Assembly: GCA_965114465.1 (NCBI GenBank) | Contig: CBCOYO010000003.1 | Span: 677 to 57,444 of the forward strand | Direction of reading: 5' to 3' | DNA from: an uncultured Lachnospiraceae bacterium | GTDB lineage: Bacteria > Bacillota > Clostridia > Lachnospirales > Lachnospiraceae | DNA length: 56,768 nt | Shown here: in pieces, positions 1-56,768 of the stretch | Layout: the number at the start of each line of letters is the position of its first letter | Numbering within the stretch: position 1 is the stretch's first letter | The notes under the pieces: model-generated | Database searches by the model: none | Told to the model about the DNA's origin: nothing | The model's input: the letters and a program-made list of their open reading frames with translations, nothing else | Program-made: the position numbers and the translations under genes

Positions 1-45
1 ATGAGTCCTGTAAGCCTTGATTTTAGCGGCTTGTGAGAGGATACC
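1..45 (+). promoter_or_regulatory. Repeat-proximal part of CRISPR array 1 leader (truncated by window edge)
   Basis: Identical to 1796-1840, which precedes the first repeat of array 2; degenerate repeats lie at the opposite end. Confidence 0.85.
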
Positions 46-746
46 GTAGAAATGGTTGTTACCCGATTAAGGGAATTGACACACAATTGTTACATCGTAA
101 TTAGTGTTTTTGCATTTGTAGAAATGGTTGTTACCCGATTAAGGGAATTGACACACTCATCTGTCGGAGCAATCACTTTTACGGCAAGCTGGTAGAAATG
201 GTTGTTACCCGATTAAGGGAATTGACACCTTTCTTCTAATTCTCCGTTTATCTTTTCTCTAAGACGTAGAAATGGTTGTTACCCGATTAAGGGAATTGAC
301 ACTAAACTGTTTTTCGGGTTGTTCTTAGGGCTTCCATATCGTAGAAATGGTTGTTACCCGATTAAGGGAATTGACACGAGCCTTGTTTCTATGAACACAG
401 ACAGGAGTACGCAAAGTAGAAATGGTTGTTACCCGATTAAGGGAATTGACACACTACAATTATTTTTCTACTTGTTGGCATAGGTAACGTAGAAATGGTT
501 ATTACCCGATTAAGGGAATTGACACAAAGACGTTTCTGCACTACTCTTGAAATAGGTTACAGTAGAAATGGTTGTTTCCCGTTTAAGGGAATTGACACAA
601 AAAATCTGCAGCCTCTTCGCCTGTAATATTGGCAGAGTAGAAATGGTTGTTTCCCGTTTAAGGAAATTGACACAAACTCCTCCTTTTCATATAAAATGTG
701 CAATGCGCTGTAGAAATGGATGTTTCTCGTTTAAGGGAATTGACAC
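46..746 (+). CRISPR. CRISPR array 1: 10 repeats of 37 bp (GTAGAAATGGTTGTTACCCGATTAAGGGAATTGACAC), 9 spacers of 35-38 bp
   Basis: Repeats start at 46,118,192,266,341,416,489,562,637,710; 3' ATTGACAC handle; last four repeats drift in sequence. Confidence 0.98.
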
Positions 747-1227
747 AAACAAGACTGTCCCTTGTACATAAAAGAAAGAAAAGGATAATTTATTATAAAA
801 AATCCATAATTAAATGTCATGAATCTTCTTGTCGAGCAAATATTCATTTCGGCAGTTTGTGAATGGATACTTTGAAATAGATTTTCCCGAAGGAGGAAAT
901 TGTCACAGGAGAATAATTTAAAATCTATTGATCAAATTAAGACTTAGAAGCGTTATTAAGTAATTTATATACTATGATGCAGGAGGCAAAAGGTCAATTT
1001 TTAATATAACTGTTGTGAAATTGCATAACAAATGAATTGAAAACATATTCTAATCAATACATCTCAAGCTTATTTTTGTTGAAATTGTATAACTCCTTTT
1101 TCTAAAATACCCCTTTGACCCCAACATTAGGTCATGAAATAAATGTTCAGTTAAGCACTTTCACAATTAAATTCTGCAATTAAATTTTCAAAATCCCTAT
1201 ATTGATAGGAACTGTTCAAAATATATA

Positions 1228-1497
1228 TTGTTTTATTCCATAATCTTTTGGAATGCGGAAATCCCCACTCCATCCATGAACCTCTCCAAAGAAGATACAG
1301 GGGGAAATGTTGTAATGCCTGTTACAATCCACCCCGATTTATTCCGCATGAAAAAAGATAACGAGCGCATCAAGACAAACATCACTCTCCCAGCATGGCT
1401 GAAAAGGATTGCGGAAGAACAAAAGGTAAACTATTCCCGGCTTATGGAAACTGCCCTGATTGATTATCTGCAAATACCCATATCCGGCAGACACTAA
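1228..1497 (+). pseudogene. hicB: 5'-truncated HicB-family antitoxin remnant
   Basis: IPTPS...IKTNITLPAWLKRIAEEQKVNYSRLMETAL matches the Firmicute HicB C-terminal RHH pattern; N-terminal half and hicA absent. Confidence 0.7.
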
Positions 1498-1654
1498 GCC
1501 CTTGCCCTGCTGATACATGTCATATATCAGACCATATCTGTTTCATTCATATGCGATGACAGCTTTTAAAAATATAAAGACCTTAATGCGCAAGATATAA
1601 AAAGCGGATTTTGGTCTTTTTATTTGATATTTTGTAAAAAAGCATATTTAAAGA

Positions 1655-1683
1655 TTGAATATTTGTATTATGTATGGTAGAAT
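1655..1683 (+). promoter_or_regulatory. Candidate sigma-A promoter in leader of array 2
   Basis: TTGAAT-17 bp-TAGAAT with extended -10 TG in AT-rich DNA. Confidence 0.5.
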
Positions 1684-1840
1684 AAAACCATAATTTAGCA
1701 GCAGGATTGTACAGATATGAATACAATTTTTAGAAAAACATAAAAGTGAACTATACAAAGAAGTTATCAGAATATTCAGACAATTACCCGCAAAAATGAG
1801 TCCTGTAAGCCTTGATTTTAGCGGCTTGTGAGAGGATACC

Positions 1841-2248
1841 GTAGAAATGGATGTTTCCCGTTTAAGGGAATTGACACAGGTTGATGTCTACTATGGCACA
1901 TGGCCGCTTTCCGGTAGAAATGGATGTTTCCCGTTTAAGGGAATTGACACAACTAGCGAATTTGATTAGTGGATCATAATAATCCACGTAGAAATGGATG
2001 TTTCCCGTTTAAGGGAATTGACACATCAATTTCCAAGATGTATATCCCTGACTGCATTACACGTAGAAATGGATGTTTCCCGTTTAAGGGAATTGACACA
2101 CTATTTTAGCTGATTGCCTATGCTTCAAGAACCAAGTAGAAATGGATGTTTCCCATTTAAGGGAATTGAAACTTTTTTCCACTTCCTCTTTCGAGTATTT
2201 TGCCCTCATTAGTAGAATTGGTTGTTACCCATTTAAGGGAATTGACAC
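1841..2248 (+). CRISPR. CRISPR array 2: 6 repeats of 37 bp (GTAGAAATGGATGTTTCCCGTTTAAGGGAATTGACAC), 5 spacers of 36-39 bp
   Basis: Repeats start at 1841,1914,1988,2063,2136,2212. Confidence 0.97.
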
Positions 2249-2475
2249 AAACAAGACTGTCCCTTGTCCATAAAAAAGAAAAGAATAAACTATTATAAAA
2301 AAATCCGTAATTAACTGCCGTAAATCTTCTTGTCAAGCAAATATTCATTTCGGCAGTTTATGAGCGGATACTTTGAAATAGATTTTCCCCGAAGGAGAAA
2401 ATTGTCACAAGAGAATAATTTAAAATCTATTGATCAAATCAAGACTTAGAAGTGTTATTAAATAATTTATATACT
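2249..2475 (+). repeat. Array trailer, diverged duplicate of 747-973
   Basis: Co-linear similarity over ~225 bp starting AAACAAGACTGTCCCTTGT after both terminal repeats. Confidence 0.9.
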
Positions 2476-2500
2476 GAAAAAGATAATTGAATGTGAAGGG

Positions 2501-3346
2501 ATGATAAAAGTGAAGAAAAAAACAAATCTTATAACACCCATATTGCTAATTATACTATGTTGTTTACTTATTATTATTTCTTATATGTGTTATCACATAG
2601 ATCAGATGTATCAAGAGTTCGAAAAAAATATACACACGCAGAATTTACATTATCAGTCAGAATCCCAGACAGAATATACCCAGACAATAGACTTTTTAGA
2701 AAATGAAATTGCAAAATACAGAGAATTTGTAGAAAAACAACAGGACTACCTAATAAAGATAGTGAGCATGATTGGTGTTATATTAACTGCATTGTTTGGT
2801 TTTTTTGAGATTAAGGGGAGAAAAGATATTGAAAATATGATACAGGAACAATATACCGATCAGGTTGAAACAGAAATATCAAAATTTATTGGTGGAAATG
2901 AAAATAAAAAGTATCTGGATAAATGTATTAAAAAAGAGCATGATGCTAAAAACAAAAAGATATTATTTTTGCTGCAGCAGAGTGAAAGCAAAAATCTTAT
3001 TGAAGTATATGATATTTTAAAAAATCAGCAGTATCAGGTTGAAAAGAAAAAAGTTAGAGGAAACGTTAAAAACAGGGAAATTGATAACTTGGTAGCCGAA
3101 TATGATATCATTATTTATCAGGTAGATGAAAAAGAATGCAAGCAACAAGGGTTTGTTCCTGACGAAAATGTTGCTTATGCAAGAATTGCGGATAGATGCA
3201 ATAATAATAGAGTATACGGCATATTGTATTGTGATAGATTTGGCGGGCTTGAACCAAATCTATATAACCAGTATTTTTATATAAGTGCTGCCAATTATGG
3301 TTTGACTGTAATGGAACGAATTGTAAATCTGTTAAATATTATATAG
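2501..3346 (+). CDS. Membrane protein (2 TM + coiled coil) with C-terminal REC/NARF-like domain; candidate Cam2-like type III effector
   Basis: Hydrophobic segments near aa 10-32 and 83-102; alpha/beta C-terminus KKILFL...YDIIIY...SAANYGLTVMERIVNLL; ends 11 bp before cas10. Confidence 0.6.
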   Translation: MIKVKKKTNLITPILLIILCCLLIIISYMCYHIDQMYQEFEKNIHTQNLHYQSESQTEYTQTIDFLENEIAKYREFVEKQQDYLIKIVSMIGVILTALFGFFEIKGRKDIENMIQEQYTDQVETEISKFIGGNENKKYLDKCIKKEHDAKNKKILFLLQQSESKNLIEVYDILKNQQYQVEKKKVRGNVKNREIDNLVAEYDIIIYQVDEKECKQQGFVPDENVAYARIADRCNNNRVYGILYCDRFGGLEPNLYNQYFYISAANYGLTVMERIVNLLNII

Positions 3347-3357
3347 GAGAAAGTGAA

Positions 3358-5577
3358 ATGGGTGAATTAATATATGAAACGATTCTTGGTGCAATGATAT
3401 CAGAATTGCCATTAATGACAGGCGCTTCCATAACAGAATTTCTTTCCAAATATGAAACACTATTTGCTAGGTACGTAGATTATATTAAATTAAAACAACT
3501 TCTTGAGGAGTCAGAACCTGCGGAAAATTGGGGTATTATTTGCAGGGCTAAGGAACTGGCTTTAGGTGATTGTATAGAAGGAAGCAATCATAGCCATCCC
3601 CTGTGTAGCATTTTCTCAAATTTAAGTTTAAGAGGCAAATATCCGACAAAGATGTATTATGAAACAGCTGCATTAAATATGAAAAGCACTATTCCATGTT
3701 GTGAAAATAAGAACTTTGATTGCCAAAAACTCATGAACGATTTTAGCAAGGAATTAGAAATGTTAATGTGCTCCTCACCAAAAGAATTTGATTCTTTTCT
3801 GGTCGTTATGGATACATTGCTAAAAAAGTATTTTTGGTGTATTCCTGCCAGTGGAAAACAGTTCGAGGATGTTTCGCTTTATGAGTATATCAGGACAACA
3901 ACAGCGATAACTGCTGCACTGATGAAAGCCGGACAAAAAGACGTACCATTTGTCATGGCAGCGGGACATTTTTCTGGAATACAGAATTATATATTTTCTG
4001 TTTCAAAAGTAGGGACTGGAGGTGTGGCTAAAAGACTCCGTGCACGTTCCTTTTATGTAAACGCTATGGTCAGTGCTTTGGCACATTGTATAATACATAA
4101 GTCAGGTCTGCCGATGGTGAATATTTTGATGCTGACAGGCGGAAAGTTCTATCTTCTATTACCTAATACAGATGATATTGACAACCTGCTTAATAAAGTG
4201 GAACAACAAGTATCCGTATTTTTATATGAAAAATTTAAGGGCAATCTCTCAATGGAACTTGTATGGGAAAAAGTAACAGATAACGACACACGAAACTATA
4301 GTAATACAATTGTAATGTTATCAAAAAAAATAAATGGCAAAAAGAACAGGTTGTTGGAGAGTATATTAATTAGTGGAGAAGAATGGCAGACAAAGCGGTT
4401 TGTTGTCTATCAGGATCTGGCTCATAAGTCTATGTGTTCTTCATGCAGGAGTGCACTTGTAGAGAGTGACCAGAACATATGCCCCAATTGTGAGGTCGAT
4501 ACAGAAATTGGCGGCAGACTGCCAAAGATAAGGATGTTCTCTTTTAGCAGGAAAAGAGGTCAGTATAAGTTGCTGGATGATTACTATCTAAATCTGGAAA
4601 TAGATGCAGGCGGGGAAGAAAACTATTTAATTATGCTGTTAAATGATCCGGATATAAATGGTATGTATGATAAGCCCGTCATAACCTATTATGGGGTAAA
4701 CCATGTTCCTACAAAAGAACATGGGCAGGTAAAGACTTTTGGTGAGATTGCAGATGAAGCAACAGGAAGTAAAAAACTCGGCATTTTAAAAGCAGATGTG
4801 GATACACTGGGATTTTTGTTTTCCGAAGGATTGCGGGACGATAGCGGGGATGCGGTATCAATTTCGAGGGTTAACACTTTGTCCCATATGCTTGAATTAT
4901 TCTTTGGCGGCTGTTTACAGGATCTGATAATAAACAGATACCAAAATGTATATTGTGTTTTTTCTGGTGGGGACGACCTGTTTTTTATTGGTCCATGGAA
5001 CGAGATGCCTGCCCTTGCAATTGATATTAATGAAAAATTCCATACATATACGGGAAATAATGAGTGCATGACCCTGTCAGCAGCAATCTGTATGGCAGAA
5101 AGCGGAGGGCATATATCCACTTTGGCAGAATATTGCGAAGAGAAACTGAAACAAGTAAAAAAGGAGGCAGATGAGAAGATATCTTCAAATAAACAGGGCA
5201 GGAATGGTGTATATTTTCTTGGAAAAGTGATGTCATGGGAAGATTTTAAGGAACAGATTGACTGTGGCAGAAAGTTTGCAGATGCCATAACAAATACTGG
5301 CTCATCAATGATAAAACGGCTTGCAAATTATAGTAGTATGTACCAAAAGTATTTAAACAATAATGATCCGAATCAATTAATGTTTCTTCCGATGTTTTCA
5401 TATGACATGGCAAGAAATAGCGAATCGTTGAAAAAGGATAAATGGCTTCAGGATTATTGCAAAATATTATATAAGAATGCATCCGATTATTATAGAACAG
5501 ATAAAAATTTTTATTATGTGGAGTTTTGTGTAAAGTATGCACTTCAGTTAACAAAGGAGGTAAGGAAGATTGAATGA
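3358..5577 (+). CDS. cas10: Cas10/Csm1, type III-A large subunit
   Basis: FSGIQNYIF, LRARSF, KADVDTLG and SGGDDLF palm motifs; CxxC...CxxC; DVSLYE motif. Confidence 0.97.
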   Translation: MGELIYETILGAMISELPLMTGASITEFLSKYETLFARYVDYIKLKQLLEESEPAENWGIICRAKELALGDCIEGSNHSHPLCSIFSNLSLRGKYPTKMYYETAALNMKSTIPCCENKNFDCQKLMNDFSKELEMLMCSSPKEFDSFLVVMDTLLKKYFWCIPASGKQFEDVSLYEYIRTTTAITAALMKAGQKDVPFVMAAGHFSGIQNYIFSVSKVGTGGVAKRLRARSFYVNAMVSALAHCIIHKSGLPMVNILMLTGGKFYLLLPNTDDIDNLLNKVEQQVSVFLYEKFKGNLSMELVWEKVTDNDTRNYSNTIVMLSKKINGKKNRLLESILISGEEWQTKRFVVYQDLAHKSMCSSCRSALVESDQNICPNCEVDTEIGGRLPKIRMFSFSRKRGQYKLLDDYYLNLEIDAGGEENYLIMLLNDPDINGMYDKPVITYYGVNHVPTKEHGQVKTFGEIADEATGSKKLGILKADVDTLGFLFSEGLRDDSGDAVSISRVNTLSHMLELFFGGCLQDLIINRYQNVYCVFSGGDDLFFIGPWNEMPALAIDINEKFHTYTGNNECMTLSAAICMAESGGHISTLAEYCEEKLKQVKKEADEKISSNKQGRNGVYFLGKVMSWEDFKEQIDCGRKFADAITNTGSSMIKRLANYSSMYQKYLNNNDPNQLMFLPMFSYDMARNSESLKKDKWLQDYCKILYKNASDYYRTDKNFYYVEFCVKYALQLTKEVRKIE

Positions 5578-6016
5578 TTTATTTACTGAGTACGAAGAAT
5601 CTTTGAAAAAGGGGTACTTTAAATTAGTGGATGGGAAAAAGTGTCTAAAGGAAGAATTCATTGTGAAATATCCCAAAAGGCTCGCTGATGAGTTGGCATA
5701 TGACAGAAGGGACAAGCGAACATTTAAAAATAAGAATAAAAACAAGTTATCTCAAATCTGGAAATTTTATGACCATGCAAGGTGGATACAGGATAGTCTG
5801 CGTCTGAGAGGGGAACCTTTAGATGTACTGAAAGCGACACTGTATGAACTTATGCCTGCTGCTGCCTATGCATTGGAAAGAGCTACGATAACTGATGATT
5901 TCAGGGAATTCATAGACTTAAATGTTTCTAATATAAAAGATAAGGAAGATTTGGATGCGTTTGTAAAACATTTCCAGTCATTGATTGCATATTTACCAAG
6001 AGAGAATTCAAGATAG
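5570..6016 (+). CDS. csm2: Csm2 small subunit
   Basis: SQIWKFYD...FVKHFQSLIAY helical pattern; overlaps cas10 stop. Confidence 0.9.
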   Translation: MNDLFTEYEESLKKGYFKLVDGKKCLKEEFIVKYPKRLADELAYDRRDKRTFKNKNKNKLSQIWKFYDHARWIQDSLRLRGEPLDVLKATLYELMPAAAYALERATITDDFREFIDLNVSNIKDKEDLDAFVKHFQSLIAYLPRENSR

Positions 6017-6027
6017 GGGGATAAAAG

Positions 6028-6726
6028 ATGAAATTAGATAAGATAGTTACATTTTCTGGAACAATTTTCTGTGTTTCAGGGCTGAGTATAGGAGCTTCTT
6101 CAAACACATTAGAAATAGGTGGAATCGACAGGGAAGTGATCAAAAATCCAATTACTAAAGAACCGTATATACCTGGTTCCAGCCTAAAGGGAAAAATGAG
6201 ATCAGAACTGGAAAAAGAATATGGTGCTTATACAATAATTAAAGAAACAAAAAAATTGGGATTAAATAGTAAAGAACCTTGTGGGTGTGGCAGGATTACA
6301 TGCCCTATCTGCCTAATTTTTGGCGCACATAAGTACCAAGGCGCACCTTCTGCACCAACCAGGATTATTGTTCGGGATGCCACCCTTTCAAAAGAGTCCA
6401 AAGATATCATCAGTAAACTTCCAGATGACCAAAGAGGCTATCTGGAAAGGAAGACGGAAAACATTATTATAAGAGATTCCGGAACTGCTGGTTCACCGAG
6501 AACAATAGAAAGAGTTTCGGCTGGAATGTCTTTTGACTTTGAAATTATCCTGAGAGTTTTCGAAGGAGATAACGAGAATAAGTTGATTGATAAAGTAAAA
6601 GAGGGCTTGAAATTAGTAGAAAAATCCTATTTAGGCGGAGGTGGTTCCAGAGGTTCAGGGCAGGTAAAATTTAACTATGAGATTACCTGCACGCAAATAC
6701 AAGACAAAGATAATAAGTCTGTCTAA
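6028..6726 (+). CDS. csm3: Csm3 (Cas7) RAMP RNase
   Basis: IGGIDREVIK (catalytic Asp), PYIPGSSLKGKMRS, YLGGGGSRGSG. Confidence 0.96.
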   Translation: MKLDKIVTFSGTIFCVSGLSIGASSNTLEIGGIDREVIKNPITKEPYIPGSSLKGKMRSELEKEYGAYTIIKETKKLGLNSKEPCGCGRITCPICLIFGAHKYQGAPSAPTRIIVRDATLSKESKDIISKLPDDQRGYLERKTENIIIRDSGTAGSPRTIERVSAGMSFDFEIILRVFEGDNENKLIDKVKEGLKLVEKSYLGGGGSRGSGQVKFNYEITCTQIQDKDNKSV

Positions 6727-6737
6727 GAGAGGATAAC

Positions 6738-7679
6738 ATGAGTTTATATAAAATTAAGATAGAACCTGAATCCTCCTTTTGTTCCCCCTTACAAAGCGAT
6801 ACTTTTTTTGGTGCATTCTGTTGGAGTTATTTATATCAATGTGGAGAACAAGCTCTGAAAGAACTCCTTTACCGTTATAAAAACGGAATTCCAGACATTA
6901 TTTTTTCTAATGCATTTCCAAGTGGTACATTGCCGCTTCCAGTTGGGATAAGCCAATTAAAAAAAAGACAGGATGATTTGCGCACAAAACAGGAAAGATA
7001 TCAAAAATATATAGAAAATAAGAATAAGGAGAACTTGTCGTATATTACACTGGAGGATTTTAACAGGATTATTAACGGATCTTTAGAACATTCTGATACT
7101 GTAAAGGATACCGAAACCAAAGCAATGTTGTGGCGAAACATGGTAAACCGCGAAACGAATACAGTGGAAAATATAGAGGGGAACAGTAATCTGTTTGAAA
7201 TAGAAGAAACTTTTTCGACAGAGGGATTTGATATTTACATTTATTCCACGCTTGAAAAAAAGATTTTAGAAAGTACATTAAGAGAGATGTTCATGTCCGG
7301 AATCGGAGCACAGCGTTCTATCGGCAAAGGAGCTTTTAAATTACTCGGTGAATTGGAATTATTTGAAGGTTTTAAAATTCCGGAAAAACCAAATGCATTT
7401 GTGGCACTCTCTAATTTCGTGCCTGGAAAAAGTGATCCAATAAATGGTTACTATAAAACGTTTGTAAAATATCCAAAAATCAGTTACACTTCATCTGAAA
7501 CGGATTCGCCTTTTAAAAAACCATTGATATTTTTAAAGGCAGGCAGCGTATTCTTTGCGCAGCCCGTTAAAAGATTTTATGGATCATGTATAGAAAAGGT
7601 TGCATTAAAGGCTGGAACGGTATCTGACGAAATAGTGATAGGCGCATATACAGTTGCCATTCCATGTTATTTGGAATGA
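6738..7679 (+). CDS. csm4: Csm4 (Cas5) RAMP
   Basis: LQSDTFFGAFCW, FSNAFP, GIGAQRSIGKGAF, KAGSVF. Confidence 0.93.
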   Translation: MSLYKIKIEPESSFCSPLQSDTFFGAFCWSYLYQCGEQALKELLYRYKNGIPDIIFSNAFPSGTLPLPVGISQLKKRQDDLRTKQERYQKYIENKNKENLSYITLEDFNRIINGSLEHSDTVKDTETKAMLWRNMVNRETNTVENIEGNSNLFEIEETFSTEGFDIYIYSTLEKKILESTLREMFMSGIGAQRSIGKGAFKLLGELELFEGFKIPEKPNAFVALSNFVPGKSDPINGYYKTFVKYPKISYTSSETDSPFKKPLIFLKAGSVFFAQPVKRFYGSCIEKVALKAGTVSDEIVIGAYTVAIPCYLE

Positions 7680-7682
7680 TGA

Positions 7683-7786
7683 TATACTAACGACCGTTTA
7701 GATTTTCCAATTTCTGCACAGCCCATATTGCATAGGCGGGCAATACGTGCTGTGCAGAAAGGAAAATCTAATCGCTCGTAAGTATA
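7683..7786. mobile_element. 104-bp palindromic MITE/REP-like element, family B
   Basis: TATACTAACGA...TCGTAAGTATA ends, long internal inverted repeat; same-length copies at 14992, 30709, 35466. Confidence 0.85.
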
Positions 7787-7821
7787 ATATTAGCAAATTT
7801 ATAAGAGGTTGCAGAACAGAT

Positions 7822-8781
7822 ATGGATATAGAATTATTTAATGCGTTGCAGGTACGTTTCATAAAGTTACATTTCACAGTGGCATTTTGTGGGGATTCTG
7901 TTCTGCCAAGAGATAAGGTGTCTGCTATCCGAGGCGGCATAGGAGAGATGCTTTTACGTATGAATTGTGTTCGTGACAGACAATGTGAAACATGCGATTT
8001 TGAAAAAGAGTGTACAGTACAAAGAATCTTATACTCCAAATTTGATAGCAAGCCGGATTTTGTTACAACGGATGGAGGTGTAGGATATGTTCTTGAATGT
8101 GAAAATTACCAAGAACAATTTAAAGATGGTGAAAAGCTGAACTTCTATTTGATATTGTTTGGTAAGACAATAGTTCACTTTTATCAGTTATATCAGGCGA
8201 TATCCATGCTGGGCGAACTGGAAGGGCTGGGAAAATATCATGCAAAATACCATGTTATTGGAATAAAAAATATGGAGGGCATGTCTGTTTTAGATGGAAA
8301 AACAATTGACATGGACAGGTATGTAGTGCATATGCTGTATGATTATATTATATTCCGGAATATGCGGTGTGGATCGTCTAAAGGAAGAAAAGATGCCATC
8401 TTAATTTTTGATACTCCTCTGGCTTTAAAATATCAAAACGAATTTATTAAAGAATTCCAAGTGGAAGCAATATTGAAATCAATTAGACGTAGGATTTATA
8501 TTTTGAACTGCTTCGAGGGAAAAGACAATGATATCTTTTATCAGTATGAGGACAGTTCTATGCCAAAGATTCTCAACCAAGAGCATCATGAGGTAAGCGT
8601 TAGTCGCTATTCTATGAGAAAAAATAAAAAAATGATTTTAAAAGGCATAAGGGGTACCGTATTACTAACAGAAATAACAGAAGATGTATTGATGCTCTTA
8701 ATGATAGGTGAACTGATACATATAGGAAAATATACGAGTTTTGGATTTGGTCGATTTCACTTGAAATTTGTGGATTTATAA
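7822..8781 (+). CDS. cas6: Cas6 crRNA-processing endoribonuclease
   Basis: C-terminal Gly loop IHIGKYTSFGFGRF; IRGGIG and Cys cluster near N-terminus; ATG at 7822 preferred because the longer ORF starts inside the MITE. Confidence 0.92.
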   Translation: MDIELFNALQVRFIKLHFTVAFCGDSVLPRDKVSAIRGGIGEMLLRMNCVRDRQCETCDFEKECTVQRILYSKFDSKPDFVTTDGGVGYVLECENYQEQFKDGEKLNFYLILFGKTIVHFYQLYQAISMLGELEGLGKYHAKYHVIGIKNMEGMSVLDGKTIDMDRYVVHMLYDYIIFRNMRCGSSKGRKDAILIFDTPLALKYQNEFIKEFQVEAILKSIRRRIYILNCFEGKDNDIFYQYEDSSMPKILNQEHHEVSVSRYSMRKNKKMILKGIRGTVLLTEITEDVLMLLMIGELIHIGKYTSFGFGRFHLKFVDL

Positions 8782-8835
8782 AGCTCTGTGTCATACAAAA
8801 TTATTTACTTGAATAATGGAATTGATATAAATAAC

Positions 8836-8932
8836 GGGCTGTCGCAATAAGCTGTGATGATACAAAATATTATATAAACCGCAGCATGGTATTATGCTAT
8901 CTTGTATACTTTTCCCTTAATGCTGCAGCCCC
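8836..8932. mobile_element. ~98-bp MITE/REP-like element, family A (GGGGCTGTCGCA...TGCGACAGCCCC)
   Basis: Terminal inverted repeats and inner ATACAAGATA/TATCTTGTAT stem; about 9 copies in window. Confidence 0.85.
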
Positions 8933-8942
8933 ATTCCCTTCC

Positions 8943-9111
8943 TCACATTGAACCGTTCATCTTATATTTTTTATCAAGAAACTTCTTTACATCCTCCATT
9001 GTTGTTTCCCCTTTTTTCCTTTTCAATATATTCTTTAAATTCCTCTGTCGGCTCTAAACCGTCCACTTTAATCATACCAATCGCATAATCCCAAACATCT
9101 GCATTGGTCAT
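8943..9111 (-). pseudogene. Frameshifted VbhA-like (Fic antitoxin) gene
   Basis: Manual translation MTNADVWDYAIGMIKVDGLEPTEEFKEYIEKEKRG, then after a shift ETTMEDVKKFLDKKYKMNGSM*; strong RBS; no fic gene follows. Confidence 0.6.
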
Positions 9112-9126
9112 CCAAATCCCCTCCCT

Positions 9127-9624
9127 CTATTTCAACAACACCACAATATAATTTGAGAAATACAGCAATGTCAGCAGCTTACTCTCTGCAACCTGTTCCT
9201 GAATCCACGTATTTAGATGAAACCAGTCAAAGCTCCCGATTAAGATAAACGCCAGCCATATCACCGCAACCGATTCCACCAATCCAAGCGCTGCACCGGC
9301 AATCTTATCCGCAAGTCTACCGACAGGCAGCGCACGCACCAATTTCAAGGAATCTGTTACTAAGCGGACGATCTGATAAATCATGCGGATTGCCGCAAGC
9401 AGTATTAATGCCATTACCACGCCGCCATAGCTGCCCTGCATAAAATTACCTGCGCCTTTTGCAACGATTACAAGCACAATCACGCCCAAAATACCCGAAA
9501 CAATACGAATAATTCCTTCCAAAAGCCCCCGCTGCCAGCCCCAAAGCGTGCCAACTGCCAATACTGCCACCACTATTACAAATAAAATATTAATCTCCAA
9601 ACTTTTACCTCCAACAAAATGCAT
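9127..9624 (-). CDS. CvpA-family membrane protein
   Basis: GWQRGLL and DKIAGAALGLV motifs, four TM segments. Confidence 0.8.
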   Translation of the reverse strand: MHFVGGKSLEINILFVIVVAVLAVGTLWGWQRGLLEGIIRIVSGILGVIVLVIVAKGAGNFMQGSYGGVVMALILLAAIRMIYQIVRLVTDSLKLVRALPVGRLADKIAGAALGLVESVAVIWLAFILIGSFDWFHLNTWIQEQVAESKLLTLLYFSNYIVVLLK

Positions 9625-9638
9625 TACTTCACCAAAAT

Positions 9639-9825
9639 ACAGCCTATCTCCTAAGACAGCCTATCTCCTAGGACAACCTATCTTTTAATACAGTCTATTT
9701 TTTAATACAGTCTATTTCTAATATTATCTATTCTCTAATGCTGCTCTATTCTCTTAATACTGCTCTATTCTCTTAATGCTGCTCTATTCTCTTAATGCAG
9801 TTCAATTCTCTAATGCAGCTCTATC
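9639..9825. repeat. Degenerate 16-19 bp tandem repeat (about 10 units)
   Basis: ACAGCCTATCTCCTAAG grading into GCTGCTCTATTCTCTTAAT x3. Confidence 0.85.
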
Positions 9826-11051
9826 ACTTGTATTCCGTCCTCCGTCACAATTGTATACTTCGCAATATTTCCCGAAGGAATCAAACAGGATATGTATTCT
9901 CGAAAATCGCCCTCAAATTTCAGTTTTCCCTCCCAATTATATATAATGCACCCACTGTCATCATGGATAACAATTCCAATCGATTCAAATAAAATATCGG
10001 TATATTCCATATCGAAAAAGAGTTCACTAACCTTCTTGGCATTAGTGTCATAGACTTCCATGCGGTATGTCGTATCACCGGAAGAATTAAAGAATACAAG
10101 CCCGATATGACTTTCATCATAAAACACACTCTGTATTTCCTCAGAAATAATGGTTTCTCCTAAACTTTCCGGTTTCTGCCTGCCTCGGAAAAACATAATA
10201 CGGTTATCTGCCACTGCAAAAACCGTGTCATTATCCATAAAATGCACCAACGGAACCACCGCGTCCGAATATCCATATCCGCCAACTAAATTGTCCGTAT
10301 AATTTTGTCCGACTGCGCTGAAATTGTAGAATCCAATACTGGAATACACTTCTCCTTTTTCCGCCTTTATATATGAAACGGCTAACTGTGTACCGTTATC
10401 GGAAATATCCACGGCAATCGGATAGCCGGATTTGCTCATAGTTGTCATAAAATCCACAAGCACTTCCCCCCTTGCGCCGTCGTACAGGCAAATAACGGTA
10501 GAAGGCGCGTTGTCCAATATAACGGCTACAATGCCGTTTGACGATACGCAAAAGTCACGAATCGGCATCGTTGTATCAATATAGCCAATATTTCCCTGTG
10601 TATTTGCCACATAAATACTTCTGCCGTTATAATCACCTACAGCCACCGTTTTTTTCTTCGTTCTAACAATGGGATTCTGCATCTCATATGTCTGATTCCA
10701 AATCACATTACCGCGTGTATCTGTACAGTTCATACCATCTTTACTGTAAGAGAACAGTGTCCCACCAAGATTTAGACACTTGGTGTCGTCTGCACGCACC
10801 CATTCGTGTTCCTGTACTACCTCATAGTCTGTATAAACCATATTTTTCCAGTTAAAATAGGCACATAGCAGGAAAAATCCCACTAGTGCCAATACAGCCA
10901 ACACTGTATATAGTTTTAGCTGGCGATGCCTTGCAAGCATATTGTCGAGTGACTTATTGTCTTTCAGGCTTTCATCTGCTGTTGTCGTTTTTTTATGCCG
11001 ATTGCCTTTTATAAGGAATTGGTTGCGTTTAAAATCCTTTATCTCTGCCAT
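9810..11051 (-). CDS. Membrane-anchored beta-propeller-like protein (DUF5711-like)
   Basis: N-terminal TM followed by repeated beta-rich blades. Confidence 0.65.
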   Translation of the reverse strand: MAEIKDFKRNQFLIKGNRHKKTTTADESLKDNKSLDNMLARHRQLKLYTVLAVLALVGFFLLCAYFNWKNMVYTDYEVVQEHEWVRADDTKCLNLGGTLFSYSKDGMNCTDTRGNVIWNQTYEMQNPIVRTKKKTVAVGDYNGRSIYVANTQGNIGYIDTTMPIRDFCVSSNGIVAVILDNAPSTVICLYDGARGEVLVDFMTTMSKSGYPIAVDISDNGTQLAVSYIKAEKGEVYSSIGFYNFSAVGQNYTDNLVGGYGYSDAVVPLVHFMDNDTVFAVADNRIMFFRGRQKPESLGETIISEEIQSVFYDESHIGLVFFNSSGDTTYRMEVYDTNAKKVSELFFDMEYTDILFESIGIVIHDDSGCIIYNWEGKLKFEGDFREYISCLIPSGNIAKYTIVTEDGIQVIELH

Positions 11052-11099
11052 CCGTATACCTCATTCTCAACCATGAATAACTATAGTATATCATGATTT

Positions 11100-12716
11100 T
11101 TACGGAAGTAAAAGCCTTTGTCCATAAAGAATGTTATTTGGGTCTTCAATTTTATTCCATTCGCAGATTTCATCTACCTTAGAATAGTCACCATAAACCT
11201 GAAAACATATGCTGCGAAGCGTATCACCGCGGCGTACAATATAATACTGTGGTGTGGAAGCAGGGGCTGCGTTTGCAGTTTCAACTCCGTCTTGTCCAGC
11301 CAAATCCGCACTTTGCGCAGTTTCGGCTGAGCCTGCTGCGTCTTGCGAATCGGCTGACGCATTATTATTCTGTACATTTGTTTCGGTACTTTGCTGTGTG
11401 CCGGATGCCTGTCCCAATACTGCCGCATTGTCCTGTGCTTCTACTCCGGCTGGCTGTTGTGCTGCGGGATTATTTTGAACATTTGTTTCCGATTTTGATG
11501 GTAACGTTCCTGTATTGCCATTATTTTGCGGCATTCCGTCTGCGGAACCTGTTATATTATCCGCATTTCCGTTCTGCGCATCTGCGAAATCTGCCATATT
11601 GTCAGCATTTCCGTTCTGCGGCATTCCTTCTGCGGAGCCTGTTATATTATCGATATTTCCGTTCTGCGGCATTCCGTCTACCTTCGCCGTATCTGTGCCT
11701 GCGTTTTCCGCCGCTTGTCCGTTTGCTGTAGCTCCTTCTTTTGGATTCTCTTGTATATTACCTGCTGAATCTGCATTCTGCCCCTCTGCCGCAGTTTGTG
11801 CATGATCTGCATTTTCCCCAGACAAACCGCCTTGACTTGCATTTTCGGCATCGGTTTTCTCAGCCTGTCTGTTTATCTCACCAATCTGCTGTTTTTCCTC
11901 CCCATTTAATGCCGTTGCAATCGCTGTAGCATTTGTTAAAACAGCCTCATTCTGCTTTAAACTCTCTGTTACCAGCGCCAGACAATAATCAATGGTATCC
12001 TGCATACTTTTCATTTTATTGTAATTATTCACGGAAATAATGCCATATGCCATTACGCAGACCACAAAGCCAAGACACAGCGCACTCATTACATTCCAAA
12101 TAAAGCTGACTTTTGCCTCACCGCGGTTATATGCCTGTGCGATCCTGCCATAACGCACCGCCTCATCCGTTTCCGCACGCACCTGCGCACCACGTCGCGG
12201 AGGTCTTGTCTGTGCCTCTGCCTCCTCATAGCTTTCAGACGCTGCCTCCTGTGCATATTCTCCTTCTCCCTGCTGTCTGACTAAATGGGAATTTAAGTTC
12301 CATTCTATCAAATAGTTCTGCATTTCTTCATTTTGGTCGTAATAAATATAAAAGTCGTCCAAAATAACGCTTGTATTTTTCAGCGCGATCTCCAAGCGCA
12401 GCCCTGATTCTTTATTTACACCAACCTTCGCATTCCCCAAAAAAGCACAGCTTGGGAAATATCGAGTGCCTTTATCCTCAGGAAACGGCTGCTGTGCCGC
12501 GCCTGATACCACAAGAATGCTTGAGCCCTCTTCTTCATAGCGTCTGCCAAAAAGAGCAATCTGTGTAGGACTTGGTGCATTTACATAATACGCCGCTGTA
12601 AATTTCTTAATAAAAGTATGCACATAGTCTTCAAGATACAGTATGTATATGCCCTCGGGAGTCCCTATAGTACGTGTGTTTACTGGAATCTGTGATCCAT
12701 TGTTTTGCTTGTCCAT
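11100..12716 (-). CDS. Membrane protein with low-complexity linker and C-terminal LysM domain
   Basis: YIVRRGDTLRSIC...IEDPNNILYGQRLLLP; YLEDYVHTF N-terminus; GMPQNGN repeats. Confidence 0.85.
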   Translation of the reverse strand: MDKQNNGSQIPVNTRTIGTPEGIYILYLEDYVHTFIKKFTAAYYVNAPSPTQIALFGRRYEEEGSSILVVSGAAQQPFPEDKGTRYFPSCAFLGNAKVGVNKESGLRLEIALKNTSVILDDFYIYYDQNEEMQNYLIEWNLNSHLVRQQGEGEYAQEAASESYEEAEAQTRPPRRGAQVRAETDEAVRYGRIAQAYNRGEAKVSFIWNVMSALCLGFVVCVMAYGIISVNNYNKMKSMQDTIDYCLALVTESLKQNEAVLTNATAIATALNGEEKQQIGEINRQAEKTDAENASQGGLSGENADHAQTAAEGQNADSAGNIQENPKEGATANGQAAENAGTDTAKVDGMPQNGNIDNITGSAEGMPQNGNADNMADFADAQNGNADNITGSADGMPQNNGNTGTLPSKSETNVQNNPAAQQPAGVEAQDNAAVLGQASGTQQSTETNVQNNNASADSQDAAGSAETAQSADLAGQDGVETANAAPASTPQYYIVRRGDTLRSICFQVYGDYSKVDEICEWNKIEDPNNILYGQRLLLP

Positions 12717-12868
12717 TTTATCCTACCTTTCTTTGCGCCGTATATTATTATCGCAGTTCCCTAATATCATAGCACACGCAGGATAATAATTTTGTCGAAA
12801 CAATGATGTCAAATCACAAAAAAAATCGAGTGGCATGTTTCCTCTGCATCAGTGTGTACACAAAACAA

Positions 12869-12889
12869 GGCGGTTGTTTCCAAACCGCC
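12869..12889 (-). terminator. Probable intrinsic terminator after galM
   Basis: GGCGGTT/AACCGCC stem followed by T-rich tail on minus strand. Confidence 0.55.
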
Positions 12890-12916
12890 CTGCCAGCTCA
12901 AGCACTGAACTGTTCC

Positions 12917-13960
12917 TTACCAATATAGTTTATACACCGTTGTTGTCTGATAACTTCTATCCGGCCCATAAATAACATTGGGAAAATGTTCCTGATTAAT
13001 GGAATCCGGAAATGCCTGTGTTTCAAGACAAAATCCACTGCGCTTCCCATAAGAAGCACCCTCTTTGCCTGCCACCGGTTTAATACAGCTTCCCGCATAG
13101 AACTGAATCCCTGTCTGGTCTGTATAAACCTCCATGCGTCTGCCTGTTGTCAGTTCCTCCACAACAGCAACTTTCTTTAATGTTCCATTAGCATCATCAA
13201 TTACCCAGTTATGATCATAGCCCTGCCCATATTTTAACTGTTCATTCTCTGCTTCAATATCCTTTCCAATCTCTTTGATTTCACGGAAGTCAAACGGCGT
13301 ATCTGCTACAGACGCCAGTTCTCCGGTAGGAATTAGACGCGGGTAAATCGGCGTATAACGGGAAGCATTTATCTGGAGCTTATGCTGCTCTATATTGCCA
13401 CTATTGTGTCCCGCAAGATTAAAATATGTGTGGTTCGTCATATTTATCAGTGTTTTCTTATCACTGGTAACATTATAATCCAGTTTTAATTCATTTTCAT
13501 CTGTCAGTGTATATGTCACCTGCACTTTTTTATTTCCGGGGAATCCCATTGAGCCATCTTTATCCTCCAAAGAAAAAGTAACATAGTTTTCTCCCGCCTG
13601 CGCATCCCACAATCTCTTGTGATATCCCTGATTTTCGTCGCTGTGTAGATTATTTGTATTGTCGTTTACTGCAAGCTGATACTTTGTACCATCAATCGAA
13701 AAGCTTGCATTGTCAATACGATTCGCACTTGGCCCAATGGTTGCGCCGAAAAAGCTGCCATTGTCAAAATACCCTTCTATCGTATCGTATCCCAGCACAA
13801 TATCATTGACATTTCCATTCTTATCCGGCACCAAAAAACGTACTAAAATTGCACCGAAATTTGTTACTTCCGCACTGACGCCATTACTGTTTTGAATGGT
13901 ATAAAGCGTTGCTTCCTTTCCCTCTGGTGTCTTTCCGAAATTCTTTGTTGTCACTGGCAT
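12917..13960 (-). CDS. galM: Aldose 1-epimerase (galactose mutarotase)
   Basis: GATIGPSANRI, NMTNHTYFNLAG, GYDHNW, GFCLETQ. Confidence 0.95.
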   Translation of the reverse strand: MPVTTKNFGKTPEGKEATLYTIQNSNGVSAEVTNFGAILVRFLVPDKNGNVNDIVLGYDTIEGYFDNGSFFGATIGPSANRIDNASFSIDGTKYQLAVNDNTNNLHSDENQGYHKRLWDAQAGENYVTFSLEDKDGSMGFPGNKKVQVTYTLTDENELKLDYNVTSDKKTLINMTNHTYFNLAGHNSGNIEQHKLQINASRYTPIYPRLIPTGELASVADTPFDFREIKEIGKDIEAENEQLKYGQGYDHNWVIDDANGTLKKVAVVEELTTGRRMEVYTDQTGIQFYAGSCIKPVAGKEGASYGKRSGFCLETQAFPDSINQEHFPNVIYGPDRSYQTTTVYKLYW

Positions 13961-14000
13961 CTTTTTTCCTCGCTTTCTATTTCTGTTTTACTCGAAAGAA

Positions 14001-14597
14001 CTACAGTTCTGTTCTTCCCTCTAATGCACGCAGCAATGTTATTTCATCAATACATTCCAAGTCGCCGCCGACCGGAACGCCGCTGGCAATCCGCGTTACT
14101 TTTACACCAATTGGCTTAATCAGCTTTGATATATACATTGCTGTAGTTTCACCCTCAAGGCTGGAGTTCGTAGCGATAATCACCTCGTCCACTTCTTCCT
14201 CCAAACGCTTCACCAATTCCTTTAGTTTAATATCATTTGGCCCTACGCCGAGCATCGGCGAAATTGCGCCGTGCAGCACATGATAAACACCGTCATATTT
14301 CCCCGTCTTTTCATACGCCGCTAAATCCCTGATATTCTCAACCACCATTATCATTTTATGGTCACGTTTCAGATTTGCACAGATAGGACAGATTTCCTTA
14401 TCCGTCAATGTAAAGCAGGTTTTGCAGTAGTGTACATTTTTTCTTGCTTCCACCATAATATGTGCAAAATGCTCCACATGATCCGGCGGCATATTAATAA
14501 TATGAAGCGCCAGACGCTGCGCCGACTTGCTGCCAATGCCCGGCAATTTGGCAAACTGTTCAATTAATTTATTGATATATCCGCTGTATAATTCCAT
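14001..14597 (-). CDS. recR: Recombination mediator RecR
   Basis: LPGIGSKSAQRLA, C4 Zn finger, Toprim YHVLHGAISP. Confidence 0.98.
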   Translation of the reverse strand: MELYSGYINKLIEQFAKLPGIGSKSAQRLALHIINMPPDHVEHFAHIMVEARKNVHYCKTCFTLTDKEICPICANLKRDHKMIMVVENIRDLAAYEKTGKYDGVYHVLHGAISPMLGVGPNDIKLKELVKRLEEEVDEVIIATNSSLEGETTAMYISKLIKPIGVKVTRIASGVPVGGDLECIDEITLLRALEGRTEL

Positions 14598-14947
14598 TAG
14601 AAGGGTAATCCTCCGCCCAATCCGCCTGTCATTTTGCCGATAAGTTCATTGTTTGCCTCCTCAGCCTGACGCAATGCCTCATTGGTTGCTGCCATAATAA
14701 TATCCTGCAAGGTTTCGATATCGTCCGGATCGACAACTTCCTCGGAAATCGTAATTTTCAGCATTTCTCTTTTTCCGGAAACAACCACTTCTACAGCGCC
14801 GCCGCCTGCCTTTGCAGTAAACTCCTTTGTTTCTAGTTCTTTCTGACCTTCTTCCATCTGGCGCTGCATTTTCTGTGCCTGTTTCATTAAATTACCCATA
14901 TTCCCCGGCATCCCCATGCCGCCCGGAAATCCACCTCTTTTAGCCAT
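14597..14947 (-). CDS. ybaB: YbaB/EbfC nucleoid-associated protein
   Basis: MKQAQKMQ...AGGGAVEV...DPDDIETLQD; dnaX-ybaB-recR synteny. Confidence 0.95.
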   Translation of the reverse strand: MAKRGGFPGGMGMPGNMGNLMKQAQKMQRQMEEGQKELETKEFTAKAGGGAVEVVVSGKREMLKITISEEVVDPDDIETLQDIIMAATNEALRQAEEANNELIGKMTGGLGGGLPF

Positions 14948-14968
14948 TTTTATCTTACCTTTCTAAAA

Positions 14969-15160
14969 TATACTTACGAGCAGAAATTTATTATACTCAC
15001 AAACGATTCGATTTTCCTTTCTGCACAACACATATTGCTCACTTATGCAATATAAGCTGTGCAGAAATTGGAAAATCTTAATGGTTGTTAGTATATATCA
15101 CACAAAATAATTACGCTCGTGAATCGACATAATTGGCAAACTTAAGCATTCGCCATTATA
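14969..15160. mobile_element. Family D element with a family B element (14992-15095) nested inside
   Basis: Removing 14992-15095 restores TATACTTACGAGC...TTACGCTCGTG...GGCAAA...TTCGCCA, like 40774-40864 and 46935-47025. Confidence 0.75.
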
Positions 15161-15162
15161 CA

Positions 15163-16722
15163 TTATTCATCGACATATTCAATATCCATATTGATTACTT
15201 TTGATAAATCCACATAACTGTCCTCAAAGCGCTGTCCATCCACAACACACTCTATTTGTACGGAAACTTCTTTTTGCAGGAAATTGGATATCATATTCTC
15301 CACAATTATTTGGTTATCTGGAATCCGCAGGGAATCGTATGCTAACCCTTCTCCTACAACAATTATTAAACGGTTGTCGCCGCCAAGACTTAACCGTGCA
15401 CTTTTTAAATAAGATCGCATCGGCTGCTCCGCGTTTGCAACAATACTCCGCCAGCTTCCTACAATCCGCCTGATATCGTCCGGAATCGCTTTGAGAAGTT
15501 CCATTTCTGCCTGTGGCGCAGATTCTGTCCGCACCGTCTGCTCCACAGGCGCTGTACTTACAATGCCGTTTTCTAGTTTTTTTTCCAAATCACGCACTCT
15601 TGCCGCCATTGCATCATTTGTAGTTTCCATTGCAGGACGGCAAAGCTTAATTACTGTCATTTCTATTAAAATACGTTTCTGCGCGGCATATTTCATCTGT
15701 CCCGACAACTCGGAGAAAATACGGATATAACGCATAATTTCCTGCGCTTCCAAGGTTTCCGCTTCCTCCTTTAAACGCTGCAAGTTGTCGCTTGACACAT
15801 CAATAACATCCTCCATCTTGCTGTCTGATGTCTTAATCAGCAGAAGATTGCGCAGATACCATATAATATCTGTGACAAATTGTGTTAGTTCACGCCCCTG
15901 CATCACCACTTCCTCAAGCAATGAAATACAGCCTACAATATCTCGTGCTCCAATCAATGCAATAAAACGGCTAAAGACAGCCGTATCGACTGCCCCCAGC
16001 ACATCCAGCACTTTATCGTACGTTAGTTCTTCTCCAAAATGGAATGCAATACACTGATCAAGAAGGCTTAAAGCGTCACGCATTGAGCCATCCGCGGTTT
16101 TCGCAATATATTTCAGTGCCTTTTCCTCCACTTGCACCTGCTCCTGATCCATTAAATCGCGCAGCCTGCCGGCAATTGTTTCAATGGTAATGCGCTTAAA
16201 ATCATAACGCTGGCAGCGAGATAAAATCGTGATTGGTATTTTGTGTACTTCTGTTGTAGCCAATATAAAGATTACATACGACGGTGGTTCTTCCAAGGTT
16301 TTAAGCAACGCGTTAAAAGCCCCTATGGAAAGCATATGCACCTCGTCGATAATATAAACCTTATATTTTCCCTCGACAGGCGAATAAGACACCTCGTCAA
16401 TAATTTCACGAATATTGTCCACTCCATTATTGGAAGCAGCATCAATTTCAATCACATTCACGCTTGCGCCTGCCGCGATCGTCTGACAGCTTCTGCAAAC
16501 CCCGCAAGGATTTCCATCCACAGGATTTTCGCAGTTAACCGTCTTAGCAAACAGCTTAGCAATTGTCGTTTTGCCAGTTCCGCGCGTCCCTGTAAAAAGA
16601 TAAGCATGTCCAATGCGCTCTGCTTTTATCTGATTGCGCAGCGTCATTACGATAGGATCTTGACCTTTCACATCCTCAAATAAATCAGGACGGAATTTTC
16701 GATATAATGCTGTATATGACAT
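15163..16722 (-). CDS. dnaX: DNA polymerase III subunit gamma/tau
   Basis: MSYTALYRKFRP, GTRGTGKTT, EIDAASNNGVD, IIDEVHML, SRCQ. Confidence 0.98.
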   Translation of the reverse strand: MSYTALYRKFRPDLFEDVKGQDPIVMTLRNQIKAERIGHAYLFTGTRGTGKTTIAKLFAKTVNCENPVDGNPCGVCRSCQTIAAGASVNVIEIDAASNNGVDNIREIIDEVSYSPVEGKYKVYIIDEVHMLSIGAFNALLKTLEEPPSYVIFILATTEVHKIPITILSRCQRYDFKRITIETIAGRLRDLMDQEQVQVEEKALKYIAKTADGSMRDALSLLDQCIAFHFGEELTYDKVLDVLGAVDTAVFSRFIALIGARDIVGCISLLEEVVMQGRELTQFVTDIIWYLRNLLLIKTSDSKMEDVIDVSSDNLQRLKEEAETLEAQEIMRYIRIFSELSGQMKYAAQKRILIEMTVIKLCRPAMETTNDAMAARVRDLEKKLENGIVSTAPVEQTVRTESAPQAEMELLKAIPDDIRRIVGSWRSIVANAEQPMRSYLKSARLSLGGDNRLIIVVGEGLAYDSLRIPDNQIIVENMISNFLQKEVSVQIECVVDGQRFEDSYVDLSKVINMDIEYVDE

Positions 16723-16751
16723 ATTGCACCCCAATTACATCGGCCAAATAC

Positions 16752-17825
16752 TTAATCGCCGAAACTAATACCGAGAATTTTTGCCTCCTCAATCATAGAG
16801 GAATGTGGATCTACCGTCTTTAACTTTCCAGCCACATCCTCTAAAGGAACTTTTACTACCTCTCTGTTTACGTATCCTACCATATAACCGTACTTGCCTT
16901 CTAAGATCAGTTTCGCTGCTTCCGCACCCAGACGGCTGGCAAATACTCTGTCATAAGAATCCGGACTGCCGCCGCGCTGTGTATGCCCAGGAACTGTCAC
17001 TCTTACCTCCATACCACTCTTTTTGGTAATCTGATCTGCGATTTCATAGGAAACACTAGGATATTTGTACTCCTGCATATACTTTTTAAACTCTTTTTTC
17101 GAAAGTTTTGCCACATCTTTGGAAATTGCGCCCTCTGCTACAGCTAAAATCGTGAATTTGCTGCCGCGCTTTGTACGTTTTTTAATTGCGTCAATCACCT
17201 TGTCAATATCATATGGAATTTCAGGGATTAAGATAATATCTGCTCCGCCTGCCATTCCTGCGTTTAATGTAAGATAACCTACCTTATGACCCATTACCTC
17301 GACAATAAATACTCTGCCGTGGGAAGCGGCTGTTGTATGAATTTGATCAATACATTGTGTTGCAATATCTACAGCACTCTGGAAGCCAAACGTCATATCC
17401 GTGCCCCATAAGTCATTATCAATCGTCTTAGGGAGTGTTACAACATTTAATCCCTCCTCGCGCAGCAGATTTGCTGTTTTATGTGTACCATTGCCGCCAA
17501 GCACAACAAGACAATTCAAGTTAAGCTTATAATAATTGTGCTTCATTGCCTCCACTTTATCCAGCCCGTTTTCATCCGGATCGCGCATATTCTTAAAAGG
17601 CATACGGGAACTCCCCAAAATAGTACCGCCTTTTGTTAGTATACCGGAAAAATCAGAAAACTCAAGATTTTTATAATTTCCGTAAATTAATCCCTTATAG
17701 CCCTCAAGGAATCCAAAAAGTTCTACATCCTCTTTAGAATTGAGCAGCCCTTTTGCTACTCCGCGCATTGCTGCGTTTAATGCTTGACAGTCACCGCCAC
17801 TAGTCAACATACCAATTCTTATCAT
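16752..17825 (-). CDS. pfkA: 6-phosphofructokinase
   Basis: LTSGGDC, PKTIDND, VEVMGH, GHTQRGG. Confidence 0.95.
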   Translation of the reverse strand: MIRIGMLTSGGDCQALNAAMRGVAKGLLNSKEDVELFGFLEGYKGLIYGNYKNLEFSDFSGILTKGGTILGSSRMPFKNMRDPDENGLDKVEAMKHNYYKLNLNCLVVLGGNGTHKTANLLREEGLNVVTLPKTIDNDLWGTDMTFGFQSAVDIATQCIDQIHTTAASHGRVFIVEVMGHKVGYLTLNAGMAGGADIILIPEIPYDIDKVIDAIKKRTKRGSKFTILAVAEGAISKDVAKLSKKEFKKYMQEYKYPSVSYEIADQITKKSGMEVRVTVPGHTQRGGSPDSYDRVFASRLGAEAAKLILEGKYGYMVGYVNREVVKVPLEDVAGKLKTVDPHSSMIEEAKILGISFGD

Positions 17826-17972
17826 TGGAACCTCCTTCTCGCACCTATTGCTGCGTTTCAAATTTTATCGGTTAATTTTCATTATAACTTATTTTTTGAA
17901 ACGTAACAACTTATTGATGGAAAAAATTGAATATATTTTTACAAATAGTCATTAAAGTATTCTATTGGTACA

Positions 17973-20453
17973 TTATCCAGCCAAATAAACACCTGCAAAC
18001 ACATCCATTACATTTTCCTTTAACTCCTCTACCTCATAGTCCACAATATGTACCCAGCCCTGTTGTCCGTTCTCAGTTTCAAGCAGCAGCCAGTTCCAAT
18101 CAGCAGACGTTTTTAAAAACCGTACTTTCTGCGGCGGTATCATAAAGGTATCTTTGCCTTCTATTTTTCTATGCAGCGGCAGTTCCCGATACAGATCTAC
18201 AAAATTCCTCTTCTGAAAATCGTAGGTTTCTTGTGGCACTTCGTGCAAAAATCCGTTTTCATCCAATTCCAGATAAATTGTAATCCAATCCGACTGCACG
18301 ATTTCCTTATAAAATGGCGCGGTTATTGTTCCATTAGGATTAACCTTGCAATTATGAATATCAATATCCATTGCGCCAGCTTCTATAATTTGCCCGTTTT
18401 CATAGCGGAAAAACCATGTATATGGGTCTGCGCTAGGGCCGTCGTCATATATTGCGAGAAGCAGCGTATTATTTAGATTCAATGCCCATATTGTATTTGC
18501 CATTTGATAATAGTCAATATCTTGATACGCCTCGCCAATCTGCAATTGATGCGGTGTCAATTGCAGCACAATTTTCTCTGCCTCCTGATCGCCATCCATA
18601 TCAATATATGCGATATTCTGCCCTTGAACCCTATGAGAAACATTGGCTAAAGTCGGTGCTCGCAAAAGTGCCTGTGTTGTCGCCATCCCAAATCGCTGTG
18701 CCTCCGCATCGGATAATTTATCAATCGTCTTACCGTTAAACACGGTTTCGTTCTCATGATACAACATTGTGCTATATGCACCCTCCGGCACAATGCATCT
18801 TGTTATAATAATACCGTCATCCGCCATCCAAAATTCTGAAATAATCGGCATATCCACCGGAATATCCAGCACAAGGTCACCCATTTCCAATGTACTAAGG
18901 TTTACCCATCGAATCGTATTATCTACCCAATCCAATGCCCCCTCTGTATAGGTTTTGTCTGTTAAAAAATAAAGACATCCCTCAAACAACAACATTTGTG
19001 TGTTTACACCGGCAAAGCCTTTATAAATCTGTCGTTCTTCGCCATTTTTCACGCAGTATATACCATCTTTACGTGCTTGATAAATAACATTATTGTCAGA
19101 AATCTCCTCATAGACCTCGCTGTTTTCTGAATTTCCTAATTCTACTACACTTTCTGTTTCTTCTGAATTTTCTGACTCTCCTATATTTTTTGACTCTCCT
19201 ATATTTTTTGATTCTCCTATATTTCCTGATTCCCCTTTATTTCCTAATTCTCCTATATTTCCTAGTTCCTCTTTATTTCCCCTATTCTGCATATTGGCGG
19301 CATTCGTTATATCCGTGGTGTCTGTCTGAATGCCTAAATTAGAAATCCCCTCACGGATCATTGTCCCTTCCGTCAACGTTCCTGCTTTATGGTTGACAGA
19401 GGGCACTGTTAAAAATATGCTGCCAATCACAACCGCAAGCACAACAGCCAGCACGGATACGAAAGCAACTGGCTTGCGATAACGCAGTATCCGCTTAATT
19501 CTGCTTTTGGGCTCTTCCGCACCAAAGGCAATCGGACTTGGCAGCCTGCTCTTTCGTTCCCGTGCCAAAGCAAGCAACGACTCGCTGTAGTCCTCTTTCT
19601 TGTCTGCTCCAAGCCTTGCAAGCACCCGTTCATCACAGCACCTTTCCAAATCACCTTGAAAGACACCATACATCACCCACAAAAATGGATTAAACCAATG
19701 CATACTAACCACAAGATAAGAAAAGATTTTCCATAAATAATCCAAATATTGAATATGCATTTGCTCATGCAATACAATATGCTCCCGCTGCTGTTTAGAC
19801 AAATGCGGAATTAAATATATCCGTGGATGCAAAATCCCCACAACACAAGGCGACGAAACCATATCTGTTTCATAAATAGTTGTTTCAAGGTTTGTAACCT
19901 TTATCGCAAAACGCAGCCTTCGCTTTAGGCGAAAATAGGAAAACGCAGCCCAGCCCCACAGTACCGCTACCCCAAAAGCCCAAATATATGCTGCAAATAT
20001 CAGAAGAATTTCTGCCGTTTTACGTGATTTTTTTACGGACTCTGCACGATTATTAGTGTCAAAATCCACTCTGCCCGATTCTTGTACGCCCTTATTTTTC
20101 TGGATATCTCCATGTTTTTCATAGAAATCGGAAGCCTGTATCGTTTCTGTTTCTTCCATATATAATCTGTTAAAATCCAGTGACGTTTCTATTGTGCCGG
20201 AAATATTTGCAATCCCCAGCAGGCTTATGGAAGAGGAAAATGAAAATGGGAACAACAGCCGTACTCCCACTAGCCCCCAAAGTACCAGTACAATCCATCT
20301 TGGTGCTTGCAAGCGATCCATTAAAAATCCCGCAAACAGCACACCAACTCCTGCAATTGTTCCATATAGACTTAGGCGCAATACACAGCCAAACAGCCTT
20401 ACTACCGTATCCGTAGCAAACCATTGTAAAAATTCTGCCATTACCACATTCAC
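17973..20453 (-). CDS. M56 (BlaR1/MecR1-like) membrane metallopeptidase with large extracellular domain
   Basis: SPCVVGILHPRIY, HEQMH, HWFNP, ERCCDE; start set at GTG 20453 after GAGGGG. Confidence 0.9.
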   Translation of the reverse strand: MNVVMAEFLQWFATDTVVRLFGCVLRLSLYGTIAGVGVLFAGFLMDRLQAPRWIVLVLWGLVGVRLLFPFSFSSSISLLGIANISGTIETSLDFNRLYMEETETIQASDFYEKHGDIQKNKGVQESGRVDFDTNNRAESVKKSRKTAEILLIFAAYIWAFGVAVLWGWAAFSYFRLKRRLRFAIKVTNLETTIYETDMVSSPCVVGILHPRIYLIPHLSKQQREHIVLHEQMHIQYLDYLWKIFSYLVVSMHWFNPFLWVMYGVFQGDLERCCDERVLARLGADKKEDYSESLLALARERKSRLPSPIAFGAEEPKSRIKRILRYRKPVAFVSVLAVVLAVVIGSIFLTVPSVNHKAGTLTEGTMIREGISNLGIQTDTTDITNAANMQNRGNKEELGNIGELGNKGESGNIGESKNIGESKNIGESENSEETESVVELGNSENSEVYEEISDNNVIYQARKDGIYCVKNGEERQIYKGFAGVNTQMLLFEGCLYFLTDKTYTEGALDWVDNTIRWVNLSTLEMGDLVLDIPVDMPIISEFWMADDGIIITRCIVPEGAYSTMLYHENETVFNGKTIDKLSDAEAQRFGMATTQALLRAPTLANVSHRVQGQNIAYIDMDGDQEAEKIVLQLTPHQLQIGEAYQDIDYYQMANTIWALNLNNTLLLAIYDDGPSADPYTWFFRYENGQIIEAGAMDIDIHNCKVNPNGTITAPFYKEIVQSDWITIYLELDENGFLHEVPQETYDFQKRNFVDLYRELPLHRKIEGKDTFMIPPQKVRFLKTSADWNWLLLETENGQQGWVHIVDYEVEELKENVMDVFAGVYLAG
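19130..19285 (-). repeat. In-frame 18-bp tandem repeats in M56 linker
   Basis: Encodes GNKEEL-GNIGEL-GNKGES-GNIGES-KNIGES-KNIGES. Confidence 0.8.
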
Positions 20454-20466
20454 ATCAATCCCCTCC

Positions 20467-20835
20467 TCACTTATTTTGTTCTCGACTCTCATCAATCAAC
20501 CGTTGTATTTCATCTGCCTCTGCGTCGCTGATACGCCGTCTTTTTACAAATGCCGCAATAAACGCTGGCAGAGAACCTCCAAACGTATCTTCTACAAACT
20601 GTTCACTCTGTTTTCCGCTAAAAACCTCCTTCGAAATTAACACAACAACCGTTCCATTGTTATTTTGAAAAATCCCCCGCTGGCAAAGTCGTTTCAGCAT
20701 AGTATAGGTTGTCGTCCGCTTCCAGTCAAATTCCTGCTGGCATAACTTCACCAATTCCGCTGTGCTTATCGGTGCAGATTGCCATATAAGGTCTGCAAAA
20801 CGCCCCTCCATTACCCCTAACTTATATTCTTGCAT
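20467..20835 (-). CDS. BlaI/MecI/CopY-family repressor
   Basis: WKRTTTYTMLKRLCQRG, FGGSLPAFIAAF. Confidence 0.93.
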   Translation of the reverse strand: MQEYKLGVMEGRFADLIWQSAPISTAELVKLCQQEFDWKRTTTYTMLKRLCQRGIFQNNNGTVVVLISKEVFSGKQSEQFVEDTFGGSLPAFIAAFVKRRRISDAEADEIQRLIDESREQNK

Positions 20836-20879
20836 ACACTAGCCGCCTCTCATTCCCTTATATTTTCTATTTGTTCCAT

Positions 20880-20924
20880 TTGTCTAATGTCATTAGACAA
20901 TTTTAGTCTAACATTATTAGACAA
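20880..20924. promoter_or_regulatory. Tandem BlaI-type operators overlapping the blaI promoter
   Basis: Perfect palindrome TTGTCTAATG-T-CATTAGACAA plus second copy TAGTCTAACATTATTAGACAA; minus-strand TTGACA at 20929-20934. Confidence 0.75.
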
Positions 20925-21042
20925 TATTTGTCAAGCACAGTGTGTAAAAATGTGCGCCTTTTGCGCAGAATTAACACCGCACTTCCCTTGCAATTATTAT
21001 ATACTTTTCTTATACTCACGAGAGATATATCCTACTGTATTG

Positions 21043-21125
21043 GTTACAATTAACATCAACACCAGATTTTGCACAAATTTACGAACATTCGGTATGAATT
21101 GCAACAGTTAATGCACACAAAATGC
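21043..21125. repeat. Family E dispersed element
   Basis: GTTACAATT...TTTACGAACATTCGGT.TGAATTGCAACA..ATGCACACAA, also at 51518 and 55852/55980. Confidence 0.8.
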
Positions 21126-21283
21126 CCCAAAACAGGTATTTGGGTGCTGGTTTCGACACCATGCAGCAAGTGCATGGCATGGGTGTGAAAAGTACTTTGT
21201 ATTGTTCAAGATAATAACACTCATGTGTTTGTGGTATTGGCAAACCTTCGTGTTCATCAATATAAATTAAAGGAGATTAGCTT

Positions 21284-22990
21284 ATGAAATTAAAAGGAAA
21301 ATTTCTGGCTTTGTCACTAGTTCCTGTTATTGCATTAGGCGTTCTTATGTTTCTTATTGCGGCGGATCGCATAGCAAACGGCATTTATGACGAAGCTTAT
21401 GTTGGTATGCAGGCAACTGCTCTGGCAGTCCGTGATATTTTTGAGGAGGGCAACCGCGGCCCATATCATATGGACGAAAACGGATATCTATGGAAAGGCG
21501 ATTCGCTGAATATCTCGCTGGCTAACAATATTACTGACCATATTAAAGAAAACACTGGTATGGAAGTAACGATATTCTGGGGGAATACTCGCATCCTTAC
21601 CTCCATTGTAAATGCGCAAGGTGCGCGTCAAATTCAGACGCAGGCATCCGCAGAGGTCACCGATCATGTACTAAAAGGCGGCGGTACATATCAAAATCGA
21701 AATGTTGAAATTTTAGGGACAAAATATATCGTATGTTATATTCCATTTTATCAGGAAAACACAAATGAGGCTGTGGGAATGGTATTCCTTGGCACACCAC
21801 AGAAAACAGTTTCCACAATTATTAATCGAGTAAGAGGACAGTTACTCTTGATTATTTTATGTATGCTGATTCTTGTTTCTGTGGCTTCCTATATTATGAT
21901 AAACCGCCTTGTTTCGGCTTTAAAGAAAAATATGGATGCACTTGACAGCATTGCCAAAGGTGCACTGTATGCTACACTTGATCCATCCATTCTCAAACGA
22001 AAAGACGAAATCGGCGATCTTGGAAAAAATATTATTCGCCTTACAGAAAAACTGCATGAAATAGTAATTGAAATCCATAAAAAAAGCAAAGAACTTCGCA
22101 AAGAGTCGGTAAAAATTGAGAAAATTTCAGACAATGTGTATCAAGTAATGCGTGAAATTAAAAATGCAACACAAGAAATGGCAGGAAGCTGTACTGCACA
22201 AGCAGAAGATGCCAGCAAGGCAAGCACAAATGTTACCGACATGGGTGAAATGATTGCTCACAATGCGGAGGAAGTCAGCCAACTGCATATTTTATCAGGC
22301 AAGATGAAAGACGGCACTGCCGAAGCGCTTACACAGTTTACACGTTTAAATCAAGTAATGATGCAGGTGCACGAAGCAATTAATTTTCTCGCACAACAGA
22401 CAACACTGACCAATGAATCCGTATCAAAAATTAGTTCTGCTGCGGAACTAATTACCGCCCTTGCCTCACAAACCAATTTATTATCCCTAAATGCCAGCAT
22501 CGAAGCGGCGCATGCTGGTGAACATGGCAGAGGATTTGCGGTTGTTGCCTCCGAAATCCAGCAGCTTGCAGAGCAGTCAAACCGCGCTGCCGGAGAAATT
22601 CAAAAAATGATCCTGAATTTAAACAGCAACTCCCATGAATCACTTGAACGTGTCAAAAAAGTGCAGGGAATTATGAAACAGCAGGAAGAAAATATCCAGC
22701 AGACAAATGAACTTTTCCAAACTGTCTGTAATAACGTAGAACAATCCGCGGAAAGCATGGACACAATTATGGAAAAATCCATTAATTTAGAAGATATCCG
22801 CACCAATACCATAACAATTGTACAAAACTCCGCCGCACTCTCGCAGGAAAATTCTGCAAGTATTGAAGAGGTTATGGCATCCATTGAAAATATTTACCAA
22901 GAACTCGGCGATATTTCACAGAAAACAAAGTTTTTAAGCGGTTTATCACAGGAAATGTCTGAAAGTGTAGACGTGTTCCAATTAGAATAA
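21284..22990 (+). CDS. Methyl-accepting chemotaxis protein with Cache and HAMP domains
   Basis: [12 protein letters not shown] Cache motif, [37 protein letters not shown]. Confidence 0.95.
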
Positions 22991-23016
22991 ATTTTGCCAG
23001 TTCCCCCTTCCAAAAA

Positions 23017-23064
23017 TGCTCCTTTTTGGATAAATGCCAACCTACAGCATCCCAAAAAGGAGCA
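23017..23064. terminator. Hairpin between convergent MCP genes
   Basis: TGCTCCTTTTTGG / CCAAAAAGGAGCA inverted repeat. Confidence 0.6.
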
Positions 23065-23069
23065 AATCG

Positions 23070-24597
23070 TTAATCTTGTTCTAACAGTGCTTCTAATTCT
23101 TCTACCATTTCATTAATATTCTCTACTTGCTTCGACAGAGTAAGTACTTCTTCACTGTTGCTCTGCACCATAGCTGTGATATTCGTAAATCCCTCGTTCT
23201 CCGTGCGGATACGCTTTGCAATATCCTCGTTAATGTCCACAGTTCCTTGAATTACACGATTCTGCGTTCCGCGGATCGTATCCACTTCTTCGATAGCATC
23301 CACAGAGGATTTTAGCAGATCCATCATATTGCGGACAGCTTTTACGGTTTCAACAATTACCTTATTTTGGCTTAACAATTGCTGGGCTGTCTGGCTTACA
23401 ATCTTAGAAACATCCTCTGTTCCAGACTGTACACGTCCCACAACATTATTAACATCCTGCAAAGAATCCTTAGTATTTGCTGCCAAATGTCCTACTTCCT
23501 GTGCAACAACAGCAAAACCGCGTCCAACTTCTCCTGCGCGTGCTGCTTCAATAGACGCATTCAACGCAAGAAGATTTATCGACTCTGCAATCTCATTAAT
23601 AATATCCAGTGTTCTGCCAATTTCACCGGATTCTGACAATAGCTTATCTGTCACTTCCATTGTCTTATTTGTCGAACTCTCTACTGCCTCACTCATCTGA
23701 ATTAAGTGATTGAGCGCCTTTTCATTGGATGCGGAAATCTCCACCAATTCCTTAGAAATACGGTCAACCTCCTGCATTTTCAGTTCCATTGTGCGGCTGC
23801 TTTCTTCCAAATTCACTAAGTTCTCTTGACTCTGCTCTGATTTATCCAGCATTGTTGCATTGCTGTCTAATAGTGTTTCACTAATTGCTGCAAGTTCCTC
23901 TGTAGAAGCGCTCTCTGTCTGTGCTGTACCAACAAGCACTTGGCTTGCGCTGCCTAACTGCGTTGCAATTTCATTGACCTTCTGCAGCAGCATCTGCACC
24001 TTTTCGGTATTCCTCTCCAATTGCTCCTTCTTAGCATTAAGCAGATACCGATCCATAAAACCCATCAGCAAAATTACGCCTGCAAGGCTTAATGTAATGC
24101 AAATGATACGCAATATCCAGTCTGTAATCAGCATGGGCTCTACGGGTCTTGACGCTGGGTTAAACGCAAATAAAATTGCCAATGACAGCGCTTCACATCC
24201 ACAGCAAATCAGGATATACTTCATATCCAGAAAAAATGACATTAATACTAGGAAATAAAAGGCAAACATCCATGATTCTTTTGACGGAAATATCCATGTA
24301 ATCATATTAAGATTGATAATTAACAGGAGTAAGAGAAATATTTTAACCCCCCCCCCCGTATGATTCTGGAAGTACATCATATTGCAGGCTTCTTTTAATT
24401 AAATAAGCACCAGTAATATCCTCCATAATCACCGCACCGATAAAAAATACAATTGCTCCCATTTTTACCGACGGATAAAAACCCAGCACCGTCAAGCCGG
24501 GCAGAACCACAGCGGCGGCAGTCGCGCTTACCAGCACAATTGCCAGCAACAAAATCACAACCTTTTTCCTATACTCTTGTAAAACCTCATTTCCCAT
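23070..24597 (-). pseudogene. Polytopic-membrane MCP split by a frameshift at a G11 tract (24347-24357); possibly phase-variable
   Basis: ORF from ATG 24597 ends YGGGG*; downstream ORF continues VKIFLL... to [26 protein letters not shown]; G10 fuses them. Confidence 0.85.
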
Positions 24598-24614
24598 CTG
24601 CAATCTCCTCCATA

Positions 24615-25616
24615 TTATAATTTGTACAATATGGCATTCATAGAATAGCCCGCCGCAACGGAACAGAATATTAAATATCCTTCTTCCTGCCCTAACGATT
24701 CCCAAACTTCGTTCAGCGCCATAATCGGACTAGAAACACCTGTATAACCGTACTTATCCCCTACAAATATGTACTTTTCTTTACTGACTCCCAATTTTTC
24801 CAATGTTAAAAGGTTGTCTGCATCAGAAAACTGTGAGAAGACAAAACGTTTTACTTCGTCCAGCGGTACATGATGGTTTTCCAATACCCGCTTAATAATT
24901 TTGACCCAATTATCAGACAAGAAGCTAAAATCAAAAGGATTCCATGCCATTCGGCGGTTTTCTTTTGGAACTTCATATAGCAATTCTTTTGAATGGCCAC
25001 ATTCTGGTAATACTATTGTATCATGATAATGTGAATCTGTTAAGTACTCTGAGTCTAAAATTCCTCTTTTTTCCTCCTCAGGTACATTTTCCATTATTAA
25101 TGCTGCACCCGAATCCCCAAAACTGGGATATGATACAGAATCACGATATTTTACCACCGAACTAACGTGCATACTTCCAACCAGCAATGCTTTGCGAATC
25201 GATGGCCGCTGCTGCATATAACCTGCCATCACATCCATTGCCACCAGCATCCCCGTACAGTTGCAGTTCATATCATATACTCTATGTGCATTATCTGCTC
25301 CCAGCATATGATTGAGTTTCAATGCATTTGTCGGCATATTATATTCCGGCGTATCGGTTGCAAAAACAATCATATCCAGTTCTTTTGCATCCATATTCAG
25401 TTTTTCCAGCGCGTTTACTGCCGCTGCATATCCCATTGAAAGCGATGACTCGTCCCTATCTGCCAAAAACCGTTTCCTTCTATTTAAGTGTGTCATTAAT
25501 CCCTTTACTTCCACGCCCAGCCGCCTGAAATATTCCTCAAAATATTCATTGCTGACTTCATTTTTGGGGAGATAGATGCCTGTTCCTCTAATAACAATAT
25601 TCTGCTCCATCAGCAA
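24615..25616 (-). CDS. FabH/KAS III-like thiolase-fold enzyme with non-canonical active site
   Basis: GTGIYLP, DMNCNCTG (catalytic Cys), FGDSGAA; SQFS and YGYTG replace HQAN and YGNT. Confidence 0.85.
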   Translation of the reverse strand: MLMEQNIVIRGTGIYLPKNEVSNEYFEEYFRRLGVEVKGLMTHLNRRKRFLADRDESSLSMGYAAAVNALEKLNMDAKELDMIVFATDTPEYNMPTNALKLNHMLGADNAHRVYDMNCNCTGMLVAMDVMAGYMQQRPSIRKALLVGSMHVSSVVKYRDSVSYPSFGDSGAALIMENVPEEEKRGILDSEYLTDSHYHDTIVLPECGHSKELLYEVPKENRRMAWNPFDFSFLSDNWVKIIKRVLENHHVPLDEVKRFVFSQFSDADNLLTLEKLGVSKEKYIFVGDKYGYTGVSSPIMALNEVWESLGQEEGYLIFCSVAAGYSMNAILYKL

Positions 25617-25693
25617 CCTCCTTGGACTCTAAACCTTTGTTCCAGTTCAACCTTGCCGGACTGGAACAAACAATCTTAAATACTTCTAAAATT

Positions 25694-26485
25694 TTAACTG
25701 TTAAGCAGTATACATTGTGCAATAAATGCCAAAATTCCATTTTTCACGGTTTCCGGATCTTCAAATATTGCTGCATGTCCTTTATAAGGAATCATAAGCA
25801 GCTCACTACCCGGAATCTTTTTCCATGTTTCAATCGCTGCCGTAGGTAAAACAATCTTGTCATCACTACCTTGTACCAAAAGTGTAGGAATCTGAATTTC
25901 GCCGCATTCTTCCAATCGGTTGTATCGGTTTGATGCCATTAAATCTCCATACCCGATAATATCGTCCACTTTTGTAGTTAAAAACATATTTTCGATTTTC
26001 TCTGCATCTTGCTTTGGCGTATTGAGTCCGAAAAGGTTATCTGTTATATCGGCCGTTCGAAACTGCTCTGGCGGCATTGCCTTAAGCTCATCCACAAGCG
26101 GTGTATGATTCTTTAAATCCGCGCCACTGCCCAAAAATACAATGCCTTTTAATGTAATCTTCTTGCGGAGTGCAACTTCACAGGTAATTGCCCCTCCCAT
26201 GGAATATCCCAATAAAATTACATTTTCAGAAGCAATTTTCTGCTGCTGCAACTGTGTTATGGTATATTCTACATCCTCTGCAAAGACATTCAGATTCTCT
26301 GGCTCTTCGCCAGCAGATTTCCCATGCGCAGTTAAGTCAAACGCCATACAGTTATAATCTGGAAATGCTTTTGCGAGAACAAGCATTCCCTCCTTTGTCA
26401 TTGTAGAACCATGCAGAAACACCAGCGTTATTTCGCTGTCCTTGTTCCCAACACACTCATACACCAACATATTTTTCCTTTCCAT
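25694..26485 (-). CDS. Alpha/beta hydrolase
   Basis: VFLHGS, GYSMGG nucleophile elbow, GSDDKIV, KGHA. Confidence 0.92.
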   Translation of the reverse strand: MERKNMLVYECVGNKDSEITLVFLHGSTMTKEGMLVLAKAFPDYNCMAFDLTAHGKSAGEEPENLNVFAEDVEYTITQLQQQKIASENVILLGYSMGGAITCEVALRKKITLKGIVFLGSGADLKNHTPLVDELKAMPPEQFRTADITDNLFGLNTPKQDAEKIENMFLTTKVDDIIGYGDLMASNRYNRLEECGEIQIPTLLVQGSDDKIVLPTAAIETWKKIPGSELLMIPYKGHAAIFEDPETVKNGILAFIAQCILLNS

Positions 26486-26708
26486 TTCTTTACCTCCGTT
26501 TCTCTTGTTTTTTGTGTATAGAATTGTTCTGCCAAAAAATGGCAAAAAGTACTATGTTTTTCATTATACCACAGTATTACAATTATGCATAGAGGAAAAA
26601 TATTTTATTTTTATTTCAATTGAGTTGAGAGGATATATCTTTCCTGCTCGCCGCGCGACCCGTACACCGCCTTAGCGGCATATTTCCTGTGCATGGGTAT
26701 GCACGCAA

Positions 26709-26740
26709 AAAACGGCGCAGCCTATAAGCTACACCGTTTT
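26709..26740 (-). terminator. Intrinsic terminator after aminotransferase
   Basis: AAAACGGTGTAGC-loop-GCTGCGCCGTTTTTT. Confidence 0.7.
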
Positions 26741-26816
26741 CAAAACAAATTTCTAATTATTCTGTTCTTACCTGCAAATAATTAGATTTTTTAGCCACAC
26801 AGCACATATTGTCCAT

Positions 26817-28106
26817 TTATGCTTCTTCGCCTAAAATCTTCTCAATTGCTGCAAGCTTAATGCACAATACAAATACCTCACAGGCTTTCGTAAGTTCATC
26901 TGGCGTCGGAAGCGTTGGCGCAATACGGATACTCGTATCTTTAGGGTCTTTCTTATAGGGATAAGTCGACCCTGCGGGTGTCATAATAACGCCTGCTTCT
27001 TTACACAATGCGATTGTGCGCTTTGCGCAGCCCTCCAATGTATCGAATGCGATAAAATACCCGCCAAGCGGCTTAATCCATGTACCAATCCCAAGACCGC
27101 CAATCTCCCTGTCAAGGCAATCAAGAACTGCCTCAAATTTCGGACGCAGTATCTCGGCATGTTTTTTCATATGTTCGCGCATATTATCAGCATTCTTAAA
27201 AAACATAACATGACGCATTTGATTTAGCTTATCATGACCAATCGTCTGAATTGCCATCTGCTTCCTTGTTTCCGCAAGGTTGGCTGGGGATGCTACCAGC
27301 GCAGCCACACCCGATCCAGGGAATGTCACTTTAGAGGTCGAACAGATTTCAAAATAAATATCAGGATTTCCTGCCTTTTCACACTCTGTTACAATATTTA
27401 AAATCTCCGTCTTATTCTCTGGATATAAGTCATGAATCGCATATGCATTATCCCAGAAAATTCGAAAATCTGGTGCTGCTGGCTTTAAGTTTGCGAAACG
27501 CCGTACTACTTCATCAGAATAGACAGCACCTGCCGGATTCGTATATTTCGGTACATTCCAAATACCTTTTACAGCAGGATCGTTGTTGACATATTTTTCT
27601 ACCATATCCATATCAGGGCCGTTTTCGTCCATTGGAATATTAATCATTTGAATGCCGAAACTCTCCGTAATAGCAAAGTGTCTGTCGTATCCCGGCACAG
27701 GACATAGGAACTTTACTTCATCGAGCTTGCACCAAGGTGTATTGCCAAAAATACCGTGTGTCATTGCCCTTGAAACTAAGTCGTACATAATATTGAGGCT
27801 GGAATTGCCGCAAACCAATATATGATCCACCGAACAATCCATCATTCCTGCAAAAAGTTCCCGTGCTTCCATAATTCCGTCCAAAACGCCGTAATTGCGG
27901 ATATCCATACCATCAGCGCCCTCAAAGGCAACCTTGCTGGTAAGCAAGTCAAGCATCGGTGCGGATAAATCAAGCTGGTCTGCGCCAGGTCTGCCACGGG
28001 ACATATCCAGTTTAATGCCTTGTTCTTTTAGCTTTTCATACTGCGCTTTTAATTCTACTTGCAATGCGCGCAGTTCCTCTTTGCTCATTTCCTTGTACGC
28101 TTTCAT
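26817..28106 (-). CDS. PLP-dependent class I/II aminotransferase (aspartate aminotransferase-like)
   Basis: LDMSRGRP, PVPGYDRHF, WDNAY, STSKVTFPG (PLP Lys). Confidence 0.9.
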   Translation of the reverse strand: MKAYKEMSKEELRALQVELKAQYEKLKEQGIKLDMSRGRPGADQLDLSAPMLDLLTSKVAFEGADGMDIRNYGVLDGIMEARELFAGMMDCSVDHILVCGNSSLNIMYDLVSRAMTHGIFGNTPWCKLDEVKFLCPVPGYDRHFAITESFGIQMINIPMDENGPDMDMVEKYVNNDPAVKGIWNVPKYTNPAGAVYSDEVVRRFANLKPAAPDFRIFWDNAYAIHDLYPENKTEILNIVTECEKAGNPDIYFEICSTSKVTFPGSGVAALVASPANLAETRKQMAIQTIGHDKLNQMRHVMFFKNADNMREHMKKHAEILRPKFEAVLDCLDREIGGLGIGTWIKPLGGYFIAFDTLEGCAKRTIALCKEAGVIMTPAGSTYPYKKDPKDTSIRIAPTLPTPDELTKACEVFVLCIKLAAIEKILGEEA

Positions 28107-28337
28107 TATAATACGCTCCTTTTTCTACAAATAATTTCCAGTCTGCCAAACGGTATTTTGAAATAATTCGTTAAAAATAATATTTTTTCCTACCATACTA
28201 TATAACATTTCCCCGCTGTCTGTCAATAACTTGTATACATGTATATTTTATATTTATGAAATATTCTATTCTTTTGGTAATAATTTGCTGATTTTTGTGC
28301 ATTTTTACAAAAAAAATCCCCTATATTCTAAATTTGT

Positions 28338-29003
28338 TTAAAATTCCCTATGTTCTACAATATGCTTCGATATAAAATATGATATCATTAGTACAGCAAT
28401 AATGCAGACCGCAGGTATAGCCAAAAACGCACCAATTCCGCTTTCTGATAAATCATCCAATGTATGGACAAGATTCGCCAGTATATCTGGCCCTATTCGA
28501 TACAATATATATGCCAATATAAAAGTAACGCCAATTGTCACCATTATCACAAGGCGGCTTTTCTCTGCGCCATACTTTAGCTGTATCGGCATTTCAATTG
28601 CCACCATAAAATATGCCACAAACAGCGTTGCAATGCTGCCAGCAAGATATCCTGCAAGTTCCAAATCCTCGGCACGGATCACACATATCGTATAAGAAAT
28701 AACATTCATTGCTGCCCAAGGTATTGTCGTAACAAGAAATGCAAACAAATATTTTTCCCTAACATAATCTTTCCTTACAATTGGCATCGTAAACAGATAT
28801 GCTGCGCCATTATCTAACTCATCATAACTTAATGTTGTCAGCGTAAAAAACGCCAGCATTATAGTACAATATCCAATGGCAAAACTCGCCTGCTGTGTCA
28901 TCGTAAAAAACACGTAAAAAAGTATTACCATAACGCCAAACTGCCTTTGATTGATTATTAATTTCCAATCTTTAATTAACAAGCCTTTTATTGAATTTTC
29001 CAT
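28338..29003 (-). CDS. ABC-2 transporter permease
   Basis: KGLLIKD, SYDE...YLFTMPI.RKDYVREKY; 6 TM. Confidence 0.88.
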   Translation of the reverse strand: MENSIKGLLIKDWKLIINQRQFGVMVILFYVFFTMTQQASFAIGYCTIMLAFFTLTTLSYDELDNGAAYLFTMPIVRKDYVREKYLFAFLVTTIPWAAMNVISYTICVIRAEDLELAGYLAGSIATLFVAYFMVAIEMPIQLKYGAEKSRLVIMVTIGVTFILAYILYRIGPDILANLVHTLDDLSESGIGAFLAIPAVCIIAVLMISYFISKHIVEHREF

Positions 29004-29079
29004 ATTTATTAACGATACTCCTTCCTCCATATCCAAGTCTTAACATTCCTTAGTTTATATTATTTATTAATTCATTTCA

Positions 29080-29919
29080 TCACTTGCGCACCATCATTGT
29101 TATTACGTCGTCAATACTGCCTTTTTCCAGTACAAGCGACGGGTAATTTTCCATATAGAACTGCTTCTGATTGGTTAGACAGCTATAGCCAAATTGCTCC
29201 TTATGGCTTTTTATAATATATTTTTTGTCAAGGTGCTGATACTGCTCCTCTGTCACCTTGATCAGCCCGTAATCGCCAAGGAGAACGCCCGTTTCCTCAT
29301 GCATTAGAATTTTACCCTGCTCAATTAAATATACATCATCACACAGCCCCTCCAAGTCACTCGAAATATGTGAACTAATAATAATACTGCGTTCACCGTT
29401 TTCCATATATTCACGTAACATATCTATTAATTCATCCCGTACTATCACATCCAGTCCGGCGGTTGGTTCATCCAGCACCAAAAGGTTTGCATTGTGCGAA
29501 ATCGCTGCCAGCACTTGCAGTTTACGCTTCATCCCTGTCGAAAATTCCTTAATTTTCTTATTGAGCGGCAATCCAAACCGATCACACTGTTTTTTAAACT
29601 CCTCTGGTGAAAACGAATGATAAAATTTTTTTAAAACCGATAGCAGATCTTTAATCGACAAATAATTGCTGAAACCAGAATCAGCAAGCACCACCCCTAT
29701 CCGTTCCCTGTCCTGCGCCGTTAAATCCTTGGCATCTTTTCCAAATATATGCGCGCTTCCGTCGTCAATACGAATTAATCCCAGCATGGCCTTAAATGTC
29801 GTACTTTTCCCTGCTCCATTCCTGCCAATCAGACCTGTTACCTGTCCTTTTGGTACAGCAATAGAACATTCAAGGCAAAAATTATCATACTGTTTCTTTA
29901 TATTTTCTAATTGAACCAT
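29080..29919 (-). CDS. ABC transporter ATP-binding protein
   Basis: GRNGAGKST, FSTGMK, LDEPT. Confidence 0.95.
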   Translation of the reverse strand: MVQLENIKKQYDNFCLECSIAVPKGQVTGLIGRNGAGKSTTFKAMLGLIRIDDGSAHIFGKDAKDLTAQDRERIGVVLADSGFSNYLSIKDLLSVLKKFYHSFSPEEFKKQCDRFGLPLNKKIKEFSTGMKRKLQVLAAISHNANLLVLDEPTAGLDVIVRDELIDMLREYMENGERSIIISSHISSDLEGLCDDVYLIEQGKILMHEETGVLLGDYGLIKVTEEQYQHLDKKYIIKSHKEQFGYSCLTNQKQFYMENYPSLVLEKGSIDDVITMMVRK

Positions 29920-29955
29920 TGATGATACACGCTCCCTTCCTCACTCCGAAATCCA

Positions 29956-30333
29956 TCATTGCGGTTCTTCCATAATAATCGCAAACAATTCTGTTATCTC
30001 CTCATTTGTCATACCACAGGCTCTTGCCTTCTTAATTGCCTGTTCCAAATCCTCCTCAATTTCTTTCCTTTTTTCCTCCATTTTCTGCGCCTGATTAATG
30101 GATGCCACAAAGCTTCCTTTCCCATGCACGGTAACGATAAAACCTTCTAATTCAAGAGAATCGTAAGCTTTCTTTACAGTAAGCGCACTTACTTTTAATT
30201 CTTTCGCCAGCGAACGTACTGAAGGAAGCATTGATTCTTCCTTAATCTCGCCATGCATAATCTTATCCTTAATCTGACTGACAATCTGGTCGTAGATTGG
30301 CTGCATGGAGGAATGATTGATTATCAGTGACAT
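29956..30333 (-). CDS. GntR (YtrA-type) regulator
   Basis: PIYDQI...LPSVRSLA...TVKKAY...GKGSFV. Confidence 0.95.
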   Translation of the reverse strand: MSLIINHSSMQPIYDQIVSQIKDKIMHGEIKEESMLPSVRSLAKELKVSALTVKKAYDSLELEGFIVTVHGKGSFVASINQAQKMEEKRKEIEEDLEQAIKKARACGMTNEEITELFAIIMEEPQ

Positions 30334-30487
30334 TTTTGTATTCCTTTCCTACATAATATTGTGCTTGCAAACACAATCAAATTGTGCAGGGAAAAGCCAT
30401 CTTCCCTACTCTTTGCGGCACATTTCATCTACACGAGTCTGTGCAGAAACATTGTTTATAAACAAATACGAAAGCGTCCTTTCGTTA

Positions 30488-30540
30488 ATAAACAGTATAA
30501 AACAGTCGATAACTGTTGTCAACTGTTTTATACTGTTTAT
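30488..30540. promoter_or_regulatory. Long inverted repeat, probable GntR/YtrA operator
   Basis: ATAAACAGTATAAAACAGT-15 bp-ACTGTTTTATACTGTTTAT upstream of gntR. Confidence 0.65.
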
Positions 30541-30583
30541 TTTTAACAATTTTGTTGATCCTTTGCATAAGGCTGTAAAAAAA

Positions 30584-30681
30584 GGGGCTGTCGCATTAAG
30601 GAAAACCGATACAAGATATTATAACACTGCATTGTGTTTTATATGATATCTTGTATAATCAAAGCTTAATGCGATAGCCCC
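30584..30681. mobile_element. Family A element
   Basis: GGGGCTGTCGCA...TGCGATAGCCCC, 98 bp. Confidence 0.85.
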
Positions 30682-30708
30682 TTTTTTCTATATTATTCCA
30701 ATAATTAT

Positions 30709-30812
30709 TATACTTACGAGTAATTAGATTTTCCTTTCTGTACAGCACGTATTGCACACGTATGCAATATGAACTGTGCAGAAATTGGAAAATCTTAACA
30801 TTTTTCCGTATA
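30709..30812. mobile_element. Family B element
   Basis: 104 bp, homologous to 7683-7786. Confidence 0.85.
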
Positions 30813-30821
30813 CCTTCGCAT

Positions 30822-31502
30822 TTAATCCATTTTAGAAATATAGACGATTTCCCGAAATTTCTCTTTACTTTGCAGCGCTTCCTCCAACAGTCCCAGCCGT
30901 TGCAGAGATACATAAACTGCGGCCGCCTCTGCTTGGCAGTTTATGGATTTTTGTGGATTAAACTCAATATCCGTAAAAGCATCATATTCTAGTATCTGCG
31001 CTGCAAGCGCTTTCGACTGCGCCAAGGCATTAATATATATCCAATTATAAAATAATGTTTTCGGCTCTGTTGCAAACCTTTCTCCATTATGTTCAAACGC
31101 AACAATTTTGCCGCTCGTGCGCAAGCGTTCGTCCTTTTTGGCGGCTCTTGGCGATGCTTCCAACAAATCACGGTAAGGGCCGCCGTTCTCAAAGACTTTA
31201 CCTGCTTGAAAAGCCGATTCCACCGTATATTCTTTCCCTTCCGCTGTATGAAGCATTAAGTGAAATGCACTTAAACTTACCCCCAAGTCCTCCTCCGATC
31301 TGCTGGAAATCTCCAATACCTTTTTATCGGGATTTCCTTCCAAAAATGCTTGATGCAGACTGCGGATACTTCTTTTTTTCTGTTGGTCAGAAAATCCGCT
31401 GAAAAATTCAAATGTAGTATCTTTCCGCAAACACAGCATATAACAGTCCGCATTTATCTGGTTTCTATTTTGTATTACTTCAAATATGGGTCTTACTGCC
31501 AT
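30822..31502 (-). CDS. NADAR-like protein of the DarT1-associated antitoxin type
   Basis: MAVRPIF, VLEISSRS..LGVSLSAF, VESAFQAGKVF.NGGP, FYNWIY, FTDIEFNP.KSINCQA. Confidence 0.7.
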   Translation of the reverse strand: MAVRPIFEVIQNRNQINADCYMLCLRKDTTFEFFSGFSDQQKKRSIRSLHQAFLEGNPDKKVLEISSRSEEDLGVSLSAFHLMLHTAEGKEYTVESAFQAGKVFENGGPYRDLLEASPRAAKKDERLRTSGKIVAFEHNGERFATEPKTLFYNWIYINALAQSKALAAQILEYDAFTDIEFNPQKSINCQAEAAAVYVSLQRLGLLEEALQSKEKFREIVYISKMD

Positions 31503-31521
31503 TTTATCCCCCCACTATCGT

Positions 31522-32190
31522 CTACGTCGTCGACACCAATCCCTTTAAATCCAATCCTGCAAATAGATTTTCGATAGTAAATCCGCTGCTGCTTTCCTCG
31601 CCGGAAATTGCATTCTGGTAATAGGGATTTAGTTTCAATTCTGGTTCTGTCTGCATTTTTGCAAATAAAAGCGCAGTATTGTAGGCATCTACCAGCCCAT
31701 CATGCGCACCATCTTCGTAGATAATATTCGCAGCAATCAATGCCTCCGCCAAGTTATAACATTTTGAATTTTTCATTTTCTCGCTAAATATTTTCTGGCA
31801 GTCAATCCAATTATCCAGAATGGCATCAAAGCCCTCAATATGGATATTTTTCGCCTCAATTTCATGGCGGATTTGCATTTCATCATTTTCACTCCACGAA
31901 ACAAGCTTTACCTCCTCTGGAAGCCAGTCCACAAACCGTTGCAACGCTTCTTTCATTAACGGAGCATCCTTAACATCATTTCTATGGATTCCTGTAAGAT
32001 TGCTGATAAAGTTATCTATATATCCATACTGCGGTGAAACATATGTAACAAATTTCTCCTTGATTTCATAGGAATCATCTAATAAAACTGCCCCGATTTG
32101 AATGGTTTCATGTGAATATGGATATTTTCCCTTCTTGGCTTCGTTTGGAACCTTACACATTTCCAGGTCAACTACTGCATATTGACTCAT
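31522..32190 (-). CDS. DEDDh 3'-5' exonuclease (KapD/ERI-1-like)
   Basis: VVDLEMC, ETIQIGAV, LTGI, AHDGLVDA. Confidence 0.88.
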   Translation of the reverse strand: MSQYAVVDLEMCKVPNEAKKGKYPYSHETIQIGAVLLDDSYEIKEKFVTYVSPQYGYIDNFISNLTGIHRNDVKDAPLMKEALQRFVDWLPEEVKLVSWSENDEMQIRHEIEAKNIHIEGFDAILDNWIDCQKIFSEKMKNSKCYNLAEALIAANIIYEDGAHDGLVDAYNTALLFAKMQTEPELKLNPYYQNAISGEESSSGFTIENLFAGLDLKGLVSTT

Positions 32191-32354
32191 AATTAACACC
32201 CCTTTCCGCAATGCCACAGCGGGCATTGTCCTTCGTATATCAAAAATATAGCCGCCAACATTCTTAATTTTTACATACATTTACTCTACCACACATATAC
32301 ATATGTTTCAAGTTATATGTGGATAAAAACGAAAAGGGGTGTAATTGTTAAATA

Positions 32355-34757
32355 TCACAATTCATTTATTGTAGCAGTAATTGCCATATTGCGTATGCGT
32401 TTGGCTGGACTGTATACTGCAATAACAGCCGATGCCAAAACAAAAATAATAATAATTATTACCAATGTACTTGGCAGATACCACTCTATACCAAAATAGT
32501 ATGTTAACAGTCGTATATGCAGAAAACGGCTGAGTGGAATCCCAACACCGCAGCCGACCACAAGTCCAGTGATGGCATACGTAAACGCTTCCGCAGTAAT
32601 CATATACGTAAGCTGTCTGCCATCCATACCAACCGCACGCATTGCGCCGTATTGTTTTATCCGTGCTGTTACACTCATAGAAATGCTATTCATAATATTG
32701 AATAAGGTAATGCTTGCAATAATCGCAAGAACGCTGTATCCCAAAATCCGTGTCGCCCAATACGTGGTATTATTCTCCTGATTCGTTACGCGTTCATCCG
32801 TAAAAATCATCTCCCCCACGGCAAGATCTGCAATCTGCTGCACGGTTTCTTCACTCACATTTTTGCCAAACTGCACACCGATTAAATTATAATTTTGCTC
32901 ACCTGTCAGCCATGCAAAAGTTTCTTGCGAACAAATTATACTATTTTCACTTGGATACAATCCCTCCGATATTGCACAAGTAATTTCGACCTTTTTTTCT
33001 CCTATTTCAATAATATCGCCCACTTTCAGCGGATTATCTTTATTTTTCACGGTTATAACATGGCTGCTGTTTCCATAGATAGCGGACAAATCACCCTGCA
33101 TTACACTCTCTTCTGCGCAGTCGAGCAGATAATCGCTGTAAGATACCAGATTAATATACTCTATGTCCTGCTGCGGAGAAGACGCTGGGAAATGATACAG
33201 ATACGAACTGCCCCAAATATGCGAAACACCTGATATTTTGCGTATCTCTTCTGTGAAATCCTGGCTAATAATTAAGGCATTTTTATAACCGCCAATGGTT
33301 ACATCCGGCTGAAACGGCTGCATAGAAGGCATTAATTTTCTTATAAAATCCATGCCCACAAAAAAGCAGAGAAACATTATAATACTTAGGGCAAACGAAC
33401 CTGTCATTAACAACAAATTTTTCTTGGAAGCGACGGCATGATGTATCCCCAGTATCCATTCAACCCTTGCCATATGAAATTTTATGGTGTGCTTCACAGA
33501 ATTGCCCATTCCTGCATTGCCGGAAACCGCCATCATTGGAGAAACCCTTGCAGCACGTTTTGCTGGTGACTGCGCTGCAAACAAAACTGTCACAATCCCA
33601 ACTGCTGCACCGCTGATTAGCCCCACTGGGCTTAGTGCGAAAACCGGCATAGCCGCAAATTCTCCACCAATTCCATAATGCAGTACCACGCAGATTCCCC
33701 AACTTGCCGCCGTACCTGCAAACAGACCGATCGGAACTGCTGTTTTGCACCAATTGAGTGCTTCCAGACGTACAAAACAAATAATCTGCCTGCGGCTTGC
33801 CCCAATACAGCGCATCATCCCAAAGAATTTCATTCGCTGCGCCACATTACTGTTCATACTGCCAGAAATCATCAAAACGCCTGCCGTCAAAACCAATACA
33901 AACAAAACTGCCGCGATTCCATACATATTAATAATACTTTGGTTGCTGCTTTTTCCGGTCAGCCCCATAACTGCCTTATTCTCAGAAATACAATTTTGAG
34001 GAAATTGATACTGCTGCTGCAGCGCAGGGATTGCCTCTGCCGCTTTTGCAGAATCTTGAAACTGCACATAATAGCTCTGGCTATAACTTTGATTATAACT
34101 TTGCTTATAGCCACTGTCTGCATCTTTTATTGTATCTTCGCTGGATGCCCCCAAATAGGACACCCCGTTTTGCTCCATCAATGCCGCAAAAGCATCTTGT
34201 GTCATATACACAGCGACAAGATACGTCTGCCCACGGTAATACTCTTTATCATCCGATCCAAAACCAGATACGATATATTCAGCTTCTTTGGCAGGTGTAT
34301 TGATTCTTACTCGATCGCCAAGCTGAAGATGAAGCCCTTGCTTTGCATTGGAGGAAAGCATTACTTCATTATTATTTTGTGGGAAACTGCCCTCCTCAAC
34401 ACCATCTGCAAGCTGTATTATATATATTTCATCTGTGCCATACAATGTTGCTTTTTTCTTACCTATAAAATATGGCTTATCTACATCGGTATTAAACTCC
34501 GCCTTCCATCCGCTTGCTGCAACATCTGACCGCTGGCTGATTTCTTCTGCGGTTTCTTGCGCAATATTTTCCAATTGTATATGCCATTTTCCATGTTTTT
34601 CTATGATATGCGTGGTTTCTGTCCGAATCATCATATCCGCCACGCTAAAAATTGCCGTTACCAGCAGTACGGAAATAATAATGCACAAAATCGTCATGCA
34701 GTTTTGTCTTCTGCGGACTTTTGCAGAAATAGGGATTAAGCTAAGATAACTTTTCAT
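32355..34757 (-). CDS. FtsX/MacB-type ABC permease
   Basis: Two FtsX repeats (FGMMRCIGAS..QI; YGAMRAVGMDG.QL). Confidence 0.92.
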   Translation of the reverse strand: MKSYLSLIPISAKVRRRQNCMTILCIIISVLLVTAIFSVADMMIRTETTHIIEKHGKWHIQLENIAQETAEEISQRSDVAASGWKAEFNTDVDKPYFIGKKKATLYGTDEIYIIQLADGVEEGSFPQNNNEVMLSSNAKQGLHLQLGDRVRINTPAKEAEYIVSGFGSDDKEYYRGQTYLVAVYMTQDAFAALMEQNGVSYLGASSEDTIKDADSGYKQSYNQSYSQSYYVQFQDSAKAAEAIPALQQQYQFPQNCISENKAVMGLTGKSSNQSIINMYGIAAVLFVLVLTAGVLMISGSMNSNVAQRMKFFGMMRCIGASRRQIICFVRLEALNWCKTAVPIGLFAGTAASWGICVVLHYGIGGEFAAMPVFALSPVGLISGAAVGIVTVLFAAQSPAKRAARVSPMMAVSGNAGMGNSVKHTIKFHMARVEWILGIHHAVASKKNLLLMTGSFALSIIMFLCFFVGMDFIRKLMPSMQPFQPDVTIGGYKNALIISQDFTEEIRKISGVSHIWGSSYLYHFPASSPQQDIEYINLVSYSDYLLDCAEESVMQGDLSAIYGNSSHVITVKNKDNPLKVGDIIEIGEKKVEITCAISEGLYPSENSIICSQETFAWLTGEQNYNLIGVQFGKNVSEETVQQIADLAVGEMIFTDERVTNQENNTTYWATRILGYSVLAIIASITLFNIMNSISMSVTARIKQYGAMRAVGMDGRQLTYMITAEAFTYAITGLVVGCGVGIPLSRFLHIRLLTYYFGIEWYLPSTLVIIIIIFVLASAVIAVYSPAKRIRNMAITATINEL

Positions 34758-35437
34758 TCACTATACCTCCCAAAATCTGTAACAATACCGTCTGACACCT
34801 GTAATATGCGATCCGCATTCTGCGCAATACTGCGATTGTGGGTAATCATAATAATTGTCTGTTCATACTTTTGCGATGCCTCTTTGAGCAAAGCAATCAC
34901 TTCTCTGCTGTTATGCGTATCCAAATTTCCGGTCGGCTCATCCGCTAAAATCAGCGCAGGACGTGTAATGAGCGCACGTCCAATCGCTACTCTCTGCTGC
35001 TGACCACCCGATAACTGGCTGGGCAGATGCGTGCGCCGTTCCCTTAAATTCAGCACAGTAAGCAGTTCTTCAAGATACTTTTTATCAGGTTTTTGATAAT
35101 CGAGCAGCATGGGAAAAATAATGTTTTGTTCCACAGTAAGTTCCGGCACTAAATTAAACGCCTGAAAAATAAATCCAATATTTCTGCGCCTAAAAATCGT
35201 TAATTTTTGATCATTCATTGCAAAAATATCTTTGCCGTCAATCTTTACCTTGCCCGAAGTCGGCATATCAAGTGCGCCGATCATATTTAAAAGCGTACTT
35301 TTTCCAGAACCAGACTCGCCGACAATCGCCACATACTCCCCCTTGGGCACGGAAAAACTGACATCCTTTAACGCCTGTACCGCAGTTTCATTGCTGCCAT
35401 AGGTCTTACAAATTTTGCTGACCTCCAATAAATTCAT
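34754..35437 (-). CDS. ABC ATP-binding protein (LolD/MacB-like)
   Basis: GESGSGKST, LSGGQQQRV, ADEPTGNLD. Confidence 0.96.
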   Translation of the reverse strand: MNLLEVSKICKTYGSNETAVQALKDVSFSVPKGEYVAIVGESGSGKSTLLNMIGALDMPTSGKVKIDGKDIFAMNDQKLTIFRRRNIGFIFQAFNLVPELTVEQNIIFPMLLDYQKPDKKYLEELLTVLNLRERRTHLPSQLSGGQQQRVAIGRALITRPALILADEPTGNLDTHNSREVIALLKEASQKYEQTIIMITHNRSIAQNADRILQVSDGIVTDFGRYSE

Positions 35438-35465
35438 CGTGCAAACACCTCTTTCTTATTTCTTT

Positions 35466-35801
35466 TATACTAACGAACGATTAGATTTTCCTTTATTCAC
35501 AACACATATTGCCCGCTTATGCAATATGGGCTGTGCAGAAATTGGAAAATCTTAACGTTCGTTAGTATACGACGGCTTATTGTTCGTCATTTAATACTGA
35601 CAAACAGAAAATCTAATTGTCCATCAATAAATATTGGCAAACACTAATTTTTGGGGCTGTCGCACTAAACAATTAGTGTACAGCCCTTTTTTCATAAAAA
35701 TAAGGGGCTGTCGCAATATGCTTTGATGATACTAAATATGGTATAAATCTTAGCACAGTGTTAGACTATCTAGTATCCGTTTGTCTTAATGCGACAGCCC
35801 C
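35466..35801. mobile_element. Cluster: family B (35466-35569), mini family A (35653-35686), family A (35704-35801)
   Basis: Homology to other copies; terminal inverted repeats. Confidence 0.8.
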
Positions 35802-35866
35802 ATCACCAATTGTTTGTCAGTATTGAAAGAATAGCACTGGAATATTACTGCAAAATTACAATAACG

Positions 35867-36904
35867 CTACAATTTTGTAGGAATTAAAAAATTAATTGTA
35901 AAAGTAGTCCCCTGTCCAAATTGGCTGTCCACGGTAACAACACCGTTATGCGCTTCAATAATCGCTTTTGCCAATGGCAGCCCCAGCCCAATTCCTTTTG
36001 TATCCTTAGAATAACGGCTGCGATAGAAGCGTTTGAAAATATGATGCAAGTCCTCCGGATGAATGCCGCTGCCATTGTCTTTAATTGTAATTTCAACTAC
36101 AGAAGGCAGTGCTTTCCAGCAAATCCAAATCTTATCACCAGCATTTGTATGATCCAGTGCATTTTTAACAATATTATTAACCGCTTCCATAATCCAATCA
36201 CGGTCACAGCAAAACGGAACGCTGTCCACACCGGATAAAATCAATTCTTTCTGCTCCTGTCTGGCACGAAAGGCAAAATGCAGTTCCACATCCCGCAGAA
36301 TCTCCGCCACGTTCTCCATATTTTTTTCAATTACAATCGCGCCGGCATCAAGCCTTGTTATTTTCAACAGATTTTCCACCAATGTTTCAATGCGGTCAAG
36401 TTCCTGCTCCGACAATCGTGCAAACTCTTTTATTGCTGGTAAATCTTCTGCCTCATCCTGCAAAAGTCCATTATAAATATTTAACGCTGCAAGCGGTGTT
36501 TTCAGTTGATGGGATATATCCGATATGGTATTTTTCAGAAATTCCTTTTCCCGCAATTCCTTTGCAGCATGCGCATTTAAAATCGCTGCCAAAGTATTCA
36601 CTGAATGAAATAGTTTGTACATCTGCCCCTCCATATCACACGCAATCCGCGCGTCAACATTTCCGTCAAGATAGGCATTTATCTGTGAAACCGCATTTTC
36701 CATAACTCTATTTTGCTTGTTAACATACCCCAAGCAGACAGCCCAAACACCACATGCTGCCAGCAAAATAAGCACCAGCAGCCAAACAGAAAATATTTGG
36801 CAGCACAACAGCAAAAGCCCCTCCGCAATAAAAAGAAAAATCCCGAAAACAACCCCTGTCGCAAGGAATAACCGCTTAATATCCTTATCCGCAAATAATC
36901 TCAT
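35867..36904 (-). CDS. Sensor histidine kinase
   Basis: ISHQLKTPL, NIVKNA, DNGSGI, GIGLGL. Confidence 0.96.
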   Translation of the reverse strand: MRLFADKDIKRLFLATGVVFGIFLFIAEGLLLLCCQIFSVWLLVLILLAACGVWAVCLGYVNKQNRVMENAVSQINAYLDGNVDARIACDMEGQMYKLFHSVNTLAAILNAHAAKELREKEFLKNTISDISHQLKTPLAALNIYNGLLQDEAEDLPAIKEFARLSEQELDRIETLVENLLKITRLDAGAIVIEKNMENVAEILRDVELHFAFRARQEQKELILSGVDSVPFCCDRDWIMEAVNNIVKNALDHTNAGDKIWICWKALPSVVEITIKDNGSGIHPEDLHHIFKRFYRSRYSKDTKGIGLGLPLAKAIIEAHNGVVTVDSQFGQGTTFTINFLIPTKL

Positions 36905-36913
36905 AACAATGCC

Positions 36914-37612
36914 TCAACACATTACATTCCATTTATAACCCATACGCCGCACCGTTAACAACATCTGCGGATCGCTGGGATTGTCCTCTACTTTTATCCG
37001 CAGCCTGCGTATATATACGGTTAACGCACTATTGTCAATATAGTTCCCCTCGCAGTCCCACAATTTATCTAAAATCTGCTCTTTTGAGAGCACAACATTA
37101 GGATTCTGCATAAAAAAGCACAGCAGTTTATATTCTGCTGCTGTTAATTCCAATAATTCTCCATTTTTATATGCCTGTCCTTGGAGCAGCAGTACTTTAA
37201 TTCCATTGGAATGCAGTTCGGATTCTGCGGATTGGAAGTCCTTTGCACGCCGCAGCAACGCATTTATCCGTGAAATAAGCACACCCAGTTTAAACGGCTT
37301 CGTAATATAATCATCCCCGCCGATATCCAACCCCATAATAATGCTTGTTTCCTCATCGGATGCTGTTAAAAAAATAATCGGCACTTTAGAAATCTGCCGC
37401 ACCTTTTGACAAAAGGCAAAGCCTGAACCATCCGGAAGCGATACGTCCAAAACCAACAAGTCAAATCGAATGCTAGGCTTTCCCTCTGCCCAAAGTGCCT
37501 CCGCATCTTTTATGGTTCTTGCAACCTCCAACGCATATCCCTGCTTCTGAAATGCAAAAGAAAGTCCATTTATTAAACTTAAATCATCCTCTAACAGCAG
37601 TATCGTATTCAT
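36914..37612 (-). CDS. OmpR-family response regulator
   Basis: LLEDD, LDVSLPD, DDYITKPF, winged helix. Confidence 0.96.
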   Translation of the reverse strand: MNTILLLEDDLSLINGLSFAFQKQGYALEVARTIKDAEALWAEGKPSIRFDLLVLDVSLPDGSGFAFCQKVRQISKVPIIFLTASDEETSIIMGLDIGGDDYITKPFKLGVLISRINALLRRAKDFQSAESELHSNGIKVLLLQGQAYKNGELLELTAAEYKLLCFFMQNPNVVLSKEQILDKLWDCEGNYIDNSALTVYIRRLRIKVEDNPSDPQMLLTVRRMGYKWNVMC

Positions 37613-37637
37613 ATTATTTTCCTTCCTTTTGTTCCAC

Positions 37638-37735
37638 GGGGCTGTCGCAATAATCTTTGATTATACAAGATATTGTTCAGGATGTGTTGCACTGTTATAA
37701 TATCTTGTATCTGTTTTCTTTAATGCGACAGCGCC
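37638..37735. mobile_element. Family A element
   Basis: GGGGCTGTCGCA...TGCGACAGCGCC, 98 bp. Confidence 0.85.
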
Positions 37736-37988
37736 GTGTTTGATTACACTATCTTTTGCAAATTATACCATAAAGCTTTCGATTTTCAATGTATAATTTT
37801 TCAGGAAAATTGCTCGATAAATCTTACAGCATACACCCTATACCAAAAGATAGCATGCTTATTCCTTGGAGTGCTATAATAGAATTTCTCAAAATAGCAC
37901 TCCAAACAAAAAACTTTAAAAATTTTATTTGTCACTGAAACTATTTTCTTGGGTGCAATGTCTAATAATACATAAGGGCAAACAAATT

Positions 37989-38133
37989 GTTACTATTCAC
38001 AGCTTCCATCTACTCATAGTAACCGCATTTGTGCATTCCAAGCTGCCTGCGGCAAGGCGCAAATCTTGCATAACCTACTATACTGGGTCGTAAGTGCGCA
38101 GTTAATGCGTATTTCGACTGTGAATAGCAGCAA
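37989..38133. mobile_element. Family F ~145-bp element
   Basis: GTTACTATTCACAG...CTGTGAATAG ends; direct copy at 39941-40084. Confidence 0.85.
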
Positions 38134-38186
38134 CAGATTCAATAAGATGCATCCTACGATTTTTTGTACCTGACTACACCAAGGAG

Positions 38187-38765
38187 GTGAATACTTTGCA
38201 CTTTTTTTTCGAGAAAAAAGAAAAAACAAATCAAAACTTAATTGAACAGATTATATTAGAACGGTATCATCAATATTATCGCCTAGCGCTTCGCTATACA
38301 CACCATGAAGCGGATGCCTGCGATATTGTACAAAACGGCGCGTATAAAGCATTGCGCAACTGCCACACGCTGAAAAATCCAGCGCTTGCGGAAACGTGGA
38401 TTTACCGCATTATGCTCAACGAATGCTTTCGTTATTTAAAACAACCGCAGTTTCTTTCCTACGAGTCCATGCAGGAGGAAAGCGGAACGGAACTAGGCAT
38501 TACAGAAGATTCCTATGAAAATATTGACTTGCAGCGGGCGCTGGATGCCCTTCCCGCCAAAGATAAAGCAATTGTTATTTTAAAGTTCTTCGAAGATAAA
38601 AAGCTGGAAGAAATCGCAGAAATTCTTAAAGAAAATATTAACACTGTAAAAAGCAGGCTATACCGCAGCATTAAGAAACTCCACAGCGCACTTTCCGCAG
38701 ACAGCAACCAAAACCTATGTAGTGGGAATGCCTTCCCTTATGGCAAGAATGGAGGAGGAATATGA
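38187..38765 (+). CDS. ECF sigma factor (SigV-like)
   Basis: DACDIVQ, TWIYRIMLNEC, EEIAEIL..NINTVKSRLYR; next to RsiV-like gene. Confidence 0.92.
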   Translation: MNTLHFFFEKKEKTNQNLIEQIILERYHQYYRLALRYTHHEADACDIVQNGAYKALRNCHTLKNPALAETWIYRIMLNECFRYLKQPQFLSYESMQEESGTELGITEDSYENIDLQRALDALPAKDKAIVILKFFEDKKLEEIAEILKENINTVKSRLYRSIKKLHSALSADSNQNLCSGNAFPYGKNGGGI

Positions 38766-39874
38766 AAAATTACAGTCCAAAAACAGTTCAGCAATCTGTA
38801 AATAAACAAAATAGGAACTGCCAAAATGCAAGCAAAACAATTACAGACAACCAAAATCTAGACACGCAAACTGACAAAGAGCAGATTTCACAAGAACAGA
38901 CTGCTCTAGTTGAGCAGTATTTGCAGCCGCTCAAACATAAGTATCTTGCGCAGCAAATGTCGGATGAACATTTACAGCAATTAATTCAAAAAATGGAGGA
39001 AGCGAAAAATATGGAAATGCATCAACAAAATCATACAGGAATATGGAAAATTGCAACTGCGGCAGCCGTTCTAATCGGTGCTTTTATTCTATTGCCCAAT
39101 ACCTCAGCAGCAATGGCAAACGCAATGGAACAAATACCCCTTATCGGACAGCTTGTTAAAGTCGTAACGTTCCGCGATTATCAATATGAAAGCGATCGAA
39201 ATATGGCAGATATTGAAATCCCCGAAATCCAGCCTGCTGACAACAATTCCACTAGCAATTTGAAGGATAATGTCGACAGCAATACAGTATCTGACAATAC
39301 AAATAACAGCACACAGGGGAATATCGACAACAGCGTACAAGAAAATCTTAACCGCACCACCGCTGAAATAAACGCGGAAATCAAGGAAATTACAGATAAA
39401 TTAATTGCAGAATTTGAAACAAATTTAAAGGCAGAGGGCGGTTATCAAGACATTGTTGTCAAAAGCGAAGTCCTTACTACAACGCCGGAATACTTTACAC
39501 TAAAACTTATCTGCTATCAAGGAGCAGGAAGCGGATATCAGTGGAACTATTTTTACACAATTGACCTAAATACTGGTGAGCGCTTACAATTAAAAGATAT
39601 CTTTGCGGATGGAGCTGACTTTATTACACCCATTAGCGACAATATAAAGCAGCAAATGCAGGAACAAATGGACGCTGATGAAAATGTTTATTATTGGCTA
39701 AATGATGAAATAGAAGAATGGAATTTTAAAGCAATTACGGAGGAAACCTCTTTTTACTTAAATGAAAAAGGGAATGTTGTGATTGGTTTTAATGAAGGTG
39801 ATGTTGCACCGATGTATATGGGAACAGTTGAATTTGAAATTCCGGCGGAAGTAATTGCTGATATCAGGAAATAA
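38762..39874 (+). CDS. RsiV-like anti-sigma factor
   Basis: LLPNTS..MANAMEQIPLIGQLVKVVTFR; FYLNEKGNVVI.FNEGDVAPMYMG.VEFEI. Confidence 0.85.
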   Translation: MKNYSPKTVQQSVNKQNRNCQNASKTITDNQNLDTQTDKEQISQEQTALVEQYLQPLKHKYLAQQMSDEHLQQLIQKMEEAKNMEMHQQNHTGIWKIATAAAVLIGAFILLPNTSAAMANAMEQIPLIGQLVKVVTFRDYQYESDRNMADIEIPEIQPADNNSTSNLKDNVDSNTVSDNTNNSTQGNIDNSVQENLNRTTAEINAEIKEITDKLIAEFETNLKAEGGYQDIVVKSEVLTTTPEYFTLKLICYQGAGSGYQWNYFYTIDLNTGERLQLKDIFADGADFITPISDNIKQQMQEQMDADENVYYWLNDEIEEWNFKAITEETSFYLNEKGNVVIGFNEGDVAPMYMGTVEFEIPAEVIADIRK

Positions 39875-39940
39875 TCACCTTGACAAAAACTTGTTTTCAA
39901 TACCAGAATATGCTATACTTTCCATAGACGGCAATATTTC

Positions 39941-40084
39941 GTTACTATTCACAGCTTCCAGCTGCTCATAGTAACAGCATTTGCGCATTCCAAGTTGCCT
40001 GCGGCAAGGCGCAAATGCTTGCGTAATCTACTGTACTGGATCGTAAATGCGCAGTTAATGCGCATTTCGACTGTGTATAGTAAC
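39941..40084. mobile_element. Family F element
   Basis: GTTACTATTCACAG...CTGTGTATAGTAAC. Confidence 0.85.
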
Positions 40085-40156
40085 AATATTTCCCATATTG
40101 CAGGAGGAATATATATTATTGATTCATGCATAAGGTAAGAAAAGGAGGTCTTCCAA

Positions 40157-40714
40157 ATGATGATTGGTGCTGCTTCGGGATTTTATCCCAATTATAGCGA
40201 TTATAGTAATCCATTCAGCCCACAATCAAGGATGAGTGCAGGGCAAATCGCTCCCCTGTCAGGAGGCGAACAAACAACAATCAACCCATTAACCGGCGAA
40301 GAAAAAAAGAGCGCAAATCCTGACGAAATTAAAAAAGCCGGACGACGCTCCTCTCCCGAGGAATGTCAAACCTGCAAGGAACGCAAATATCAGGACGGTT
40401 CTGACGAAGGAAATGTTTCTTTTAAAAACGCATCTCATATTTCACCGGAATCGGCTGGAGCAAAAGTTCGTGCCCATGAAGGAGAACACGTATCCAATGC
40501 TTACAAAAAAGCGGCGCAGAACAACGGCAAAGTGCTAAACGCTTCCGTATCCATACATACTTCCATCTGCCCAGAATGCGGACGCACGTATGTATCCGGC
40601 GGCGAAACCAATACCACAATTAAATATACCAATGAGGATAATCCCTATACCAAGAATAAAAAAGCGCTTGACGCTATGCAGTATGTCGGAGCGAATATTG
40701 ATTATGCGGCATAA
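40157..40714 (+). CDS. Conserved hypothetical Zn-binding protein (SprA-related-like)
   Basis: CQTC, VRAHEGEH, CPECG.TYVSGGET; strong RBS. Confidence 0.6.
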   Translation: MMIGAASGFYPNYSDYSNPFSPQSRMSAGQIAPLSGGEQTTINPLTGEEKKSANPDEIKKAGRRSSPEECQTCKERKYQDGSDEGNVSFKNASHISPESAGAKVRAHEGEHVSNAYKKAAQNNGKVLNASVSIHTSICPECGRTYVSGGETNTTIKYTNEDNPYTKNKKALDAMQYVGANIDYAA

Positions 40715-40773
40715 TAAATACTTCTTTATTATTGCTGCCTGCGTTGAGATAAGGAATTGTTAAGAACTTGTTT

Positions 40774-40864
40774 GTACTCACGAGCAGTAAATTCTACCAT
40801 AGTACTCAAGAGAATTACGCTCGTGAGTCAGCATTACTGGCAATTTTAGGTGTTTGCCAGTATA
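40774..40864. mobile_element. Family D element
   Basis: TACTCACGAGC...GCTCGTGAGT hairpin plus CTGGCAA...TTGCCAG hairpin. Confidence 0.7.
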
Positions 40865-40911
40865 TACTGCTATTTTCTGGTTTTTTTTAAATTAAACTCT
40901 TGTTTTGCAGC

Positions 40912-41448
40912 TTATCCAGTAAAAGAACTGTTTTGCTTTCTATAAGTATCGTTGTCTTTTTGGCTTAATTCACGCTCTACCTGTGCTAATTTTCGCTCTA
41001 GTTCTTTGGTTTTTTGTTCATCCCCAGAAGCGGACATAATTTCCTGCTCCAATTGTTTCTTTTTCTCTTTCAATTTCTCAATCTCTCTGTCAACCTTGTC
41101 CGTATTCGCAACACATTTCTCCTCCGGATTTTGAGAATTTTCTTCCTCTACTTTAGACTGTTTATTTTCTTTTCCATCCTTAGATTCCTCTATATCCCGC
41201 GCTTTCTTTGGATCGTCAAAAACAATCTTGCGGTTTCCATTTTCGTCCCGTTCTAGCCGATACAGACCGCTTGGTTTTTCACCTGACTTTTCACTGCTGA
41301 TATATTCATCCTGCGGCGCAGATGCCTTATCTGATTCTTTTTCCTTTTCCTCTACTTTCTTTGTTTTGTCAATCTGCTGCTCCTCTTTCAGCCTTTCTGC
41401 ATAGTCAGTTTTGACATAATTGTGGTTACCATTAATTTCCATAGACAT
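40912..41448 (-). CDS. Hypothetical charged coiled-coil protein (FlxA-like C-terminus)
   Basis: DEYISSE, NTDKVDREIEKLKEKKKQLEQ, KDNDTYRKQ. Confidence 0.6.
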   Translation of the reverse strand: MSMEINGNHNYVKTDYAERLKEEQQIDKTKKVEEKEKESDKASAPQDEYISSEKSGEKPSGLYRLERDENGNRKIVFDDPKKARDIEESKDGKENKQSKVEEENSQNPEEKCVANTDKVDREIEKLKEKKKQLEQEIMSASGDEQKTKELERKLAQVERELSQKDNDTYRKQNSSFTG

Positions 41449-41678
41449 AGATTTTACCTCCTAAATTTTGTTATCAGGCAGTTTTATTATTACAGTTAAG
41501 CCAAGCCATCACAAACGTTTTAGACAGCCTCTTAGATAAAAACAATGCTGTATTTATTCTGCCTTGCATTATCTTTTTCGACTAAGGAGTCCAACAAATA
41601 AAGTACTTTGCTGTGAGATGCATTCTAAATGCTGTGGAATGTAACTCTTATGAAATTTTAATCTTACGCTATTTATCT

Positions 41679-41816
41679 TGGAAAAGGATGGAATCGAACC
41701 ACCATCGCCCGCTCCCTAAAATTATAATTGTAATTTATATATCACTGTTGCTGTCCATTTCACATAAAACATGAAACCGATTTTTTACGGGTACTCTACC
41801 ATTGAGCTACTTTTCC
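41679..41816 (-). ncRNA. tRNA-mimic RNA with ~80-nt insert in place of the anticodon loop
   Basis: Acceptor GGAAAAG/CTTTTCC, D arm TAGCTCAATGGTAGAGT, stem CCCGT/GCGGG, T arm GGTGG-TTCGATT-CCATC; insert holds ACAGCAA. Confidence 0.8.
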
Positions 41817-41934
41817 ATATACTATTTTATAATACTAAGGGCAAAAAGATTTGCCGTTCAACTGCGCCACCTGCACGCCGCATAACGGCAGCTTTCCTTT
41901 GTGCGGCTGTGTGCATATTGTTATACTTAGGAAC

Positions 41935-42134
41935 GGGGCTTCCGCATTAAGGCAAGCGCATACAAGATAGTCTGGCAATGCGCTGGAATTTATACTGCTT
42001 AACAGTTAAAATTTCCAAGTAACCTGACTACATAACGCCAGCCATATACGTTTAACCAGTGCAGTACGGTAAATTCTGGCGTTATGTAGTATATACTATA
42101 TCTTGTATAATCAAAGCTTCATTGCAGCAGACCC
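41935..42134. mobile_element. Family A element with a family C element (41991-42093) nested at TATA
   Basis: A-type ends flank a 103-bp sequence whose inverted copy is 46208-46310. Confidence 0.78.
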
Positions 42135-42253
42135 TCATCTACCCATGCCAATATCTCCTAATACCGCCGACAACCGTCTGCACTAATTAGACAGCTATAC
42201 CACCATCCATAAGCTGCTTACACCAATTAGACAGCTATGCCGCCATAAGCTAC

Positions 42254-43738
42254 TTACGCTGATATTTTCCGATACCGTTCGCTGTTTACCACTTTCATCA
42301 TAAGTTCATAAGGTGTTGTTCCGATATTTTCCATAACATCCCGAAAAATATTTGTCGAGTATCCAGATACCAAAGAAACACTATTGTCATTTCTTGCCGC
42401 ATGGAATGTTGCATTGGCGGCGTTTACATTCCAAAATACAACCTGCGGAATGGAGTAGCCTGCCGCTTGGTATCTGCGTTTCATTTCCTCATAAAATGTA
42501 ATGCGCTGCCCTTGTATTCCTTGCACACAATCAATTTGCATATCAGATATTACGATTATCGCCATTGGCATTTCACTTGGTTTCACACCACCAGAAACTG
42601 CTGTATGAAGCAAAAGCGCAAATCCAGCTTCAAGGTTGGTACTGCCGCCCCAAGGCGCACTTTGCAAAATCCGAAAATTATCAAGCAATGTTGTGCCATT
42701 TAGCATAATATATCTTGGTGCGCTTTCGAATGTCATAAATAAATCTTTCAAACTACCTTTATTGCGCTGTGCAAAATACATTGCCAAAGCAGACGCCACA
42801 ATGCCCGGCTTTACGCTTCTATGCGCATACCTACTCCACATCGATCCAGATGTATCACACATCACAAGTACATTTCCAGTACACAAATCAGGCAGCCCAT
42901 TCCACATTACCTCTAAATCTGGCGTATATTGGTTATTTTTATGGAGTATATTAATAATATCACAAGGATTTACTGCTGCCATATTTATTTTTTCTTTTCC
43001 TATGGCAGCATTTTTCAAATAACGCTTCCACCGTAGGCTGTCGTGTGCCGCTATTGCCTTTCTGTTCTTTAATAAAAAACGGGAACTGCACTTTGCGTAT
43101 TCTATTTCATTCCAATTTCCGGCACACATTTTCGCTTCTGGAATATCAATATACCGCCGCAGCGCTCGCAGTTTTTTCTTATATTCACGCATCGTCTGAA
43201 ACGAATATCCTAATTTTTGTGCTGTCAGCAGCCCTAATTTTTTCGTTTTCTCAACAGCGGAATCTGGTGTCGCAATCCATTTTGCAAGCAGTGACACGCT
43301 TTTTCCCTGTTGCATCTGCGCAAAATCCAGTTCAAACTGTTCCTTGCAAAATGCCCACATCGCCGCTTCGGCAGGCGTGCCAATCAGGCAGTATAAATCC
43401 TTCGCATAACCAAACTCCAAAACCGCCCATAAATTTTTACTGACAGAATCCGTATTGATATACGCAAGTGCCCTTAGCATCTGTTGAAATGTACTGCGTT
43501 CCCCATAACCGCCGCGGATATCCCGTGTATAAAATAACAACTTTACTGCAATGTCCGCATCTTCCTGAAACGCCTTAGAAAACAGCAATTCCTTTTCCTC
43601 TGCCTTTGCGTTGCGCATTGCACCGGAACGTGCAAACATATCCAAGCAGTTAGAGCCTGTTACAATTTTTGCATCTGCCCCCTTCGATGTCTTTCCCCAT
43701 GACATAGATTCTATAATAGACGCTCGCAGCCGATTCAT
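42254..43738 (-). CDS. DUF2828-type protein: helical (TROVE/Ro-like) region plus vWA domain
   Basis: LFYTRDIRGGYGER, SLLAKW, MIDAS DTSGS, WGGSTNL, VISDMQ, VFWNV, LVSGYS. Confidence 0.8.
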   Translation of the reverse strand: MNRLRASIIESMSWGKTSKGADAKIVTGSNCLDMFARSGAMRNAKAEEKELLFSKAFQEDADIAVKLLFYTRDIRGGYGERSTFQQMLRALAYINTDSVSKNLWAVLEFGYAKDLYCLIGTPAEAAMWAFCKEQFELDFAQMQQGKSVSLLAKWIATPDSAVEKTKKLGLLTAQKLGYSFQTMREYKKKLRALRRYIDIPEAKMCAGNWNEIEYAKCSSRFLLKNRKAIAAHDSLRWKRYLKNAAIGKEKINMAAVNPCDIINILHKNNQYTPDLEVMWNGLPDLCTGNVLVMCDTSGSMWSRYAHRSVKPGIVASALAMYFAQRNKGSLKDLFMTFESAPRYIMLNGTTLLDNFRILQSAPWGGSTNLEAGFALLLHTAVSGGVKPSEMPMAIIVISDMQIDCVQGIQGQRITFYEEMKRRYQAAGYSIPQVVFWNVNAANATFHAARNDNSVSLVSGYSTNIFRDVMENIGTTPYELMMKVVNSERYRKISA

Positions 43739-43776
43739 AATAATACCCCTATTTTTTCTTAACAATTTTTTTGAAA

Positions 43777-43848
43777 CCGCAGGAAAGCGGATACCCTTTT
43801 TAACAATTTCAAGTTGTGTTTAGAAGGATGGATACCCATAGCCTGCGG
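43777..43848 (-). ncRNA. Short hairpin RNA sharing the terminal stem motif of the adjacent Y-like RNA
   Basis: CCGCAGG-CTAT-GGGTATCC-ATCCTTCTA...GGGTATCC-GCTTT-CCTGCGG. Confidence 0.7.
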
Positions 43849-43854
43849 CTTATA

Positions 43855-43981
43855 CCGGAAAGCAGGTTTTCTTTTTGCAGCGCCTCTGCCACTGGGCCAC
43901 GTTTGGCGAACCAAACGGTCGGAATCGAACCGACGACTCTCTGCCCTGATCATGGATAGAAGGAGGAAAACCCATAGCCGG
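43855..43981 (-). ncRNA. Circularly permuted tRNA mimic, YrlA-type Y RNA architecture
   Basis: Long terminal stem; T arm GTCGG-TTCGATT-CCGAC; acceptor hairpin CGTTTGG-TTCG-CCAAACG; D arm TGGCCCAGTGGCAGAGGC. Confidence 0.85.
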
Positions 43982-43996
43982 ATAATTTTAATAATT

Positions 43997-46132
43997 TTAT
44001 AGATATTCCGCCATTATGACATCTGTGTCATAAGGTGTAATGCCGTCTTCTTCGTCAAAAACAATATCTGCCTGCGCTTTATCATAGCACTGGATGCCTC
44101 TGGCACAGATATGCAGATAAATCAATTGATATAGATTGGTTTTATGCATATTCACCATTGCATAGCTGGCAAGTTCTACACCGGATAAATTGGATTCCAC
44201 ATTATTGCCGCCATAATGTGAATGCACTGTGCCAAGGTTTACGTCGCACCAAATTATCTGGCGTGTTAAACAGTCAAAAATCACTGGAACACAAATGCAG
44301 CTCTGTGCAGTCAGGTCAATTTTCTGCTTAACAAGCGCCGGCTCATAGATCTCACCGCTGTTCACATCATGCCGTTCCATAAATCCAAAAGCAGCGTGCC
44401 CAAGTTCCGAAAACTTCTGGCGGGTATAAGAATATACTTGATAAACAATATACCTGCCGCCGTATTTTATTACACTGTTGATATCCGTATCCAGAAACTC
44501 GCTGACCCCCTCCGCCTGATACGGGCCGCCGTCCACAATATCTCCCGAATGACACGCTTTATACTTTTCTGAACGCAGATTCGTATAGGAAACGTGTTCT
44601 AAATAATGAAAGTTTTCATCAAGGATCAATGCCGACAAATCAAGGTCAACCCGTTCGCCGCTCTCCGTATTTGTCCACCAGATAAAACCACGGATTGCCC
44701 GTGCGCCTCCCTTTATCGAGATCCGAGAACCACGAACTAATGTATGCGCCGCTTTTGACGCAGAACGCTGATTAAACGGTACAATATAGTTTTTCATTTT
44801 CTCCGACAAATAAACTTTTCCCATTGCTTCCTTCTGGGCAAATCGCTGTATCAGAGCACGCTCACAAATCGCAATAGCATGCTCACAAAGTTCCTCTTTT
44901 ATATCCACAAGCGGTTCAATAATCCGGCCGTCTGCCATATTTCCCTTTGGAAAATAATAACGCAGTGCGCCACCGTTGCGATAGCGGAAATGCTCCCGCA
45001 CTTGCAGCAGCACCGGAACGGATACCTCTGCCGCCACATCTTCCCAAGCCGAAAGTACCTGCTTATGACTCTCGGGCAATTCGTCCAACCGCAGCAAATG
45101 ATCCAGACGCCTTGCCAACTCACCAGGACGGTTTCTTAACAGTTTTAACGCACTTGTCACGTCCTTTGCTTTGATTGCATCAGCAACACTCCCCGCAAAT
45201 GTGACAATCCTTTCTCCATTGCGCAATTTCGCAAATACCCGCTTTACACGGTCATACTTACCGTCTGGATATTCGCCGGGATGCAGCCGCTCACCAAGAC
45301 GTTTAAAGATTTCCGCTCTGGCAGCCATTCCCTCCTCTAACCCTGACGCATCGTTTAACAGTCCCATCAACAGCCTGCGCACGGGTCTGGAAAAGCTGAT
45401 AAATCTTGGCGGCTCTGCTAAACTGACATCACTGTCAGAAAGTGCCGCTGCCAAACGCAGCACATCCGTTGGCGTCTTAAAATAGGGGTTCAATGCTTCC
45501 GCCAACGTTTCCGTTTTAGCAAGCGGATATTTTTCTATGTAACATTTGCCCATCCATGCTGCATTTTCCTTAATCGGAATACTATCCGGAATATACATAC
45601 AAATTCCGCCCAAATTCGCAAAGCACCATGCAATATCTTCTTTATCCTGTAGCGACAAAGAACTTTTAGCAGACAATAAATTTTGAAATAAATCTATTGC
45701 TTCCTCCCTGCTGCCCAGCGTTAATACCTGACAAGCAGCAATATCCGTTAACACTTTCCGCTCCGCTTTAAACGAAGTTGGCATCATTGTTCCATTGCTC
45801 CAATAATGCACCAACGCATTGAGATACAACCTGCCCGCCGGCGCCGCCATAACCTCCATAGGAAAATTCCGATACATGGGACGGTACTTAAGATCAGCGC
45901 CTTTGCTCTTTTTCAAAAGTTCAACCAATTCCCAACATAGCCGTCCAAGCTGTTCCGTGGAATAGCGTAAAAGTTCCTCATATAGTTCTCGCGAAAATGT
46001 ATAGCCAAGCGGTTCAATATTTTTCATTAATGTCGCCACTGAAAGGTCATTGAGTGCGTTCCTTTGCGTCATATTTTCTTTTTCTTCCATAATCCATATT
46101 TTATTTTTTCTCAATAACATCTCACATACCAT
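43997..46132 (-). CDS. Large helical protein with C-terminal TerD-like domain (possible divergent TROVE/Ro-like)
   Basis: PMYRNFP.EV, TPTDVLRLA, RPGELARRLD.LLR; TerD-like VDLDLSA...HSGD...EFLD. Confidence 0.65.
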   Translation of the reverse strand: MVCEMLLRKNKIWIMEEKENMTQRNALNDLSVATLMKNIEPLGYTFSRELYEELLRYSTEQLGRLCWELVELLKKSKGADLKYRPMYRNFPMEVMAAPAGRLYLNALVHYWSNGTMMPTSFKAERKVLTDIAACQVLTLGSREEAIDLFQNLLSAKSSLSLQDKEDIAWCFANLGGICMYIPDSIPIKENAAWMGKCYIEKYPLAKTETLAEALNPYFKTPTDVLRLAAALSDSDVSLAEPPRFISFSRPVRRLLMGLLNDASGLEEGMAARAEIFKRLGERLHPGEYPDGKYDRVKRVFAKLRNGERIVTFAGSVADAIKAKDVTSALKLLRNRPGELARRLDHLLRLDELPESHKQVLSAWEDVAAEVSVPVLLQVREHFRYRNGGALRYYFPKGNMADGRIIEPLVDIKEELCEHAIAICERALIQRFAQKEAMGKVYLSEKMKNYIVPFNQRSASKAAHTLVRGSRISIKGGARAIRGFIWWTNTESGERVDLDLSALILDENFHYLEHVSYTNLRSEKYKACHSGDIVDGGPYQAEGVSEFLDTDINSVIKYGGRYIVYQVYSYTRQKFSELGHAAFGFMERHDVNSGEIYEPALVKQKIDLTAQSCICVPVIFDCLTRQIIWCDVNLGTVHSHYGGNNVESNLSGVELASYAMVNMHKTNLYQLIYLHICARGIQCYDKAQADIVFDEEDGITPYDTDVIMAEYL

Positions 46133-46207
46133 GACTATACTCCTATCGTTGTACTTGTACCTCGTTTTGATTTAGCAAAGCGCAGTACCCGTTCTCAAGA
46201 CCCTCAC

Positions 46208-46310
46208 TATAATACATAACGCTAGAATTTACTGTTCTGTACTGGTTAAACGTACATGGCTGGCGCTATGTAGTCAGGTTACTTGGAAATTTTAACTGTT
46301 AAGCAGTATA
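46208..46310. mobile_element. Family C element (inverted relative to 41991-42093)
   Basis: 103 bp, TATA ends, ...GTCAGGTTACTTGGAAATTTTAACTGTTAAGCAGTATA. Confidence 0.85.
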
Positions 46311-46672
46311 AATTCTATACGAAGCTGCAATACTGCAATATTTTTTCTATCTCTCTAAAGAATTGTTCAGAAATTACTTGTGACAAGTACGCCGTATAAA
46401 TGTTCCTATGCAAATTACTTTGTAATCAGAAGAACATCGCAGGCATAGAAGGCAAAGGCATAAAGATCAATGCCTTATGTCAAGATTTTCTGATGCTGCA
46501 GACGGACATTTAAACAAGTAATTGTTATGCGTAATTTATTAACAATTCCTAACTGTTGATATTATCCTACCAGATTTTAGGAAGTAAATCATTTAAAAAA
46601 AGTTGCGAAGTGAAAGTTGACAAGGCGAAATTGCTAAGTTAGATTTGTTACAGAATAGTAACAATTCAGGCA

Positions 46673-46770
46673 GGGGCTGTCGCATTAAGACAAACGAATA
46701 CAAAATAGTCTAACACTGTGCTAAGATTTATACCATATCTGGTATTATCAAAGATTATTGCGACAGCCCC
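46673..46770. mobile_element. Family A element
   Basis: Perfect GGGGCTGTCGCA/TGCGACAGCCCC ends; close reverse copy of 35704-35801. Confidence 0.88.
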
Positions 46771-46934
46771 GTAATAAAATGTAATGGTTGGAGGTATCCA
46801 GCCCATCGCGAAGCGATTTCCAATGGCTGGATATGTAACAGTTCAATGGGTTATCTGAACTGTTACACGGATTAAATTATTTCAAGTAAAAGGTCAGATT
46901 TTATTATAGTAATAAAAGAACAGTTGTGATAAGA

Positions 46935-47025
46935 TATACTCACGAACGTTAAATTTCATCCTATTATTTCAGATAGTTATGCTCGTGGGCTGGCGTAATG
47001 AGCAAATCGAAGCGTTCGCCAGTAT
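46935..47025. mobile_element. Family D element
   Basis: Homologous to 40774-40864. Confidence 0.65.
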
Positions 47026-47057
47026 CATAGAAAATGCAGACAGGAGAATACAACAAT

Positions 47058-47621
47058 ATGGCAGCTAAAATAAAGCTTCCTATGGGAATTGAAAATTTTG
47101 AGGAAATCCGTACAATGGGATATTACTATATTGATAAAACAAAGCTTATTTGCGATCTATTAGAAAATTTAGGAAAAGTAACACTCTTTACCCGTCCAAG
47201 ACGTTTTGGGAAAACTTTAAATATTAGTATGCTAAAATACTTTTTTGAAATCGGAACAAATCCGTCCCTTTTTGATGGTCTTGCAGTTTCCCAAGAAAAA
47301 GAACTTTGCGCACAATATATGGGAAAATTCCCTGTTCTTACGATTCGTTTAAAAGATGTAAGCGGTTTCCATTTTAATACTGCCAAAAGAAAACTGCGCA
47401 GCATTATCGGGACGGAAGCACTCCGCTTCCAATTTCTTACGCAAAGCGCAGCCTTAACAGAAACCGAACGACAGCAGTATCAAAAAATCATTTCCTTAAA
47501 CGAAAATGGCGAATATGCAATGTCGGATGGGCTTTTAGAAGACAGTCTGTTGATTTATGAAAACCATATACTGCTACGGCATAGCCTGCTTCAAAAACGC
47601 TGTAAAGTCGTATTCCAATAG
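47058..47621 (+). pseudogene. Truncated AAA-ATPase-like gene (N-terminal part only)
   Basis: LPMGIENFEEIR..YYYIDKT, TRPRRFGKTLN; ends before the IDEYD Walker B seen in paralog 49676-51412. Confidence 0.8.
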
Positions 47622-47667
47622 CCCCAAAGCATAGAAACTATTATAAAATACGGAAAGGAAGCCCCAA

Positions 47668-48297
47668 ATGTTACCCACCATAAAAGAAGCTATTAAGGAA
47701 TTAGAAACCGCCGGTCAAATGAACCCAGGCCCATGGACAAAGCACTCTTTCAATGTCGGCACTGCGGCAAGAAATATTGCAGAAAAAATTCCCGAACTTA
47801 ACCCTGAAAAAGCCTATATTCTTGGACTGCTTCACGATATCGGTAGACGTGTAGGAATTGTCAATATTCCCAAACACGTATATGAGGGCTATCAATATTG
47901 CATGAAACAAGGATGGGAGGAAGCTGCCAAAATATGTATGACACACTCCTATGTTCTAATGCAGGAGGAATTTGACTATGAACCAGATACCATTGAGGAA
48001 ATCGAAATCAAACGTTTCCTTTGCAACTGCCAGTTGGATGACTATGACAGATTAATACAAATGTGCGACGCACTGGCTACGGATTACGGATTTGTAATTT
48101 TAGAAAAACGATTTGTTGATGTTACACGCCGATATGGTATTTTGGAACATTATATTAAAGGCTGGGACACAACATTTGAAACAAAAGAACGTTTCGAGGA
48201 AAAAATGGGCTGTTCCATTTATGATGTTTTACCCGATATCGGCAGAACAACACTGTTAACGCCTAAACCATGGACACCACCTATTTCAGCACAGTAA
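47668..48297 (+). CDS. HD-domain phosphohydrolase
   Basis: WTKHS, GLLHDIGRR, H..EGY, ICMTHS, CDALA. Confidence 0.9.
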   Translation: MLPTIKEAIKELETAGQMNPGPWTKHSFNVGTAARNIAEKIPELNPEKAYILGLLHDIGRRVGIVNIPKHVYEGYQYCMKQGWEEAAKICMTHSYVLMQEEFDYEPDTIEEIEIKRFLCNCQLDDYDRLIQMCDALATDYGFVILEKRFVDVTRRYGILEHYIKGWDTTFETKERFEEKMGCSIYDVLPDIGRTTLLTPKPWTPPISAQ

Positions 48298-48333
48298 AAG
48301 TTTTATTATTGCCACCAAAACACAACAAGCTGT

Positions 48334-49638
48334 TTACTGTACATTAATCAACAGCACACTTAACGTAAAAATCCCATTCTGCGCCTGAATGCTTATCGCA
48401 CCCTGATATTTTTCTGCAACTGCCTTTACATTGGACAGCCCTATCCCTTTTGGGAAATGTCCATTACCTTGAAAACTGTTCTCTACGTTTAGCATAATAA
48501 AAGCTCCCTGCATATTTCCTGTCACATGGATAAATCGATCTGCCTCTTGCTCCATTTCCTTGCAGGCGCGGATTGCATTATCCAAAGCATTCGATAAAAT
48601 AATACAGAAATCAATATCCCGCACTGCACAAGAAACCGGCAGAACCAGTGCGCATTCTACTTGAATCCCCAGTTCTTCGGCTATCCCCAGCTTATTTCCT
48701 ATTAAAATATCCACCACTGGGTTATTGGTACTGTATGCTGCGGATAGTTCCCGTGTAATATCCTCCATACCACCGATATAGTCCAGTGCCTGATCCATTC
48801 TATTATTTTGCAAAAGCGCTTTTAGCATAATAATGTGATTTTTAATATCATGCCGGAACGAACGCGTTTTTTCATAATGTGTTTTTGCCTCCTCGACATA
48901 TTGGATTAATGAGTGTTCCTCCTGTTCCAGCAAGGACAGTTCCGTGCTTAAATGAAAATTTTCCAGCAGCTTTTTATAGGCAAACATTACACAAAACAAA
49001 CTTGCCAGCCCCAATAATTGGATAAGCAACATTTGATAATGATTTACATTTCTACCATTTTCACCACTCCAAATTCTATTTTCTACAACCGTACCACTAC
49101 CATAAACAGCAGAATTAATAGATTCATCCACTAGAAATATCATCAGCATTGGAATAAACAGCATTAATGCATATTGATTTTTCACAGTTTCATCGCATAG
49201 GAAATAACGATGTATTATGCGGTAACAAAAAACTGCAGCAGCCAGCGCCACAACGCCAAATGCCAAAGCAACAAAACTAACAATACCGCCGTCAATAGGA
49301 GTCAGCCACAAAAGTCCAATGCTTAATACTGAATGAAAAATTCCGGAACAAAGCTGCATAATTTCTACTGTAACAACAGCATACAAAGCAGACTGCACTC
49401 CCCCTGCGCAATAGACAAAAGCTCCTCCTACTGTTAGCAATATGGCATATATCAAAAACTGTGCAAAGTTTCCAAAACGCACAGTTATCAGCACTGTCAA
49501 GCCAAGAGCAGCAAATACAAAATAATCTATTCTTTTTGTTTTCTTTTCTAGGAAACGCACATAATAATGAAAGCCTGTCAGCATTTCTAAAATGCCCATA
49601 ATATAAGAGTAAAAAATATCCCCATTTTCTAATAACAT
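48334..49638 (-). CDS. AgrC/VirS-like membrane GHKL histidine kinase
   Basis: Multiple TM, FRHDIKNH, NALDNAI.A, GIGLSNV. Confidence 0.9.
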   Translation of the reverse strand: MLLENGDIFYSYIMGILEMLTGFHYYVRFLEKKTKRIDYFVFAALGLTVLITVRFGNFAQFLIYAILLTVGGAFVYCAGGVQSALYAVVTVEIMQLCSGIFHSVLSIGLLWLTPIDGGIVSFVALAFGVVALAAAVFCYRIIHRYFLCDETVKNQYALMLFIPMLMIFLVDESINSAVYGSGTVVENRIWSGENGRNVNHYQMLLIQLLGLASLFCVMFAYKKLLENFHLSTELSLLEQEEHSLIQYVEEAKTHYEKTRSFRHDIKNHIIMLKALLQNNRMDQALDYIGGMEDITRELSAAYSTNNPVVDILIGNKLGIAEELGIQVECALVLPVSCAVRDIDFCIILSNALDNAIRACKEMEQEADRFIHVTGNMQGAFIMLNVENSFQGNGHFPKGIGLSNVKAVAEKYQGAISIQAQNGIFTLSVLLINVQ

Positions 49639-49675
49639 TTATCTATTACCTGCTTTGCATAGGTGTTGCCAATTA

Positions 49676-51412
49676 TTATCCTATCAGGCATTCTTTCCCC
49701 CGAAATGCAAACCCATATTTGCGAATTTGCTCTGGTGCATAACCACACGATATGAGCTCTGTTTCATACTGCTTTTCCTCAATCTGAGCACGGGCATTTG
49801 CCAGAGTATCTTCAAGTGTTTTCTCGTCCTCATCGGGATCTAATACTTTAAACTCAAAGATAAAAGCCTTTTTCGTTTTATCGAGCGGCTCTATCATCAC
49901 ATCATAACGTCCAAAACCACTCTCTCTGTTAGAGCGTACTTTGTAGGCATCTGAAAGATTTACTACCATACCAAGCACAAAACCATGGTAAAACCGCTCT
50001 GGTTCTGCCTGATCGGAAGGCTTGTTCCCGCTGTCAAAGGAACTGAACGTGTTTAGAGCAACCTTATTCATAAATGTGTTCATCTTTTTTACATTGTCAT
50101 TTAGAAGTGCTTTCATAAACTCATTGTAATATACTTCTGTATCATTTTTAAACCATCCTTTTACCATTTTGCGAAACATTCGCTTAGTTTCAAGGTTCGT
50201 AATGGTGAGTGTATACCAAGTATCCCCTTCCTCGCCTACTCCTTCCTCATCGGTATCCAGCATTCTCACATTTAACACTTTCAGATATCCTGTTGCAAGT
50301 AAAAGACTCCACACTGCATCTGCGCTGCCGTTTAACTGATCAAACACTATTTTTTCATCAATTTCAGCCTCAAAGCTTTTACCTTGCAGGAGATCTTCCA
50401 TTATCTGTTTTATATCCGAGTTTCCTTTTTGAATCAACTGATTCACCAGTCCATTCCCGCTTGTGTTAGACCAATAGGTATCATATTTTCCTTTTTTATT
50501 GATAAAAGACACAATCGACCATGGATTATAAATATCAGCACAAACACCGAATATAAATCCATCATACCATCTTTTTACTTTTTGTTTCTGTTCCCCTAAC
50601 CCCGCATCTTCAAGCGCCATAAAAACTTCGTCTTCTGTAAATCCAAAAGATGTCATATATTTATCAGAAGTTGTCGTAATAACATCAAGGTTATTCATAC
50701 CAGTGAAAATACTTTCTTTTGCAACCCTTGTTATACCTGTGATTAATCCGCGTTCAAGGTATTCGTTTGTCTTGAATGTGGAGTTGAACAAACCACTAAA
50801 AAATCTGACAGTTTCTTCCCAGTACCCCAAAATCCATGCATCCTGCATCGGTGTATCATATTCATCCAAGATAATAATTACCTTTTGACCATAATAGCGC
50901 TGCATAAAACCTGCCATTGAACGTATTGCGCCATCCGCTAATTCGCTGCTCATTCCAAGCTCTATTTCCTGATAATATTTCTGCTCTCTTTCATTTAGCA
51001 GATTACCCTCTAACAAATAGTCATTTTGATTATATAAATCAGTAATTACTTCTGTTATCTTAAACAGCATCTCTTTATATGTTGTCGCTTTCACATTGGC
51101 AAAACTTAAAAAAATTACTGGAAAAGTCCCCTGCAATCTTCGGTATTTATATTCCCCATCCAGAGATTTTTCCTCCCATATAGACAAGCCTTCAAACAAT
51201 TCACTCCTTCCTGCATATTTATTAGAGAAAAAACATTCTATCATACTCATATTTAATGTTTTTCCAAATCTGCGCGGGCGTGTGATTAAAGTAACTTTAT
51301 CAGCGTTTTCCCACCATTCCTTGATAAAATCAGTTTTATCAATATAAAATATATGTCCCGTTCTCACTTCCTCAAAATTCTGATATCCAAGTCCTGCCTT
51401 ATTTTCATTCAT
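49676..51412 (-). CDS. AAA-ATPase-like protein with C-terminal PD-(D/E)XK nuclease domain
   Basis: TRPRRFGKTLN, LDEYDTP, SNRESGFGRYDV...IFEFK. Confidence 0.92.
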   Translation of the reverse strand: MNENKAGLGYQNFEEVRTGHIFYIDKTDFIKEWWENADKVTLITRPRRFGKTLNMSMIECFFSNKYAGRSELFEGLSIWEEKSLDGEYKYRRLQGTFPVIFLSFANVKATTYKEMLFKITEVITDLYNQNDYLLEGNLLNEREQKYYQEIELGMSSELADGAIRSMAGFMQRYYGQKVIIILDEYDTPMQDAWILGYWEETVRFFSGLFNSTFKTNEYLERGLITGITRVAKESIFTGMNNLDVITTTSDKYMTSFGFTEDEVFMALEDAGLGEQKQKVKRWYDGFIFGVCADIYNPWSIVSFINKKGKYDTYWSNTSGNGLVNQLIQKGNSDIKQIMEDLLQGKSFEAEIDEKIVFDQLNGSADAVWSLLLATGYLKVLNVRMLDTDEEGVGEEGDTWYTLTITNLETKRMFRKMVKGWFKNDTEVYYNEFMKALLNDNVKKMNTFMNKVALNTFSSFDSGNKPSDQAEPERFYHGFVLGMVVNLSDAYKVRSNRESGFGRYDVMIEPLDKTKKAFIFEFKVLDPDEDEKTLEDTLANARAQIEEKQYETELISCGYAPEQIRKYGFAFRGKECLIG

Positions 51413-51479
51413 ATGATTTTCTCCCTCAATGGTAATTCATTACTATCTAGTATATACGATACCAGCTTTTTTCACAATA

Positions 51480-51600
51480 TATACTGCTTAACAGTTAAAG
51501 TTTCTGAGTAACCTGACGTTACAATTCACACCAACGCCAGATTTTGCAACAATTTACGAACATTCGGTGTGAATTGCAACAATTGATGCACACAAAACGC
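51480..51600. repeat. Partial family C (51480-51517) fused to family E element (51518-51600)
   Basis: Homology to other copies in the window. Confidence 0.75.
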
Positions 51601-51626
51601 TAAAGTAAAAAAGAGATTACAAGCCC

Positions 51627-52343
51627 TCACTGTTGTGAATTAATATACTGCATTATCCCCATATGAATAGCCCATGCTATTTTTTCTTGATAATCCTCCT
51701 GCACAAGAAGTTCTGCTTCGGTAGGATTGCTCATAAAGGCACACTCCACAATCATAATCGGTACTGATGTTTTCTTTAATAGATAATAACTACTATTGTC
51801 TTTTGCTACACGCTCCTTGTTTGGTTTTAGAGATTGAATCAATTGTTTCTGCATAATTTCTGCTGCTTCTTTGCTTTTGACAGAATCCTTATAATAGAAC
51901 ACTTGTACCCCACTAACAGATGCATCAGGATAACTATTTTGATGAATACTGACCGCAAGAACAGGCTCTGCCTCCTCAATAATGGCAAGTCTGTTCTTCA
52001 TATCGTGAACTTTTTTGTTGGAATCACCTGCCTTGTACAGACCTTTATCTTCGGTTCTTGTCATTACTACATTAATGCCTTGCAGCTTTAGATATTTTTC
52101 TAATTTCAGTGCAACAGCTAAATTGATATCCTTTTCCAAAGCACCATTAACGCCTACTTTGCCGGGATCACTTCCTCCATGTCCAGCATCAATCACAATT
52201 GTAATCGGCTTTTTGCCACCATTTTTCACATTTCCTTCCAAAGCACTGGCATACTGTACCGATTCACGCGCTAATACCAGCATTGCCAATACCAGCAGCA
52301 CCGCTAATATTTTTGTTGTATTCCTGCTCTGATTTTCACTCAT
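51627..52343 (-). CDS. N-acetylmuramoyl-L-alanine amidase (Amidase_3, CwlD-like)
   Basis: IDAGHGGSDPG, EKDINL, SIHQN, VECAFMSN. Confidence 0.93.
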   Translation of the reverse strand: MSENQSRNTTKILAVLLVLAMLVLARESVQYASALEGNVKNGGKKPITIVIDAGHGGSDPGKVGVNGALEKDINLAVALKLEKYLKLQGINVVMTRTEDKGLYKAGDSNKKVHDMKNRLAIIEEAEPVLAVSIHQNSYPDASVSGVQVFYYKDSVKSKEAAEIMQKQLIQSLKPNKERVAKDNSSYYLLKKTSVPIMIVECAFMSNPTEAELLVQEDYQEKIAWAIHMGIMQYINSQQ

Positions 52344-52466
52344 AATTCTATACCCTGCAAAAATCCTTTGTCACTAATATATGATTTTGTTAAGCAGGCA
52401 ATGCAAAAAAATATTTTATTACTATTCAGGATTACTGCTTTGCAAAGCATCAAGTCATACAGTTCT

Positions 52467-53318
52467 TTATCGTCCCATTACTTTTCCAATTCCACAATTT
52501 AGCAAAAACACGACAATATCTGCTGCGACTATCGTAGAACCAACTGGCGTGGAAAACAGTATTGACAGCAAAATTCCTGCTAACGAACAGCACACGGAAA
52601 TCATGGCAGAATAAATCACAACACCTTTAAAATGATTGACAACACGCATTGCGGAAAGCGCTGGAAATATTACAAGCGCGGAAATCAATAGCGAACCGAC
52701 TAAATTCATGGCTAGTACAATAATTACCGCTGTAATAACGGCAATCAGCATATTATAGACATTCGCTTTGATTCCAGCCACTTGCGAGAAATCCTCGTCA
52801 AACGTAACGGCAAATATTCGATTATAAAACAAAATAAACAACACTACCACAATAACAGACATTACCACACACAATCCCACTTCAGCCCTTGTCAATGTTA
52901 ATATTGATGTTGAACCAAAAAGTGTACTGCATACATCCCCTGAAATATTTGCCGATACAGAAAATAAATTTAAGATTAGATACCCCACGGTAAGAGAACC
53001 CACCGACAGCATAGCAATTGCCGCATCCCCTTGAATCTTTGTTTTTTTGCCAGTGCGCAGCAGCAGAACTGCCGCAATGATTGTCACTGGCATTACTACC
53101 AATGTACTGTTTGCAATATCCAGAAGGGATGCCACCGCCAAAGCACCGAATGCCACGTGAGAAAGCCCGTCCCCAATATAGGAAAAGCGTTTCAGCACCA
53201 GCGTAACGCCTAAAAGCGATGAACATAACGCAATTAATGTGCCTGTAATTAAAGCATACCGCACAAACGGATACGAGAGATAAAATTGAATCGTTTCTAA
53301 AATGTTTCCTGTACCCAT
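52467..53318 (-). CDS. Zn/Mn ABC permease (ZnuB/AdcB-like)
   Basis: IGDGLSHVAFG, TFDEDF, VGSLLISAL. Confidence 0.93.
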   Translation of the reverse strand: MGTGNILETIQFYLSYPFVRYALITGTLIALCSSLLGVTLVLKRFSYIGDGLSHVAFGALAVASLLDIANSTLVVMPVTIIAAVLLLRTGKKTKIQGDAAIAMLSVGSLTVGYLILNLFSVSANISGDVCSTLFGSTSILTLTRAEVGLCVVMSVIVVVLFILFYNRIFAVTFDEDFSQVAGIKANVYNMLIAVITAVIIVLAMNLVGSLLISALVIFPALSAMRVVNHFKGVVIYSAMISVCCSLAGILLSILFSTPVGSTIVAADIVVFLLNCGIGKVMGR

Positions 53319-54019
53319 TACTTTATTCCACCTCCAAGTTCTTTCCAAAAATCGCTCTGCTGGTATTGCTTTGTCGTTCCAATAAAAGACTTTTCTTTCT
53401 CAATATGTAGAATATGACTTGCATATCGCAGTGCTGCATGAATATCATGTGACACCATAATAATGGTAAGTCCTTCCTGATTGAGTTTCTGAATTAACTG
53501 ATAAAATTCCACTGTCACTTTTGGATCAAGTCCTGTAACCGGCTCATCCAGCACCAAAAGGCTTGCAGACGCACAAAGGGCACGCGCCAAAAGTACCCGC
53601 TGCTGCTGACCTCCGGAAAGATTGCGATAACATTCTTTTTTTATATCCCATATATCCATGCGGCGCATATTTTTCTCGGCAAGACGCTTTTGCTCTTTTC
53701 CATAAAAAGGACGTCTGGCACACTGCGAAAGTGTTCCTGACAATACGATTTCCCATACAGACGCCGGAAAATCTTTTTGTACAAACGTCTGCTGTGGAAG
53801 ATAGCCAATTCCATGTGCTTTCAGTCCATCGCCGATTACAATATTTCCGCCCATTAAAGGTGTCAGCCCCAACAGTGTTTTCATTAATGTACTTTTCCCT
53901 GCGCCGTTTTCACCTACAATACACAGATAGTCGCCCTGATTTACCGAAAAACAGATATGCTCCGCAACCACTGTTCCCTCATACCCAAGCACAAGATCTT
54001 CGCAATTAATATATGCCAT
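53318..54019 (-). CDS. Zn/Mn ABC ATPase (ZnuC/AdcC-like)
   Basis: GENGAGKST, GYLPQQ...FPASV, LSGGQQQRV. Confidence 0.93.
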   Translation of the reverse strand: MAYINCEDLVLGYEGTVVAEHICFSVNQGDYLCIVGENGAGKSTLMKTLLGLTPLMGGNIVIGDGLKAHGIGYLPQQTFVQKDFPASVWEIVLSGTLSQCARRPFYGKEQKRLAEKNMRRMDIWDIKKECYRNLSGGQQQRVLLARALCASASLLVLDEPVTGLDPKVTVEFYQLIQKLNQEGLTIIMVSHDIHAALRYASHILHIEKEKSFIGTTKQYQQSDFWKELGGGIK

Positions 54020-54239
54020 CTCAAGTCACTCCCCTTTTCCCCAAAGATTGCTACGCACAGCATTTATCCCGTTTAACCATACCAAACGGAATCCCACTTC
54101 CTACAAACACACCGCCACATTTAACAAATTTCCAACTATTACCTATGCTAGTCCAACTTGCAGCCTCCTACGATTCGCCACCGCATTTCGTAATTTATAC
54201 TAGCGAGCACATAAATTTGCCAATAATACCGACCCACAA

Positions 54240-54337
54240 GGGGCTGTCGCATTAAGGAAAACAGATATAAGATATCGTAATGCTGTATTGTATTTTGCAC
54301 TATATCTTATATAATCAAAGCTTATTGCGACAACCCC
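54240..54337. mobile_element. Family A element overlapping the stop of the metal-binding gene
   Basis: GGGGCTGTCGCA...TGCGACAACCCC. Confidence 0.85.
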
Positions 54338-55461
54338 ACATAACAGTTTTTCAGCACCTGCAAATTTTCTTTCATAATAGAAAGATACGTTATACCGTCT
54401 GCAATCTCTTGCTTTGTAACGGACTGCATAGAATTTAAAACGGCAATCTGTTGGTCTTTACTTTTTGTATTTTCAATAACAACCTGTGCAAGCCGCTTGT
54501 CAGATCCGTCTATTACAAAAACTGTGTTAAGTCCTAATTCCTCTAGCTTTTTCACTAAAAATACCACGGTCTGAAAACTAGCTTCTGTTTCTGCACTACA
54601 CCCATCAAATGCCGCAAAACACTGCAAACCATAGTCTTCCGCCAGATAGCGGAACGGATACCTATCCGCAAATAACAGTGTACAAGCCATAGAATCCGTA
54701 GGTAACGTTGTTTCTTCATTTGAAAACAATGACGTTTCTTGTCCTAAATCCGATGTCGCAAATAAACTGCTATAGGCATTGTCAAGCGTTTGCAGCTCTG
54801 TTAAATATGCATTACAATTTGCTCGATACAGTGGTGCATTTTCTGTGTCTAGCTGTTCCAATTCCGTGCAAATTTCTGCTACAAGACGTTCTGTATTGCG
54901 CAAGGAAAGCCAAACGTGCTCATCATATCCATGCCCCTCTGCACCTTCGTTATGATGATGCTCGGATTCCTGATGCGAATGTCCCTGTACCCCTTCTATA
55001 TGCTCCTCCTCTTTCAAAGAATCTTCGATTCTTTCCATCATATTGAAAATATGCATATCTGTATTTACCGACTCTCGCAACGCATCCTGCACCCATAAAT
55101 CGGACTCACCACCGACATAAATTAGCAAATCGCAGTCCGAAACTTGCGCAATATCCATAGCAGATGGCTGGAAATTATGCAGATCGCCGCCTTCTGTTAA
55201 TAAGACCAATTCCAAATATTCTTCCGCACCGGCTGTCAGCGCGCGCACCCAGTCATATTGCGGAAATGTTGTACATACAATATGAAGCTTCCCGTCATCT
55301 GCAAATACACTCGTTCGATTTCTATTGCCGCAGCCTGCAAGCAGCACAACGCTGATTGCTACAATGCATATGATAATCTGAGCAGGCTGCAATGCATCTA
55401 TAACTGCAACGAATTTACTTTTATGTTTATATCGCTTAAATATCAAATTTTTTCCTCCCAT
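54322..55461 (-). CDS. Zn/Mn ABC substrate-binding lipoprotein (ZnuA/AdcA-like); start uncertain
   Basis: Lipobox LLAGC, DLHNFQPS, His-rich loop, DEHVWLS. Confidence 0.9.
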   Translation of the reverse strand: MGGKNLIFKRYKHKSKFVAVIDALQPAQIIICIVAISVVLLAGCGNRNRTSVFADDGKLHIVCTTFPQYDWVRALTAGAEEYLELVLLTEGGDLHNFQPSAMDIAQVSDCDLLIYVGGESDLWVQDALRESVNTDMHIFNMMERIEDSLKEEEHIEGVQGHSHQESEHHHNEGAEGHGYDEHVWLSLRNTERLVAEICTELEQLDTENAPLYRANCNAYLTELQTLDNAYSSLFATSDLGQETSLFSNEETTLPTDSMACTLLFADRYPFRYLAEDYGLQCFAAFDGCSAETEASFQTVVFLVKKLEELGLNTVFVIDGSDKRLAQVVIENTKSKDQQIAVLNSMQSVTKQEIADGITYLSIMKENLQVLKNCYVGLSQ

Positions 55462-55568
55462 GCAGCGCAGACCATATCGTAAACGACAAAAGTATTTACC
55501 ATTTGCTATAATTAATGCATACGATCGCATAAGGAATATAGTCGCTTTAAGGCATACAGTCGGCGCAT

Positions 55569-55666
55569 GGGGCTGTCGCAATAAGCTTTGATTTTACAAG
55601 ATATAGTATAAATCGCAACATGATGTTAGACTATCTTGTATACGTTTTTCTTATTGCGACAGCCCC
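55569..55666. mobile_element. Family A element in the leader of the metal ABC operon
   Basis: Perfect terminal inverted repeats, 98 bp. Confidence 0.88.
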
Positions 55667-55760
55667 TATAATATTTTATAGTAATCTTGTATTCGTTTCG
55701 TGTAAAGTCAAGAAATACCTATCAGCCTCTATATAACTGTGTAAAATTCCTACTCACTTT

Positions 55761-55811
55761 TGCAAATCGTTTGCATTTTGTAATTATAAACATACTTTCT
55801 TTAATTGTCAA
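55761..55811 (-). promoter_or_regulatory. Consensus sigma-A promoter with Zur/Fur-type box at the start site
   Basis: Minus strand TTGACA-17 bp-TATAAT (55811-55783), then 7-1-7 palindrome TGCAAAT-C-GTTTGCA (55761-55775). Confidence 0.72.
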
Positions 55812-55866
55812 GGAGTTTTTATTTTGGGAATTAAGAACAGATGAAAATACTGTTACAATTCACACC

Positions 55867-55979
55867 CAATGTCATTAACTTAAGGCATTTCTGACCGAAA
55901 CTCGGTTGTACAAAACCTTGAATTGCCAGACATTTTCTAATGCTAATCAGGGGGCAGAAGGCTTAAGTTAATGACATAG
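55867..55979. mobile_element. 113-bp MITE with IS4-like ends inserted in a family E element
   Basis: TIR CAATGTCATTAACTTAAG (17/18 match); 9-bp target duplication ATTCACACC at 55858-55866 and 55980-55988. Confidence 0.85.
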
Positions 55980-56055
55980 ATTCACACCAACGCCAAATTT
56001 TGCAACAATTTACGAACATTCGGTGTGAATTGCAACAATTCATGCACACAATACG

Positions 56056-56768
56056 CTAATGTAAAAAAGCAAAAGCTTTTAGCATTTTGGCGCATGATGT
56101 TGTATCTGTACGCCATCGCTGTTCTCCAAGATTATTTCCGGTCGTCCCTTTCGTGGGTAAAATCTGTGCTGTTTGTCTTCTTCCATCTGGAAAAACCCCT
56201 CCGGCAGTTCTAATTGCAAACCGATCTTGTCCAGATTCACTGAAACGAACTGGATACTGTTCTGTAGACAGCTTTCGCTCTCCTCTGCGCAGAATTGGTT
56301 CATACTTTTGTTTTTCTCCCTTCTTCTTAAAACTTATCTGAAATTTATCTGCGATTTCTTTTCTTTTTTGCAGCACCACTTTCTACTTTGGCTGAATTGG
56401 CTCAAAAACCTTTTTTTCCAATTCGCTTACCGCATTCATACGGCTTGAAATGGAATTTAGATGGTTGATTTTATCTATCGCAGGATTTTTCCCAAATCCG
56501 CCCGTTTCCATAGATTCGCTCATATTAATATATCCCCTTTTTACTAAAGAGAGTTCTTTTGGTGCTTTGAACAGGATATTGCCGCCTTTTAACCCAATGG
56601 TTTCTTTGGCTGTTATGGTTACTGTACGATGACTTACTATCTGCACACCCTGCGAATCAGAGAGTTTTAGTTCTAACCGTTTTTTTGTTTCATATCCCGA
56701 AATCCCATTGCAGTTGGTTCTAAATACATACGCTTCTTATCTTTCGTTGTAAAATAGCGATGCGTATT
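56056..56768 (-). pseudogene. Fragmented ORF(s) entering from window end; possible VgrG/phage-spike-like remnant
   Basis: HRYFTTKDKKRMYLEPTAMGF, then frameshift to LELKLSDSQGVQIVSHRTVTITAKETIGLKGGNILFKA (beta-repeat-like); in-frame stop at ~56383. Confidence 0.3.

Follow-up and report, generated by a model that had tools for sequence, protein, structure and literature searches.

The window analysed here, a stretch of 56,768 nucleotides from an uncultured Lachnospiraceae bacterium, carries near its start two CRISPR arrays and a compact type III-A cassette in the order effector, cas10, csm2, csm3, csm4, cas6 (Table 1). The candidate effector gene lies 11 nt upstream of cas10, and both this gap and the six-gene order bear out the earlier note, which took the ORF as the first gene of a cas operon and tightly coupled to cas10. 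Matches of cas10, csm2, csm3 and csm4 exceed the NCBIfam cut-offs, and that of cas6 exceeds the Pfam cut-off. Neither cas1 nor cas2 was found in the cassette, and the only cas1 found in the genome belongs to a type I-C-like locus on another contig (C10).

Table 1. Features of the type III-A locus (positions in the window)
Feature	Position	Strand	Description
CRISPR array	46..746		10 repeats of 37 nt
CRISPR array	1841..2248		6 repeats of 37 nt; ends ~250 nt upstream of the effector gene
Candidate membrane effector	2501..3346	+	281 aa: TM1, helical linker, TM2, helical stalk, flavodoxin/receiver-like (NARF/Cam2-type) domain
Hydrophobic helix 1	2528..2584	+	effector residues 10-28
Hydrophobic helix 2	2750..2806	+	effector residues 84-102; conserved F65/E69/R74/F76/E78/Q80 stretch just before
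C-terminal flavodoxin-like domain	2951..3343	+	effector residues 151-281; conserved Y260, N265, T269, E272 at predicted three-copy interface
cas10/csm1	3358..5577	+	739 aa; TIGR02578, 497.8 bits; no HD motif; His204 for palm-1 Asp; DxD (480/482) and GGDD (537-540) intact
Codon for His204	3967..3969	+	aligned to Lactococcus lactis Csm1 Asp253
csm2	5570..6016	+	PF03750, TIGR01870
csm3	6028..6726	+	TIGR02582; Asp34 and Ile30 at positions named for Serratia Csm3
csm4	6738..7679	+	TIGR01903; cas6 directly next, no csm5
cas6	7747..8781	+	PF10040; likely start ~7822, from L001 and L002

The absence of csm5 and the palm-1 Asp-to-His replacement in Cas10, neither of them in the earlier note, are the more unusual features of this cassette. 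csm5 was found in none of five cassettes (window, L001, L004, G012 and L115) versus all 19 ordinary III-A loci; these controls were chosen from 34 genomes of the host family with a Csm1 match, and four of the 19 supplied the queries. Similarly, the csm5 profile TIGR01899 gave nothing above its cut-off in G000, G855, G012, G196 and G877, the completeness of four of which is 80%, 95%, 98% and 99%. The loci without the gene include a relative with 63% Cas10 identity and a sister-clade locus carrying Csm6. The latter (L115, 5142-11672, on G196:C38) is ordered cas10-csm2-csm3-csm4-csm6-cas6 and has neither csm5 nor HD, together with a palm-1 Asp, a different cas6, cas2 and different repeats. This sister-clade cassette suggests that the loss of csm5 predates the effector, and the Csm6 effector that it keeps implies that signalling works without Csm5.

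Several repeat families surround these genes. A dispersed palindromic repeat occupies 7683-7789, between csm4 and cas6, with copies near 14991, 30708 and 35465; it is absent at that place in L001 and so does not account for the loss of csm5. Copies of a second family, found at 8822-8934, occur across the window. Three small arrays (window 1-973 and 1796-2475, and G000:C3:1-576) share duplicated leader-like and trailer sequences, for instance with 1-83 duplicated at 1796-1878 and 797-973 at 2298-2475, one of them across an N gap, and a fourth array on C103 has five related repeats with no cas genes among the ORFs read. Between the two arrays of the window, an 89-aa ORF (1228-1497) gives a weak CcdA-like match (E 0.008) and is possibly the remnant of a HicB-type antitoxin or regulator.

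The HD motif is absent from the window Cas10 and from 119 of its 120 nearest clusters, and is present in 27 of 30 control loci. In L. lactis Csm1, Asp253 is a Mg ligand of the acceptor ATP triphosphate (PMC13294483). His takes this palm-1 position in 55 of the 56 nearest Cas10 clusters (one has Tyr), and Asp is found there in 62 of the next 64 clusters and in all 30 controls. The His-palm group forms one clade (SH-aLRT 100 in a quick tree of 46 chosen rows). Of its clusters, 54 extend far enough to cover the GGDD motif and 53 of these retain it; one member, P0210, has a decayed palm-2 motif. In the window Cas10, the intact DxD and GGDD are accompanied by a Trp seven residues after GGDD, a feature noted in PMC13737744.

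The likely signal can be approached from residues of the nucleotide pockets. The acceptor site of the window Cas10, read by eye from a pairwise alignment, comprises His204, Gly262-Lys263 and Lys329 (the K379 position) and is basic, whereas Cas10 proteins that make SAM-AMP have acidic or neutral residues there (B. fragilis D70/E151; III-D2 E8/Q186). P. furiosus Cmr2 and 9L7C carry Lys at the position equivalent to His204 (alignment read by eye), so ordinary ATP use is consistent with a non-acidic residue here. The basic site and the Lys of P. furiosus Cmr2 together make SAM-AMP unlikely, and do not imply an inactive site. Helix-17 positions are reported to set ring size, with an aromatic residue favouring cA5/cA6 and a bulky basic residue typical of cA4 makers (PMC11734703, partial text). 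The window Cas10 aligns Ile318 and Ser322 to these positions, neither aromatic nor bulky basic, and its predicted product leans towards cA3/cA4.

The effector itself has two hydrophobic helices, linker helices and a flavodoxin/receiver-like C-terminus, which confirms the TM-helical linker-TM-receiver-like architecture described from the ORF alone. In its structure model, built with an alignment of 118 of the 119 dereplicated relatives (A2; mean pLDDT 90.4), two long helices carry the hydrophobic segments, and the model further comprises a stalk and, at residues 151-281, an alpha/beta domain of five strands. The earlier note had made its reading depend on a REC- or CARF-like fold; the fold came out flavodoxin/receiver-like, with receiver domains among the fold matches of the C-terminal domain, and CARF gave no Pfam match and was absent among the 50 fold matches listed. 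Counts of Lys plus Arg in 99 sequences, which fall from 2.9 to 1.4 across TM1 and rise from 2.2 to 2.9 across TM2, weakly suggest that both termini lie inside the cell. In canonical phospho-receivers, strand 3 ends with a phospho-acceptor Asp, and a conserved Lys follows strand 5. This motif is absent from the effector, which, mapped by eye, has Gln207 at the acceptor position and Ala264/Asn265 in the Lys region; column 207 of the 118 aligned rows holds Q 40, E 38, C 10, Y 9, R 5 and K 3, with Asp outside these six commonest residues.

Modelling of three copies, the only number modelled, gave a score of 0.63 versus 0.00 for the best control, and a dimer or a tetramer (cA4) would be compatible as well. 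In a calibration with two copies, 20 of 30 solved pairs attained the mark, as did one of 23 solved single chains. The three-copy runs share at least 52% of contacts with a partner pLDDT of at least 67, and the interface includes residues 259-262 and 265-277, with the conserved residues Y260, N265, T269 and E272. On these models, a homotrimer is predicted as the likely state of the effector.

A first search with the effector returned 33 clusters (36-98% identity), and a profile search returned 136 representatives. A coverage filter retained 133 of 143 sequences of 180-460 aa, and dereplication at 70% identity and the exclusion by hand of three weak matches left 119, of which 100 have two hydrophobic segments. 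The family is rare, as one credible additional match was found in 400 genomes of the host family. Among the 118 aligned relatives, 25 match Mem_02 (best E 2.7e-38), 14 match C3a55 and six match C3a59, while a distant relative, P0150, matches Pfam NARF at E 0.0013, below the cut-off. The first Atlas match of the effector (0.91) is a cluster in which 12% of members carry NARF; the C-terminal domain alone gave no usable match. The window effector itself has no direct match to Mem_02, C3a55, C3a59 or NARF PF20299 (the genome-wide NARF search also matched no control), and its link to these profiles is transitive, via relatives. The family profile aligned with the Nostoc TCL26-01 protein at 95.5% probability (E 1.5e-8), and the gene of that protein adjoins a 444-aa CHAT-SAVED gene; a narrow 31-row profile gave no alignment to an Anabaena relative (probability 0.6%). 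The NARF/Cam2 lead of the earlier note is thus sustained indirectly, by the profile matches of relatives and the CHAT-SAVED neighbour, and finds no direct match in the window protein. Because the latter matches none of these profiles directly, standard pipelines would call the locus effector-less, and loci of this clade are probably miscounted in this way.

Judged by architecture and neighbours, the effector most probably belongs to the Cam2 type as a divergent member. In PMC11229360 (Hoikkala, Graham & White 2024), Cam2 is a bioinformatic prediction, for which a trimer is predicted and cA3 binding and membrane disruption are hypothesised, and the receiver fold is described as not previously associated with cyclic-nucleotide sensing. 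The same paper reports two loci in which Cam2 adjoins SAVED-CHAT; of its three SAVED-CHAT entries, two come from cyanobacteria and measure 438 and 441 aa. The effector likewise combines an N-terminal TM helical region with a C-terminal receiver-like domain and, with the exception of its relative in G253, occurs in type III loci with no cognate kinase. It differs from Cam2 as a divergent Lachnospiraceae clade with ~17% identity to the Nostoc protein and ~57 residues between the TM helices, and in its setting, a csm5-less III-A cassette with a His-palm Cas10. Mem_02, C3a55 and C3a59 (PADLOC) and NARF PF20299 also denote two-TM proteins with a globular domain near type III modules; the C3a55 and C3a59 profiles come from Shah et al. 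2019 (PMC6546367, partial text), and no published description of NARF was found. Cam1 (with CARF) and Csx23 (with a different, tetrameric domain) are type III membrane effectors that respond to cA4 (PMC11229360, as above). The effector resembles both as a TM protein with a soluble sensor-type domain in a type III locus; no CARF or Csx23 match was found for it. Compared with canonical III-A Csm systems, as far as the available parts of PMC11734703, PMC13737744 and PMC6447361 describe them, the window shares cas10, csm2, csm3, csm4 and cas6 with intact DxD and GGDD, but lacks csm5, HD, csm6 and a cassette cas1/cas2, and has His for the palm-1 Asp.

The pairing of effector and type III genes is seen in other genomes as well. 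Two collection scans gave eleven loci, which reduce to four independent contexts (L004 and L005 come from the same species as the window, L006 lacks context, L002 equals L007, L008-L010 are near-identical, and L011 and L012 share a gene). L001 has the same six-gene III-A cassette with an effector of 48% identity; in L008-L010, the effector directly precedes a III-D cas10 (matched to 8S9T); in L012, it follows cas6 of an operon read by eye as III-D; and L002 has effector-cas6 with CRISPR arrays nearby in a genome with no close cas10. Repeats of L002, L008 and L012 belong to the same family as those of the window. For the distant relative P0150, all three plasmid matches adjoin type III genes, and relatives overall were found beside III-A, III-D and III-B genes, the distant ones in cyanobacterial type III loci. 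The earlier note had asked about cas10 association in other genomes; proximity to type III genes indeed recurs in III-A (L001), III-D (L008-L010, L012) and, for distant relatives, cyanobacterial type III loci. Further, seven of the 33 effector clusters have a longest contig of exactly the same size as His-clade Cas10 clusters, versus none with the 64 sister-clade clusters; this circumstantial coincidence hints that the effector and His-clade Cas10 travel together, and part of the clade may carry other effectors. In a close relative with 97% Cas10 identity (L145, 12800-12896, G012:C57), unrelated sequence joins ~12 nt before the effector stop codon; the genome of this relative yielded no effector, and an insertion possibly removed the gene. 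In L010, a 429-aa DUF4062 (TIR-like) protein is encoded after cas6 (11536-12825); it is absent from L008 and L009.

No other effector was seen among the 45 window ORFs scanned. In the genome, which is 80% complete, tblastn found no Csm6, Csm5 or CHAT-SAVED, and searches whose controls matched found no Csx1 HEPN, Card1 or AcrIII-1/Crn2; NucC and Csx3 also gave nothing in searches that matched no control. At this completeness, other effectors may be unassembled. Within the scope of these searches, the description of the ORF as the only visible type III effector holds.

We consider it fairly probable that the effector is a cyclic-oligoadenylate-gated membrane effector, with putative gating and toxicity. 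Its ligand is probably cA3, a best guess that draws on the Cas10 residues and on the CHAT-SAVED gene next to one relative. Transcripts of the neighbouring arrays would be processed by Cas6, and Cas10-Csm2-Csm3-Csm4, assembled as the gene content suggests, would bind target RNA without a Csm5 cap. Having lost the HD motif, Cas10 cannot cut DNA through HD, and would polymerise ATP at the intact palm-2 site to products predicted from its residues. The pseudo-receiver domains, which lack the phospho-acceptor Asp, may bind the ring near the predicted three-fold interface of conserved residues, and the helical stalk may relay the change to the membrane helices, leading, by analogy with Cam1 and Csx23, to depolarisation and dormancy. 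Such membrane disruption would arrest the infected cell.

Among the alternatives, the effector could be a membrane anchor, regulator or signal sink, with a Csm5-less complex acting by RNA cleavage alone and a cyclase that may be weak. Loss of Csm5 abolishes crRNA maturation in S. epidermidis (PMC6447361), and with His204 a metal ligand is gone; a weak complex could result, which counts against the gated-effector reading. The absence of csm5, the lost palm-1 ligand, the intact Asp34 of Csm3 and the decayed palm 2 of P0210 would fit the alternative. We nevertheless find this unlikely, given the near-universal GGDD of the His clade, the Csm6 effector retained by Csm5-less L115, and effector relatives that also accompany the differently built III-D and III-B complexes.

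Slightly less probable is that the His204 Cas10 clade makes a non-standard signal (a ring of another size, a linear molecule or a mixed conjugate) to which the effector clade is tuned. The palm-1 His of a monophyletic clade that appears to travel with the effector would fit this, as would the pocket changes that switch Cas10 to SAM-AMP in other systems. However, SAM-AMP makers gain acidic or neutral residues where the window Cas10 is basic (Lys329), the Lys of P. furiosus Cmr2 and 9L7C fits ordinary ATP use, and the III-D Cas10 that effector relatives also accompany has Glu at the palm-1 His position. In its boldest form, which we regard as a long shot of similar standing, the cassette would represent a minimal III-A lineage in which a four-subunit complex without Csm5 or HD, through its His-palm Cas10, makes an altered or new messenger for a trimeric pseudo-receiver channel; if true, a single six-gene cassette would be new in its signal, its sensor fold and the architecture of its complex.

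Rather improbable, and somewhat more so than the foregoing, is a membrane defence gene, stand-alone or promiscuous, with a frequent place in CRISPR islands and a trigger independent of Cas10. The effector gene has a GC content of 29% versus 36% for cas10-cas6, L002 has effector and cas6 without cas10, and around the relative in G253 (E 2e-22), which has one TM, the ORFs read over 20 kb include no type III gene. Yet the gene is tight to cas10 in three independent cassettes (window, L001 and the L008 group), sits beside type III genes in distant cyanobacteria, and is the sole effector candidate beside an HD-less Cas10. The G253 relative (L079, 8302-9993, G253:C22) directly follows an HNH-like gene within a defence-like island near a type I-C locus, whose cas3 lies ~4.4 kb away. 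A true phospho-receiver under a histidine kinase is very improbable, since, despite the receiver domains among the fold matches and a two-component pair in the window (35870-37612), Asp is not among the six commonest residues at column 207, the conserved-Lys region reads A/V264 and N265, and no kinase gene is adjacent in the loci read.

The effector most likely belongs to a family that is already catalogued, and the added interest lies in the conserved csm5-less, HD-less, His-palm III-A cassette, of which a limited and narrow literature search found no published description. As the effector is the only candidate in an HD-less six-gene cassette, any signal-dependent immunity should pass through it, and the cassette offers a clean test system for effector-dependent immunity, including the proposal that Cam2-type proteins use a receiver fold as a cyclic-nucleotide sensor. 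It also suggests a natural III-A lineage working without Csm5, which caps the complex and recruits crRNA-trimming nucleases; if such a lineage works, it would provide a smaller Csm complex for mechanism studies and RNA-detection tools.

Elsewhere in the window, a DarT1-associated NADAR antitoxin gene (E 1.9e-85) lies beside a DEDDh exonuclease gene at 30825-32280, with no DarT toxin among the window ORFs scanned. At 42257-46132, a 711-aa ORF without assignment adjoins the gene of a DUF2828/DUF7788 protein (503 aa).

Follow-up and report, generated by a model that had tools for sequence, protein, structure and literature searches.

A candidate YrlA-like RNA with a distinctive terminal helix beside the gene for a predicted Ro60-like, TerD-containing protein

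Introduction

As excerpts of PMC4201824 describe them, bacterial Y RNAs can occur two to a locus, one tRNA-like and one a plain hairpin, and both members of the pair, YrlA and YrlB, derive from a single precursor. Part of PMC12135203 extends the theme to phages, where a Ro60 protein with two Yrl RNAs engages the host PNPase. The purpose of the tRNA-like domain in bacterial Y RNAs is still treated as unsettled in the excerpts available from PMC4201824, 10.1101/312249 and PMC7790460, while the available passages of PMC7824862 name ROT/TROVE proteins and TerD separately and draw no link between them. Here we describe a locus within the window, by which we mean the whole 56,768-nucleotide stretch of DNA from an uncultured Lachnospiraceae bacterium that was analyzed. 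Three of its features concern us first.

43997..46132, minus strand: 711-aa protein, the likely partner of RNA 1; predicted Ro60-like helical-repeat ring with a TerD domain at about residues 475-659
43855..43981, minus strand: RNA 1, YrlA-like, a docking helix plus a permuted tRNA-like domain, from predicted fold and model match
43780..43845, minus strand: RNA 2, YrlB-like, a second docking helix without tRNA cargo, from a folding z of -3.9 and model match

The locus shares with the YrlA/YrlB-Rsr system (RF02553) the T-acceptor-D order on an extended anticodon-type stem formed by the 5' and 3' ends, the retained elbow bases and Levitt pair, a variable closed acceptor loop, a length of about 127 nt, a second RNA in tandem that forms a simple hairpin around a pyrimidine-rich loop, and a same-strand neighbor gene for a ring protein, here a predicted one. 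Unlike YrlA, RNA 1 has no GNCGAA; it carries instead a two-stranded CUAU/NNUUU internal loop and a UCCUUCU tract, and it falls below the Rfam cut-off. Unlike Rsr, the 711-aa protein has no Pfam TROVE match and no DxSxS, carries TerD, and is not in an rtcBA operon here. The Thermus phage phiLo Ro60 with Yrl1/Yrl2 (PMC12135203, in part; PDB 9KOP, 9L5Y) offers a second comparison: it too is a phage-borne ring protein with adjacent stem-bulge-stem RNAs, and it is among the best non-TerD structural matches of our 711-aa model, but its RNAs use CGAA and the protein is a canonical HEAT plus vWA Ro60 without TerD. A literature search found no paper on the helix motif or on an RNA partner of the 711-aa family; a prior mention may exist in Burroughs and Aravind 2016, in Sim et al. 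2020 or in supplements.

Anatomy of RNA 1

RNA 1 starts 15 nt past the stop (43997) of the 711-aa gene, the spacing that the original prediction had given for a TerD-tailed gene upstream. Its parts, from 5' to 3', are as follows.

43958..43981, minus strand: docking helix, 5' strand, with a 4-bp stem, a CUAU loop strand, an 8-bp stem and a pyrimidine tract, CUCCUUCU
43918..43934, minus strand: T arm with a canonical 7-nt T loop
43900..43917, minus strand: acceptor-like 7-bp stem with a 4-nt UUCG closing loop and no free CCA end
43882..43897, minus strand: D arm, 3 bp here versus 4 bp in most relatives
43855..43871, minus strand: docking helix, 3' strand, with an 8-bp stem, a GCUUU loop strand and a 4-bp stem

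The outer stem pairs 43981-43978 with 43858-43855 (4 bp), CUAU faces GCUUU in the internal loop, and the inner stem pairs 43973-43966 with 43871-43864 (8 bp); the pyrimidine tract occupies 43965-43958. There is an anticodon-type stem of 4 bp (43944-43941 with 43880-43877) and no anticodon loop. U8 and G9 lie between the acceptor and the D arm, the D arm holds A14, G15 and the GG pair, and the window copy has both G15 and C48, the bases of the Levitt pair. The UUCG loop is closed by a G-C pair. The original prediction had read a T arm, a UUCG-closed acceptor and a D arm carried on a terminal helix of the minus strand; rereading letter by letter returns the same elements, and a strict T-acceptor-D descriptor has one match in the 3.46-Mb genome, RNA 1 itself, and none in 200 random windows. 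The arrangement is not a product of chance. The folding energy of RNA 1 is ordinary (z -0.47). Pair probabilities are 0.78-1.0 for the terminal helix, T arm and acceptor hairpin, versus 0.01 for the D stem and 0.09 for the anticodon-type stem; the latter two stems rest on homologues because energy alone does not form them.

The likeness to the YrlA layout, also proposed from the outset, is confirmed for the order of the arms, and relatives of RNA 1 match the Rfam YrlA model below its gathering cut-off of 69 (seven matches in seven related loci, 33-45 bits). The suggested search with YrlA and tRNA models gives a more qualified answer for RNA 1 itself, which scores 17.6 bits on RF02553 and is not matched by ARAGORN; Rfam scans of the whole window and of 41300-47200 likewise return no YrlA match. 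The GNCGAA-type Rsr-binding sequence, reported as missing, is indeed lacking: none of the 37 family members has it in the first 30 nt. With no GNCGAA and 17.6 bits against 69, RNA 1 is not YrlA proper. On the sequence evidence we take it to be a real, conserved YrlA-like RNA of an uncatalogued branch.

Conservation across the RNA family

An RNA family model was built from 19 cargo-bearing copies. In the source genome it matches RNA 1 and RNA 2 and nothing else; RNA 2, whose stem extends to about 43851-43774, is a copy that the original prediction had overlooked. A single match to the 5' motif elsewhere in the genome (contig C73, near 12972, plus strand) is not matched by the RNA model and is probably due to chance. 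The helix motif reads GGCUAU, an 8-bp stem, UCCUUCU and, further on, NNUUUCC, and it recurs beside 711-aa family genes in gut bacteria and many phages. Its copies occur in tandem arrays, with and without tRNA cargo, and some loci have cargo-less copies alone. Of the 166 distinct modules recovered by a parser that requires pairing, 135 have neither a T nor a D motif, 30 have both, and 1 has the T motif alone. The nonstandard terminal helix first described for RNA 1 is real and without GNCGAA, but the unit that the family repeats is this helix and not the tRNA part.

Covariation was assessed in the 37 best model matches, all cargo-bearing. In this set 96.0% of the modeled pairs are paired and 28 of 33 pairs change on both sides, counts biased in the model's favor, since the alignment follows the model and its seeds, which supply 15 of the 37 rows, were picked for pairing. 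The two-sided changes include all 7 acceptor pairs and all 8 inner-stem pairs. None of 500 shuffles reaches the observed level, and slid controls give 38-45%. All six helices are kept by compensatory change in these tRNA-carrying relatives, among them the T, acceptor and D pairings, on whose conservation in homologous loci the original prediction had staked itself. The T loop, U8, A14 and the D-loop GG are each kept in 37/37, and the Levitt pair in 34/37. The UUCG acceptor loop is found in only two, RNA 1 and the copy in the sister strain. In a set of 129 distinct modules the stems vary freely but the loops keep their letters, GGCUAU in 96 modules and the pyrimidine tract in 118, a pattern that points to a putative protein-binding site.

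Among cultured phages, the RNA lies beside a 711-aa family gene in Weasels2, with cargo, and in XacN1, as three plain copies. The WXIN locus and three bacterial ones (L187, L190, L384/L387) give no match to the model. At E up to 0.001 the model also matches 55 of 66 genus genomes; the 15 strongest of these matches that lie away from a 711-aa family gene are without the motif and are probably tandem tRNA junctions.

The upstream protein

By sequence, the 711-aa protein has a weak TerD match and no Pfam TROVE match. The model NF041916 (MXAN_6230/SCO0854 family RING domain protein) matches it with E 2e-119, at 400 bits against a cut-off of 600; that family is named for its RING domain, and the model name gives no RNA link. 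A predicted structure (pLDDT 84, pTM 0.73) places TerD at about residues 475-659 (Z 13.5-16.4). The model outside TerD can be aligned to seven Ro60 chains, which come from Deinococcus, phage phiLo and vertebrates, with 307-333 residues matched and an rmsd of 4.4-5.1. These alignments begin at residue 35-144 of the model, end at residue 705-711 and take in almost all of each Ro60 chain; their Z of 5.9-8.2 is one that, according to the search tool, helical proteins commonly reach. In a search of 48,161 chains, Rsr and phiLo Ro60 are the top rows once TerD is set aside. Two CAND1 rows reach Z 8.4-8.5 over 98 residues; the remaining rows unrelated to TerD either span about 60-115 residues of generic helical repeat or exceed an rmsd of 8. 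In Foldseek, phiLo Ro60 comes next after TerD (E 4.8e-3), and a phage TROVE protein is matched at E 2.4e-4.

Profile methods do not recover this relationship. The family profile gives 0.1-0.3% probability against a TROVE set and against DUF2828, including the 0.1% that hhalign gives against TROVE, where the comparison set is narrow (43 sequences, Neff 2.6). An HMM search with the 711-aa family matched no Ro60 chain, and the vWA metal motif DxSxS is absent from its conserved columns; a conserved QRSAS at 455-459 meets the DxSxS position only in a nonsignificant alignment. An ESM Atlas search with the 711-aa protein returned unnamed or TerD clusters only, under 0.9. PF05731 has no match in the 80%-complete genome, and both proteins flanking the RNAs are Ro-like only by predicted fold or profile. 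Judging from the structure model, we consider it likely that the 711-aa protein is kin to Ro60, and we predict a remodeled Ro60-like ring into which TerD has been inserted. The different partner suggested at the outset would not be an unrelated protein, given the predicted Ro60-like ring. The family is large, with 1,856 clusters at 50% identity (E up to 1e-30) in gut bacteria and large phages. N-terminal ankyrin repeats occur in two (P0361, P0378) of six long members scanned.

Co-occurrence of helix and protein

The association between helix and protein was counted in both directions. Starting from the motif, a scan of viral contigs for the 5' strand of the helix gave 140 loci, of which the 81 of at least 4 kb were counted and 59 short ones left out. 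In 58 of the 81, the motif lies 0-484 nt from the open frame of a same-strand 711-aa family gene; the other 23 have no such gene within reach. Starting from the protein, the strict motif is found at 50 of 61 711-aa family loci, corresponding to 21 of 28 clusters at 70% identity; in the seven clusters without it, the RNA model gives full divergent matches in three and a partial match in a fourth. We note that locus counts overstate independence because the loci, phage loci included, are partly redundant. Within the genus, 5 of 66 genomes have a 711-aa family gene; the motif adjoins the gene in all five, and full tRNA cargo is present in three. A contig scan with one protein query had yielded 1 locus only. 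The upstream TerD-tailed gene had been named as the probable partner, and co-occurrence in both directions and in the genus genomes now argues for the same protein; from these sequence associations, the 711-aa protein is the likely partner of RNA 1.

Proposed function and alternatives

The account that we prefer, and regard as moderately probable, is that RNA 1 is a Y-RNA-like small RNA that docks by its terminal helix on the predicted Ro60-like ring of the 711-aa protein and whose exposed tRNA-shaped domain tethers a tRNA-recognizing enzyme, for RNA quality control or repair. By analogy with Rsr, YrlA and YrlB, the conserved terminal helix would bind the ring. The exposed, anticodon-less tRNA elbow would hold an effector, PNPase or an RNA ligase for example, a step modeled on the Y RNA that links Rsr to PNPase. 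The RNAs may be cut from one transcript, again as in the described systems, with the cargo-less RNA 2 as the putative counterpart of YrlB. A separate lineage would then keep the tRNA-shaped cargo while the docking motif and the protein change, which makes the cargo the constrained part, and the lineage of RNA 1 would be a new system in which to find the effector of that cargo. If the account is true, an RNA ligand and a fold can be assigned to a large unnamed protein family of gut bacteria and large phages, including the cultured XacN1 and Weasels2, and the locus represents a separate branch of bacterial Y RNA–Ro60 systems.

The same particle could instead act as a decoy, in which a tRNA-shaped domain without a cleavable anticodon loop inhibits tRNA-cutting defense nucleases or toxins and the protein is a stabilizing carrier. 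Large phages often carry the helix family, in the midst of tRNA and tmRNA clusters, and the mimic resembles a tRNA opened in the anticodon loop, with a purine at position 37 in 34 of the 37 members, A38 in 26 and U33 in 20. Competitive inhibition of an anticodon nuclease is raised as a possible role of YrlA in part of PMC7790460. This cannot be the whole function, however, because most helix copies (135 of the 166 parsed modules) are without tRNA cargo, and some loci have no cargo copy at all; we judge the decoy reading unlikely.

We give little credence to a reading in which the helices are cis-acting sites in the leader or trailer of the gene's own mRNA, for autoregulation or stabilization, and not free RNAs. 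The copies do lie on the gene's strand, on both sides of it and within tens to hundreds of nt, and contigs from RNA libraries run across gene and RNA, contigs being unable to show transcript ends. However, a full tRNA elbow with its tertiary bases kept, and closed helices in multicopy arrays, fit processed small RNAs, and an excerpt of PMC4201824 has YrlA and YrlB coming from one precursor in the same way.

The DUF2828 protein and the CAGCAA RNA

Downstream, the cassette holds a second protein and a further tRNA mimic.

42254..43738, minus strand: 494-aa DUF2828/DUF7788 vWA protein with a Ro60 fold, probably partnered with the CAGCAA RNA rather than with RNA 1
41679..41816, minus strand: tRNA mimic in normal order with a long CAGCAA-containing insert in the anticodon arm, belonging to the DUF2828 system

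The DUF2828 protein was first expected to be the partner of RNA 1. It is encoded directly downstream of the RNAs, starting about 40 nt after RNA 2, and its Ro60 fold is clear: the structure model (pLDDT 92.9) finds the Ro60 fold by Foldseek at E 1.2e-9, the profile matches the TROVE set (43 sequences, Neff 2.6) at 93.7%, and DxSxS is invariant in the family. We dropped this candidate, and now hold it to be very improbable, since its loci hold arrays of CAGCAA mimics instead. The motif is found at none of 182 DUF2828-only loci (0/60 clusters), and DUF2828 at none of the 81 loci of the motif-first scan; flanks with at least two RCAGCAA are seen at 76 of the 182, versus 2 of the 61 711-aa family loci. 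Among the fetched loci the two genes are adjacent only in the window's lineage. In that lineage, a sister strain (L001) retains both RNAs, a third helix copy and an intact, 96%-identical 711-aa gene, although the CAGCAA mimic and most of DUF2828 are gone; its contigs from four studies join 42515 to 43773, and three of them replace 41645-42132. The helix is tightly linked to the 711-aa family and not to DUF2828.

The insert of the CAGCAA RNA spans 76 nt and consists of a hairpin plus CAGCAA. In relatives and phages, DUF2828 genes are flanked by arrays of such mimics, mostly in normal tRNA order. The DUF2828/DUF7788 system (PHROG 850) resembles that of RNA 1 in placing a short docking motif at the anticodon position of a tRNA-like body, in forming arrays beside a Ro-fold gene and in having one permuted example; it differs in its motif, in its protein family and in the mostly normal order of its RNAs. 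The permuted example (L081:56-185, a DUF2828 locus) is a tRNA mimic on a CAGCAA scaffold, that is, the same cargo with the other docking motif. With two address codes side by side in the window, specificity can be tested crosswise, and the neighboring DUF2828/CAGCAA pair serves as a built-in specificity control. A broader proposal, which we put forward as speculative and doubtful, is that Ro60-type rings have diverged to use three or more orthogonal address codes, each with interchangeable tRNA-shaped cargo (GNCGAA with Rsr, CAGCAA with DUF2828, and GGCUAU/UCCUUCU with the TerD-inserted ring); in the third, the ring would be gated by TerD as a sensor of a ligand or of stress, and the mimic, having no anticodon, would neutralize or redirect tRNA-attacking nucleases in phage-host conflict.

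Tandem CAGCAA mimics upstream of DUF2828 (L014-L023) pair the T arm of one copy to the D arm of the next at their junctions, which resemble the proposed dimeric-tRNA origin of YrlA. Downstream of the window's CAGCAA mimic, 41520-41660 (minus strand) contains three further ACAGCA motifs, possibly decayed array members. Two 40-nt tandem repeats (42136-42262, minus strand) lie immediately past the DUF2828 stop, where the sister strain has three; the repeats resemble a tRNA 5' start plus D arm and, among the fetched loci, occur in the window's lineage only.

That RNA 1 is a permuted gene for a functional tRNA, or that two decayed tRNAs in tandem meet there by chance, is scarcely credible: the acceptor stem does have 7 bp, and tandem tRNA-like copies give the same T-then-D order at their junctions, but a helix replaces the anticodon loop, just 4 of 37 members have NCCA at the start of the acceptor loop, all 7 acceptor pairs show covariation between the two strands, ARAGORN finds no match, and the flanks hold the docking helix and not the other tRNA halves.

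Transcripts and gene neighborhood

Expression data consist of contigs from seven RNA runs, which give neither transcript ends nor levels. One 476-nt contig, from run X11, begins at RNA position 62 and leaves the 5' half of the RNA uncovered, with a depth of 1047 versus 16 over the upstream gene. We count this contig as no evidence, given that limit of the data and given that the contigs of the other runs do not stop at position 62. The promoter-like site at 44022-43994 does not exceed chance expectation, with 18 such sites against 15.2 expected.

Among 120 neighbor ORFs of at least 170 aa at 44 representative loci, nine are of RNA-repair or RNP type: an Rnl2-type ligase, an RtcB, two PNKP, two Thg1, a polyA/CCA-polymerase domain, a Band 7 and a vault-type protein. 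The cassette in the window has no RNA-repair gene. RNA-repair genes are not operon partners of the 711-aa family; the gene context pointing to RNA repair is at most suggestive. In Weasels2, RtcB lies about 3 kb downstream, and the source genome has two rtcB loci, on other contigs. On a phage contig (L230:6153-8576), a gene for a vault-type protein with MVP shoulder and repeat domains comes directly after the 711-aa homologue.

A 108-nt inverted repeat around the cassette (41986-42093 and 46208-46315) was considered as the cassette end and ruled out by its 75 copies in the genome; it is a hairpin-forming interspersed repeat, MITE- or REP-like, with no Rfam match. Three more interspersed repeat families, with 33, 11 and 15 genome copies, lie at 41935-41995, 46360-46548 and 46673-46870, at both cassette ends. 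Beside the cassette, a truncated AAA-ATPase-like ORF (47034-47621, plus strand) has a full-length look-alike at 49676-51412 on the minus strand.
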